Source of the DNA: Isurus oxyrinchus
Lineage: Eukaryota
Assembly (NCBI GenBank): GCA_026770705.1
Contig: JANJGN010000018.1
Span: forward strand, 80,166,001-80,230,000
DNA: 64,000 bases
Direction of reading: 5' to 3'
Below the pieces are notes generated by a model. It did no database searches. It worked only from the letters and a program-made list of their open reading frames with translations, and was not told the DNA's origin. The first letter of the stretch is position 1; the number at the start of each line of letters is the position of its first letter. Below are positions 1-64,000 of the stretch, in pieces. Position numbers and translations under genes: made by a program.

Positions 1-1799
1 GGGGTGCCCTCTCTCCCCTGTCCTGTTTGTGTGTTGCATAGAACCCTTTGCTGAGTCCATCAGGAAGGATCCGGGCATAAGAGGACAGATGATCCCAGGC
101 AGTGGAGGCACTCAGGTCAAAGCCTCCCTGTAAATGGACGATGTCGCCATCTTCTGCTCGGATCCGCTGTCAGTGCGCAGACTGATCCACCTGCGACCAG
201 TTCGAACTGGCTTCGGGAGCCAAGGTAAATTGTGGGAAGAGCGAGGCCATGTTCTTTGGGAACTGGGCTGACCGATCCTTTGTCCCCTTCACTGTCAGGG
301 CTGACGGTCTGAAGGTGCTGGGGATATGGTTCGGAGGGACCGGGGCATGTGTTAGAAACTGGAAGGAGTGAGTGTCTATGGTGCAAAGAAAACTGGACAT
401 ATGGGAGCGACGCTGCCTCTCCATTGCGGGAAAGAACCTGGTCATCAGGTGTGAGGCACTCTTGCTGTTGCTGTACGTGGCGCGGGTCTGGCCCATTCCA
501 GACTCCTTCATGATGGCGATCACCCAAGCCAGCTTTCACTTTATCTGGAGATCGAAAATGGATCGTGTCCACAGGGACGCGATGTACAAGCCTCTAGATA
601 AAGGGGGGAAAAATGTGCCCAACATCGCCCTCATACTGATGGCCACCTTTGTGTGCGGCTGCATCAAGCTGTGCGTAGACCCTCAGTATGCAAACACCAA
701 GTGTCACTATGTGCTGAGGTTCTACCTGTCCCCAGTGTTGCGAAGGATGGGTCTGGCCACGCTGCTGCGGAACGCTCCAAGTAGTTGGACCGTGCCGTAC
801 CACCTGTGTCTCGTGGAAAAATTTATGCAGAGAAACACCTTTGACCACAAGTCCATCTGACAGTGGTCAGCACGTAACGTCTTAGAGACCCTGTGGGAAA
901 AGAAGAGGGTGAATCCTGTGGGATGGTTCCCCGAGCAGACTGTCAAAGTCATTTGGCAGAATGTTTCATCGCCAGAACTTTCCAACAAGCACCAAGATGC
1001 AGCTTGCTGGTGGTGAGAAAGGCCCTCCCCATCAGATCCTTCCAACACGCCAGGAGTCTCACCCCCTCTGCACGTTGCCCTCAAGGTAGCTGTGGTGGGG
1101 ACGAGACCATTGTTCACCTCCTTGTGGATTGTGCCTTTGCAAAGAAGGTCTGGAGAGAGATGCAGTGGTTTCTGTCGAGGTTCATCCCGAGCAGTTCTGT
1201 GACACAGGACTCTGTGCTCTACAGGCTGTTCCCAGGGACACACACCGAGACAAACATCAACTGCAGCTGGAGGATCATCAACTCGGTGAAAGACACTCTT
1301 TGGTCTGCCCAAAGCTTGTTGGTCTTCCAGCACAAAGAGTTGTCCCCGACCAAGTGTTGCAGACTGGCACATTCCAAAGTCTAGGACTATGAGCTGAAGG
1401 ACGCACTAAAGCTTGGGGCAGCCACCGCAAAGGCACAATGGGGAAAGGTGGCTGTCTAAGACCTTCCTGCCATAGTACACCGAGGGGCTGGGAATTGTTT
1501 AAAGCCCCTCAGGCTGGACAGCTCACAATGAATGTATGCATTGAATAATAGTTGTATTATAATTCCATTGAAGCACCTCAGAGTGCAACATGATGTATGC
1601 TGATAACTCCAATACCATTGTCTGATTGTCTGCATTGACCACATTGAAATGATTGTAATATTCATTGATTATATTGAAGCACCTCGTGATCCATGTGTAA
1701 AAGTTGAATGTGATTGTACTTTTGTGATGGTGATTTTGAAATGTTTTGTAATGTTCTTCCAGATATTTTATGAATAAAGTATATTTTTCAAAAAAAAAG
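1..1799 (+). mobile_element. Tx1-like non-LTR retrotransposon, 3' part of ORF2 (RT end, zf-RVT) and 3' UTR; degraded
   Basis: Opens with the GCPLSPVLFVCCIEPFA RT motif and a degenerate YMDD box (TAA ATG GAC GAT, ~131). ORFs 372-860 and 893-1384 contain CPQGSCGGDETIVHLLVDC. AATAAA at ~1773 is followed by an A-tail to 1799. Confidence 0.9.
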
Positions 1800-4435
1800 A
1801 TGCTGGAGCTGCCTTCTTGAGCTGCTGCAGTCGCTGTGATGTAGGTACACCCACAGTGCTGTTAGGAAAGGTGTTACACCATCTTGAGCCAGCAACAGTG
1901 AAGGATCAGTGATATATTTCCAGATCAGGATGGTGAGTGTCTTGGAGAGGAACTCACAGGTGGTGATATTCCCATGGGCAGAATTTTTAGGTCAAGGGCG
2001 GTGGTGGTGGCGTGGGATCGGCCGGGGAAGGGACCGCCAACTGCGATCGGCCCCTAACTGTGATTTCACACCGGCTGCCCAATTAACGGGGAGAGCTGCC
2101 TCCGGGAGCTGAAGATTTGAAAACAATTAAATAAAATTTTTAAAATCAAGAGAAAAGCTCCAAGCATCACAATCAGTCAGCTAAACATATACATGATAAA
2201 CATGCTGCCTATAGATTTTTATTTTTTTAAAATTAGTAATGGAAACCTCATCCCGCCCTTGGATGAGGTTTCATGAAAAATGCAAAGTCCGCCTGGCCGC
2301 TTCACCCATCTGCCAGCCGTAAGGTTGGGAGGCCACAAAATATCTGGGACAATTGCAACTTTAATGACACTAATTGGCCTCTTAATTACCGTTGGGTGTG
2401 CTTCTGATATTTGTGTGCACGCGCTGGCCAAAATATCACACAAGTGTGGGATGACGTCAGGACGCTCGCCCAATGTCATCTTGTTTAATTTTGCGTCCGA
2501 TCAGGTTGGGCGCGTGCCCACCCACCAGCCTAAATATTCTGCACCATGTACCTGCTGCCCTTGTCCTTCTAGATGTAAGTGGTTGTGTGTTTGGAAGGTG
2601 CTGTCTAAGGAGCTTAGGTGAGTTCCTGCAGTGCATCTTGTAGATGGTACATACTGTTCGTCAGTAGTGGAGGGAGTGAATGTTTGTAGAAGGGGTGCCA
2701 ATCAAGCGGACTGCTTTGTCCTGAATGGTGTCAAACTTCTTGAGTGCTGTTGAAGCTGCACTCATCCAGGCAAGCGGGGACTATTCCATCACACTCTTGA
2801 TTTATGCCTTGTAGATGGCAAATGAGCTTTGGGGAGTCAGGAGTTAAGTTATTCGCCACAAGATTCACAAGCCACTGACCTGCTCCTGTAGCTACAGTGT
2901 TTATATGGCTAGTCTAGTTCAGTTTCTGGTCAATGGTAATCCCTAGGATGTTGATAGTGGGGGATTCAGTGATGGTAATGCCATTGAATGTCAAGAGGTG
3001 ATGGTTAGATTCTCTCTTGTTGGAGATGGTCAGTGCCTGGAACTTGTGTGGCATGAATGTTACTTGCCATTTGTCAGCCCAAGCCTGGATATTGTCCAGG
3101 TCTTGCTGGATTTGGACATACATTGCATCAGTGCCTGAGGAGTCACGAATGGTGCTGAGCATTGTGCAATAATCAGCAAATATCCCCACTTCTGTCCTTA
3201 CGGTGGAGGGGAAGGTGTTTGATGAAGCAGCTGAAGATGGTGGGACCTAGGACACCAGCCTGGGCAACTCCTGCAGTGATATTGCAGCACCACCAACCAC
3301 AACCACCTTGCGAGGTATAACTCCAAACAGTGCAGAGTTTTCCTCCTGATTCGCATTGACTCCAGTTTTGCCAAGGCTCCTTGATGTCACACTCAGTCAA
3401 ATGCTGCCTTGATGTCAATGGAAGTCACTCTCACCTCATCTCGGGAGTTCAGCTGTTTTGTCCATAGTTGAACCAAGGCTGTAATGAGGTCACGAGCTGA
3501 ATGACCCTGGTGGAACCCAATCTGAGCATTGGTGAGCAGGTTATAGCTAAGCAAGTGCCACTTTGATATCACTGTTGATGACCCCTTCCATTTCTTTCCT
3601 GATAATTAAGAGTAGACTGATGGGGCAGTAATTGGCTTGGTTGGATTTTTCCTGCTTTTTGTGTACAGGACATACCTGGGCAATTTTCTACATTGCCGAG
3701 TAGATGCCAATGTTGTAGCTGTATTGGAACAGCTTGGCTAGGGGCACGCAAGTTCTGGAGCACAAGGCTTCAGTACTATTGCTGGAACGTTGTCAGGGCC
3801 ATAGCCATTGCAATATTCAATGCCTCCAACTGTTTCTTGATATGATGTGGAGTGAATTGAATTGACAGAAGACTGGCATCGGTGATGCTGGGGACCTCCA
3901 GAGGAGGCCAAGGTGGATCATCCACTCGGCACCTTTGGCTGGAGATTGTTGCGAATGCTTCAGCCTCATCTTTTGCACTGGTGAACTGGGCTCCTCCATC
4001 ACTGAGGATAGAGACATTTGTGGAGACCCCTCCTCCAGTGAATTGTTTAATTGTCCACTGCCATTCATGACTGGATGTGGCAGAACTACAGAGCTTAGGT
4101 CTGATCCATTGGTTTTGGAATCACTTAGCTCTGTCTATTGCTTGCTAATTCCACTGTTTGGCATGCAAGTAGTCCTGTGTTGTAGCTTCACCAGGCTGAC
4201 ACCTCATTTTTAGTATGCCTGGTACTGCTCCAGGAATGGTAGAGTGGGGGATGTGCCAGGCAGTGATGTTACAGTTTGGGCTTGAGTTCAATTCTGCTGC
4301 TACTGATGGCCCACAGCACCTCATGTTTGCCCAGTCTTGAGTTCCTAGATCTGTCCGAAATCTATCCTATTTCGCATGATAGTAGAACCACACAACACGA
4401 TGGAGGGTATCATTAATGTGAAGCTGGGACTTTGC
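1800..4435 (-). mobile_element. CR1/Jockey-group LINE fragment (same family as 39922-42095), interrupted by a MITE and a Gypsy element; resumes at ~7512-7556
   Basis: Minus ORFs give FADYCT...DLDNIQAWADKWQVTF (2914-3189) and GVAQAGVLGPTIFSCFIK. The sequence matches the plus-strand copy at 40.2-42.1 kb. Confidence 0.88.
1976..2544. mobile_element. PIF/Harbinger-type MITE
   Basis: TIR-like ends GGGCAGAATTTTT...AATATTCTGCAC. CAT is duplicated at 1973-1975 and 2545-2547, and the host LINE reads through once the insert is removed. Confidence 0.85.
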
Positions 4436-7400
4436 CCTGAAAAAGATAAAGTGGTTGTAATAACTTCCCAGAATGAACAGCTTTCAACTAGAAATAGCTA
4501 ACTTTATTCTGATAACCTCTTCATTCCTGATTTGAATGTTTGGCCAGCTCTCTCAGCTAAATCATTTGATGAAGGATGGTATGGTGCTGTTTTGATATGT
4601 TTGATTCCTTTCTGATTCATGAAGTTTTGAAACTCTGCACTGGTAAAAATAGTACCGTTATCAGAAACGGTGATTTCAGGTAGGCCAAAAGTGCTAAAAC
4701 AATGAGGAAGCTTTTCAATAGTTTCACTTGATGCCCATGATCTTATTTCATACATGTACATCCATCCATTTAGAATGTGCATTGATAATCAACAAAAAGT
4801 TAGTACCTAAGAATGGCCCAAGTAGTCAATGTGTAGTCTAACTCAGGGTCGACCAGGCCGCTCCCACGGATGCAGGGGAGTTGAAACAGGCAATTTCCAT
4901 TGTTGCTGATAATGTGGACAGTGCTTGACCATGCACTCAATTTCACCAATGCCTGGCCACCAGATGTAGCTTCGCAAAAGCATTTTCATCTTTGAAATGC
5001 CTGGATGCGCACTGTGAAGGTTCTATTACAAGTGATCCTCTGCCTCATGAAGGGACAACAAATCTTGATCCCCACAATAAGGTTCCATCTTGACACCTTA
5101 ACTTTGTTTTCCAGGCATGGAGTGATCTCATCTTTTCAGACACTGGTGAATCTGACCACACCTACAATACCAGGTCTCTGACTCGACAAAATTGGATCTT
5201 TGTTTGTCCAATTTCTAATCTACTTCGTGCACACCGGTGAAGAATCCAAGAAGTTCAACACTAGCACGACTCCTTGTGTCACAGGACCATGTGCAATGTT
5301 ATCTGTCAATGGGAGGTGACTGAGTGCATCTGCATGCGCAATGTGTAAGCCCAAAAGGGGTATGACAGTGCACTCGTACGTAAATAAAATTAAAGCCCAA
5401 TGTTGTGTTTGTGTTGAAGCAATTGGTGGAATTGCCTTACCCTCACTGAATAAATCCCTTCATGGGTTTTTTGTATGTTTGCGGCATCCAATCCTCTTCA
5501 TTTTAGCTCCTTGAGCTTCAATGTCAGATTAGCCTTTTCTAATCTGATTTCTGTCTTTTCCTTTTCTGTTTGCTGCCAAATTTTGCCTTGTCTTCCATTT
5601 TGATTTCACAGTCAACCAGTCTCTTTCTGGTGAAATCTTGATTTGCTTTGGTTCGGTAGTTCAGCTACCCATGGTTTCATTTTCCAATGGCATCTTGGGA
5701 AGCTCTATGACCCTACCTTTCAATGCCTCTTTGACTTCATTCAGCTGATTCTCCAGCTCTTCAGTCTCTTCCTTGTATCTTCTTGTTTCTTCCTGGAATA
5801 TAGAACATTGCTGAATCTTCTCTGCCAACTGTTTCTTCAGTTTGTTCAGAGTGGCACTAAGTTCATTCTGTTTTGCTCCATGTTTTTCTAGAGGAACTAA
5901 CACTGACCTGAAGGATCCTTGCAGCATGTGAAGGTCCTTCAATTCTCTTAACTCATCTCCTAATACACTGTCGTATTTCTTTAACAGCTCAGGAAATCCT
6001 CCTGTCCTCAGGTGGAATATCTTGGACCAATTAAGCTTGATTTTGTTTGTAACCAGCCGGGACCTAGAAGACTAGGTCCTTTTCCATCAAACTAGCTGGG
6101 CTGTCTGCTGCTGGTAAGAGACTGGTACTGAGGGGATGCTTCTTACTTGGATTGATCTCCAGTGTATGTCTTTAATTTCACAGTTGTCCACTCAAGGGTT
6201 AAAAGCTGAGTACCTTCATTAAGGTATTCGAAAATATGTTCTCCCACCACTGTTGTTGAGGGTCCTGTGTCCACCTCCATTATGAGTGGTTTCTCATTAG
6301 CTTTGACAGTTACAGTGATATGTTCAGCCTTTACGAGGTTACTTTGTACAGGGAATAGATGTCGATGTCAGCAGCTTCAGGGTCTGCTGTATTTTTTAAT
6401 TCAATCATGTTAGTTTGCTGCTTCACGGCCTTTTTTGACTTCGCCCTGCATTGTCTTACTACGAGACCTCTCTATGGCATTCAGCCTCTTTGAATCTGCA
6501 GGTGTCTGGTTTGTGGTCACCCCCACATCAGTAACATTGTAAACTCTGAGTTGCTGCCGAAGTGTTTCCAGTAGGCCGTTTCATGCTGCTGACAGTGGAC
6601 ATTGCATCTTGCTTCAGTGTTGCGGATCTGGTTTTGCGCAATGATCAGTGATAGGTACCCACCCTTCATGAAGAAGAGCAGCATGTTATATGTGCTGCAA
6701 AACGTTCAGGTCTCTCGCAGCACTTTCCATGGCGAGGGGGATATCTAGAGCACGTCAATTTTAGCGAGTAAACGGCACTGATTGGGGTTCTCCTGAACTC
6801 CACAAACTAAATGGTCTCTCAACATCTCATTCAATGTGTCCCTGAAGTTGCATTGCTCTGTCAACTGTTTAAGGTTCGCTACATAGGCTGCGATGGATGC
6901 TCCTGGGGCCCTAATTCTATAATTAAACTTAAAACACTGCATTATTACAGGTGGCTTCGGCTGGAAATGCATTTTTATGAGGTCCACTAATTCATTTTAG
7001 GACTTAGAATGGGGTACACTCGGGGCCTACATGTTGTGAATAAGATTGTATGTCTTGCTCCCACATGCACTCTAAAGGAGAGCTTTCTGCTTTGCCTCTG
7101 CAGTAATTACGTTCACTATGAAATAAAAATCAAGGCGCTCTACATGCTGTCTCCAGTCTTCCGAATCCGCATCGTAAGGATCAATTCTGTGCAAAAGTGT
7201 CATGACTGGTGAGCAGTCTTTTCTTTATCTTTAGACTCGATAACCTCACGTTAAGCAGGCAAGTTGCCGCGTTGGAGCTATTCATCTTTGTCGTCAGATG
7301 TAATAACATCATAGAATGAATAGGCTTCAAATAGAAACTGTTGACTTTTATTACAGAGAACTTTTTAGGTGTTACATGCTTGAACCATGACCATCGACAG

Positions 7401-7511
7401 GAAGTCCCACCACCCAATTTGCCCATGCTTAGGACTCATTGCTCAGAGGCTTCAAGATGTCACACGATCCTTGATTGACAGCAGGAGAGACTATATCTTA
7501 TAGTTGTTACA
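4436..7511 (-). mobile_element. Gypsy (Mag/K02A2.6-like) LTR retrotransposon remnant: 5' LTR, gag, protease, RNase H tail, integrase; RT absent
   Basis: Gag ORF 6745-6987 (LKQLTEQCNFRDTLNEMLRDHLVCGV), protease MEVDTGP near 6270, integrase ORF 4504-4782 (FGLPEITVSDNG...APYHPSSNDLAERAGQTFK). Confidence 0.88.
7299..7511 (-). repeat. 5' LTR of the Gypsy remnant with degenerate tRNA-Ser(GCU) primer-binding site
   Basis: Inverted ends TGTAA...TTACA and minus-strand AATAAA at ~7347-7352. The adjacent minus-strand TGACGACAAAGATG resembles the PBS TGGCGACGAGGATG. Confidence 0.75.
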
Positions 7512-8183
7512 GTGGTGGTCACTCCTACTGATACCGTCATGAACAGATGCATCTGTACCATGTGAATTGTGAATTGCCCCAAGCAACTTGAAGCATTTCT
7601 CACATATCAGAAGCAGTTGAGACAATTGCTCCGGGCCCATTCTGACATTGACCCAAAACCTAACCCTGATTCCTGCTCTGTCTCACTCTGCGCATTGCTT
7701 CCCTTCCCAGCTCTAGCTTCCAATTTCTCTCCTTCACATGCATTGCTGCAGCTCTCAGGCCACTATCACCATCCAGCCTTGCCGTCTCCCCGATTGGCTT
7801 GTGTATCAGCATCTGACCCAATCAATGTCATCAACAATTTTGGATTTCAAAACAGTTAAAATAAATCAGAAATGAGAAGCATGCAAAATAATGGGAGACA
7901 CTTAAGGGAACAGAGAAAGCTTGTGGAAAAAGATAGGCTGTTTAAGGAAAACAAAGAGTGAAATTCTTACTTTGGTGACTCAATAACAGTGATGTTCAAC
8001 ATCGTATCTGTTCCCACAGGGCAAGCTTCTAATCTCTGTTAGCTCAGTTAGATAGAATTATTTCAGAGAGAGAGAATGTGGTTTGCTATTTGAAATGATG
8101 TGCCCCCACCCCAGCTTCATATCCATTAACATCAGCAACTTTATGGCTTAGCATGTTAAATAATGTTATCTTTTCTGTTTTAG

Positions 8184-8719
<536 letters not shown>

Positions 8720-9399
8720 ATACTGTATTGGATCTGTTTCAACTAGATTTTGGTTATCATATGATTCAAAATTTAAATTATAGGAAATATCTCTTTAGGG
8801 CACTAAATTGGTTTCCATAACGTCACTGCTGCTGGTAGTATGGCAGCCCTGAAGGCATACAATGGTGTGACCATGTCTGGCATGGACCATGTCTGGCAAG
8901 TCCCAAGCTGTAACCCATTTTGGGATGGGCGTTAGCGCACACGTGCTGTCTGTGGGCTGGAAATCTGAGGAGACTAACTATCATGGTGACAGAACCGTTG
9001 TGAAGTGACACTTGGTCTGCCCATGCCCACTGAATGCCTGTGCAATTGGCTCACAACTGTACAGGCATTCAGCAACATGAGGACCCCCTCCCCACTGCAC
9101 GCCCCTACACCCCACCCTGACTCCACTTATGTTAGTTATAGGGCCAGCTACCAACTTCCAGGCAAAGTGCATTTGACTTCGTTCTACCCACACAAAGCCA
9201 TTGGAAGTTCTGTGGATTGTGTTTTGGACAAATGCTGCGTATATTCAGAGAGATATCAGGATTTGGTGACCCAATTATACCTGTTGTATGGGGGCTATGG
9301 TTGCTGTGTCTCTGGGTCTGCAACATGACCAGAAAATGGAGCCAAGGCTGCAGAAAGAGGAAGCATGTGAAGAGGGAGGAGAAGGAGGGCTCTCCACGG

Positions 9400-10010
9400 G
9401 GCTTTTCATGAGCATTTGTCCTGCTTTCCACCTCATCCATAAACAATGCCTGAAGTGAATCAGGTCCAACAAGGAGATTAGTGACAGAGCAGTGCCACCT
9501 CCAACCCGACCTAGAGCCTTGCACCAGGGTGAAGATGGCACTGCCAGCGGCTGTAAAAATTGGACTTTTAAGTGTCCGGAATTTTCTGGGTAGGAGCGGA
9601 TAACATTTTCAACATCTCCCGTAATCAGACCATCTGGGAGGTGACTGAAGCCATTGATACCAGGAAAGCTGAGTGCATCATTTTGTCCCTCAGCTGGTAG
9701 AAGCAGGATGAGAGGGCATGTGGCATTGCCTTGATGGTGGGATTTCCAACGGATCAGAGCACTAATAGTTGTACACATGTGGGCCCCCATGACAATGTGG
9801 AGAGGAACTGGAACCACAAGGGTGACCATTCTAACGATGTACAGTTTGTGTGTGACCATGTACATCATGTCAGTGAATGCCCACTATCCTGGCAGAAGCC
9901 ATGTCTGCTGTCCCCACTATCTTTGCCCTTCATGGAGAAGCAGGTGGTGTCTCCTCAGGACAATGGCTGCCCTCTCTACAGGTGGCTAATGACACTTGAG
10001 ATGTTGCACT
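9400..10010 (+). mobile_element. Degraded Harbinger DDE transposase (HARBI1-like) of an old PIF/Harbinger element spanning ~8800-11590
   Basis: ORF 9731-10012 GFPTDQSTNSCTHVG...NHKGDHSNDVQFVCDH matches the Harbinger motifs GFPxVQGAIDCTHV and NRKGxHSINVQLVCDH. Confidence 0.75.
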
Positions 10011-10699
10011 GAGATTTTGGATTCCTTCCACCTGTGCTGCAGTGGAAGCTGCAGTTACCATCCTCTGCATCACAGCTGGGACCACTAGTGCTATCATGGA
10101 GTTGGCCACCACTTTCACAGTGGAAAGGATATGCTCCAAGCTCTAGGTGATGCCCTCTGCCACCTCAACAGTGACAAGAGGCCAGTACACCGAGCATTCA
10201 GTGTGCATGCTCATCAGCATTTTCTGTAGACCATCTGTAGACCATCCCATCAATGTCCTCATAAGAATCCTCTGCAGCAGAACTCGAGTGTGACTTTGCC
10301 CTCCAGTGAGGTGGCACATTCACTGCCCTTTCCCCTTGGCCTCACTGTAACCCACTTGTGCTCAGTGACTCACCATGTACTGATCTGGAATCTGTATTAA
10401 CCTCTGATGTATGTGCAGTCCCAGTATCTGCGTTGGTGCCTGTCAGTGACAGACTAAGTGATGGTGTCACCTCATCGATGGTGTGGATTTGCTGTCTCTC
10501 TTCCTCCTGGGTGCGCTGTGGCTGGGCTGGTCACAGTTTTTGGGAATCTGAAAGCGTAAATCAGAAGGGGGTCTTTGGGGTGTGGAAGGTGGGTGATAGG
10601 GTGGAAAGCAAGAGGTCCATGGTCACACCATCAGCAGCTTGCACATCAGGTCAGAGAGCAGGATGAGGGTGAGGTGACGTTTGAGAAGGACCATAAGGC

Positions 10700-11345
10700 A
10701 GCAACATGAATTATCTTGGTGATGCTGGATGTTACGCTCTCTGTTGCAGCCGGCCCCCATGATACGGAGCACCATCTCCTCCATCAAGCTCCGTAGATGA
10801 AGTTGTACCTGGCTCCCACTGCTTCTCTTTTGCTCCCTGCTGTTGTACATGACTTGTCGTACAAGAAAGGGAACGATGTCAGTGATTGTATTGCGCTGTG
10901 TTTGGGTGTTATGCCTGCCGCAGGTGAATAGCTGGAGGTTTGTGGAGATGACGTGAGGTGGCTGAGAGTCTGGGATCTATAGAAGGCTCATGAAACTATT
11001 GTTGAAGTATGTAAATGTTGGGCATGAGTTCTCAGTGCCAGGGAGTCCTGCCGGGTGAGTGGTGGGTGTGTGGTACATTGAACAGTATGAGAAGTGAGTT
11101 ATTTAGTAGGCAGGAGATGACATGTGCAGATGCATTGACCTTGACCACTAGTGTGAGGACATTAAATTTATCCTGACATTGCTGCCAGGTTGTAGGGGAA
11201 TTGACCTTCCTGAACACCTGCTCCCTCTCATTTCAGGGGCATCATTGAGGGTCTCCTGGCCTCCCAACGAAACATGGCCTCTCTCCTCTGTCCACCTCCT
11301 TGACCAATGTCTCCAGTGCAGAGCCATCTCTCTGTCCTGGTGCTC
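10700..11345 (-). mobile_element. Degraded Myb/SANT-like accessory gene of the same Harbinger element
   Basis: ORF 11032-11217 VNSPTTWQQCQDKFNVLTLVVK resembles the Myb/SANT helix 3 motif (QCRKKFNDL). It is convergent with the transposase, as at 53-57 kb. Confidence 0.65.
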
Positions 11346-11744
11346 TATTTATTATCAGTGGCAGCACTGGTATTCAGCAGCATTCTCCTGTATTTCATTG
11401 CAGCTTCCTTTCAGGAGGGTCAAATTTGCTGTAAGAGCAGGGAAGTAGCACTTGCTGCCTCACATGCTGTTAAGCTTCCTGTTGTGTGAGCAGCCAGTCA
11501 GAAGCTGGACTGCAAGCAGAAATCATTCTAATGAGGAGGCAGCATGATGCTTCCCCTGCACCCAAAAACACACAACAACAAATTTTTACCTGATGGGCTT
11601 TTGAAACTATGTAAAATTAAGGTGAATTTTTAAACATAGATACATGATGCCATTTTAAAATGACTGTAATATTCTCTTCAAAGGAGCATAAAGAGAGACT
11701 GAGCCTCTGTTCCAATTTTTGCAGAGGCTGCTCCTTAACTTCTG

Positions 11745-12152
11745 TTTGCACTTTAGCCCCACGCCCTCGATCTTTGGTCGACTGGTGATGTGGAGTGGGC
11801 AGGGTGGGGGTCCTCCTTGTAACCCTGATCCTGGGCTGGCCAAGGAGGTCATCAAAAGGTCCAGGCAGTGGACAATCCGGGGGGTGAGGGGAGGCGGGGT
11901 CATTTGGCCCAACTGCCCCCTTCTGCAACTATGTTAGTGCCTGGGTGATCTTAGAGAGGGAGCATGCAGTGTCCGCCGGTATGCTTAAGACCTTCCACAT
12001 TGGGTGGGCACCACAGGGGTTGGAATGCATCATTTATCCCAGAAACTACATTTTAATTTAATTGTTACATTTCAGTTGAAGATTTTGTTTTTGGTTCCAG
12101 TGCCCCTTTAAGGGGTTGATCACTAGTTAATTAGTTTATTAGATAATTTGTT
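11745..12152 (+). mobile_element. 5'-truncated Tx1-like LINE 3' end
   Basis: Encodes LVTLILGLAKEVIKRSRQW, like the Tx1 ORF2 C-terminus. TTAACTTCTG is duplicated at 11735-11744 and 12153-12162 (10-bp TSD). Confidence 0.7.
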
Positions 12153-12569
12153 TTAACTTCTGCTCAAAAGGACATAAAGCGAGACTGCTGGGACGCAGTA
12201 GGCAAACAGTAGACATATGTGCTGCTGCATTCTGTAAATAAATCAATTATCAAAAAAAGGATTTGCATCTAGCTTCATAATTCACCATCTGGCCTGGGTC
12301 CCATTTATCATGGGAGTAATCATTGCAATTAAATGATTTTTATTTTATACAACGGATCTATTATTAGTTATCATATTAATACTGTTACCTTTAGTAAAAA
12401 AGTGATTACTTAGTTAATGTTAACTTTAATAAAATATCTTCATACAGAATCTTGCCATCTGAACTCTGTCTTTTGCACAATAGTCACAGCTTACATGTGA
12501 TATCCCTGTATATGCAGCAAGAGGAGTAGCTGAACCTCTTGTGCAATGATTATGTTATCGTTAGTGTCA

Positions 12570-13880
12570 AAGCAGGAGCATTAGAGGATGTGAATACAGG
12601 ATATGAGAAACATTCAAAACAACTTTCGAGACCAATATGTTGAGAAACCAACTAAAGAACAGGTTATTTTAGACCTAATATTGAGCAGAGACTTGGTTAA
12701 TTAGTCACCTTACAGTAAAGGAAATGGCAGAGGCATTAAACAATTATTTTGTATCTTTCTTCATGGTAGAAAAAAACAAAGAACATATTGGAAATTATGG
12801 GGAATCAAGGGCCTAATGTGTCTGAGAATCTCAAAATAATTAATATTGGTAAAGAAAAAGTGCTGGAGAAATCAATTGGACTAAAATCTGACAAATTCCT
12901 CACACCAGATGGCCTACACGTGAGGGTTTTCAAAGAGGCAGCTGCAGAGAACGTGGATGCATTGGGTTTGACTCTCCTGAATTCCTTCAGTTTTAGAAAG
13001 GTCCCCATGGATTTGAAGGAATCAGATATACACCCATTTTCAAGAGAGGAAGGAGTGAGAATCCAGGGAACTGTAGGCTAGTTAACCTGACATCAGCAGA
13101 AGGGAAAGTACTAGAATCAATTATGTGCTAACAGGGCATTTGGGAAATCACAATATGATTTGGTAGAGTCAATGTGATCTTATAAAATAGAAATCGGATT
13201 TGACCAATCTATTAGAATTTTCTGAGGGTGTAACTAGCAGGGTAGATAAAGGAGAGCTAATGGACATAGTGTCTTTGTCAGAAAGAATTTTGGCAAAATG
13301 CCAAATGTTACCTGAGATTAGGACTCATGGGATTGTGGTTAATATGCACGGAATGAAGATTGGGTTAATGAACAAAAAAACGAAGAGTAGGAATAAGCGA
13401 GGATCCGTACTTGGGCCTTGACTTTTTCAATCTAACTCAATGAACTGGATGAGGGGACCAAATGTAAAATATCCAAGTAAGCTGTGAGGAAGACTCAAAG
13501 AGGCTGCAGAGGGATAGAGACAGGTTAAGTGAGTGAGGAACTAGGGGGCATATTGGGTAAAATGTGGGGATGTGTGAGGTTATTGACTGTGGTAAAGAAA
13601 GCAAGAAGGACTGGCCTTTCACCTCAGGTTGTTCCAAAGCACATTTCAGCCAGTGAAGTATTTTTCAAATGTAGCCACTGTTACAATGATAGGAAGAATG
13701 GAAACGCAGAATCCTTTTTAAAAGGTGACAGACTAGTAAATTCTTATATTTGGAGGGATTTGGGTGTTCTTATACGTGAATCATGAATGTTAACATGCAG
13801 GTAAAGCCAGAAATTAATAAGGTAAATGGCATATTAGCATTTATTGCAAGGGGGTTACGCTGCAAGAGTAATGAAGCAAC
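12570..13880 (+). mobile_element. Degraded CR1 LINE fragments
   Basis: ORFs contain LKSDKFLTPDGLHVRVFKE, MTNLLEFSEGVTSRVDKGELMDIV and INKVNGILAFIARG. Confidence 0.8.
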
Positions 13881-13889
13881 AAGAACCGC

Positions 13890-14545
13890 GCCCCCCTCTT
13901 CGACCCAACTACCCCCTCACCTGACTACACCCCGACGCAATCCGACTACCTCCCCAATTCAACTACCCTCCAACCCGATTATCCCCCCCAGCAACCTGAC
14001 TAACCCCAGGCCAACCTGACAACCCCCTCCGGCCTGAGTTTCCCCCTGACACGACAACACCCATGAGACAACCCAACTACTCTCCCCAACCTGACCCAAT
14101 CACCCCCTAACCCTACTAACCGCTTCCATCTCACCACTCAATTATTCACCCACTGGCTCTCTCACCTACTCACACTCACTCATTCAATCACCCAGTCACA
14201 CACTGACTGACTCACTCACTCACTTACTCACTCACCTACTCATTCACTCACCCACTCACTCTCTGACTGACTGACTGACTGACTGACTCACTCACCCACT
14301 CATTCACTCACCCAGTCACTCACTGACTGACTGACTCACTCACTCACCCACTCATTCACTCACCCGGTTAGTCACTCACTCAGCCACCTACTCACTTTCA
14401 CCCACTCACTCACTCACCCATTCACTTTCATCCACTCACTCACTGACTCCCCAATTCATTCACTCACTCAGCCACTCAGTCAGTCAATGAGTCAGTCAGC
14501 CACTCGCTCACTCACTCATCCACGCACTTACTCACACAATCACTG
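13890..14545. repeat. C-rich low-complexity tract grading into (CACT/GACT)n tetranucleotide repeat
   Basis: Direct runs such as cactcactcact and gactgactgact between 14160 and 14520. Confidence 0.9.
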
Positions 14546-15044
14546 AAAGACTTGATATCTTTAAAAACGTACCTGAGTACATCAGCTAATGTTGTAAAAA
14601 GGGGGCATGTCCTCTCATCACCCATCTTCTCCTGTGCTCACAGGTCTTCCCCTTGAGACGCTGCACTGACCCATTGCTGCTGCAGCCAGGATCAGAAGTC
14701 CTGACTGAAAAAGTGCTAAAAGGTCCGGGCGCAGGATTCTTCATGGGCAGTGGTGATGCACCCAGAATCATCACTGACTGGGAGATCTGGTCCAATATTG
14801 GTTGGAATAATAATTTCCAGAGTAGGAGTACAGATAGTGTGAAGAGCCTTCAAGAAAAAAAACCTTAAGTTTAAATCAGAGTCGTGGTTCCCAACGAGCT
14901 TTGGGGTTTCTGTGCATGCGCTAGACATAGAATGGTCACACATGTGAAGGTTGCGTTTTTTTTTCCTTTCTGGTGACTCTTGTGCATGTGACAGCCGGAG
15001 AATGGCCACGTGCACAGTTAGTGTCTTTTTTTCACATCTTTAGG

Positions 15045-16050
15045 CCAGGATTAATTCATGACCTCAGAGTAAAGGCATTGCTAGGTAGCAGCAACCCCAA
15101 TATGATTGAATTTTACATACAATTTGAAAGGGAGAAGAGTGGGTCTAAGACTAGTATCTTAAACTTAAATAAGGGCAACTATGTGGGGATGAAAGCTGAG
15201 CTAGCTGAAATGAGCTGGGAAACTAGGCTAGAGTTTAGATCAACAAAGAAGCAGTGGCAAACATTTAATGGGATATTTCAGTGTATTCAGAATAAGTACA
15301 TTCCTATTATAAAGAAAAAATTCTAAGGGGAGGACCCACCATCCGTGGTTAACTAGAGAAGTTAAGGGAAGCATCAAATTTAAGGAAAAAGCATACAACT
15401 CTGCAAAGATGAGTGGCAGGACAGATGATTGGACAGAATATAAAGAACAGCAGAGAAAGGCTAAAAGATTAATCAGGAGAAGGAAATTAGAGCATGAGAG
15501 GAAGATAGCTGGAAATGTAAAAATGGATAGCAAGAGTTTCTACAGGTATTTAAAAAAGAAAAGAGTAAGTAAGATGAGCATTGGTCCTCTAGAGAGTGAC
15601 AGTGGGGAGTTAATAATAGATAATAAGGAAATGGTGGAAGAAACGAACAGATGTTTTGCTTCTGTGTTCACTATAGAGGATTCAAAAAACATTCCAGTAA
15701 TAGCTGCAAATCAGGAGGTGAACGGGAGAAAGAAACTTGGTGAAATTGAAATCACTAGGGAAACAGTACTGAGTAAATTGATGGAGCTGTAGGCAGGCAA
15801 GTCTCTGGGTCCCAATGGACTACATCCTAGGGTCTTAAAAGAGGTGGCTAATGAGGTAGTCGATGTGCTGGTTTTTCCAAAATTCGCTAGATTCTGGAAA
15901 GGTTCCATCAGTTTGGAAAGTAGCAAATATAACCCTTCTATTCAGGAAGGGAGGGAGGCAGAAAACAGGAAACTATAGGCCAGTTAACTTGACGTCTGTT
16001 GTGGGGAAGTTATTAAAATCGATCATTAAGGAGGTTATGGCTGGGCACTT
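15045..16050 (+). mobile_element. CR1 LINE ORF2 fragment
   Basis: ORFs 15409-15792 (KSFYRYLKKKR...FASVFT) and 15863 (WKVANITLLFRKGGRQKTGNYRPVNLTSVVGK). Confidence 0.9.
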
Positions 16051-16054
16051 ATGG

Positions 16055-17240
16055 TCACTGGTCACCCCTCACTCTTCTAAACTCCAGTGGAAACAAGCCC
16101 AGTCTATCCAACCTTTCCTCATAAGACAACCCACTCATTCCCGCTATCAATCTGGTGAACCTCCTCTGAATCACCTCCAATGTATTTACATCCTTCCTTA
16201 AATAAGGAGATGAAAACTGCACACGAGATATGGTCTTACCAATGCCCTGTATAACTGAAGAATAACATCTTTACTTTCATGTTCAATCCCTCTTGTAATA
16301 AAGGATAGCTTTCCATTAGCATTCTTAATTACTTGCTGTACCCACATACTAACTTCTTGTGACTCATACACTGGAACACCTAGATCCCTCTGCACCTCAG
16401 AATTCTGCAGTCGTTCTCCATTTAAATAATACTCTTTATTTATTCTTCTTGCTAAAATGAACAACTTAACATTTTCCCACATTATACTCCATCTGCCAGA
16501 TTTTTGCCCACTCACTCAACCTATCTATATCCATCTGCAAGCTTCTTATGTCCTCTTCACATCCTACTTTCCTACCTATCTTTGTGAAATCTGCAAATTT
16601 AGCTACCATGCCTTTGCTCCCCTCATCTACGTCATTGATGTAAATTGTAAAAAGTTGAGGCCCCAGCACAGACCTTTGGGGGACCCTACTCACCACATCC
16701 TGCCAATCAGAAAAAGACCTATTTATGCATACTCTCTGTTTTCTGCCAGCCAGCCAATCTTCTATCCATGCTAATATGTTACCCCCTCCACCATGAGCAT
16801 TTATCTTTCGCAATAACCTTTGATGTGGCACCTTATCAAATGCCTTCTGGAAATCCAAGTACAGCACGTTTACAGGCTTCCCTTTATCCACAGCGCATAT
16901 TACTCCTTCAAAGAACTCCAGTATATTGGTTAAACATGATTTCCCTTTCACAAAACCATGCTGGCTCTTCCAGATTACCTTGAGTTTTTCAAAGTGCCCA
17001 GCTATAATCTCCTTAATGATCGATTGTAACACTTTCCCACTACAGACATCAAGTAACTGCCCTATAGTTTTGTTGTTTTCAGCCTCCCTTCCTTCTTGAA
17101 TAGAGGGGTTATAGTTTCTACTTTCCATTCTGATGGACCCTGTCCAGAATATGGCGAATTTTGGAAAATTAACACCAACACATTTAATACCTCAATTGCC
17201 ACCTTGTTTATGACCCTAGGCTGAAGTCCATCAGGACCCG
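16055..17240 (-). mobile_element. CR1 LINE RT fragment
   Basis: ORF 16466-17128: SQHGFVKGKSCLTN...YLDFQKAFDKVPH...VPQRSVLGPQLFTIYIND...KFADFTK. Confidence 0.92.
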
Positions 17241-17249
17241 GATGGACTA

Positions 17250-18000
17250 CTCTGAGGAATATTGGTCTTTTCATTGTGCTATCTTCCTCACTGTAACCAG
17301 TATTCAACTCATTATCAGATCTCTTATCTCTCCAGTTTCTATGCGGGTTTGCAAACAAACGTCTGCTGCTATTCACATGTTTGTGAGAGAACCCACATTC
17401 ATCAGCCATAATTGCAGCCCCCCTTATCTTAGAAACTTTATAGTTGCCAAGGTGGGACCTTATTCCTGAAGGTGCTCTATTTTAAATTCTTCTATTAGCA
17501 TTGTTTTCAAAATCTGTCTCAATCTTCATAGCCCTTTAGGACCTATCATATATAATTTCCTTTACTCTAGCAAATTCCACAAAAATCCGATTGCTTCTTC
17601 CTCAGATTTTTAAGCTTTTGCCTTGAAGCTTCTGGCACTAACTCTTTGAGAACAGCATTCTTCACAGTGTCACCATCACTAGACTGCACATCTGAAAGTG
17701 ATGAATACACGTCTGAATGCTTTCCCCATGAACATGCTTTGCAATATGACCATGTAGCTTTCCTTAGGACATTGTGACAATTAGCAATTTTCTCAAGTGA
17801 CACAAAATACATCACAACTCCTTCTTCACTGAATTAGACACTGGGCAGATATTTCTTGACAAATCAAAATCAGGAGTTAAATCTGAATCTTGGTTAAGTT
17901 TCCCTCTTACCCATTGTTCACACAATCTCAGCTTTGCTTTGTTGAGATCAAATTTCCTCCCTAGAATTCAAAGTTTCTCTTCCTCTTTTGTCCTTTTTTC
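17250..18000 (-). mobile_element. Gypsy (Gmr1-like, SCAN-related) gag remnant
   Basis: ORF 17567-17815 has YFVSLEKIA and AVLKELVPEASRQKLKNLRK, matching the fish Gypsy gag motif LVPEAYRQKFR. Confidence 0.6.
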
Positions 18001-18159
18001 TTTCCCTTTAAAAAAGGGAATTACCAGGCATTCTCTTTTGAGAAATGCTTCAGAAATAGACATAACCATGTTAACTTTTTAATAAATACAGCAAAAGCAC
18101 CTGTGAAATCTTGTTCACTTAAACTCTGGCACATTCCAGTTCTCCTATCCAGCCTCACA

Positions 18160-19200
18160 AGAATTAGGAGGGGGATTAAGCCTTTCAGTCTCTTGAGTCT
18201 GTTCAGCCATGGCTGATCTTTTTGTGGCCTCAACTCCATTCTGCTGTCTGCTCCCCATAACCCTTGACTCCCTTATAGATCAAAAATCTATCAAACTCAG
18301 TCCTGAATATATTCATGAAACCAGCCTTCACTATTCTGGATGGAAGAAAATTTCACAGACTAATGACTTTCTGAAAGAAAAAATTCTCATCTCAGAATTA
18401 AATGAGAGATCGCTAAGTTTTAAACTGTGTCCCTTTGATCTAGATTCCCCCATAAAGGAAAACATCCTCTCAGCATTCACCTTTTCAATTCCCCTCAGGA
18501 TCTTAACTGTTTTAATAAGATCTTCCCTGATTCTTCTAAACTCCAATGGATACAGTCCCAAACTGTCCAACCTTTCCTCATAAAATAACTCCTTTGTTCA
18601 GGAATCAGTGGAGTGAACCTTCTCTGAACAGCTTCTGATGGAATTATATCATTTCTTAAGTAAGGAGACCAAAACTATACTCAGTAATCTTGGGGCAATC
18701 TCACCAATGCCTTGTACAACAAGGGTTTCTCTATTTTTACACTCAATCCCCCAACATTCTGTTTGCTTTCCTTATTATTTGATGTACCTGCATGTTAACT
18801 TTTTGATATTCATGTACAAGGTCACCCAGATCCCTCTGTACTGCAGCATTCTGCCATTTTTCTCCATTTAAATAATGTTCTGCTTTTCTATTCTTCCTGT
18901 CAGAGGGGACAAACTCACATTTTCCCACATTATACTCCATTTCATTGAAGAATATAAAATTCTCCAGTGGCTTAATAGGGTTGATGTAGAGAGGGTGTTT
19001 CCCCGGCTGGTGAGCCTAGAACTAGGGGTCATGACTCAGAATAATCGGTCGGCTATTTTGGGATGAGATGAGGAGAAAATTATTCACTCGAGGATTGAGA
19101 ATCTTTGGAATTCTCTAGCCCAGAGATTGGTAGATGTTCGGAAACAAAAGGAATCAACGGTATTGGGGATAGTGTGGGAAGATGGATTGAAGTTGAAGAT
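18160..19200. mobile_element. CR1 3' fragments in both orientations
   Basis: Minus ORFs LGLYPLEFRRIREDLIKTVKIL and MEYNVGKCE; plus-strand piece EYKILQWLNRVDVERVFP at ~18945. Confidence 0.8.
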
Positions 19201-21100
19201 TTGTCAGCCCCCTTGAGATATAGGCTAACATTCTATTAGCCATTTTCTTATGTTTTTGCATCTGTCCACTAACTTTTAATGGTTTCTGTACTACACCTCC
19301 TAAATCTCTTCGATTATCCACATTTCTTAGCTTCTCAGTGTTTAGGGAATACTGTGATTTATCTTTATGGGTTCTAACTGGATAAACTTGCACATCAACA
19401 ACAATGTGCATTTGTATGATGTGTTTATAAAAAATCTCAAGGTGCTTCACAGGAACGTTATCAAAAATAATTAACACAGCCTTATAAGGAAAAATTAGGA
19501 TAGGTGATGTAAAGCTTGGTCAAAGTGATAAGTTCTATGGAGTATTTTAAAGAAGAGAGGTAGAGATGCAGAGAGGTTTAGAGTGGCAATTTCAGAGTCC
19601 AGCCTTCTGAAGGTATGATGGTCAATGTTGGAATGATTTAAATCCGTGTTAAATAAGAGGGTGGAATTGGAGGAGTGGAGAGATCAAGGAGAATTACAGG
19701 AACTTCATCCACTGGACCACAGGGAGGATATTGCAGATCTCTCACATCTCTTCGAAGACAGGCTAGAAGAGGTTGAAACAGGAGGCACTGAAAAAGATGG
19801 TGACCATCCTCTAGAGAAGCCTCTATACCTTGGTTGGCTCTTTCCTGACAGAGTTCAGTAGGGTAAAGCCATTGCAGAAGCAGTTGATTTGTTAAAATAA
19901 GAGGTCCTAGCTCTTACTATGCTCTTTAGCTCCACTGCCAATGCTTCTGAAGTCTCTGTTGTCTTTCTTGAGGAGCTGAAGATGTTGAAGATGGTAAGAA
20001 AGAGGTGAATTTGTATACTTATTCCACTCAGCCCATCGATGTCATACATCAACTATTGCAGGCTGACAGCAGTGAGCTGGCAAGGGAGAACGAGATCCTC
20101 AGCTCCAAGTTGGATCAAACCAATAGAGAAAGTTCAGAGTTTATTAATTTGTATGGATGTAAACTGCAGCTCACACTTGAATCTCACGAACAAGTCATGA
20201 TACACCCAAACCTTCCATCAGTAAAGAAGAAGCAGAGGCCTGAACTACAGAGCTTCTACACCTGAAGAGTATTCTGCAGGAATTTCATAGACACCCTGGC
20301 TCAGAGGTTTATTCCATTGTTGAAGATGTGGCTCTCCTAGTTTCTCATGCTGACATCATGATCCCATTGCCTACAGTGGAAATGATACCACTACCTACAG
20401 ACAGTGAAAATCCTAACTGAGTGCAGTAGGCAAAGTCTTCTTTTCTTCGTATCCTGAAATGCCTTCAGGATGTTTTTCATTCTTCTTTTCATCTACCAAA
20501 ATTCAGTTATTGCTCAGGTATTGAATACTTCTTTCATCATCACAGCAGCAGTGAATGTTACAGCTGCAAAGTTCCTCAGAGGAGCTGAAAGTGCTTCATT
20601 TTCTCAAGCCTTTCCCCAGTGTGCAATGCAGAAGAAGAAGATTACAGCAAGAATGTCAGTTTGTTCTCTCCCTTTTCAAGGAGTTGTGATCGTCTGAGTT
20701 CTGAAGATTTCTCTCTTGAGCCAGTGTCTCCTTGATTGGTTTTCAAACCCTTTGTGATCAGGTTGCTGTAAGAGCCACAGCCCCATGAATCGACAGTCGT
20801 GAGAAGCTGCTGTCCCTCTCCACCAATATGCTTGTCTTCCAAGCAGAAGATCTGGGAACACAGATGTCCGACACATCCCCCAAGAGAGCAGAGAACACTG
20901 TTGGAGATTGAAGCCTTTGGTGACAGTGACTTGGCGAGGGGGAGGAGTTGGGGGGAAGGTGCTGGGAATGTAATGTGAATAGTTCAACAAATAAATGTAA
21001 CAGTTTCAAGATCATTCTTGGGGGAAGGACAGATGTAGAGTAAAGGGTTAATGATTATGTTAATCAGACAATGATGCTTACGATGATGTAAGCATGACCA

Positions 21101-21411
21101 TAGAACCATAGAACACTACAGCACAGAAAACAGGGCATCCGGCCCTTCTACTCTGTGCCGAAATATTATTCCGCTAGTCCCATTGACCTGCACCTAGTCC
21201 ATAACCCTCCAGATCTCTCCCATCCATGTATCTATCCAATTTATTCTTAAAACTTAAGAGTGAGCCCGCATTTACCAGGTCAGATGGTAGCTCGTTCCGC
21301 ACTCTCACCACTCTCTGAGTGAAGAAGTTCCCCCTGATGTTCCCCTTAAACCTTTCCCCTTTCACCCTAAAGCCATGACCTCTTGTGTTTATCTCTCCTA
21401 ATTTAAGTGAG
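21101..21411 (-). mobile_element. 5'-truncated CR1 (HER1-like) 3' end
   Basis: Encodes TRGHGFRVKGERFKGNIRGNFFTQRVVRVRNELP and has a (CATAGAAC)n tail at ~21099. ATGACCA is duplicated at 21094-21100 and 21412-21418. Confidence 0.85.
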
Positions 21412-22463
21412 ATGACCACGAGGCTCCAAGAGAGCAAGATGCAGAACAGTCTGTGTCCTGAACACCATGTACTCATCATGAGGTCTTTGTAATTTGCTTT
21501 TAATAAATAGTTTCAAGAGAAAACTATATACTGACTATCTCAAGTCACTTGTAGAATAAGCAAAACCTCATCAAGACATGGTAACACACAAAAACAAGGC
21601 GACTGATTGAAATAAAGTTCAAATTTATGGAGGGGGAAATACAGGAGGCCAGCTAGCAAAACATTGGAATAGCCAGTCAAGAGGCAACAAAGGCATAGGT
21701 GAATGTTAAGTGGGGTCAACATGGATGATGTTACCGAGGTGCAATTAAGTGTTCTTGGTGATGGAGTGGTTATGTGGTTGGATGTTCATCTCGGGGTCAA
21801 GTAGGATATCAAGGTTGTGAATGGTCATGTTCAAATTCAGATGGTGATAAGGGAGAGAAATGGATATGGTGACGGGGAGAGAAGACAATGGCTTTACTCT
21901 TCCCAATATTTAGTTGGCCCTTCTCAACCAGGGTTGGATGTCAGACAAGTAGTGTTTCTCAACTAACATTTTTTGATACAATGACATTAAGTCACTTTAA
22001 CCTTCACGGGTTCTAGTGTTTGGCCAGGCTTTTTATCTTGTATAACATGCTCCATCATGTGCCTCCTGTTTCCGCTATAACTGATTGAATGGGTCAACTC
22101 CTTTTGTAACTTACTGACCTACTCCCTGAACTATTCGTACTTTTTATTCAGCTGTAAGGCAAATACACATGCACCATAGACCAACTTAGCCTGGGTTACT
22201 TTCAGTTTAATCTTTCCTTTCAGAATCTTTTTAGAAAGTCCAACAAAGATGCACTTGTAATCTCCATTGCACTCTTCTACATCTCCCAGCTTATCTCTCA
22301 CTCCAGGCCTGCCTATTTACGCAGTCAAATTCTCTATCAATCATTCCCCAACATGTGCCAATGCAATTGTGGTCGCTGGCTTCACTTGATAACTACTCCA
22401 TGCATTGAATCGCAACCTAAGACTATTGCTTCTCAAATTCTAATGACACCTCGACTACTGTGG

Positions 22464-23210
22464 ATCCCACTTCTGACACCAGTCTGTAAGCCACAGAGCC
22501 ACAGCTGCCTAAGTTAGGCTGTTAGCTATTCGTAAGTAATTTTAAGATAGCTTATTCAGAAGCAACAGTTTAGATATGATGCATTAATTAATTAGACAGA
22601 TGGAGCATATGACCCGTGAGAGTTGAGAGTGATTCACTGATCCCAGAGGATGAATGGATGGTTGGCACAGAGTGTGCTGATTTCAGTAGCTTGTGAAAGC
22701 AGCATTCTGCAGTCTAGTCAAAGTGATAGGGAACTCTTCCCTCGGTTTTCCTCCTCCTCCTCCGGTCCATCCTCCATCTGTAGAAGGCCTGACAAGCACT
22801 GCCATCAGACAAGGACTGCCCCAGTCCCTGAGCACTTGTTAACCTTTTCCTGGGGACTGGTAGCTTACCCAGAGTCGATCCCTTATTCAAACCCTTATCA
22901 TCAATGGATACAGGACAGGGGCGCAAAATATCAGGGTTGTCACCTCCTCCCCTGTCCGTCACCCTGCTCAAGGTCAGGCTTTTAGTTTACATCATGCTGA
23001 AGGTTATATCCTGGCCCTTTCTAAACACTTACATGGATAAGGGGGTACATGAGGCACCATCTTACCAATTGAGGAATATCAACATGGAAGCCAGAACCAA
23101 GTAACACTGACATTTCCAGAGAGAGAGAATCAATGCTGTATTAACTAATCTCATACGGGTTCTATACTATGCAGAAGATACAAGCTTCTTCAAGGCCCTA
23201 ATTTCTTACA
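22464..23210 (-). mobile_element. LTR (22485-23210) with adjacent tRNA-Leu primer-binding site; internal sequence decays leftward
   Basis: Ends TGTAAG...CTTACA. Bases 22464-22481 read TGGTGTCAGAAGTGGGAT on the minus strand, the complement of the tRNA-Leu 3' end. Homologous to 32800-33510. Confidence 0.8.
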
Positions 23211-25378
23211 AAATCAATGTACAAGTTGAAATACTGTAATATAAATGTGCAGTACTGTGCATTCCTAGCTGAAATAAGTTGCTAAATAACATACATAACT
23301 AAATATAAAATAAATGTAAAATGTTTTAAGAATTGCACTCAGTTACAGTACAATACATTTAAATTGATCAGGCTCCATCTAGTGGCAGAGGTTTGTCAAT
23401 GACAGTAGCAGCTGAAGTCCCACAGCTACCGGCACTGACCAACTTTGGCCACAAGACGGAGCGAGGACTTCATTGTGGGTTCAAAAGGGGAGCCAGGAAC
23501 TTGGAGAAGGGAGCAACTGAACAACAGACCCTGGGGACTAATGTAAGAACAGAGGGCAGGAAGCAAGGCTGGGAATCAAGGCCATGAAGCAAGACCGGGA
23601 GACAAGGGCAGGTAGAGCAGGAAGCAGGGGAGAGAAGCTAGGGCAGGAAACAAGTCTGGGAGGCAAGGTTGGGAGTAGTGGGAAGAGAGACTGAGGGCAA
23701 ATGTGGAAGTGCTGGTGGAAAGGTCAAGGGTGCATGCAGGCCTCAATTTGCTTTCACCAGCAGCCACATTCTATCCGAGGTCTCCAGATATGGTTAACGC
23801 TGACAAGGCGCATTTCCACAAATCCTCTCTCACTCAGATCGCGACAGTTCTGATGGCACAGAATCCCTAGAGAATTCCTTCTCTGGCCACTTTAAACATT
23901 CTGCTTGGCTCTAGCAAAACTGAAATAGCAGCAGTAGGTCTTGTCTAATCCACGATCCCCTGCTCTCCCAGTCTCCAGTTCTCTGTTCTTTCCAGCTGTA
24001 TAACACACATAATAATGAAGTTCCTTCTCTATTCGCAGAGTTCTGCTTAAAAGCCAGGATCTGTTCTGAATTGCAGGCTCCGAGACCAGTTGTATTCTCT
24101 TCTCACTACAAAATAGAAAACAGATTTATTCATAGAGAGCTTTGCTTGCTTCCTCTTGCCTGAATTCTGTGTTCCGAACTATCTACCACAAGGCAAGCTG
24201 GAACCTGGCACTACTGCAATTAGTTTTCTGTTTATCCTCTGCTTTCCATCCTTCTGGCAACCTCAGATCAGGTGGGCATTTCTTGGAACCAAACTGCCTG
24301 CTAGGAAGTCGACTTACAGAATACACACCAGTTTCAATCTGGAATTAAAGGGGACATTGCACAAAAGGAAAATACAGGCTTTTTCCAAAACATATGAATC
24401 ATCACAATTCCTTCATGTCAGTGATTTATAATTACAGTGAAAAGCTTCAGCTCCAGTACTGCTCCCTGAGGACACCATAAGTAATTTCCTGTCAATTTCA
24501 GTACATAGACATCTCCTAAGTCTCTGTCTTTCACCTCTAATTATTCCCCTATCAATGCCAATATGTTATCTCCAATAAAAACAATAGGAACACCATATCC
24601 AAAAAACAAAACATTGACCAGGTTACCTCAGTATTCAAGCATTTTTGCTATGAGGACAGATGGAGAAGAATATATTGGTTCGGCCATGTTGGTGGCTTAT
24701 TTTATGGTCACACACTCATTTTGTTCACTTTCTTTCCTTGTTTTTGCACCTGTAGGTGAGAAAAGCAGCAAATGTTCCCATTCTCCTCACCCACAGACTT
24801 TATCTCCTCCTTCACCAATCTTTTCTTTCTTTGTAGGTTTCTTTCACTGTTCCAATATGAACGCCAAAGCTGCCTCACTTCTCATTCTCAATCTCCATGC
24901 CTCTTCCCAAGTCCTCTTTCTCTCAGAATCTTTGGTCTTAAGTTCAAAGTCTACTGCATCCTTGGCTTTCAGTGCATTCGTTCTTCACTCTCAAATCCTC
25001 TGCTCTCACTTAACTGACATAAATTCCCATTGAAAATGAGGGATGTGGAGTTAGCCTTCACCTTGCTTTGTGAAAATCCTCTCAGCGATACAGTCAATCG
25101 CCATGAACAGCAGCGCTTTTAAATGGACTAACTCCATCACCCTTGCTCCAGTTATAATGGAATATTTGTACACAGAAAAACATAAATCCTCATTTGGTTA
25201 CAACAACCATTAATACTCCCACACTTGAATAATTCAAAAGTCATCATTTGTTTTAAAAAGAGAGTTGTTGGTCATGTTTGAAAAAGCAGTTACACAGCCA
25301 TAACAGTACTGATGTCATCATTCAGATTTTGAATTACATGGTAACAGAAATTTGGTTGGAACAGATTCAATACAGTAT

Positions 25379-25492
<114 letters not shown>

Positions 25493-25639
25493 NNNNNNNN
25501 NNNNNNNNNNNNNNNNNNNNNNNNNNNNNNNNNNNNNNNNNNNNNNNNNNNNNNNNNNNNNNNNNNNNNNNNNNNNNNNNNNNNNNNNNNNNNNNNNNNN
25601 NNNNNNNNNNNNNNNNNNNNNNNNNNNNNNNNNNNTTCT

Positions 25640-26312
25640 GGGCTGAATCTTCGGCTCGGCGAGCGGGGGCAGGGCCTGCTCACCGAGGTGTAAAATGACG
25701 CGCGGTGATGTCGGGGTGTGTCCCCATGTCACCGCGCATCATTTAGATTTTTAGTTTGGTGGGCATGCAGCTGTGCACCCACCGAACTGTCAAAGGCCTG
25801 TTAAGGCCATTAATTAACTGGTTAAACCTATTGAGAAAGCTGCCCAACCAGCCTTAAGGTGAAGAGCCCAGGCGGCCTTCACATTTTTCATGGAACCTCA
25901 TCCACGGGCGGGATGAGGTTTCACAAATGATGTAAAGTCTTAAGAAAAATTTTTATTAAAATTAATGCATGTGTCCCAGCTCATGTGACAGTTTCATATG
26001 AGGGGACATGTCGTAAAAATTTTTTACAACACTTTATTGAACTGTTAAAACTTAAAACTAATCTCCCTGAGGCACCTCTGTGCTCCAGGGAGATTTCTGC
26101 TCTCTTTCACGCGCAAGCAAGAAAGAACGCAATCCCGACTCAGGGACCACCTACCCTGCCTGGAACACTCAGCGCTTCCGGGCGAGCGTCACGCTGGGTG
26201 GGCCTTAATTAGCCCGCCCATGTAAAATGGCAGCACGGACCTGATCGGGGATGCAGATCAGGTTCGTGCCCGACCCCGTACAACTCCCCCTAACAGGGGG
26301 AAAATTCTACCC
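25640..26312. mobile_element. PIF/Harbinger-type MITE (related to 1976-2544 and 45944-46619)
   Basis: Ends GGGCTGAATCTT...AAAATTCTACCC. Shares the internal motif gaacctcatcc...ggatgaggtttc with the other MITEs. Confidence 0.8.
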
Positions 26313-27331
<1,019 letters not shown>

Positions 27332-27831
27332 CTAGCTCTTAATTGCTGGGGAAAATTATTACAGATTGTGAACCTCTATAAACTAAACTGTCTTTCTGCC
27401 TGTGCCTGTACTTTATGTACATGTATACATTTATACATCAATATATCTCTGGCTGATGCAATGCATCAAGTGTGTTAGTGTAATGGGTGGTGCGTAGTTT
27501 TTTGTCTGCTTTTCACCTCTCACTTTCAGCTCTTACCACCGGTTAGCAGAATAAGTATTGTGAAAAAGAGAGGCAAGTGTGTTAGCCTGTCCCTGCCAGG
27601 ACATAGTCTCTTCGTCAGCAAGCCCTATGTATTGCCTCCCCATGGTGACCTATGTAAATTGGACACCCCACAGGCCCTGGCTAAACTACAGATGACTTGG
27701 AGGAGGTCTGGTCCCCAGACGGAATGTCCACCAGCATGTGATTACACTCTCATGTCCATGAGCCAGAACCCCAGCTCTGGGGAAATAGTCCCATTGCCCT
27801 GTGGGTGTCTCTGGAAAAAAGCAGTGTAAAG

Positions 27832-28710
27832 GAGGCAGTGGCATGGTGGTAATATCACAGGACTGGTAATCCAGAGATCCAGATTAAAGCTCTGAGTTCA
27901 AATCCCACCACGGCAGCTGGTGGAATTTAGATTCAATTTTTTTTAAAATCTGGCATTTTAAAAAAGCTAGCCTCAGTAATGGTGACAATGAAACCATCGT
28001 CAATTCTCACAAAAACCCACCTGGTTCACTAAATACCCTCAGGGAAGGAAATCTGTCATCCTTACCTGGTCTGGCCTGTATGTGACTCCAGACCCACAGC
28101 AATGTGATTAATTCTTAAATGCCCTCCCCTCAGACCTTGGTTCAAATATAGGCAAAAGAGCTGAACTCCAGAGGCGAGGTGAGAGTGACTGCCCTTGACA
28201 TCAAGGCAGCATTTGACAGAGTGTGGCATCAAGGAACCCAAGCAAAGCTGGAGTCAATGGGAGTCAGGGGGAAAACTCTCCATTGGTTGGGGTCATGCCT
28301 AGCACAAAGGAAGATGGTTGTGGTCGTTGGATGTCAATCATCTCAGTTCCAGGGCATCACTGCAGGAGTTCCTTAGCCCATTCATCTTCAGCTGTTTCAC
28401 CAGTGAAGTATAAAATCAGAAGTGAGGATGTTCATTGATGATTGCACAATGTTCAGCACCATTCGTGATTCCTCAGATACTGAAGCGGTCCATGTCCAAA
28501 TGCAGCAGGATCTGGACAATATCCAGGCTTGGGTAGATAAGTGACAAGTGACATTCACCCCATAAAAGTGCCATTTCCAATAAGAGAATATCTACCAATC
28601 TCCCTTTGACATTCAATGGCATTAACATCGCTGAATCCCCCACCATCAACTTACTGGGGGTTACCAATGAGCCAAGAGCAGGTCAGAGGCTGGGAATTCT
28701 GCCACGAGAT
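27832..28710 (+). mobile_element. tRNA-derived SINE-like head (27832-~28130) joined to a LINE RT fragment
   Basis: A-box TGGCATGGTGG and B-box GAGTTCAAATCCC, followed by ORF 28179 VTALDIKAAFDRVWHQG. Confidence 0.8.
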
Positions 28711-28984
28711 GTTTCTTTACCAGGAGTCAATGTAAGTCAGCGAGCGCAAGGTGAAAGGTGAGCTGGACCTTGTACAAGTGAGCACCAGCGTCTTGGATGA
28801 CCTCAAGGTTATGGAGAGTAGAATGTGGGAGACCAGGCAGCAGAGCATTGGAATAGTCAGGAATACTGGCAACAAAAGTATGAATGAGGGTTTCTGCAGG
28901 AGATGATCTGAGGCAGGGTGAAGTTGGGCGATGTAACGAAGATGGAAATGCGATCATAGTGATAACATGGATGTGTCATCACTA

Positions 28985-29448
28985 ACACAAAAACAGAATT
29001 ACCTGGAAAAACTCAGCAGGTCTGGCAGCATCGGCGGAGAAGAAAAGAGTTGACGTTTCGAGTCCTCATGACCCTTCGACAGAACTTGATTTCGAGTCCA
29101 AGAAAGAGTTGAAATATAAGCTGGTTTAATGTGTGTGTGTGGGGCGGAGAGATAGGGAGAGAGAGTGGTGGTTGTGTAGACAAAAAAGCAGTGATAGAAG
29201 CAGATCATCAAAAGATGTCAGCCAACTCCCTCTCTCCCTATCTCTCTGCCCCACACACACACATTAAACCAGCTTATATTTCAACTCTTTCTTGGACTCG
29301 AAATCAAGTTCTGTCGAAGGGTCATGAGGACTCGAAACGTCAACTCTTTTCTTCTCCGCCGATGCTGCCAGACCTGCTGAGTTTTTCCAGGTAATTCTGT
29401 TTTTGTTTTGGATTTCCAGCATCCGCAGTTTTGTTTTGTTTTTATCTC
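28985..29448. mobile_element. Penelope-like element: inverted pLTR pair with hammerhead-like motif
   Basis: Near-perfect inverted arms (~28988-29165 and ~29227-29405). 13-bp TSD TGTGTCATCACTA at 28972-28984 and 29449-29461. Confidence 0.85.
29311..29341 (+). ncRNA. Minimal type I hammerhead-ribozyme-like motif (mirror copy 29052-29082 on minus; third copy 32241-32271)
   Basis: CUGUCGA-A-[GGGUC AUGAG GACUC]-GAAAC-GUC, with flanking AGUU/AACU able to form stem I. Penelope pLTRs are known to carry minimal hammerheads. Confidence 0.6.
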
Positions 29449-29889
29449 TGTGTCATCACTAGTTCATTTTGGAGTCAAATATGGCATTAAGGTGTGAACA
29501 ACCGGTGGGAGAGGAATAGAATCAATTGCTATGGAATGGAATTTGAAGAGGTGAACAGAAGACAATGGCTTAGTCTCCCAATATAAAATTGGAGGGAATT
29601 TCTGTTCATCCAGTACTAGATGTCGGATAAGCAGTCTGTAGTTTAGAGACAGTTGAGGAGTCTAGAAATCATGGGGAGGTGGAGCTGGATACTGTTAGTG
29701 TGCATGTGAAAACTGATGCTGTGCTTCTGGATGATGTTATCAAGGGGTAGCATGTACATGAGAAATAGGAGGGGGAAAAGGATAGATCCGTGGGGGACAC
29801 CTGAGGTTACAGACAGAAGAGATGCCAACTGTAATTGGTATCACAAGCAAACCCCATATGATCCTCTACAACACCCAGTGGCCACATCC

Positions 29890-30045
29890 GAAAGCAACAT
29901 ACTGCAAATGCTGGAAATCTGAAATAAAAACAGAAAATTGTGGAAATACTCAGCATCAAGGTCATCAACCTGAAATGTTAACTTTGTTTCTTACTCCCAG
30001 ATGCTGCCAAATCTGCTGACTATTCCAACATTTTCTGTTTTTATT
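29890..30045. mobile_element. Older, diverged Penelope-like inverted terminal fragment
   Basis: tgctggaaatctgaaataaaaacagaaa...cattttctgtttttatt form inverted ends similar to 28985-29448. Confidence 0.6.
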
Positions 30046-30650
30046 TAATCCAGTGCACATAAGTTTTCCAGCACAGGGACATTATTGAATAGTCAATGGA
30101 CATGGTTGTTTCATTTTTTTCTTCTCGTCTGCAGCTCAAGGCATAGAGGCTAATTATAGTGCCCATTCTCTCCCTCCAGCTGAGATCAACTAACCCAACA
30201 GGAACTCGAACCTGAAAACTTCCAGATCGGAATGACTCAGGGCTCCACCAGGTGGTGCTGTTGCTCAGTGAAACATCAGGGAGCACTTACAAATAATTTT
30301 TGAGGCAAAAGGAAATAAATATCTGTATGTTGTAAAATCAATTGCAATCCCACCTGTCTATTCAAGTAAAAATGTTTCTCTCCTTTTTCAAACAACTGAT
30401 TTGTTGTTGGTAACACACTCAGCAGTTTTACCATTGGGCATCTCAGCCCTTTCAGCCAGTTCCAGGTTCCAGTCCCTGGATCCAACCTCCCTCCCAATCA
30501 CCGGATACAAGTAACTCGTTTTTTCCCTGTATTTTTGCTGAGATTCTGTTTGAAATGATATTCTCCTCCCCCAACCTTCACACATTCATATATTAGCATC
30601 AGCAAAGTTATGGCTAAGTATGTTAAATACTATTATATTTTCTGTTTTAT

Positions 30651-31265
30651 GTCTCAAAATCTTGATCTGGGAAATTCTAGTGATGCCTCACCTTGCTGTG
30701 GACACAGAAAACAACATCACAATGGGTTTCCGCCTTCATGACCTCCCATTCCAATTCAACCCAATTTCAAGCCTGGAAATTCCCTACATTTCAAATAAAC
30801 TGGATGAAATGAAAGGAGGAAAGGACACAGTTATTGCCATCACCATATGGCCCCATTTCAGTCACATTCCAGAAGAACCACATATCTCGACACTACAGGG
30901 AATCAGGGGCCTATTCTACAGTTGATATGCACAAGTCCGGATATAGGGGTTGTGATAAAGACAGCCAACGTTCAGGACCATTCACAAGATGTCAGTCTGT
31001 ACAACAGTGACGCTCAGAAGGGAAAAACAGTGAAAACTGGGAAACAAGAATTCTGCTCCCAACTGTTTTTTCCTTCTGGGTGATGCTCCTACCAACCGGA
31101 TTTAGTGATGAGGAAGATGTTCACAGGCATCAATGTGGCATTTCTGGATGCCTGGGAGATGACAATAGCACATTAGCTGCCAAATAACTTACACCCAAGT
31201 GAGTCATTATAAAGAATGAAATAGATGTGTTTCTTTCATATGTGTGTCCTTCCAAAAAGAGGTAA
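30651..31265 (+). pseudogene. NXPE3: NXPE3-like terminal exon, copy C (acceptor AG>AT, frameshifts, hairpin insertion, stop)
   Basis: Preceded by ttttctgttttAT. Encodes PHLAVDTENNITMGFRLH...[20 protein letters not shown] and ends [19 protein letters not shown]. Confidence 0.85.
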
Positions 31266-32123
31266 AAACTGATTTAGATCTATTCCAACCAAATTTGGGT
31301 ATCATGTGATTCAAAATCTAAATGGCATCATCAGAACTCTTGGCTTTCTCCAATTGCCTTTCATGTGCTTTTTTTAAACATTTATTTATTTTTGAATTAT
31401 TCATGTATGAAAGATTTATTGTGGCTCTAACCAAATGAGATGTTTGTTTTTGTTGTGTATAAATGTTATACTCTAACTGGAGCGAGGGTGATGGAGTTTG
31501 TCCATTTAAAAGCACTGCTCTACATGGTTATTTACTGTATTGCGGAGAGGATTTTCCCAAAACCAGGTAGAGTAGAACATTGTTCTGTGTTGCTGGGAGT
31601 GAGGCAACTCAACCTCCCTCATTATCAATGAGACTTCACTCAGTTAACTGAAGAAAACTAAATAGAAATCTCAGGATACAGAGGGTGAGGAAGAAACACA
31701 CTGAAGCTCAAGTGTGTAGTAGAATCTGAACCTCAGGTTAAAGATTCTGAGGGAGTGAGGACTGGGAAAGACCTGTGGAGATGGAGAATGGGAAGTGAGG
31801 CAGCTTTGAATTTCTGTTTGGAACATTGAAAGAAACCTACAAGCAATGAAAAGATTTGTGAGGGAGAAGAGAAAGTCTGTTGTTTGATTTCTCTTCCAAC
31901 CCATAGACACAAAAAGAGGGAAAAATAGTGAACAAAATTAGCAGAAATATTGAAGTAACAAAAAGTTAAAGTAACAATGTTAATAAATTGAAAAACAAGG
32001 AGGATTTTCATTAGGAATACAGTTCAGGGATGACAGTGTAAACTTTGAGCTGTTTCCATTGTGTGCATTAATCCACCTAGTCCTCGTTAAGTCTTCCAGT
32101 ACCAAACTATCCCTGAAACACAG

Positions 32124-32335
32124 AGATAAAAACAAAAAAACTGCAGATGCTGGAAATCCAAAATAAAAACAGAATTACCTGGAAGAACTCAGCAGGTCCG
32201 GCAGCATCAGCAGAGAAGAAAAGAGTTGACGTTTCGAGTCCTGTCGAAGGGTCATGAGGACTCGAAACGTCAACTCTTTTCTTCTCCGCTGATGCTGCCG
32301 GACCTGCTGAGTTCTTCCAGGTAATTCTGTTTTTG
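32124..32335. mobile_element. Penelope-like fold-back insertion
   Basis: Inverted arms meet at ~32241. 16-bp TSD TATCCCTGAAACACAG at 32108-32123 and 32336-32351. Confidence 0.85.
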
Positions 32336-32679
32336 TATCCCTGAAACACAGTTTGAAACTCAAAACATCAGGGTGGTTACTATCCACCTTGTGTGTCACC
32401 CCATTCGAGGTCAGTATTTTAGCTTACATCTTGCTGAAGGACATTCTGGTCCTTCTTAAACAATTGCATAGGTAGGGGGTACAGAAGATGCCATCTTAAC
32501 TTAGGAATGTCAACATGAACTAAGTGACCTTGCCTGTTTCCACAGAGTGTTTAAAACTGTTTTACTACTGCATGGTGTAAAATGCTTATAATTGTGGAAT
32601 TCTCAACCAGTAACTCTGTTTTTCCATTGATGCTGCCAGACCTGCAGTGGCTGGAGGAGATGCTGAGGCTCATTCTGTC

Positions 32680-34008
32680 CAGAAGTTACCCTACTTTTGT
32701 ATTCAATTCCCCTCACATTAAACAATGACATTCAATTAGTTTTCCTAAGGACTTGCTGTACCTGAATACTAACCTTTTGTGATTCATGCATGAGGACACT
32801 GTAAGATTTCTGGTTTCGGGACCACAGATACCTAAAAAGGCACTCAACTAGTCATAAGTACTTTTAGGATATTTTATTGAGTTTATTAAGAAACAACAGT
32901 TTAGATTTGATACATTAACAAATTAGACAGAAAATGTATAAGACCCATAACAGCTTGCGATAACAACATTTTGCTTTCTAGTTGAAGTGTTAGGAAACTC
33001 TTCCCTCGATCTCTTGATCTTCCTCCTCCTCCTCTGGTCCATCTTCCTCCTGAGGAAGGCAGCTGCTCAATGAGCACTGTCACCTCATCAGCACCTCAGC
33101 CTCTCAGCAGTACCTCAGCCCACTACCACCTGTATGATGCCAATCTCTATACCCTTTTTTGGGGGCTGGTAGCTTACCCAGCATCAATCATCTATCTAAT
33201 GATTCTGACTAATGGATACAGGAGAGGTACTCAAAACACCAGGGTGGTTACTATCCACCTTGTGTGTCACCCCATTCGAGGTCAGTATTTTAGCTTACAT
33301 CTTGCTGAAGGACATTCTGGTCCTTCTTAAACAATTGCATAGGTAGGGGGTACAGAAGATGCCATCTTAACTTAGGAATGTCAGCATGAACTAAGTGACC
33401 TTGCCTGTTTCCACAGAGTGTTTAAAAATTGTTGCCATTTTAGAGAGCTTTTTAGAGGGTGTTATATTATGCAGAAAATATCTGTTTATTCAAGACCCCA
33501 ATTTTTTACAGCACCCAGATCCTTCTGAATCTCAGCACTCTGCAACCTCTCACCATTTAGATAATAAGCTTCTTTTTTATTCTTTTTGCCAAAATGGTCA
33601 ATTTCACATTTGCCCATACTATGCTCCATTTGCCAGATCTTTGTCCACTCACTTAATCTATCTATGTCCTTTTGTCCTTATGTCTTCTTCACAATTTACT
33701 TTCCTACCTATGCTTGTGTCGCCAGCAAATTTAGTATCTTCATCCAAGTCATTTATATAAATTGTAAAAAGTTGAGGCCCCAACACTGATCCCTGTCATC
33801 ACCATTTGTCACATCCTGCCAACCAGAAAAAGACCCATTTATGCCAATTCTCTGCTTTCTTTATCCAGCCAATCTTCTATCCATGCCAATATGCTACCCC
33901 CTACACCATGAGCTTTTATCTTTTGCAACAACCTTTGATGTGGCGCCTTATCAAATGTCTTCTGGAAATCTAAGTGCAGTACATCCATTGGTTCCCCTTT
34001 ATCCACAG
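32680..34008 (-). mobile_element. CR1 RT fragment hosting the solo LTR
   Basis: ORF 33839-34042 VDKGEPMDVLHLDFQKTFDKAPHQRLL. The sequence ggacac|ccagatcc is continuous across the LTR. Confidence 0.8.
32800..33510 (-). mobile_element. Solo LTR, same family as 22485-23210
   Basis: Ends TGTAAG...TTTACA with flanks ACAC/GCAC (imperfect 4-bp TSD). Collinear similarity to the 22.5-kb LTR. Confidence 0.78.
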
Positions 34009-34864
34009 TTGCCCATCTAAGCTGACCTGCATCTCCTTCCACCCATTGGTTGCACTCTTATGCAGCACCTGTGCCTGTCCAACATTAGGCTCCTCTCACT
34101 TTTGATTTGCACAGCATAGTGGTCATTTTTGATTAACTCCCTGTCCTTTCCCCTCCCCCAGTCACCCATGCCCTTTCCCCCATCACAGTCAAACCCCCAC
34201 CCCTCGGCATCACCTTTGACCTCCTCACCATTACCCTATAGCCCAAATGCTTCTCGTTAATGGATGTCCAGGTGAACGTGCACATTCCTTACCTTCTTGA
34301 AAACTCCACCCCCAACCACCTTGACCTCCACTTCCTCCTTCCTACCACCAGGTGCCTCCGTGACCCCGCCCTTGCCGCCCCTTATACCAGTACCAACACA
34401 CCCTCACTCTCCTACCCTACCGGCTCCTTCTGCTGTCTTTCACACTCACCATTCCCTCCTACCACACCCACCCTGAGTTCACTCCCCAGGGGGCTCACAT
34501 TGACTCCACAGACCCCTCTCTTTCACATTCACCTGGACGTTTCGCCCCTACCTTAAACATTCCTCCCATCTTATCTATCCCTCCTCTGTACACCCCCTTT
34601 ACACCTTCCTCCTCCCTACACCTTCCCCCCACAACCTCACTCCCTCTTGACACCTTTGCCCCCTGCCTCCCAACCTCATCCCCGCCTTTGCCCACCCCCC
34701 TCACAAACTTACTCCCCCAATACCTTTGTGCCCCCTTCCCAACCTCAAACCCCACCCAGTAACATCTTTGTCCCTCCTCCCTCACAACATTACACCTTCC
34801 TCTCACACTCACACCCCGACCTTTGTCACCCCCACCAACTCCCTTCACCGATCATCCATACCTG

Positions 34865-35034
34865 CCCATGGTGAAGGCCCTGGAAGATGGCATGAGCACA
34901 ACAAGACGTTCCTGGAAGATGGCACGAATCCATGGCGAAGCCCCGGAAGATGTCGCGAACCCATGGCGAAGTCCCTGGAAGATGGAATGAGCCCATGGCA
35001 AAGTCCCTGGAAGATGGCGCGAACCCATGGCCAA
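34865..35034. repeat. 32-bp minisatellite (~5.3 units) inside a probable Harbinger-derived remnant (~34010-35580)
   Basis: Units start at 34865, 34897, 34929, 34960, 34992 and 35024; consensus CCCATGGCGAAGTCCCTGGAAGATGGCRCGAA. Confidence 0.85.
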
Positions 35035-35863
35035 GAACCTGAAGTCTGAAGCAGGACCAAAGCATCAGTGACGTCCATGAAGATCCAGCGCCTCAGCAAA
35101 GATGAAACCGCTGCTTGGAGACCTCTCACCTTCTGAGAGTTGCTTTGCAGTGGAGCCATGTGCACGAGGATCCACCCAGCATGTGGTGCATGTGTTCCTC
35201 CAGGGTCTGATAGCTGTAGGCCTCCAGCATCTTCTTCTCCTCTGATGTCCACAATCTGAGAAAGGCCCTAACGGTAAGCCCTGACTTCTGCACGTCACAC
35301 TTGTCCAGATGTGCCCTGGGCTGGCATGTTTTCTCGCCGGCTTAATGGTAAATCTGAAGTGGGGGGACGATTCTGGTTGCATACTTTGCATCCATTAGTG
35401 GGATGTAAATTGGTTTCATGCTGGCCTCCAGTGGAATTCATGATCCGCCATTGACAGAAACCATCGGATAACCCTGTTATGATTTCACGCTGGGGTGAAA
35501 CCGATTTCTGTCCCTCCTGCTGAATTCTCCCCCCACCCACCATGATACCTACTGCAAATGGGAGCGCAAAATTCCTCCTCATATTACAATGGACTTTTGA
35601 GGAGGACTTTTAAAACAAACGGAATGCAACCACATGCCTCAGTGTAAAAAGAGCAATAACCTACATGCGTCACAAAGTATTCTTCACATTTGGCCTAGGA
35701 TCAATTTCAAAAACAGTACAGCTGTAGGGCATCCATATTTAAAGGAAAATAGTACATTCATTTAAAAAGCACGTCCAGAAATCTTGTAGCTTAGATTGTT
35801 AATCTCTTCATTCTGTCATGTAATATGAATCGCATGATTACCAAGTTTGATCTAAAAAAGTAC

Positions 35864-36417
35864 TTAACTCTTTTCCAAAGGACATACATATGAAAGAAGC
35901 ACATCTATTTCATTCTTTATAATGACTTGCTGGGGATGTAATTCAAGTGGCAGATAATCTGCTATTGTCATCTCCCAGGCATCCACAAATGACACATTGA
36001 TGCCCTCAAACATCTTTCTCATCACTAAGTCTAGTTGATAGGAATACCAGTCACTGTTGTAGAGACTGATGTCCCGTGGAAGGGCCTGGACATTGGCAGT
36101 CTTTATTACAACCAGTGTGTCTGGACTCCTGTCCAGCAATCGTAGAATTGACCTGCGGATGTTCTGGAACCTTCGGATGTAAGGTTCAACTGGAAAAGTG
36201 TTGAAATGACACCATATGGTGAAGGCTATAATGGTGCTCTTTCCTCCTTTAATCTCATCCAGTTTATTTGCAATGAATGGTAGATCCTGACTCAAAATAT
36301 GTAAGATACGGATGGGTTTGCCATGGGCATAATATTCCACTTTGATCTTGTTGTCTATATCCAAAGCAAGATGAGGGCCGGTTTTTTAAGAATTGCCGAG
36401 ATCAAATTCCCTCAGAC
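35864..36417 (-). pseudogene. NXPE3: NXPE3-like terminal exon, copy D (single early TAA, otherwise open)
   Basis: Acceptor ttctattttAG, then GLREFDLGNS*KTGPHLALDIDNKIKVEYYAHGKPIR...VDAWEMTIADYLPLELHPQQVIIKNEIDVLLSYVCPLEKS*. Confidence 0.88.
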
Positions 36418-37184
36418 CTAAAATAGAAGATGTCACATCATTTAACTTGATGCTGAAATGTAATTCCGTGAATAAAAATTAACAGGCATAGAATAGACAA
36501 ATCACTTAGAATCTCAGTTGTTAAATTAGAGAGTCTCTCATCTCTCAAACTACTCTACCTAAACCATCAACTTCATATAAGGATGGGGTGATCAGGAGGA
36601 CAAGCCAGCAGCCAGGTTAAATAATTGAGACAGGCAGATCAATAAATGTTCTGAGAAGCATTCAGAGGAAACAGGCAGGCGGGCTAGTGGACTGGTAAGT
36701 AATTGAGGTGACAGCCAGTGGTTACGCGAGGAAGAACTTGGATAACTGGGTAAACAGAAGGGTTAAAACCACTCAGACTGAACAGCTATGTATGTTAGCA
36801 GATTCAGAGGCACCCAGGGCAGAACAATCTGCTGACGATAGGCAAACTAGTGGATACGTAACTGGGAGGCTCTGTCGGTGGATGGGACAATTTTTGCAGA
36901 AAGTTATTTGGGATGGGGCCTCTACCCTTCCCAAGCAAGGTAATGAGCATCAAAGGTGATAGGGCCAGATAAGTGAAAACAGCTTGCATTCATAAAGTAA
37001 TCTTAACTTATAAAAACCTGCAGAACACAGAAGCATAATCAGGCAAAAATTACAGAGAGGTGATCAAATGTTGGGTCAAAGAGTTGGGTTTAAGGAGTCT
37101 TAAAAGGAAGAGAAGGAGATGGAGAGGAAGAGAGGTTTAGGTTGTACCTTCCAAAACCTGGGGCCCAGATGATGAAGGCATTTA

Positions 37185-37566
37185 GGGGGAGGCAGTGATG
37201 TAGTGACATTGTCACTGAACTATTAATCCAGAGGTGCAGGGTAATACTCTGGGGACCTGGGTTTGAATACCTTCATGGCTGATGGTGAAAAATGAATTCA
37301 ATAAAAATCTGGAATTAAAAATCTAGTGATGGCCATAAAACCATTGTCGATTATCATAAAAACTAATGCCCTTTAGGGAAGGAAATTTGCCCTCCTTACC
37401 TGGTCTGACCTATATGTGACTCCAGACCCACATCAATATGGTTGACTCTTAAATGCCTCCTGAAATGCCTAGCAAGCCACTCAGTTCTCAAGAGCAATTA
37501 GGGATGGGCAATAAATGTTGGCCTAGCCAGCGATACCTCATCCCATGAACAAATACAAAAAAAAAA
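37185..37566 (+). mobile_element. Full-length tRNA-derived SINE with LINE-derived 3' tail
   Basis: Head with A/B-box-like motifs (GGGTTTGAATACC at ~37260). The tail agggatgggcaataaatg...catcccatgaa plus A-run matches the LINE end at 39360-39423. Confidence 0.85.
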
Positions 37567-39054
37567 TGGTGTAGCAAAGGGAATGGGAGATTCACAGGAA
37601 GCCAGAGTCAGTGCAATGAAATAATTGTGAGATCAGAAGACAAGAAAAATCAGCAAATACAGCAGCTGTGAGTGAGTCAAACCTTTTGTGTGTTAGGACA
37701 GTTCAGCAGAGTTTTAGAGGAGCTGGATGTGGGGTTTGTCGTGTTCGTATGAATGATTGGTGTCTTTATATCATTATAAGGGATAGCATAAACACGCTGT
37801 GGGTTTACTTCAAAATGTTTACTCAATCCCTTATGAGTGATTGGTGCTCATATATCATTATAACAAAACAACAGGGTTGGAGCCAACAGTTAAGCTAGGA
37901 AGCGCCCACATATGTTGGTGAATGAAAGGGCAAAGAACCACTCAGAATGAGTGCCTGTGTGACCATCCAGGAAAGTTACAGGAGGATCTGAAAGTGATAA
38001 AGGCAACAATGAGGGTTTCAACAGAAGATGGTCTAAAGTATAGAAGATATTATGGTGGTAGAAGTAGGTAGCCTTTGCGATGAGGAGGATATGTGATTAG
38101 AGTTCAATTTTGGGTCGCATTGGGTGTGATCAGTTAAGAATATAAAAACATAATATAAGAAATAGAAGCAGGAGTAGACTATATGGTCCATTAAGCCTGC
38201 CACACCATTCAATTCATTCACTTCAACTTGAGACAGTGGCCAGATAGGGAGATGAAATTGAAGAACAATATGGAATTGGTGGCGAGGGCCGAAGAAACTG
38301 GCTTCAGTTTTTCCAATGCTTACTGGGAACTAAATGCAAGTCAGTCGGGATGATGTTAGGTAAACAATCTGACATCAGAAACAGTGGAGAATTTGAGAGA
38401 GGTGATGCAGAGGAAGAAAAGGCTGTCATCAACATATACGTGGAAACTGACCCCATGTCTTCAGATGATACCACAAAGGGGCAGCATGTAGATTGTGAGA
38501 AGGAGAGGGTCAAGGATAGGGGCTTGGGAACTCCAGAAGGAAACAAGTGGAATGGAAAGGGCGGGCATTGCTCTGGAGATTAGGTAAGTAAGATCGGGAC
38601 CAAGTAGGGATGAACAATGGAGGAGATGTGCAGGAGTATGGTGTGGACAGTAGCATCAAATGACGTAGAGAGGTTAAGAAGAATAAGGAGGGATAATGCA
38701 CCATAGTTGTAGTTAAGACAATATCATTTGCGATTTTGATTGGAGCCAATTGGATCTAACTTCCCCATTATTTTGACAATTTTATTTTTTATGTCTGGCT
38801 AGTTTTCAGTTCAGAAGTCAAAAAATGCAATAATGATCAGCTTTGTGCTGCATACATGAGCCTCATTTTTAGAATGATATAATCATAGGGCTGGAAACTG
38901 TGCTGGCTGCTTTGAGGACTTGAAAAAGTTTAGAGAGGCAGGACTTCCACCTCTCTCACTACAGTCTGTTAGTGCACCTATGTTAATTGATAGGAACAGA
39001 GTCATTTACAATTTGCTGATTGGCACCACAGCCACAAATATCACTCCGTCCATC

Positions 39055-39423
39055 ACCGACGCACAGTAGCAGCAGTGCGAACCATCTACAAGATGTACTG
39101 TAAGAATTCACCAAGGCTCCTTCGACAGCATCTTCCAAACTCACGACCACTGCCATCTAGAAGGACAAGGGAACACCATCACCTGGAAGTTCCCCTCCAA
39201 GTCACTCACCATCCTGACTGGGAAATATATCACTGTTCCTTCGCTGTCGCTGGGCCGAGATCCTGGAACTCCCTTCCGAACAGCACTGTGGGTGTCCCTA
39301 CACCACATGGACTGCAGCGGTTCAAGAAGGCAGCTCAGCACAACCTTCTCAAAGGCAACTAGGGATGGGCAATAAATGCTGGCCCAGCCAGCAAAGCCCA
39401 CATCCCATGAATAAATTTTTAAA
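39055..39423 (+). mobile_element. 3' end of the CR1/Jockey-group LINE family
   Basis: ORF 39075-39362 ends WNSLPNSTVGVPTPHGLQRFKKAAQHNLLKGN*, followed by the tail shared with the SINE. Confidence 0.85.
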
Positions 39424-39921
39424 AATTAAATATTCGGCGTCCTTGCCCTGTAGGGAACTCAATGGAGAATCCTGCTCTGATGAAATGGTAGATAATCATA
39501 ATGGCATAATCCCACAGTGAAAAACCATTCAAGGTCTGAAGAAAATAGTTGTGCCATTTCTATCAGAGATCAGCCGAGGAAGCCATTAGACAGAAAAACA
39601 GATTTGCATTTACATAATGCCTTTCGCAACCTCGGGATGTCCCAAAGTGTTTTACCATCAACAAGTTACTTTTTGGTATGAAGTATAACCACCGTTTTAC
39701 TGTAGGACATCAATTCCTCTAAGATCAATTACTTTGCTTCCTTGCATTCATGAAACCTAATACCTAGCCCTGCACTTAGGAAGTGTGAGTCCTAATTGGT
39801 CATTTCAAGTGCTGCACAAGACAGAATGCCCTAAATGCAGCCATGATGGCGTCTCATCAATTTAACTGGAGCCATCCTAAGAAGCACTTGAACCCTAGAT
39901 TGAAGCCTTCTCTCAACACAT

Positions 39922-42095
39922 TGGCGTAGTGGTATTGTTGCTGGACTAGTAATCCAGAGACCCAGGGTAATGTTCTGGGGAACCCGTTTTGAATCCTACC
40001 ACAGCAGATGGTGGAACTTGAATTCAATAAAAATCTGGAATTAAAACTCTTATGATGATCATCAAAACATTGTCAACTGTTGTAAAACCCATCTGGTTCG
40101 CTAATGTCCTTTAGAGAAGGAAATCTGTCATTATTACCTGACCCAGATCCACAGCAATGTGGTTGACTAGCACTTGACCTTGGCACTGGAAACGATAACA
40201 GCAATCTCAGCCCTGTTGACCCTGCAGCGTAACATTTGGGGGCGAGAATTGGGAGAACTGTCTCACAGACTAGTTAAGCAACAGCCTGACATAGTCATCC
40301 TCATAGAATCATATTTGACAGATAATGTTCCAGACACTAGCAGAGGTGGCAGCACTGTGATATACAGTTGAGAGGGAGTTGCCCTGGGAGTCCTCAACAT
40401 GGGCAAGGAAACCTCCTGCTGATTACCATGTACCGCCCTCCCTTAGCTGTTGAATCAGCGCTCCACCATGTTGAACACTGCTTGGAGGAAGCACTGAGGG
40501 TGGCAAGGATGCAGAATGTACTCCATCACCACTACTGACTGAGCTGGCTGAGTCTTAAGTGGCATAGCTGCTAGACTGGGTCTGTGGAGGGTGGTAAGGG
40601 AACCAACAAGAGGGAAAAACATACCTGACCTCGTCTTCGACAACCTGTCTGCCGCAGATGCATCTGTCCATAGCAGTATCGGTAGGAGTGACCACCACAC
40701 AGTTGTGGAGACAAAGTCCCATCTTCACATTGAGGATACCCTCCAATGTGTCGTGTGGCACTACCACTGTGCCAAATGGGGTAGATTTTGAACAAATCTC
40801 TCAACTCAAGACTGGGCATCTGTGAGGCGATGTGGGTCATCAGCATCAGCAGAATTGTGCTCGAACGCAATCTGTAACCTCATGGTCCGGCATATCTCCC
40901 ACTCTACCATTACCATCAAGGCAGGGGATCAACCCTGGTTTAATGAAAAATGCAGGAAGGCATGCCAGGAGCAGCACCAGGCATAAATTAAAATGAGGTG
41001 TCAACCTGGTGAAGCTATAACGCAGGACTGCTTGCATGTCAAAAAGCATGAGCAGCAAGTGATAAACACAGCTAAGCAACCCCACAACCAATGGATTTGA
41101 TCTCAGCTCTGCAGTCCTGTCACATCAGTCATGAATGGCAGAGGACGATTAAACAACTCGCTGGAGGAGGAGGCTCCACAAATATTCCCATCCTCAATGA
41201 TGGAGGAGCCCAGCACATCAGTGCAAAAGATAAGATGCTGCCGAGTGGATGATCCATCTCAGCCTTCTCTGGAGGTCCCCAACATCAGAAATGCCAGTCT
41301 TCAGCCAATTCAATTCACTCCATGTGATATCAAGAAACGGCTGAAGGCACTGGATACTGCAAAGGCTATGGACCCTGACAATGTTCTGGCAATAGTACTG
41401 AAAACTTGTTCTCCAGAACTTGCCGTGCCCCTAGCCAAGCTGTTCCAATACAGCTACAACACTGGCATTTACCCAGCTATGTGGAAAATTGCCCAGGTAC
41501 GACCTGTGCACAAAAAGCAGGACAAATCCAGCCCGGCCAATTACTGCCCCGTCGGTCTACTCTAGATCATCAGTAAAATAACGGAAGGGGTCATTAACTG
41601 TGCTATCAAGCTGCACTTGCTTAGCAATAACCTGCTCACTGCTGCCCAGTTTGAGTTCCACCAGGGCCATTCAGCTCCTGACCTCATTACAGCCTTGGTT
41701 CAAACATGGGCAAAACAGCTGAACTCCAGAGGTGAGGTGATAGTGACTGGCCTTGACATTAAGGCCACATTTGATCGAGTGTGGCATCAAGTGGCCTAGC
41801 AAAACTGGAGTCAATTGAAATTAGGGGGAAAACTCTCCGCTGCTTGGAGTCATGCCTCATGCAGGTGGTTGTGGTTGTTGGAGGTCAGTCATCTCAGCTC
41901 CAGCGCATCCTAGGTCCAACCATCTTCAGCTGTTTCATCAATGAGCTTCCTTTCATCATAAGGTCAGAAATGGAGATGTTCGCTGATGATTGCACAATGT
42001 TCAGCACCATTCACGACTCCTCAGATATTGAAGCAGTCCATGTCCAAATGCAGCAATACCCAGGTTTGGGCTGACAAGTGGCAAGTAACATTTGC
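39922..42095 (+). mobile_element. LINE with tRNA-derived SINE-like 5' end, then APE endonuclease and RT (degraded, 3'-truncated)
   Basis: SINE-like sequence 39922-40168, then NIWG...PDIVILIESYL (APE), VREPTRGKNIPDLV, WKIAQVRPVHKK, LDIKATFDRVWHQ and FADD. Confidence 0.85.
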
Positions 42096-42385
42096 ATCAA
42101 AATTCAGAAACTATCCTCCTGGATTACGTATCAAATTTCAGGGAAACATTGAAGAGAGCTGGCTAGGGAATGTTTAAAGATATCACAGGAAGTGATGAAA
42201 GTGAAAACAGAAAGATGAGAGCTAAAAGTTGCAGCTTTGTTTGTGGAGCAAAAGTACTAGTTTTGTTGCCAGCACAAGGTGATTCATTAAATGCAAGATT
42301 TAGTGGGCCTTACAGGATTGAAAAAAAATTGAGTGAAATAAGTTATTTAATCAATACTCCAGATAGAAGAAGGAACAAAAGGGTG

Positions 42386-45300
42386 TACAGGGAGATGGTG
42401 TACATCTGAACCAGAGCGGGACTAACATTCTTACGGGCGGGTTTGCTAGTGCTGTTGGGAGGAGCTTAAACTAATTCGGCAGGGGGAGGGGACACAGAAT
42501 GTTAGCAGAATAGGGACACATCATAACACAGTAAAACAATCAAGTCAGAGGGAGGACAACTGTGTTAAGTTTCAAGGGAGTAAGGCAAGGCTGGATGGCC
42601 TCTACTTTAATGCCAGGAACATTACAGGTAAAACGGATGAGTTAAGGGTGAGCATTGACACGTGGAATTGTGATATAGTAGCCATCACTGAGACGTGATT
42701 GAGGGAAGGGCAGGATTGGCAGCACAACTTTCCAGGATATAGAATCTTCAGGTGAGACAGGGGAGGGGGTAAAAGAGGAGGAGGCATTGCATTATTAGTC
42801 AAAGAATCGGTTACTGCAGTAAGGAGAGATGTTATCTTGGAGGGGGCTTTGAATGAAGCTTTCTCGATAGAGCTTAGGAATAAAAAAAGGGCAGCCACAT
42901 TGTTAAGTATTTATTATAGACCCCCAGATCATCAGTAGGAAATTGAGAAGCAAATATGTGCACAATTTGCGAAGGAGTGTAAAAACAATAACAATAGGGT
43001 AATTATATTAGATGATTTCAACTTTCCCAACATTAATTGGGATAGACATAGTGTTAAGGGCTTGGATGGAGTGGATTTCTTGAAATGTGTACAGGAGAAC
43101 TTTTTAGGTCAATATGTAGAGGGTCCAACAAGGGACGGCACAGTGCTGGACCTAATTCTGGGGAATGAAGCTGGACAGGCAGCTGAGGTGGTGGTGGGGG
43201 AACATTTTAGTGATAGCGACCACAACATGGTACAATTTAAGCTTGTTATGGACAAAGAAATAGACAAGTTGCAAAAAAATGTTTTGGATTGGGGGAGAGT
43301 GGATTTTAGTAAAATAAGGCAGGATCTGGCCCAGGTAGACTGGGAACAGCTACTTGTGGGGAAATCTATAGAGGAGTAGTGGGGGGTGTTCAAAAAGGAA
43401 ATGAGGAGGGTACAGGCTCAACGTGTCCCCTCTAGGTTGATAGGAAGGAGTAACAAGCCCAGAGAACCATGGATGACCAGAGATGTTCAGGATACGATGT
43501 GAAGGAAAAGAGAGGCTTTTAGCAGGTACAAGGGAAGCAAGTCAGCGGAGTCATTAATGGAGTACAGAAAGTGCAGGGTGGAGCTTAAGAAAGCAATTAG
43601 GAGAGCAAAGAACAGATATAAGAAAGCTCTGGCTGGTAAAAATAGAGAAAATCCCAAGTTATTCTATAAGTATATCAATGGGAAGAGAATAACCAGGGAA
43701 AGAGTAGGGCCCATTAGGGACCAAGGGGGCAATCTATGGGTGGAGCCAGAGGACATCATTAGAGTGTTGAACGAATACTTCACATCCATCTTCACCCAAG
43801 AGAATGAGGTTGAAGGTATTGATCTCAGGGAGAGAGACTGCAAGGTTCTTGAGCAAATTGATATAGGGAGTGACAAGGTATTGGAAGTTTTGGCAGGCTT
43901 AAAAGTGGACAATCTCCAGGTCTGGATGATTTGTGTCCCAGACTGCTGAGGGAGGCAAGGAAGGAGATCGCAGAGGCCCTGACCCAAATTTTTTATTCAT
44001 CTTTGGCCACAGGGGAGGTGCCAGAGGACTGGAGAACAGTTAATGTGGTTCCACTATTTAAGAAGGGTTGTAGAGATAAGCTAGGGAATTATAGGCCAGT
44101 GAATCTCAAGTCAGTGGTAGGGAAACTATTGGAGAAAATTCTGAAGGAGAGAATCTATCTCCACTTGGAGAGGCAAGGTTTGACCAGGAATAGTCAGCAT
44201 GGATTTGTCAGAGGGAGGTCATGCCTAACAAATTTGATTGAATTTTTTGAGGAGGTGACCAGGTGTGTAGATGAGGGTAGTACAGTTAATGTAGTTTATA
44301 TGGATTTCAGCAGAGCCCTTGACAAGGTCCCACATGGGAGACTTATAAAGAAGGCAAATGCACATGGGATTCAGGGTAATTTGATAAGGTGGATTCAAAA
44401 TTGACTTAGTTGTAGGAGACAGAGGGTGATGACAGAAGGATGTTTTGTGACTGGAAGCCATGTCCAGTGGCGTACCACAGGGATCTATGCTGGGTCCCCT
44501 ATTATTCGTCATTTATATAAATGACATAGATGACTATGTGGGGGGTAGGATGAGTATGTTTGCGGATGACACAAAGATTGGCTGGGTGGTTAACAGTGTG
44601 GTTGAGTGTCTTGGGCTACAGGAAGATATAGATGGGATGGTCAAATGGGCAGATAAGTGGCAGAAGGAATTTAACCCTGAAAAGTATGAGGTGATACACT
44701 TTGGAAGGAGTAATTTGACAAGGAAGTATTCAATGAACGGCATGGAAGTTCTGAGGAACAAAGGGACCTTGTCATGTGTGTCCATAGATCTCTGAAGGCA
44801 GAGGAGCATGTTAATGGGGTGGTGAAAAAGGCATATGGGACACTTGCCTTTATCAATCGAGGCATAGATTACAAAAGTAGGGAGGTCATGTTGGAGTTGT
44901 ACAGAACCTTGGTGAGGCCACAGCTGGAGTACTGTGTGTAGTTCTTGTCGCCACATTATAGGAAGGATGTGATAGCACTAGAGGGAGTGCAGAGGAGATT
45001 CACCAGGATGTTGCCTGGGATGAAACATTTAAGTTATGAAGAGAGGTTGGATAGACTTGGGTTGTTTTCATTGGAGCAGAGAAGACTGAGGGGCGACCTG
45101 ATTGAGGTGTACAAGATTATGAGGGGCATGGACAGGGTGGATAGGGAAAAGCTGTTCCCCTTAATTGAAGGGTCAGTCACAAGGGGGCATAAGTTCAAGG
45201 TGAGGGGCAAGAGGTTTAGGGGGTATGTGAGGAAAAGTTCTTTTACCCAGAGGGTGGTGACGGTCTGGAATGCACTGCCTGGGAGGGCAGTAGAGATGGG

Positions 45301-45485
45301 TTGCCTCACATCCTTTAAAAAGTACCTGAATGAGCACTTGTCACGTCATAACATTCAAGGCAATGGGCCAAGTGCTGGTAAATGGGACTGGAGAGGTAGG
45401 TCAGGTGTTTCTCACATGTCAGTGCAGACTCAATGGGCTGAAGGGTCTCTTCTGCACTGTGTGATCCTGTGATCCTGTGGTCTGT
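42386..45485 (+). mobile_element. CR1 (HER1-like) LINE: ORF1 end plus near-complete ORF2 with stops and frameshifts, octamer tail
   Basis: DIVAITET endonuclease motif; ORFs 43062, 43557, 43931, 44460 (GVPQGSMLGPLLFVIYIND...FADDTK) and 44945; (GATCCTGT)n tail at ~45463. Confidence 0.93.
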
Positions 45486-45943
45486 GGTCTGTCATGTAAA
45501 TATGCTTAAAAAGTACTTTGACAGGGAAGAGGGAAAAAAGAGGTATTAGTGATAGTGGATGATGAGAAAAGAGGTAGAAGTGCAGGACTCTGAAATTGAT
45601 TTTCCTCTAATCAAATTAGATAATGAGGGGGTGCTTGAAAATTTAAATGAAATATTGAGCTACATTCCAAGCAAGTGTCAAAGTGATTTGGAAAAGCTAT
45701 TGCAGTCATTCAAAGATATTTGTGGAAATAAACTGGGAAGAACAAATTTAGCTATACATGATGTGCCTGTAGAAGTTTCATCTTCGCTAAGGCAATATCC
45801 TTGTAGATTAAATCCGGCAAAGTTATCAAAAGTACAGAAAGAAATAGAAATCATGCTTCAAAATGATATCATCGAGTCTTGTTGCAGGAAGTAGAGCTCA
45901 CCTATTGTGCTGGTATCGAAATTGGATGGAACACAAAGAATGT

Positions 45944-46619
45944 GGGCAGAATTCTTACCTTGATGGGCGGGCGGGCCCCATCGGCAGCTCGGCAGTGGGC
46001 GGGCAGCCGAACCCTGTTGCCGAAACGGGGCCCACTGCCATTTTTGAGTGAACTGCCCGATGGGAAGTACTATGCGCTTCCTGTGCGGGGGGTGGAGGGA
46101 ATCCTCATCTGTCAAAGTGCGCTCTTTCACACATGCACGCAAAAGAGCGCACTGCTCCCTGAGGCAAAGTCCTGTCTCAGGGAGATTCGTGAGAGGTAAG
46201 TAAACTCTAAAAATAGAGAAATATTAAAATTATTAACATGCCCCCCTCATGAGACAATGTCACGTGAGATGAGACATGTTAATAATAAACACATAAAATA
46301 TAATAAATTTTTAAAAAAACAGACATGAAACTTCATCCCGCCAGTGGATGAAATTTCATTGATAATCTGCAGCCCGCTGGGGCTTCTGGCCTTAAGGTTG
46401 GCCAGGCAGTGTGTTTAACAAGGTTAATTAGCCTTTCAATGGCCTTAATTGGCCATTGACAGGTCGGTGGGTGGACAGCAGATTTCACCATCCACCCACC
46501 TTCATGAATATTTAAAGGGACTGGGATGACATCGGCGATTCCTCCCGACATCATCCCGTGTCATTTTCCCCTTGGCGAGCGGGCCCCACCCCCAAATCAC
46601 CGAGGGGAAAATTCTGGCC
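45944..46619. mobile_element. PIF/Harbinger-type MITE
   Basis: Ends GGGCAGAATTCTT...AAAATTCTGGCC. TGT TSD at 45941-45943 and 46620-46622; removal restores the Gypsy RT frame QRM|CVDY. Confidence 0.88.
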
Positions 46620-46759
46620 TGTGTGTGGACTACCTAAAGGTGAATGAGCTGATAAAAGCAGATTCATATCCTATGCCATGGCTGGAAGATTGTATTGTGA
46701 AAGTGGGACAACCAAAATTTATCACAAAGATTGATGAGCTCCAGGGCATCTTGCTCATA

Positions 46760-47640
46760 CCTCAAAAGGATTAGGAGGGTAGCGGGGCCGCCGCTGGTCC
46801 GCGACCTTTCTTTATTGTTGTGGGCAGTCTCCTCCTGAAAGGATAGAGGAGCATTGATTAGTCCCTTCTGTAAATGCAGCCCCATCACAGTCTGACCAAC
46901 CCCAATTGAGCAGCACCTGGCAGGGCACATCCAAATTGTAGCCCTCAAGCCACAGGCACTTAGCCTAAGCAGCCAGGGCTCACCCACTTGGCCAGCTCCA
47001 GTGTGATAGCCAGTTGGCACTCAGACTCTAGCACCCTGATGTCCACATGGGGGACGGCGAGGCCTTAACAGATCTGCACACTGACCCATGCCAACATGGA
47101 ACTCACCATTCCTGAGTACAGCAGGTCATTGAAGCGCTTCTGGCACTGCACACAGGAGCACCGCACCACGTCATGGCTGCTGACCAGTGCTTCCACCTCC
47201 TCCCATACCCTCTTGGTGAGGTGCGGTGGCCTCCTCCTCCCATTCCTGGAGACAAGGGTGTCTCACTGCCTCCAGGAGGACGGCGAAGCACTCATTACAG
47301 AAGCTGGGGGCCGAGTACCCTCCTGACTTGCCCTCCCCCCTGCCATGTCCACTTCAGTCGGGTCCATTATACCAGCTCAGGAAACATCCTCCATGGCAGC
47401 CTTCCAGGGACTGCCTGGTCTACCTTTAAACTAGCTGCTGGGTCGCCTTTGGGCCCAGCAGCTGATAGGCCACCCACCCCTGTACAGCCCTTCCTGGCCA
47501 GTGCGGAGCCACATTTTACATTGGGCAGGCCTTAATTGGCATGAAATCACAGTCGGGGCCTGGTTGCGGGCGGCAGTCAGTTTCACAGTTGCTCCCGGGC
47601 CCACCCGACGCTCCCACCCAACGAGGGGAAAATCCCTCAA
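46760..47640 (-). mobile_element. Harbinger end fragment with Myb/SANT exon
   Basis: Minus strand 47.1-47.3 kb reads KRVWEEVEALVSSHDVVRCSCVQCQKRFNDL; TIR-like GGGGAAAATCCC at ~47630. Confidence 0.7.
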
Positions 47641-48854
47641 CAAGGCAATATAGTCTTCCTTTTTAAATAGAAGTAGAAAGCTTAATCTTATGCACTATTG
47701 CACTTTAAATGACAGCTGAAAGACATGAGTACATTGGTACAATCTGGTAAAAGGTAACTTCAGGGCGAATGAGAACAACCACTTTTTGTACAAAGTATGA
47801 TTAAAACGTCAGTAGAACATGAGAAATAGGAGCAGGGATAGGCCATTCGGCCCATTGAGCCTGCTCTGCCATTCAATAAAATCATGGCTGATCTGATCAT
47901 GGCCTCAATTCCACTTTCCGCTTTCCTGCCTGAAGTTCCAAACACGGCCACCCTCTTGCAGTGTGCCTCCAAATCCAAAGATGGCTGATGCTGCTGTTGT
48001 TGCATCAAGAATAAATAATTCACTGTTCTGGCACTGCTATAACTTCTCCTTTTACAGTGAGCTAAAGCTTTGGTGTACAACATAGTATCTGCAGCAAAGA
48101 ATTACTCCAACATTCTTTTTAATTGTTCTCCCTCTAACATACAAAACCTGCCCGTGATCGTCATTGTAATAAGGTATATTTCTCCTACCTATATGAGATG
48201 AAGGCTATACAGTTATATAAGCTGAACCACGGGCAACATGGGCTTCTTGAAAATAAATGGACTCCACTGAAAATAAATTATAATCGTATGTTAAACCATT
48301 GCATACATGAATTGTGATAAGTGAAAATTTCATATGGTAGGAAGTCATTTTATCATTTGAGAGGTCAGTCACTGGAACACAAAGTCCTCTGGGACCCCTC
48401 ACTGTGGAATATCAAAAACCAAGGGCCATTCTTTTTGTTTGTGATTATGCTCTCTTTCATCCCTTCCTTTGAATTTGGAGTGGGATACTGATTTTGCTAT
48501 GTACATGAGCCTCATCTTCCACCTGCTACATTTATCTTTGGGACAAAACTTCTGAGGTGTGGTAACTATCGTCGGATTGCCACTCCGCTCCTATTTCTTC
48601 CCACTAAGATTGAGTTTTGCATTTCTGGCTCGGACTTCCAAACTGGATCTCTTCAGAAATGTGGAGCATGCCTGTTCTGGGAGTCCTCCTTCAAAGTGAA
48701 ATATCAACGTAGGAAGCCAAACCATGTCCCTTTATCATGGCACTAGCTGCCATATCTTGGTTAAGTCTTCATTCACTAATATGTTGGTGAAAAGCTTTCA
48801 AACATTTAAACAGCTTTTCACTGTGTTATTGATTGAGTGTGTCAGGAAAGTGGC

Positions 48855-49100
48855 TAGGGTGGTAGGTGGCAGGATGGAAAGGATACCAGAAGAGTAGGGT
48901 GGCAGGGTGAGCATAGTGGCAGGATGGGTAGGGTGGCAGGGAGTGTGCAGCAGGTGAGGTGCCAGCTGGGTAGGGTGGCAAGGTAGGTAGGGTGGTGAGG
49001 TTGGGTCAGGTCAGGTTGCGGGAGTTGGAGGATCTTGAGCTCGGAGCATCAGAAAGGCTTCCGAGGGTTGGTGGGGATTTGGAGGGTTGGAGGGCTTGGA
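48855..49100. repeat. G-rich (GGTAGGGTGGCA)-like low-complexity repeat
   Basis: Repeated agggtggcagg units are visible directly. Confidence 0.7.
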
Positions 49101-49152
49101 CTGTTGCCCAGGGCACAAATGACAGCAATTTACATATGCAATGGCTGGGCTA

Positions 49153-52031
49153 GGGTGGAATTTTCACAAATCTGCATAAAGTACAAAGGTGGATAAAACG
49201 GCGTGCTGTCCAGCGAAGGCGATGATGGGTTTTCACTCCGTATTGTCCCGAGCCTGCCTCATTATTCAGGCATTCCCAGGATACGCACCATTTCCATGGC
49301 AGGAGGGGTCCTCATTCACCCGCCTGCCATCGCCCCACTGTTGCATCACGCCGGACACCATGTTTAAAGGCCAGCTGCAAGCACAGTGCTCATTGCTTCC
49401 AGCTCACCACGGCTGCATGGGAGACATGACCCTCAAAGGCAAGAAGACTGCAGCCCCCCAGTTTAATGATGGGTCCCTACAGTGACAGCTGGATGCTGTG
49501 GAGCCCCACTCTGGCTGCAGGATGGGCAGTAAGGTGACCAATCTTGCTTGGAAGGTGGTGGCAGCTCTGGTCAGTGCCAACATCCTTCAGAAGAGGACAG
49601 CCACCTAGTGCTGCAAGAGGATGAATGATCTCCTCCATTCCACAAGGGTAAATCACTCTTTTCATCACTCTCAATGCACACACACACACAAACCCAGCAC
49701 ACATCCACAGGGCCCTCACTCACTGCCAATTCAAAGGACATCACCATTCATTCACACACACTCACCATCATTGTCCTCATTTCATCCATGGAACCACTCA
49801 TCAGCTGCACAGGCCAGGCACATTTATCATCTGACCTGACAGGTGTCCTGCTTGCACTTTCTCCACCTCTATCCATGCAGGACAAGCAGGCACGCAACAA
49901 GAGGGAGAGGTCGCAAACTGATGGCAGAAAGCCTGAAATCAAGGTCCTCATGGGCTTTGAAATCAGAGCCATCCAACTGGCTGGTGAAGATCTGGACCGG
50001 TCCTGTGTTGATGGTGAGGCTAGTGCTGATGTACCAAGTGCGGATCAAGCAGTGCAACATCCACCAAATAACCATGCCATGAGTGACATGTTCTCTTTCA
50101 CAGGCCACTGCCATGCACTAATTATCTCGCTTTGCTTTTGCAGGCACATCTACCAAACAGCCAACAAAATCCATGACCCAGGGCCTCCAATCAAGCCCTT
50201 CAAAACCTCTGAAGAGGAATCTGGAGGCACCCTCCCCGAAGTCCCATCACAACACTCACCCACACCCTCCACCAGTGCAGAGACACAGACCTAGGTGGGA
50301 CCTAGCTTTAGAGTGGCCCTGGGATCACAATCTGTTGAACACATCACACTGTCTGATCCATCGAAAGTTGTGGTAGGGAATTTCCTAGTGTCCGGCACTC
50401 AAAGGACTGCTGGAGGCCAGAAATTTGCTGAGCCCGTGTCAGATGACGAGTCTCTGGTCTCAGTCATGTTATAGTTGCTGGAGCTGCAAAGGCAAGCTCG
50501 GGAACATCAGGAAGGGATGTCCGCTGCACTCCTCAGATTGCAAGGCATGATGGAGGAGTCCACCCACCCTTAATCTGAGGTGATAGCACCGGCCTGCCAA
50601 TGCACCGAGGTCAACACTGGTAGGATGGTGACTGCCATGGAGACCTTGGTCCGGGACTTTGCTCCTGCACTGCTGCACAGACTCAAATCCATCACTGATG
50701 CTATAGTTGGCCTCCAACAGTGTGTACACGAGAAGGATGCCAGGCAACTCCAGCTACCCTGCTCCTCAAGGAGTCAGCCTGGAGCTCCAGGCACCCATAG
50801 GGAAGAGGATCCGCAGGTGCACAGTCCAGGCCCATCCATCCAGGTGACTCCCTCTTCCTGTGACCTCAGCAGCTCTAGCTCCACAAGCCTAGGAGGGTGC
50901 CACTGCCAGAAGGACCCTGAAAGCAGGCCGGGACCCTCTAAGTCTCGGCCTTTCAGGGGACGCACGCCAGAGGGCATCGCAGTCAACAGATAAGTGTGCT
51001 GCATGGCTGCCCTGTTAGCTTGAACCATGAGGGAGACTGATCCAAACCGAGATGCTAACATTGCAAGGGGCTGTGAGTGCCTCCTGCAGTGAAGGGATTG
51101 TACAACATGTGCTATTCAACTGCTCTGCAGTCCACTGAAGTGCTGATGAATTTGCAGTCTGTGATGTGGAGGGGGAGCTCTCGAGAATTTGGTGGCACTT
51201 TGATGCCTCTGTGTTGCTTGAGTGGGCAGATAAGCTAGGAGCCCAACCCCAGTCATATCAATGTGGCTGCACCAGAACTGTCTCAGTTGCAGAGGAATGG
51301 TCAATTTCTATAGGTTTCCTAAATGCATGGCCACTTCCCTCACCCATCCTATCCCCCCACCCCAAATGCTTGTGCACTATATTCAACAGCAGGGCATTTC
51401 TTGCCCGCTGCCACCAGCCCCCCACCCCACCGCCTCCCCCCCACCGCCTCCCCCCCACCCCCCACCCAGCACCAGTCGTCTCAACAGCAAGGCTGCACTT
51501 GCCACCCCCTCACAAGTCGCCTTAGGGGCAGGGCTGCACCTAACTCCAACCCCCTGGTCCCCCTGAAGCCTGCAAAGCAACAGACGACCCTGGCGAGCTC
51601 TGCAGAAAGCTCTGCCGTGCGCTCACCTCCAGTTCACCCAAAAAGCAGGCCACCAAGTGCACATCGCCTCTGTGCTGTTGTGAAACACGTTGGTGTGCTT
51701 TCCCGCTGACTTGGACGGACGATCCAGCAGGGGTGCAAAAGCCTTGCAGGATAGCCTGATAATGGCTTGCTGATGTATTAGTGAGGTTCCCAGCAACTGA
51801 TGGTGGGTTCAGCGGAAAATCATGACCTGCCTCCCCACCATCGTGAAACCGATTGTGCCATTTTGTCCAGGCTATTGAGTTGGATGATCAGCCATGATCA
51901 TAGTGAATGGCGGAGCAGACTCAAAGGGCCAAATGGCCTACTCCTGCTCCTAGTTTCTATGCTGCTGTGTTTCTATGTCCACTCATGCCACCTATCATGC
52001 CCGCTGCTAGAGGCCACGGAAAATTCCGCCC
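49153..52031 (+). mobile_element. Non-autonomous PIF/Harbinger element retaining a degraded three-exon Myb/SANT gene
   Basis: TIRs GGGTGGAATTTTC...GAAAATTCCGCCC with CTA TSD (49150-49152, 52032-52034). Exons read AWKVVAALVSA...CKRMNDL|gt and ag|DKQARNKRERSQTDG. Confidence 0.85.
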
Positions 52032-53087
52032 CTAGTGTATTGAGTTCACTCATTGCCATTTCAGGAAACCAAGTTTACTTTGCATAATCACATTTTTGAA
52101 CATCTTCTTTCTCTCCACGTGTGTGAACCATGCCCATTGTGGCTAATTATTTCAAAAACTCCCCTCTTTCCTATTCAGATCTCTCTGGCATTCCTTCCTA
52201 AGCTTTCCATTGTTCAAAACAAGACCAATGCAAATGTAGGAACAGAGGGCAGCTTTCTGGCACACTACGGCATTAGCAACTTCAAACCTTAACCATCTTT
52301 CTCAGTTTCTTCAGGTGCTACTGGGAGAGCATTATTGTTTGAGGCAGGTATAAAAGGTTAGTATTAATATTGTTTATCTTTTATTGGAACACGATTCTGG
52401 CTAGGGAGTCTGATTTACAGTGCTGGATCATCTTTCCTTTTTCCATTCAGGAGGTGGCAGCCTGCTGTCTGCCCTTAGCATTTTCAAGAAGAGTTTGGGA
52501 TGCCTTCTTCTGCTCCAACATATGGGGGTTGCCTCCTGGTGTTCGTCACTTTTTCTTTGGTCCAGTTGCAGGAACACTGGGCTGAATTTTACACTTGGGT
52601 TGGGTCCCTGAGAGTTGCCAGCCATCAAATGGCCAGCTGCTTTCTGGCCCCATCTGGGCAAACAGGAGTGGTAGCCTCTGCTGCCAGACGGAAGTGTGCT
52701 GCAATGGAGCACGAACAAAGTTAACTCCAGGGTGACGTGCTGGGGTGAATGGGGCAGATGGGAATGGGAAATATCTGGGGGATACGTTGGGGACCTTTGA
52801 TAAACATGGAAAGGATACAGCCTCCCCTTGCCTGGCCACCCTTCTGCCAGATTTTATCTGGCGGGCTAGACACTTGGCGCCAGCCCATTAATTGTCTACT
52901 TAAGGGCCTCAATTGCCCCAGGGATGAGCAGGTCACCCAATGCCTCCGGTGCCACTGGCAAAATAGTAGCAGGACAGGCGAGGGCAGGTAGGTGCCAGCA
53001 TCATCCAACTTTACAGCCCCATCTGCCTACCATCCCAAACCCAGAGGCTGCTTTTTTACTTTGGGAAAGAGGCACCTAATTCATAAA

Positions 53088-56000
53088 GGGCGGAATTTTA
53101 TGCCAGCGGGATTTTACAGTCCTGCAGAAGTCAGTGGAGTTTAGAATAACTCACTGCATTTTATGGCCTCATCCCCACCGCGATGGGGCTAGCATTTGTT
53201 GTCCATCCCTAATTGCCCTTGAACTGAATGCATTTAAGAGTCAACCACATTGCCGTGGGCCTGGATTCACATGTAGACCAGCCAGAAGATGAAGGCCGAG
53301 AGCCAGACCAGGAAGGCAGCATCCAGCTGCACGCACCAGGCCCTCCATGCCTTGATCAGAGGTTGGGGGGTGGGGGGGTGTTGCGGGCAGGAACACAGGC
53401 AAGTGCTCTATCGTAGGGATGGCTACAGGAAGCAAAGTAGCCTCCCCTTGCTGGCCTGGAAGACTGTGGCAGAGCAGGTCAGCAGTGCTGCCACCCATGC
53501 CCAAAGTGCCACCCAGTGCAGGAAGAGGATGAATGATCTCATCGCTCCGCCAAGGTAAGTCACCCTTCAACACCCTCCAATATCAAACTCTTATCTCGGC
53601 ATCCTGCACTCAAATGGTTACTCTCTTCAGGGATCTCACACAACAATTAGAGGGGGACACATATCAACACTCATTATCTCACCAAGATCTTCACATCACT
53701 ACCATCCCATCCATCATGTTGCTCACGCTCCATGCTCTGGGCCTTCTAGAGAGGGCTCACCACCCACAGGGGACATGCATCTCACCCAAACTCTGCTCCA
53801 TCCCCTCTCATTACATGCCTTTTTTTCTTCTTCATACAGGCCAAGCTGGCATACAATAGGCACGAGAGATCGCAGGCTGGGGGGAGGGACAGCCAACATC
53901 ATTGCCCTCACTGAGTTTGAGAAGGTTGCAGCTGAGCTGGCTGGGGAGGACAGGGATCGCTCCTGTGGGGGAGGAGCGATTGGCCTCTCCCACCAACTTC
54001 GTATGGATCACAGCTCCGTCACCTTATTACATCCTGACATTCACAGTGAGTCACGTTTAGTTTTATCTAGCTCATGCTCATTAGCTGAAACTCTATTTTC
54101 TAGGCATCAGCAGATTAGGGCCCCCAAGCCAGTGCAACACCATCAATGCGAGCCCCCAGATTTCATCCGAGGAGGAAGCTCTGGAAGAACTGTGATAGCA
54201 TTCACATGCACCCTTCACATAGATTAGGCTCAGGGTCACTGTCTGGGGAACACCTCACTGATACATCCCCGCAGGAGTCGGAGGCAGGGACAGCCCAGGT
54301 CTCAACACTCAGAGGGCTGCTGGAGACCAGCCACCCACTCGGCCTGAATCAGATGATGAGCCGCTGGAAGCAGCCTCCAAATCTATGCTGGAGATGCAAC
54401 ATCAGGCAGCTGAACATCAGGCAGAGTTTCGGCACTCACTCAGCAGACTAGAGCGAAGAATGGAGGAGTCCGTCTTCGTTCTGTCTGATGTCATGGCTCC
54501 GACATGTGAGTGCCTTGAGGTCACCATGCAAAGCCTGTCAACCACCTAAGAGACCTTGGTCCAAGAGGTCTTGCCAGATTTATGCTGGGCCCTGCACTCC
54601 ATGGCCATACACCCTGGGCTCTATCCGGGTGTAGGTCACATGGGGATGAGGCACTTTGACACCCCTCCAGGAGTCAGAGTGGGGCTCTTGGGCACCCACA
54701 AGGGGGGAGATCAGCAGCAGCCAGACACCCCAGGGGCCACCACTCAGGACACTCAAAAGAGTGTGCAGCCACTCACAGCCCCCTCTGCATGTGACCCTAC
54801 CCACTCCAGCTTCTTAGGCCACCAAGGGTGTTTCTGCCTCTGAGCAGGTGACCTTTATCAGACCGGGACCCTCCAGGCCTCAGGCCACCAGAGAACATCT
54901 GCCAAGGTCATCACAGGCATAAGGATGTGGCAGCCAGCAGGCTGCCTCCACCTCTGCTGCAGATGTTGAGGCTACAGCCAGGCGTAGCATTGAGTTAGAA
55001 AAGCTCAGAAAAATTGATGTCACTTTTGAGTCACAGGTGTGCTAGACATGTAAATAACTTGCACTTTTGTTGATACATTTGAGGTTATGTGAACGTTCCT
55101 GTCAACTGAAGGCATTGTGATTTTATACTTTGGAGCCTTCTTACTTCGAAGTTTAACCTTCCTCCCACTCAGTGAGTATCAGATTTACATTCCTTTGATG
55201 TCAGCCTGAGTTGAACTAGTATCCACACCCCTTGTGTGATGGCAGGGAGATGTTTTTAAATCTTTATTAGAAGTGTGTGATGTAAGCGTTTCTAACCCTT
55301 CTTCCTCAGTGAGGGCAGCTTATCAGTATTAATAATCTAGCCGCATGTGTGCCTCCTCAGTGGTAGTGGCAGAAGAAAAGACATGCACAGGAGGAGGAGA
55401 TCCCTAGGCATGTCCACATCTCAGTCGTAGCAGTGTTTGCATCACTACATGGTAACGAAGGCTTCAAGTCTTCTCTCGCTTCACTCTTGGTCCTAAGTGG
55501 GCTCTCAATTCCCAGAGTGAGCTCACTCACAGGACCCCATGAACCAAAGCAAAGATCATGGCCTGGTGATTCATGAGGCAAGTGTGAATGCGAGGCTCAT
55601 TCTCGCTGTAAGTGGGTGGACATCCCCTGGGTTGAAAGAAAATGGCATTGAGGGCTAGGAGAGATGTGGCCATATTCCATCACTTAACTTTTCTCTTCCT
55701 GGAACCTGTTAGTGATTAATGTATCATGGGCATGTCTCCCACATCTTCCTTCTTCCATGGTGTGATCATGCTCATATGGACCCTCAGCAGCTTCCTGAGA
55801 TTCTCAGGCCTCCTGATGTTCATCCTCTGATGAGCTGTCATCCTCCTCCAGGTCACTACATGGCTGAAGGGATCACTTTTGCATAGCCGGATTGTGAAGG
55901 GTGCAACACACAGCGATGATGTGGGAAACCCTGTTGGGAGTGTATTGTAGTGAGCCACCTGCGTGGTCCAAGCATCTGAGGCGCATCTTCAAAAGCCCTA

Positions 56001-57290
56001 TGTTCTGCTCTATAAGGGATCATGTGGAGCTGTGAGCAGTGTTGTACCTTTCCTTGAGTTCTGAGGGCAACTCACTGGCGACATCAGCCAGCGTTTCAGT
56101 GGGTCTTCCTTATCCCCAAGCAGCCATCCCTGCAGACGTAACGGCCCCTCGAAAATCTCAGGCACCTGGGAGTGACTCAGAGTGTAGGAGTCATAGTAAC
56201 TCCCAGGGCACCATACATAAATGTTCAGTATGTGCTTCCAGTGATCACACGCCAGTTGTACATTGATAGAATGGTAGCCCTTGCAGTTTTTAAATATTAG
56301 GGGTTGCTGCCATGGAGCCTGCATAGCCACATGGGTGCAGTCTATTGCACGCTGCACTCTTGGGAAGCCTGAGATGGCAGCAAAGCCTGTGAATCTCACA
56401 GCCTGGCCATCTTCATCCAGAACGAACCTGACATAATGATGGGCCTTCCTGCAAAGGGCATCTGTGACGTCCTTTATACATTGTCGCGGACTGAGAGATG
56501 CCACACAGGTGGCCTGTTGATCCTCAGAAAGAACCAGAGGCCAAGAAATTGAGTGTAGTGGTCACCTTCAAAGCCATTGGCAGGGGATACCCTCCAACTC
56601 CACTTGGCATTAGGTCTTCATGAAGAATGCAGCATATGTGATGTATCAGGTCTCGGGACAAGCGCAGATGTGCACGGCATTGCCTCTCACTCATTTGTAA
56701 ATAGGAGACTCTTGGATGATAAACCCTAGGTCTGGTGATTCGCCCCAGTTGTCTGGGTCTCTTCTCCTGACGCTCCTGTTCATGCTGTAGCTCCACTTGA
56801 CCATGTCCCTCAGGTATGGCCTCCTGTTGGAACTGCATGTGGAATCACCTCTCCATCCTTCCCCTCCTCCATTGTATTCAGACCCTGACAAAGGCAGCAT
56901 TGAGATCTGAATCCATATGTGCTTTTGCCTTCTCTCTGAAAGGAAACATTGAAGACATTAACTATTCAAGGGGCAGGAAAACAATGCTCAGAAGATGAAA
57001 CGTATAGAAACAGTAAGAGTCCATAGCTCTTCCTGCCCTACTTGCATGTTGCTGATGCCGCCTTGTCCATGAGACACTAGTACACACATTGAGGTGACCA
57101 AGATGATATTGCAGATAAGTAACATCTTGAGCCCTGTGTGGGATGCTGAGGTTTAATTGAGATGAGTGACCCAACCTAGCTCTGTGCTCCAATCTCTGAT
57201 GTGGCATATTAATGACCAATCAGTTGCTCAGTGCGAATGAATGCATGTCCTTTGGCCCATTAGGAGCATCACATCTGGCGAACATGTGAC
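53088..57290. mobile_element. Degraded autonomous-type Harbinger: Myb/SANT gene (+, ~53289-55000) convergent with DDE transposase (-, ~55700-56900)
   Basis: Left TIR GGGCGGAATTTT. ORF 53289 AWKTVAEQVSSAATHAQSATQCRKRMNDL. ORFs 56010-56504 (GFPRVQRAIDCTHV...KGYHSINVQLACDH...WLLGDK) and 56524-56838. Right end not located. Confidence 0.85.
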
Positions 57291-57299
57291 AGGCCTTCA

Positions 57300-57774
57300 T
57301 TGATGGAATGCCATATATGATACAGCTTCACTAGTTTCATCTATGTTTTTTTCATTGAGGACTTGCTCAACAATAAATGGATCACTGGAGACCACATCAG
57401 AACTAACAAAGAGACTTATCCCAGCTATCTTGCATGGGATGACAACTCTTTTGAAAGACTTTAGTGTATTGTCATCCCCAAGCCTAAAGCATGTGGAACT
57501 TTCATACTCTTTAAACTTATGCCAATCTTCCTTGTCAAGAGATTCCAAGAAGCAATTGAGTCAATCCACCCCATACACTGAAGAGTTGCAACCGCTATCC
57601 AACACTGCATAGTTAATGAATCAGTGACCAAAACATTCAACCATGGACTCAATTTTCCAGTAACCAAGATAATTCCTTCGAATTGTCCATTTCATGTGTT
57701 AGGCCAAAGACTCAATTTTTGTACTTCAGACACTTCATTGCGTAATGATATTTGGAATCACAATGAAAACACAT
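57300..57774 (-). mobile_element. LTR-retrotransposon gag-protease remnant, probably Copia (GalEa-like)
   Basis: CCHC knuckle CFHCDSKYHYAMKC (57774-57730) and protease AVLDSGCNSSVYG...FRLGDDNTLKS...VIPCKIAG...SDVVSSD. Confidence 0.6.
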
Positions 57775-58284
57775 TGTTAGGGGGAAATAAAGGAATACAA
57801 TAATGGTCAAGGGACTTGACTTAAAATATCCCAGCATGCAAAACCACACTTGCTAAGTAGTTAACATTTAAAGTTCAGGCTGGGGCAGAGAGAATGCTGC
57901 ACTTTGTACACCCTCAGGGTTTGCAATCACCAGCAAAGTCCTGGGAGTTAGCCTAGAGTCAGAGGGTAGCAATAACATAGATTAAGTGTGCTCTTCAACA
58001 GATAGGGGAAGGACAGATGGTCCCAGCATAGATAGGAAGGCAGGTCTCTGCCTGGGTGAAAGTAGGGTTACTTTTGTACCAGAGACCCATCTGTTTAATG
58101 TAAACCTATATGTTGATGAGATAATGATGAGATCAATAATGTATAAATATGTTGAATACTTGTAGTTTAGCAGAGTACTGTCTCAAGCTGCATTGAGATG
58201 GTGCCCTCCTTGCAATTGCTCGAATAAACGATCGTAACCTGTACCTGAGTCTCCTGTGGTCCATTCATCAAAGACACCACAACA
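57775..58284 (+). repeat. 5' LTR of an endogenous retrovirus
   Basis: Ends TGTT...AACA, TATAAAA at ~58142 and AATAAA at 58223, immediately followed by a PBS. Confidence 0.82.
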
Positions 58285-58286
58285 AT

Positions 58287-58304
58287 TGACGTAGTCGGCA
58301 GGAT
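58287..58304 (+). promoter_or_regulatory. tRNA-Ser primer-binding site; candidate major splice donor GG|GTGAGT at ~58340
   Basis: TGACGTAGTCGGCAGGAT matches TGGCGTAGTCGGCAGGAT (complement of the vertebrate tRNA-Ser 3' end) at 17 of 18 positions. Confidence 0.85.
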
Positions 58305-58679
58305 ACTTGGATCGGATCCTCGGCACGGCTCTGCAAAGCGGGTGAGTATATTTATTTACCATGCATAGTTAGTGCAGTAGGCCTACCCAAGAACGGTCCG
58401 ATCAAGTATTAAAGTATCAAAGAATCAAGAGGAGGACTCAGGACAGGAAATAGGAGGCACAAATGGTAATAGGTGGAGCCATGCAGGTGGGCTAGTGGGG
58501 CCAAAGCCGTGCAGGAAGGCCAGACCATTACCCAGTTGAGAGGAGGCAGAGCCGTGCTGGCGTGGTTACAGTTTGAAATATAACCGTAGCCAAAGCCGCG
58601 CAGGAAGGCCAGACCCCTGTTAAACCATGCATACATTCCTCAGATAACTAAGTTGTTGGGACCATGTGAACATATCGTA

Positions 58680-59640
58680 CAGAGATAGATGAAAAAATAG
58701 GAATCAAATGCTGTCAGGGAAACAAAATGGGGCTATGGAACTCGACTGGGGAACCACGGACTCCATTACGAGGTTCATAGCGGAACAACAGTCAAAATTA
58801 ACCACTAAAAGGCAGAAGGAGGGGTGGAACCCACAGGGAATCCCCGGAGAACAAAAAAGGTGGTGGTTAGAGCAAAAAAAGGATAAGGAAAAGAAAGGGA
58901 TGATGGTTATTATCACACTGTATCTACAGTTGTGCAGATGGGTTAATACTAAATTCCAGTCGATTAGAGAGAAAGAAACAAAGTCAGATCCAGGGAGGAT
59001 CAGAACAGTGGTGGCAGCAGCCTGCAGAGACACTGATCAAGAGGGAGAAAGCCTCCGAAGGAGAAACCTATGAAGGAGCTGAGGCAGTTCCGCCCTCATA
59101 TGAGCCAACCGCCCCAATGTGCCCATTGAATCCTATGGCCCCTATAGCAGTAACCGTTAGGAAAAGTAAAGTCAGGAAAGGCAAATTGAAACCCAAAAGG
59201 AGAAAGGGGGGCTGAGGAATAGGGGGAGGATGAAGAGATTGAGAGGGTTACGGAGAAAGTTAAGCACGTACCATTCAGCCCGAGGGAGAAACAGGTTTTG
59301 CTTAAAGAACTGCTGACACTTAAAACTCGGCATAAGCCAGATTTTTGGACCAAACTGCAGGAAATGCAAGATTTCCATGCAATGCACCCCCATGATCCCA
59401 GGGGATATTTGGGGAAGATTACCCCTGCAGTTTAGGAGTGGAGACTGGGTGAAACCTGAGGATATCCCAGACCAGGAGAAGGCAACAGACCTGCACAGGG
59501 AGCTTGAGAGGGCAGTCAAGGAAGCCTTGGGGGATGGAGAAACAAATTGGGGGTGTATAATGTCCCATGCGGGATGACGAGATTTTCCTGAAAATGTGGA
59601 AGGATAATTGGGACCTGAAAGGTCCACTACTCAATTTTCT
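58680..59640 (+). pseudogene. Degraded gag-like region of the ERV
   Basis: Lies just after the PBS. Broken ORFs 58708-59073 and 59377-59577 include KHVPFSPREKQVLLKEL and ALGDGETNWGCIMS, which look capsid-like. Confidence 0.55.
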
Positions 59641-61679
59641 GTAACTTAAAAAAATGAATTGATCTAAATTACAAGAGCTGCTTGTGCTGGAGAGAGAGCG
59701 TGAGTCAAAGAGAGAAAAGGGGCATACCCCTAGGGGAGTTAATAAGCACTCCCAGGCAGGGGAAATGTGAGCTTTGATAGTTTGATTGTCCCTATAGGTG
59801 GAGCCTTCAAGATCCCTTTATTTCCCCCGCTGCTATTTGAAGTTTCGTTTAGAATATGAGAGTTTTAAGTCGTTAATTTAAGGATACAGGAATATAAATA
59901 CGTACTTCTAAATGTATGTTTGTTTGTGTGCAAGAAAGCATTTGTATGTAAGCTTTAATGTGTTTTCTTCTAGAAATTGTTATTTGTGTGTGCAGTTCAG
60001 CACTTTAGGGTTGAAAACCCCATGTTAGATTAAAGGAAAGGTATACTAAAGCATTCCAAAGTTTTGAGTATAAGGTTTGAGTTGAGATTTCTGGCAAAAA
60101 GGGTTGCAACTTGAAGGTATCATGAAGCTAGACAGGGTTAGATGAACCAACCTTTGTACCACCCCCTTTGCAGATTAGCATCACCAACTTCCAAGTTGAT
60201 TGGGATTGATATATACGAGTTACATTAACTCATACGAGTTAAAATTCTGAAATTCTGAGGGGAAAAATTACCTGAAGTTCAAGAGATTCTAGGAAAACCA
60301 AAAGGAATAAACACATGGTCTAGGTGGTTCCTATGGATAAAAATCTTTTGATGAGATGAATTAAATATGAAAGGAAATCTGCATCCCAACAGCACTGTAA
60401 TTTGAATTTGGGACAATCTTGAGGTGTAAAGTGCAGTATAGTTTAGAAGATTACTTTTGAATCAGCAGGATGCTATCTAAGATAAAGAATGTGTTGATAA
60501 ACATACGGGAATTATAACTTGGATACAAATCAATACACATAAGAAAGAGGTAGTTTTAATTTTGGTAGTGTAAATTACAGTTCTTACAAAGTTTAAAATT
60601 TGAGGTTTGGTTCGTGATGATTTCTCAAAAGGGAATTTTCATTTTAAAAGGTTTGACAACAATTGACACTAATTCAAATGCTGCAAGCTTTTGTATTTGT
60701 AAGTCTGTTCCCAAAATGTGAAGCTAAGCTAAAGACCTTGACAAAGTTTGGCAGAAATACAATTTTTGGCCGAGTTAATGAATCTGGGATAATTCTGAAA
60801 GAAACAGGTCAGACACAGTTTAGTGGTTACTTTTGAGACAATAAAATGTTGTTTGAGAAGAAGATAAGGAACATGTCAATGTCTAATTTCTGTTTTTAAA
60901 ACTGTTATGAGAATACTTTATTTATTTTAAAGTCCCTCCAAGTAACCTGAACAAGATAAGATGGTAGCTGTTGCATGTGTAAAATGGTATGAGGCAAGTA
61001 AGAGAATGAATTAGGGAAAGAGGACATAATGTACAAACTGTTTTAAGGGAAATGAATTTGATAATCTGGCCATCAACTGAGGCATTGGAACTGCACAGGG
61101 GGAGATAAGCAAAGATCTAGAGACAGAGATCCCTGTTGAAATGGAATAGTTAATATGGCCTAAAGAGTAAGGAAACATTTTAAACAATCAAGACAATAGA
61201 GAAACTGAACTCAAGAGAATCTTAGGATGGTCATGGTCAGGAAAAAAAAACTTAGGGGTAAAACTATTCAGAATCTGTAGTTCAGGAATTGAAATGTAAA
61301 GAGAAATAATAATTAACAACAATTTACCACAAGATGGATACAGGTAAAGGGAAAGCTGGAAAAAGGCTAAATAGATGTATTACTGATTATATTAATGTGC
61401 CTGCGAGCTACAAAAAGTAAGACCACAGGATTAACACCTTGATGACAGGCAGAGTTAAGCAGTTCCCAGAGAGAACCATTACTGGAAGTGAAGATACTGA
61501 GCCATTGAAAGATGGGATAAGAAGGTGCATTGTTGAGTTGTTTAAGGAATTGAGGTCTGACATGAGACAGCAGCAGGAGAGAGTAAACTGGAAGGAGTGG
61601 GGGTGCCTACCCAGATGGATTCAGAACAGGGAACTCATTTCACAGGAAGAGTCATTAAAGAAATGTACAAATTTAAATA

Positions 61680-62040
61680 TAAACAGAAATTCTACATTCC
61701 CTACCAGCCACAGAGCTCGGGGATGGTGGAAAGGATGAACTGAACTTTTAAAAAAAAATCAATCACAAAAGCAATTCAAGAGACAGGGAACAGCCCAATA
61801 TTCTAATGTGCCTTAGGGGCTACCCCAAGCAGGACCGCCAGGTTCTCCCCATTTGAAATAATAACAAGGAGAGCAATGCAGTTACCCGAGGGAATCATAG
61901 TAGTAGTGGGAGATGTAGGACCACTAAAAAGGAAGGGTGCGAGACTATGTGAGGGAAATAAGTAAGCAATTGCATGAGTTAAGGAAGGAAGTCAGAAACC
62001 AACAGGTGATTAAAGATATGGAAACAGGCAAATCCAAAGA
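61680..62040 (+). pseudogene. ERV integrase core / C-terminal fragment
   Basis: KFYIPYQPQSSGMVERMN...ILMCL/ATPSRTARFSPFEIITRRAMQLP. Confidence 0.8.
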
Positions 62041-62089
62041 GTAACAATTGACCAAGCAGTAACCTGGAGGACGGGAGCCGACGTTAATG

Positions 62090-63865
62090 TCTCCACAGAT
62101 CTACGATCCTGGTCATGGGCATATCAGTACTCAACAAGGTCGGGGATGATCACTGCTCATCCCGCTCCACAGGAGGAACTTTGGCACAGCATGAACAGCG
62201 CCGAATGCAACATGCAATGGGGAATGAAAAATGTAACAGTAGGAGAACAAGTGCTTTCAAATTGTAGTAAGGGTTTGCTTCAGATCAGACATGGGAGGTC
62301 CACCCAAAAGAAAAAATTAGTACCACTACCCAGCCACCTCCCACACCTACTTCCACAGTCCGAGTAGAGATAATTGAAGCCTTTCAGTCCACACCGACTG
62401 ACCCACATTGTCCAGGACCGATGAATGGTTTGGTACTGGTTAATCAGAGGTTTTATATGATAATGTACACCATGAGCTGGTACTCGTAGTCTTGAACATA
62501 TCCAGTATTGCCCTGCCCCAGTGGTACCCAACCCACACCCAATCACTCTATAGAGCTCTGACAGGCCAGCTGATGGCTGAAGCGGTTCAGTTTAACGGCG
62601 GGATGCGATCAGGCCCAGAGGGGGACCGAGACAAGCGCAGCCTGATAAAAGACGCTGCCACGTTATTCAATACAGGGACATCAATAGTTAATTCCATTGA
62701 CCCAGCAACTGTTGATCAGAAGATCTGTACCCTGAGCTTTAAGCTTAAGGAGATTTTAGGGCGGGGACAGGGGATCCCGGATACACAATTAAATACAGAC
62801 CAGGACGTGACACGGTTAATTCGAAGCCTGGCTACTGTGCTTGAAAGTTATGCAGGGACTATCAATAAATTAACTGAGAAAGGGAAAAATATTTCAGGCG
62901 AAGCGAGCAGAAATGATTTTTGCAGCACCTATGGATCTTGGGCTTTGGAACAAGCCTGAGAGAATTTAAGACAGATTAATGACGGGGTAGTTCCTTTATG
63001 GGTAACTAATGCGCATTTATTGAATCTCTCACAACACAAGCATCATGACTTGACCGGTTGCCAGCTCAAAGGTTTAACGCATGTATATAGAATGAATGTC
63101 GAATATATAGTGAATAGTAATAAGCTAATAGGCATTGTATTAGTAATACCTGTCATACCTATGTCAACACCCGGCAGGACATTATATAGAGTAGAAAATA
63201 TTGGGGTTATACGGGGAGATTACTATATTAAGTATCACAATATTCCGCCATACGCAGTAGACATAGAAGGAAATATAGTTAGCACCACATTAGGAGGGTG
63301 AAGCATAGAAGTCACTGCAGTAGTATGTGCATATCCGATATATGAGACGGAGGAAGCAAAGTGTGGATTTAAAGCAGCCACAAACTGTACAATGGAATAC
63401 TATATGAGTTGCAAAAGAACCGATCCATGTTGCATATACAGGGAATGGGAGATATTGTATCACCACGTGGCAGGTAAGAATCCAGTATTGGGGTAACCAG
63501 ATATGCCCCATCCATAATCATTCAGTGTGCCTACATCCATAGGTGCCAGCAAGGATGGGGAAGGTGGAACTGGTTGAAATATACAAGAAAGGAATGACTA
63601 CTATTCAGGTCAAGGAAAGCCTTAAGGATAACCTGACAGTATTTGAACCTGTTCTCCTATGAAATTCCCCAATTATCAGAGCATCTCACCGCAATTCGGA
63701 GACAGGCTGAGCAGATATACAGAACTTACTATACACTGCAGCAACAGGTTAGACCTTAAAGACGGATATTGAACAAATAGATTCTTCAACATGGTGGGAG
63801 GATCTGTGGCACTGGGGCTCGAATGTACAGATACACCTCTGGATTCGGATTATCTCCCATGCTCT
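62090..63865 (+). pseudogene. ERV env: class I fusion protein resembling paramyxovirus F / spumavirus TM (lokiretrovirus-like); disrupted and 3'-truncated
   Basis: Furin site RDKR|SLIKDAATLFNTG (~62640), heptad region, IGIVLVIP...LYRVENIG, Cys-rich VVCAYP...KCG...NC, GNGRYCITT and Trp-rich WWEDLWHWG. Confidence 0.75.
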
Positions 63866-63915
63866 CGATCTTGGGGTTACAAACCCAGTACCATAACCAC
63901 TCGGCCATTAGGGAG
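63864..63915 (-). mobile_element. tRNA-like SINE head fragment at the env breakpoint
   Basis: Minus strand reads TAATGGCCGAGTGGTTATGGTACTGGGTTTGTAACCCCAAGATC: an A-box plus an anticodon-arm-like segment, with no T-arm. Confidence 0.5.
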
Positions 63916-64000
63916 GGCACGGAGGTAGAGAGTGAGGAGGGGCCCATAAACTAATGAGGGAAGACAGCTGTTGGCATGCCTGTCACCGTCTTGCTAGCGG

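Follow-up and report, generated by a model that had tools for sequence, protein, structure and literature searches.

A dead, pol-deleted endogenous retrovirus of Isurus oxyrinchus and its family: class I-like Pol, a predicted F-type envelope, and env frames likely domesticated in sharks

Introduction

The Env of foamy viruses is F-like and is placed in class Ib together with the fusion (F) proteins of paramyxoviruses and pneumoviruses (PMC11468914). Lokiretroviruses possess an RT that is sister to all other retroviruses, an RNase H that groups with that of foamy viruses, and an integrase related to CGIN1 (Wang and Han 2021, PMC7947760). The window analyzed here is a stretch of 64,000 nucleotides of Isurus oxyrinchus, in which an earlier note had described an endogenous retrovirus with an F-like env and assigned it to a lokiretrovirus-like lineage in a chondrichthyan. 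We consider it likely that the element is instead a dead, pol-deleted copy of a family whose Pol is basal to gamma+epsilon retroviruses, whose Env is predicted to have an F fold, and of which one env frame (C40), together with that of a distant relative (C11), was domesticated by the host.

Results

The window provirus is a dead copy from which pol has been largely deleted. Its parts, all on the forward strand, are as follows.

57775..58284 (+), 5' LTR with TG...CA ends, matched at 69-88% by the LTRs of sister proviruses, 5' and 3' alike
58142 (+), TATA-like box within the 5' LTR, from a motif scan
58223 (+), polyA signal within the 5' LTR, from a motif scan
58287..58304 (+), tRNA-Ser primer-binding site, which departs from the expected 18-mer at one position
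58340..58347 (+), major splice donor consensus, a motif of inferred use that the C40 copy shares
58690..59620 (+), broken gag, with 70-85% DNA identity to pol-bearing sisters, ending short of the zinc knuckles that those sisters have
59621..61560 (+), AT-rich segment (35% GC) replacing protease, RT, and RNase H, the mark of a non-autonomous subfamily
61561..62000 (+), broken integrase remnant, the C-terminal part of the catalytic core
62090..62295 (+), env 5' piece with the signal-peptide region and the start of the N-terminal domain, 67% identical to aa 15-69 of the unbroken sister and followed by a gap of ~94 codons
62289..62641 (+), env Pro/Thr-rich linker and F2-like segment up to the furin site RDKR, with one frame break inside
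62642..63872 (+), env F1-like ectodomain, 80% and 60% identical to the unbroken sister, with stops and frame breaks

The LTR, the splice donor, and the gag-like region that had been read from the letters alone were all recovered, and the quoted env motifs, including the furin site, were found in the window env. The tRNA-Ser assignment of the primer-binding site also held: its 15-nt core gave 140 exact matches as the complement of tRNA 3' ends in the genome, against 0 for a reversed control, and four of the five loci retrieved among these matches were called tRNA-Ser. The integrase named in the earlier note is present as a remnant, which matched solved integrases (E 1e-6; best PDB match, foamy integrase) and scored higher against WDSV/WEHV than against foamy virus or SnRV. 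The ~1.9-kb, 35%-GC segment that stands where protease, RT, and RNase H would lie had no match in pol-bearing copies or reference retroviruses. The F1-like ectodomain runs through a fusion-peptide region, a long helix, beta domains, a second helix, and a Trp-rich membrane-proximal part; the element stops at ~63872, where the transmembrane helix begins, and a 3' LTR was absent from the 3 kb downstream.

The family comprises ~3,400 candidate copies, at least 40 of which belong to the subfamily of the window copy; the AT-rich segment was matched at 82-91% by all 40 scored candidates, the window itself aside. The env gap of ~94 codons in the N-terminal domain was present in six of six subfamily copies checked. 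Although protease, RT, RNase H, and part of env have been lost from this subfamily, it reached dozens of sites, so that it was likely mobilized in trans by helper proviruses, with env as a passenger.

Because the window copy has no RT, placement of the lineage rests on its pol-bearing sisters. In the whole-Pol tree the family stood at the base of gamma+epsilon, before the gamma/epsilon split (98/97), and RT+tether trees grouped it with gamma+epsilon at 88/96 and 94/91. Rows had been thinned before the trees were built (19 of 72; 15 of 39 for whole Pol; 8 for the second RT+tether tree), and rows with no usable domain were left out of the domain trees. A single clade with WDSV and WEHV was rejected by the AU test (p-AU = 0.0012), and sister positions to SnRV (p = 0.23 and 0.12) and to foamy viruses (p = 0.066), neither of which occurred in the best trees, were not. 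Among named viruses the highest RT score went to the record taken as SnRV (39%), and the best PDB match of the RT was foamy. All nine PDB matches of the sisters' RNase H were MLV/XMRV, with none foamy at E 0.01, and an RNase H tree likewise spoke against a grouping with foamy viruses. The Gag of a pol-bearing sister contained a Pfam zf-CCHC domain (E 3e-10); foamy Gag is not known to have zinc knuckles. The RT+tether tree placed the family inside crown retroviruses and apart (100/99) from P0070, the one Loki-like row in the trees, which was labelled by eye and ends before integrase; a clade with P0070 was rejected (AU test, p = 0.0006). An integrase phylogeny, of the kind proposed as a check, gave a polytomy. 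A protein search run from an alignment yielded nothing but gypsy proteins of great length, and an initial scan of viral contigs returned no match. These sequence comparisons place the family Pol in class I, as broadly epsilon-like and basal to gamma+epsilon.

The envelope was modelled from the unbroken env of the C40 sister rather than from the window copy, and confidence in the model was moderate (mean pLDDT, 58; pTM, 0.37). A Foldseek search of the PDB gave RSV F as the best match (E 7.7e-11), and all matches listed were paramyxovirus or pneumovirus F proteins, matched across residues 210-668. In a VIA structure comparison ranks 1 to 7 were all F-type, foamy Env among them, at Z scores of 10.8-7.8 (values below ~13 can arise for helical proteins), with low whole-chain TM-scores (0.28 by query length) and high rmsd. 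The Env proteins of WDSV and WEHV were matched by the same model at E 4e-10 and 2e-9. In an env profile comparison the record taken as WDSV was the closest named Env (96.5%; E 7e-10; 466 columns), with foamy at 93.9%, SnRV, a weak match, at 53%, gamma at 6.7%, and reversed controls at no more than 0.5%; a shark-frog env profile connected the Env proteins of WDSV and foamy virus, whose direct comparison gave only 1.2%. Pfam scans of env (PF00523 included) and PDB sequence searches returned no F match and nothing meaningful. The CX6CC motif of TM and the CxxC motif of SU were absent from the unbroken C40 env and were found by the same scan in a gamma control, so the earlier observation that CX6CC is lacking was upheld; the ISD pattern used alongside did not pick up the gamma control either. 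A second, separate Pol lineage in the same genome also carries an F-type env. Together, these results support the earlier proposal of an F-like Env: the predicted fold of the family Env is that of paramyxovirus/pneumovirus F, with a core built from both subunits. The accompanying idea of a short pre-furin part paralleling F2 needs amending: the likeness to F2 is confined to the last ~80 residues before the furin site, and the part is not natively short, since the unbroken sister has 284 aa there. For the N-terminal domain, an Ig-like fold was considered and set aside (single-sequence model, pLDDT 30; Atlas lead, only 0.76); a V-set match was confined to one relative, P0034, and was weak (E 0.045).

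The earlier note had also anticipated intact or co-opted env copies elsewhere in the genome, and two were found for which co-option is probable. The C40 env is a 724-codon frame with no stops inside a provirus with decayed pol, whereas all 33 other copies aligned with it have stops and frame breaks. Its omega was 0.15 (0.11-0.20), against 0.46 (0.34-0.60) for its own pol at similar dS, values that take in time spent on the branch as a virus; env omega exceeded pol omega in five of five other proviruses. The nearest paralogue of this env is 88% identical and broken, and at 8% divergence ~7 stops would be expected in C40 (P of none, 0.0004-0.0006, before frameshifts). The C40 LTRs, the 3' one of which is cut, differ by 16% (K2P, 0.161), equivalent to ~37 My at the mammalian rate and to 10 times that age under the rate that PMC4422223 assumes for sharks; an absolute date was dropped. 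In a second organism the C40 locus was recovered with its flank, in pieces, its env diverged by 0.7-0.9%, a value biased low because env pieces were filtered at 97% identity, and the sequence around env by ~2.8%; third codon positions held only three of the six listed env differences. No RNA data set was listed as containing the C40 env, and short pieces in two putative RNA runs look like paralogues of it; neither result has a bearing on its expression.

C11 is a solitary 739-codon env and a distant relative of the window family. It is identical to Chiloscyllium GCC29952.1 at 634 of 739 positions (86%) in a gapless alignment with 19 Cys in common. No gag or pol match was obtained within 50 kb of it and no LTR nearby, and its paralogues are dead. 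Alongside the 105 amino-acid changes 6.7 stops would be expected (P = 0.001).

Discussion

To judge from the anatomy, tRNA-Ser would have been the virus's primer for reverse transcription, and Env would have been translated from a spliced RNA. Anatomy and model together suggest that furin would cut Env at RDKR into an N-terminal subunit, consisting of a domain of ~180 aa that probably binds the receptor, the Pro/Thr linker, and the F2-like segment, and an F1-like subunit that would refold into a six-helix bundle and so bring about membrane fusion. At C40 and C11, selection would have preserved the env frame as everything else in the provirus decayed or was lost, and the putative host role would likely be either to fuse cells or to block receptors against related viruses.

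A lokiretrovirus lineage in a chondrichthyan would account for the F-like Env with its RxKR site (PMC7947760), a Loki Env passage in the supplement of that paper resembles the family Env by eye near the fusion peptide, and the published Loki screen covered only six chondrichthyan genomes, none of them positive. Such an Env does not by itself mark a lokiretrovirus, however, because the Env proteins of foamy viruses (PMC11468914), WDSV/WEHV, and, weakly, SnRV match as well. Since RNase H is of the MLV type and a clade with the one Loki-like Pol compared is rejected, a lokiretrovirus lineage is not supported, and we regard that assignment as highly improbable. The earlier note had named a gamma- or epsilon-type Env, or an integrase grouping inside described shark ERVs, as outcomes contrary to it; what was found is a class I Pol (epsilon-like in the broad sense) but an Env that is not gamma-type. 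A placement next to snakehead retrovirus (clade Huo), or as a lineage related to foamy viruses, in place of basal class I is unlikely. The top RT score, the best PDB match of RT, and the AU tests, which reject neither grouping, would agree with such a position, but the whole-Pol and both RT+tether trees side with gamma+epsilon, the integrase remnant scores higher against WDSV/WEHV, and CCHC knuckles in Gag and a non-foamy RNase H argue against foamy viruses in particular.

As to the env frames, some luck is to be expected among so many candidate copies, and recombination can inflate LTR divergence, so that C40 might have survived by chance, or its env might have been patched into an old provirus at a later time, and C11 might be a recent horizontal acquisition. 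We think this rather unlikely, given the broken nearest paralogue of C40 and the stops expected there, the better conservation of its env than of its flanks in the second organism, and, at C11, the stops expected and the lack of LTR or pol nearby. Quite possible, if not what we would expect, is a late gain of the F-type env by a class I lineage through env swapping, which would make it uninformative on the ancestral retroviral envelope. The ERVs of fish and amphibians commonly show incongruence between Env and Pol (bioRxiv 2021.11.23.469661), and Hogan and Johnson inferred a gamma-type ancestor for epsilonretroviruses (PMC9967133); against this, F-type env occurs on most of the deep branches sampled (the second Pol lineage here, WDSV/WEHV, foamy viruses, Loki, and probably SnRV). 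We tentatively put forward, as a conjecture that may well fail, that retroviruses ancestrally had an F-type fusogen as envelope, which Loki, foamy viruses, SnRV, WDSV, and several lineages in sharks and frogs retained and for which the gamma type was a later replacement, and that sharks domesticated F-type env at least twice, once early enough for bamboo sharks to share the gene, gaining syncytin-like or antiviral genes of a fold unlike that of gamma-type captures.

C40 and C11 are specific loci that can be named as candidate virus-derived host genes in sharks, animals with several modes of live birth. Wang and Han reportedly counted 177 co-options in 2020. In our literature search, neither a captured env of sharks nor an F-type Env in their class I ERVs was described; co-option surveys or their supplements may already include these loci or the WDSV-F link. 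For the WDSV/WEHV envelope, so far unexplained, the analysis supplies relatives, in the form of a whole family, and a predicted fold. The family also bears on the first retroviral envelope, for which scenarios were left open in PMC7947760 and a gamma-first view was taken in PMC9967133, and an env survey of fish and amphibians that used gamma- and beta-type queries only (bioRxiv 2021.11.23.469661) would miss the F-type class.

Compared with known systems, the family is like WDSV/WEHV in its class I Pol with MLV-type RNase H and its Env without CX6CC, for which they supply the best named match, but it does not form one clade with them, its Env has 724 aa rather than ~1,200, and cyclin-like accessory frames did not come to notice in it. 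It shares with lokiretroviruses an F-like Env with an RxKR site, a signal peptide, and one transmembrane helix (PMC7947760), and differs in an RT inside crown retroviruses and an RNase H of the MLV rather than the foamy/Loki group. A predicted core from both subunits is common to the shark Env, foamy Env, and paramyxovirus/pneumovirus F at only 9-16% identity; unlike foamy Env, the shark Env has one membrane anchor, a cleavable-type signal peptide, and an N-terminal domain that lies separately ahead of the F2-like part, where foamy Env has an insertion. Elephant shark CmiERV lineages II/III (Han 2015, PMC4422223) are likewise chondrichthyan ERVs with an epsilon-like Pol and env downstream, and the shark family may overlap with them. 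The syncytins, percomORF, and a teleost env (PMC12813294) resemble C40 and C11 as single unbroken env genes under purifying selection whose provirus decayed or vanished, but these captures are gamma-type, with CX6CC and ISD, and those in sharks are F-type. The nearest precedent may be the co-opted foamy element reported in geckos (PMC6669660).

Structure of the window provirus and its family

The element in the window is an ordinary dead provirus, in which the following features were located.

57775-58284, forward strand, LTR, the 5' boundary of the element
58287-58304, forward strand, tRNA-Ser primer-binding site, its core complementary to the tRNA-Ser genes of the genome
from 58340, forward strand, splice donor consensus (motif scan)
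3' end near 59620, forward strand, gag, broken
~62090-63872, forward strand, env, split into four pieces and interrupted by stops and frame breaks, truncated where the transmembrane helix begins

The LTR, tRNA-Ser primer-binding site and splice donor reported in the earlier note were located by coordinate, and the primer-binding core matched tRNA genes of the genome exactly 140 times (control, 0), with Ser called in 4 of 5 loci. Protease, RT and RNase H are absent from the provirus, and an intact Pol relative (P0057) matched the window over only 20 residues of integrase. The place of the missing domains is occupied by an AT-rich (35%-GC) segment for which no match was found among pol-bearing copies or 29 reference retroviral records. 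No 3' LTR was found in the 3 kb downstream of env. Upstream of the LTR lies a broken DDE_Tnp_4 (Harbinger-type) transposase (56010-56844, reverse strand; Pfam E 9e-12).

When the window env piece was compared with the 4.98-Gb genome, 129 matches were obtained among the 123 candidates scored out of 3,389. The AT-rich segment was matched by all 40 scored candidates and, judged from sequence, is a marker of the subfamily that contains the window copy. The env N-terminal gap of ~94 codons was common to all six subfamily copies checked, and full LTR pairs (n = 5) differed by K2P 0.029-0.085. Despite its losses, this defective subfamily would most likely have spread through copying in trans. Leader, gag and env of the window copy are 82-87% identical in DNA to those of L034 and other pol-bearing sisters, whose Pol was therefore used as a stand-in for that of the window copy.

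Named env or RT relatives occur in Heterodontus, Mustelus, Chiloscyllium, Pristiophorus, a skate and frogs, a range that makes an elasmobranch host likely. Full-length frog relatives (P0041 cluster, P0014) comprised a 16-member Mantella cluster, which suggests a young family, and one element in Pelodytes. Env fragments were also spliced into predicted shark host proteins (P0001, P0002, P0024, P0031), seen in Heterodontus fbxo15 and in Pristiophorus Niban-like and cadherin-like proteins; these are either annotation artefacts or exonisation. The genome itself holds fbxo15 matches of up to 78-79% to Heterodontus, which also fits an elasmobranch host; on several contigs, the 5' part of this gene has many matches that contain stops and look like processed pseudogenes. 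Four env-less gag-pol copies (L029, L030, L031, L041) cluster on two small contigs (C44, C59) and have branch omega near or >1, which suggests duplication after death. Six proviruses (L025, L027, L028, L032, L037, L038) carry insertions of other retroelements.

Predicted F-type fold of the envelope

The unbroken env on contig C40 (724 aa) was used to model the envelope of the family.

N-terminus, hydrophobic, then a domain of ~180 aa, then a Pro/Thr linker
residues 281-284, furin site
~400 aa after the furin site, ectodomain
near residues 693-711, single transmembrane helix

A motif scan of the 724-aa frame found neither CX6CC nor CxxC, and the earlier claim that CX6CC is missing therefore holds for an unbroken copy. 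The model, built from an alignment of 35 rows and with a mean pLDDT of 58, left residues 1-197 unresolved; it gave 233 PDB matches at E 0.001 or better, among them RSV and paramyxovirus F (best E 7.7e-11). In BFVD, it matched lispivirus F and baculovirus F as well as the Env proteins of WEHV-1 (4e-10), WDSV (2e-9) and feline foamy virus (2e-5). The top VIA rank went to NDV F, with Z 10.8 and rmsd 18 over 362 aligned residues, and foamy Env came fourth at Z 8.9 and rmsd 7.0. In the BFVD search, a fish filovirus glycoprotein was among the best matches, at rank 3 (Wenling thamnaconus septentrionalis filovirus, E 1.9e-12). Because TM-scores were low and Pfam scans of env returned no F match, the F-type fold of the family Env is a prediction.

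Sequence profiles agree independently with the structural match. Comparison of env profiles gave 96.5% for a WDSV-length record, 93.9% for foamy viruses, 53% for an SnRV-length record and 6.7% for gamma types, with reversed controls at 0.5% at most, and a second comparison returned the same ranking; foamy and WDSV profiles compared directly gave 1.2%. The first of these records, L056, is presumably WDSV by its length, and its gene layout also fits. L051 was called SnRV from its 10,688-nt length (PMC12193657) and gene layout. Together, the predicted C40 model and the profiles bear out the F-like Env fold that had been proposed.

The genome also contains a second ERV family with an F-type env (L107, L108 and L109, on C4, C8 and C10). 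Its Env is 30-34% identical to C40 env, its RT falls outside class I, in a group with coelacanth elements (100/98), and the matched env of several copies contains just 1-3 stops.

Lineage of the polymerase

The earlier note had assigned the element to a lokiretrovirus-like lineage. In the definition of Wang and Han (PMC7947760), the RT of a lokiretrovirus is sister to that of all other retroviruses and its RNase H falls with that of foamy viruses; none of six chondrichthyan genomes was positive in their screen. The polymerase evidence speaks against that assignment: family RNase H matched only MLV/XMRV in the PDB (9/9 matches), in a library that included foamy chains with RNase H, and a tree of RT plus tether, which used gypsy elements as outgroups and included a single Loki-like Pol (P0070), placed the family inside crown retroviruses (100/99). 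A clade with P0070 was rejected (p 0.0006), on a single Loki-like row that was taken as such by eye from motifs compared with the supplement of PMC7947760.

In the whole-Pol tree, the family joined gamma- and epsilonretroviruses (98/97), outside their common branch, and an exclusive clade with WDSV/WEHV was rejected (p 0.0012). The family Pol might instead be sister to SnRV (p 0.12-0.23) or to foamy viruses (p 0.066), positions that both stay above rejection; moreover, the RT core alone left the placement unresolved and the integrase tree was a polytomy. Against either sister position stands the whole-Pol grouping, which favors a basal gamma-plus-epsilon placement. The basal family may overlap with the epsilon-like chondrichthyan CmiERV lineages (Han 2015, PMC4422223).

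Two candidate captured env genes

The prediction that intact env copies exist elsewhere in the genome was confirmed by two unbroken genes.

G000:C40:8928251-8930431 (L022:3251-5431), strand -, C40 env, of the window's own family, inside a decayed provirus
G000:C11:34566576-34568870 (L101), strand -, C11 env, a solitary unbroken F-type frame

The LTR pair of the C40 provirus differs by K2P 0.161 (417 sites), and its pol carries 12 stops in 817 codons versus none in env. All 33 other copies aligned to C40 env were broken, with 1-10 stops and 3-29 frame-breaking gaps each. By additive three-way distances, omega was 0.15 (0.11-0.20) for C40 env and 0.46 (0.34-0.60) for its own pol, at dS of 0.21 and 0.24, respectively; in other proviruses, env omega exceeded pol omega in 5 of 5. 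Compared with the nearest paralogue (88%), the C40 branch had an omega of 0.19-0.22 and the paralogue branch 0.52-0.66. Within C40 env, omega was lowest (0.08-0.18) in the fusion core and anchor and reached 0.47 in the N-terminal domain, the least constrained part. The locus, including flank, was present in two runs of a second organism, B. Run X3 showed 64/2,274 differences outside env and 2/290 in one single-copy-depth env piece taken as orthologous (p 0.03); both runs gave 8/918 env differences, in a set biased by filtering of pieces at 97%. In the genome, C40 env lies near histone H1 and H3 genes. C40 env is a candidate domesticated gene.

A search of the genome with Chiloscyllium punctatum GCC29952.1 returned one unbroken frame, C11 env (86% over the whole length); the runner-up was broken and at 55%. 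The two proteins align without gaps and have 19 cysteines in common, and C11 env retains its furin site and anchor. No gag or pol was found within 50 kb of it and no long direct repeat nearby. Its paralogues are dead (65-81% DNA identity), and its own frame is unbroken where ~6.7 stops would be expected for its amount of change. As C11 env is only 27% identical to C40 env, it would represent a separate capture, and on sequence grounds it is the strongest candidate for domestication.

Comparison with known envelopes

F-like Env has been described for lokiretroviruses (PMC7947760) and foamy viruses (PMC11468914), and Hogan and Johnson regard WDSV/WEHV Env as distinct, recent and derived from a gamma-type ancestor (PMC9967133). 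A survey of fish and amphibian env describes its queries as solely gamma- and beta-type (bioRxiv 2021.11.23.469661), and the captured teleost env of PMC12813294 is gamma-type. In a nonexhaustive literature search, neither an F-type Env on a shark class I ERV nor a captured shark env was found described. The value of these findings lies in the two candidate domesticated env genes and in a class I family of basal position whose predicted F-type Env would link the envelopes of WDSV and foamy viruses.
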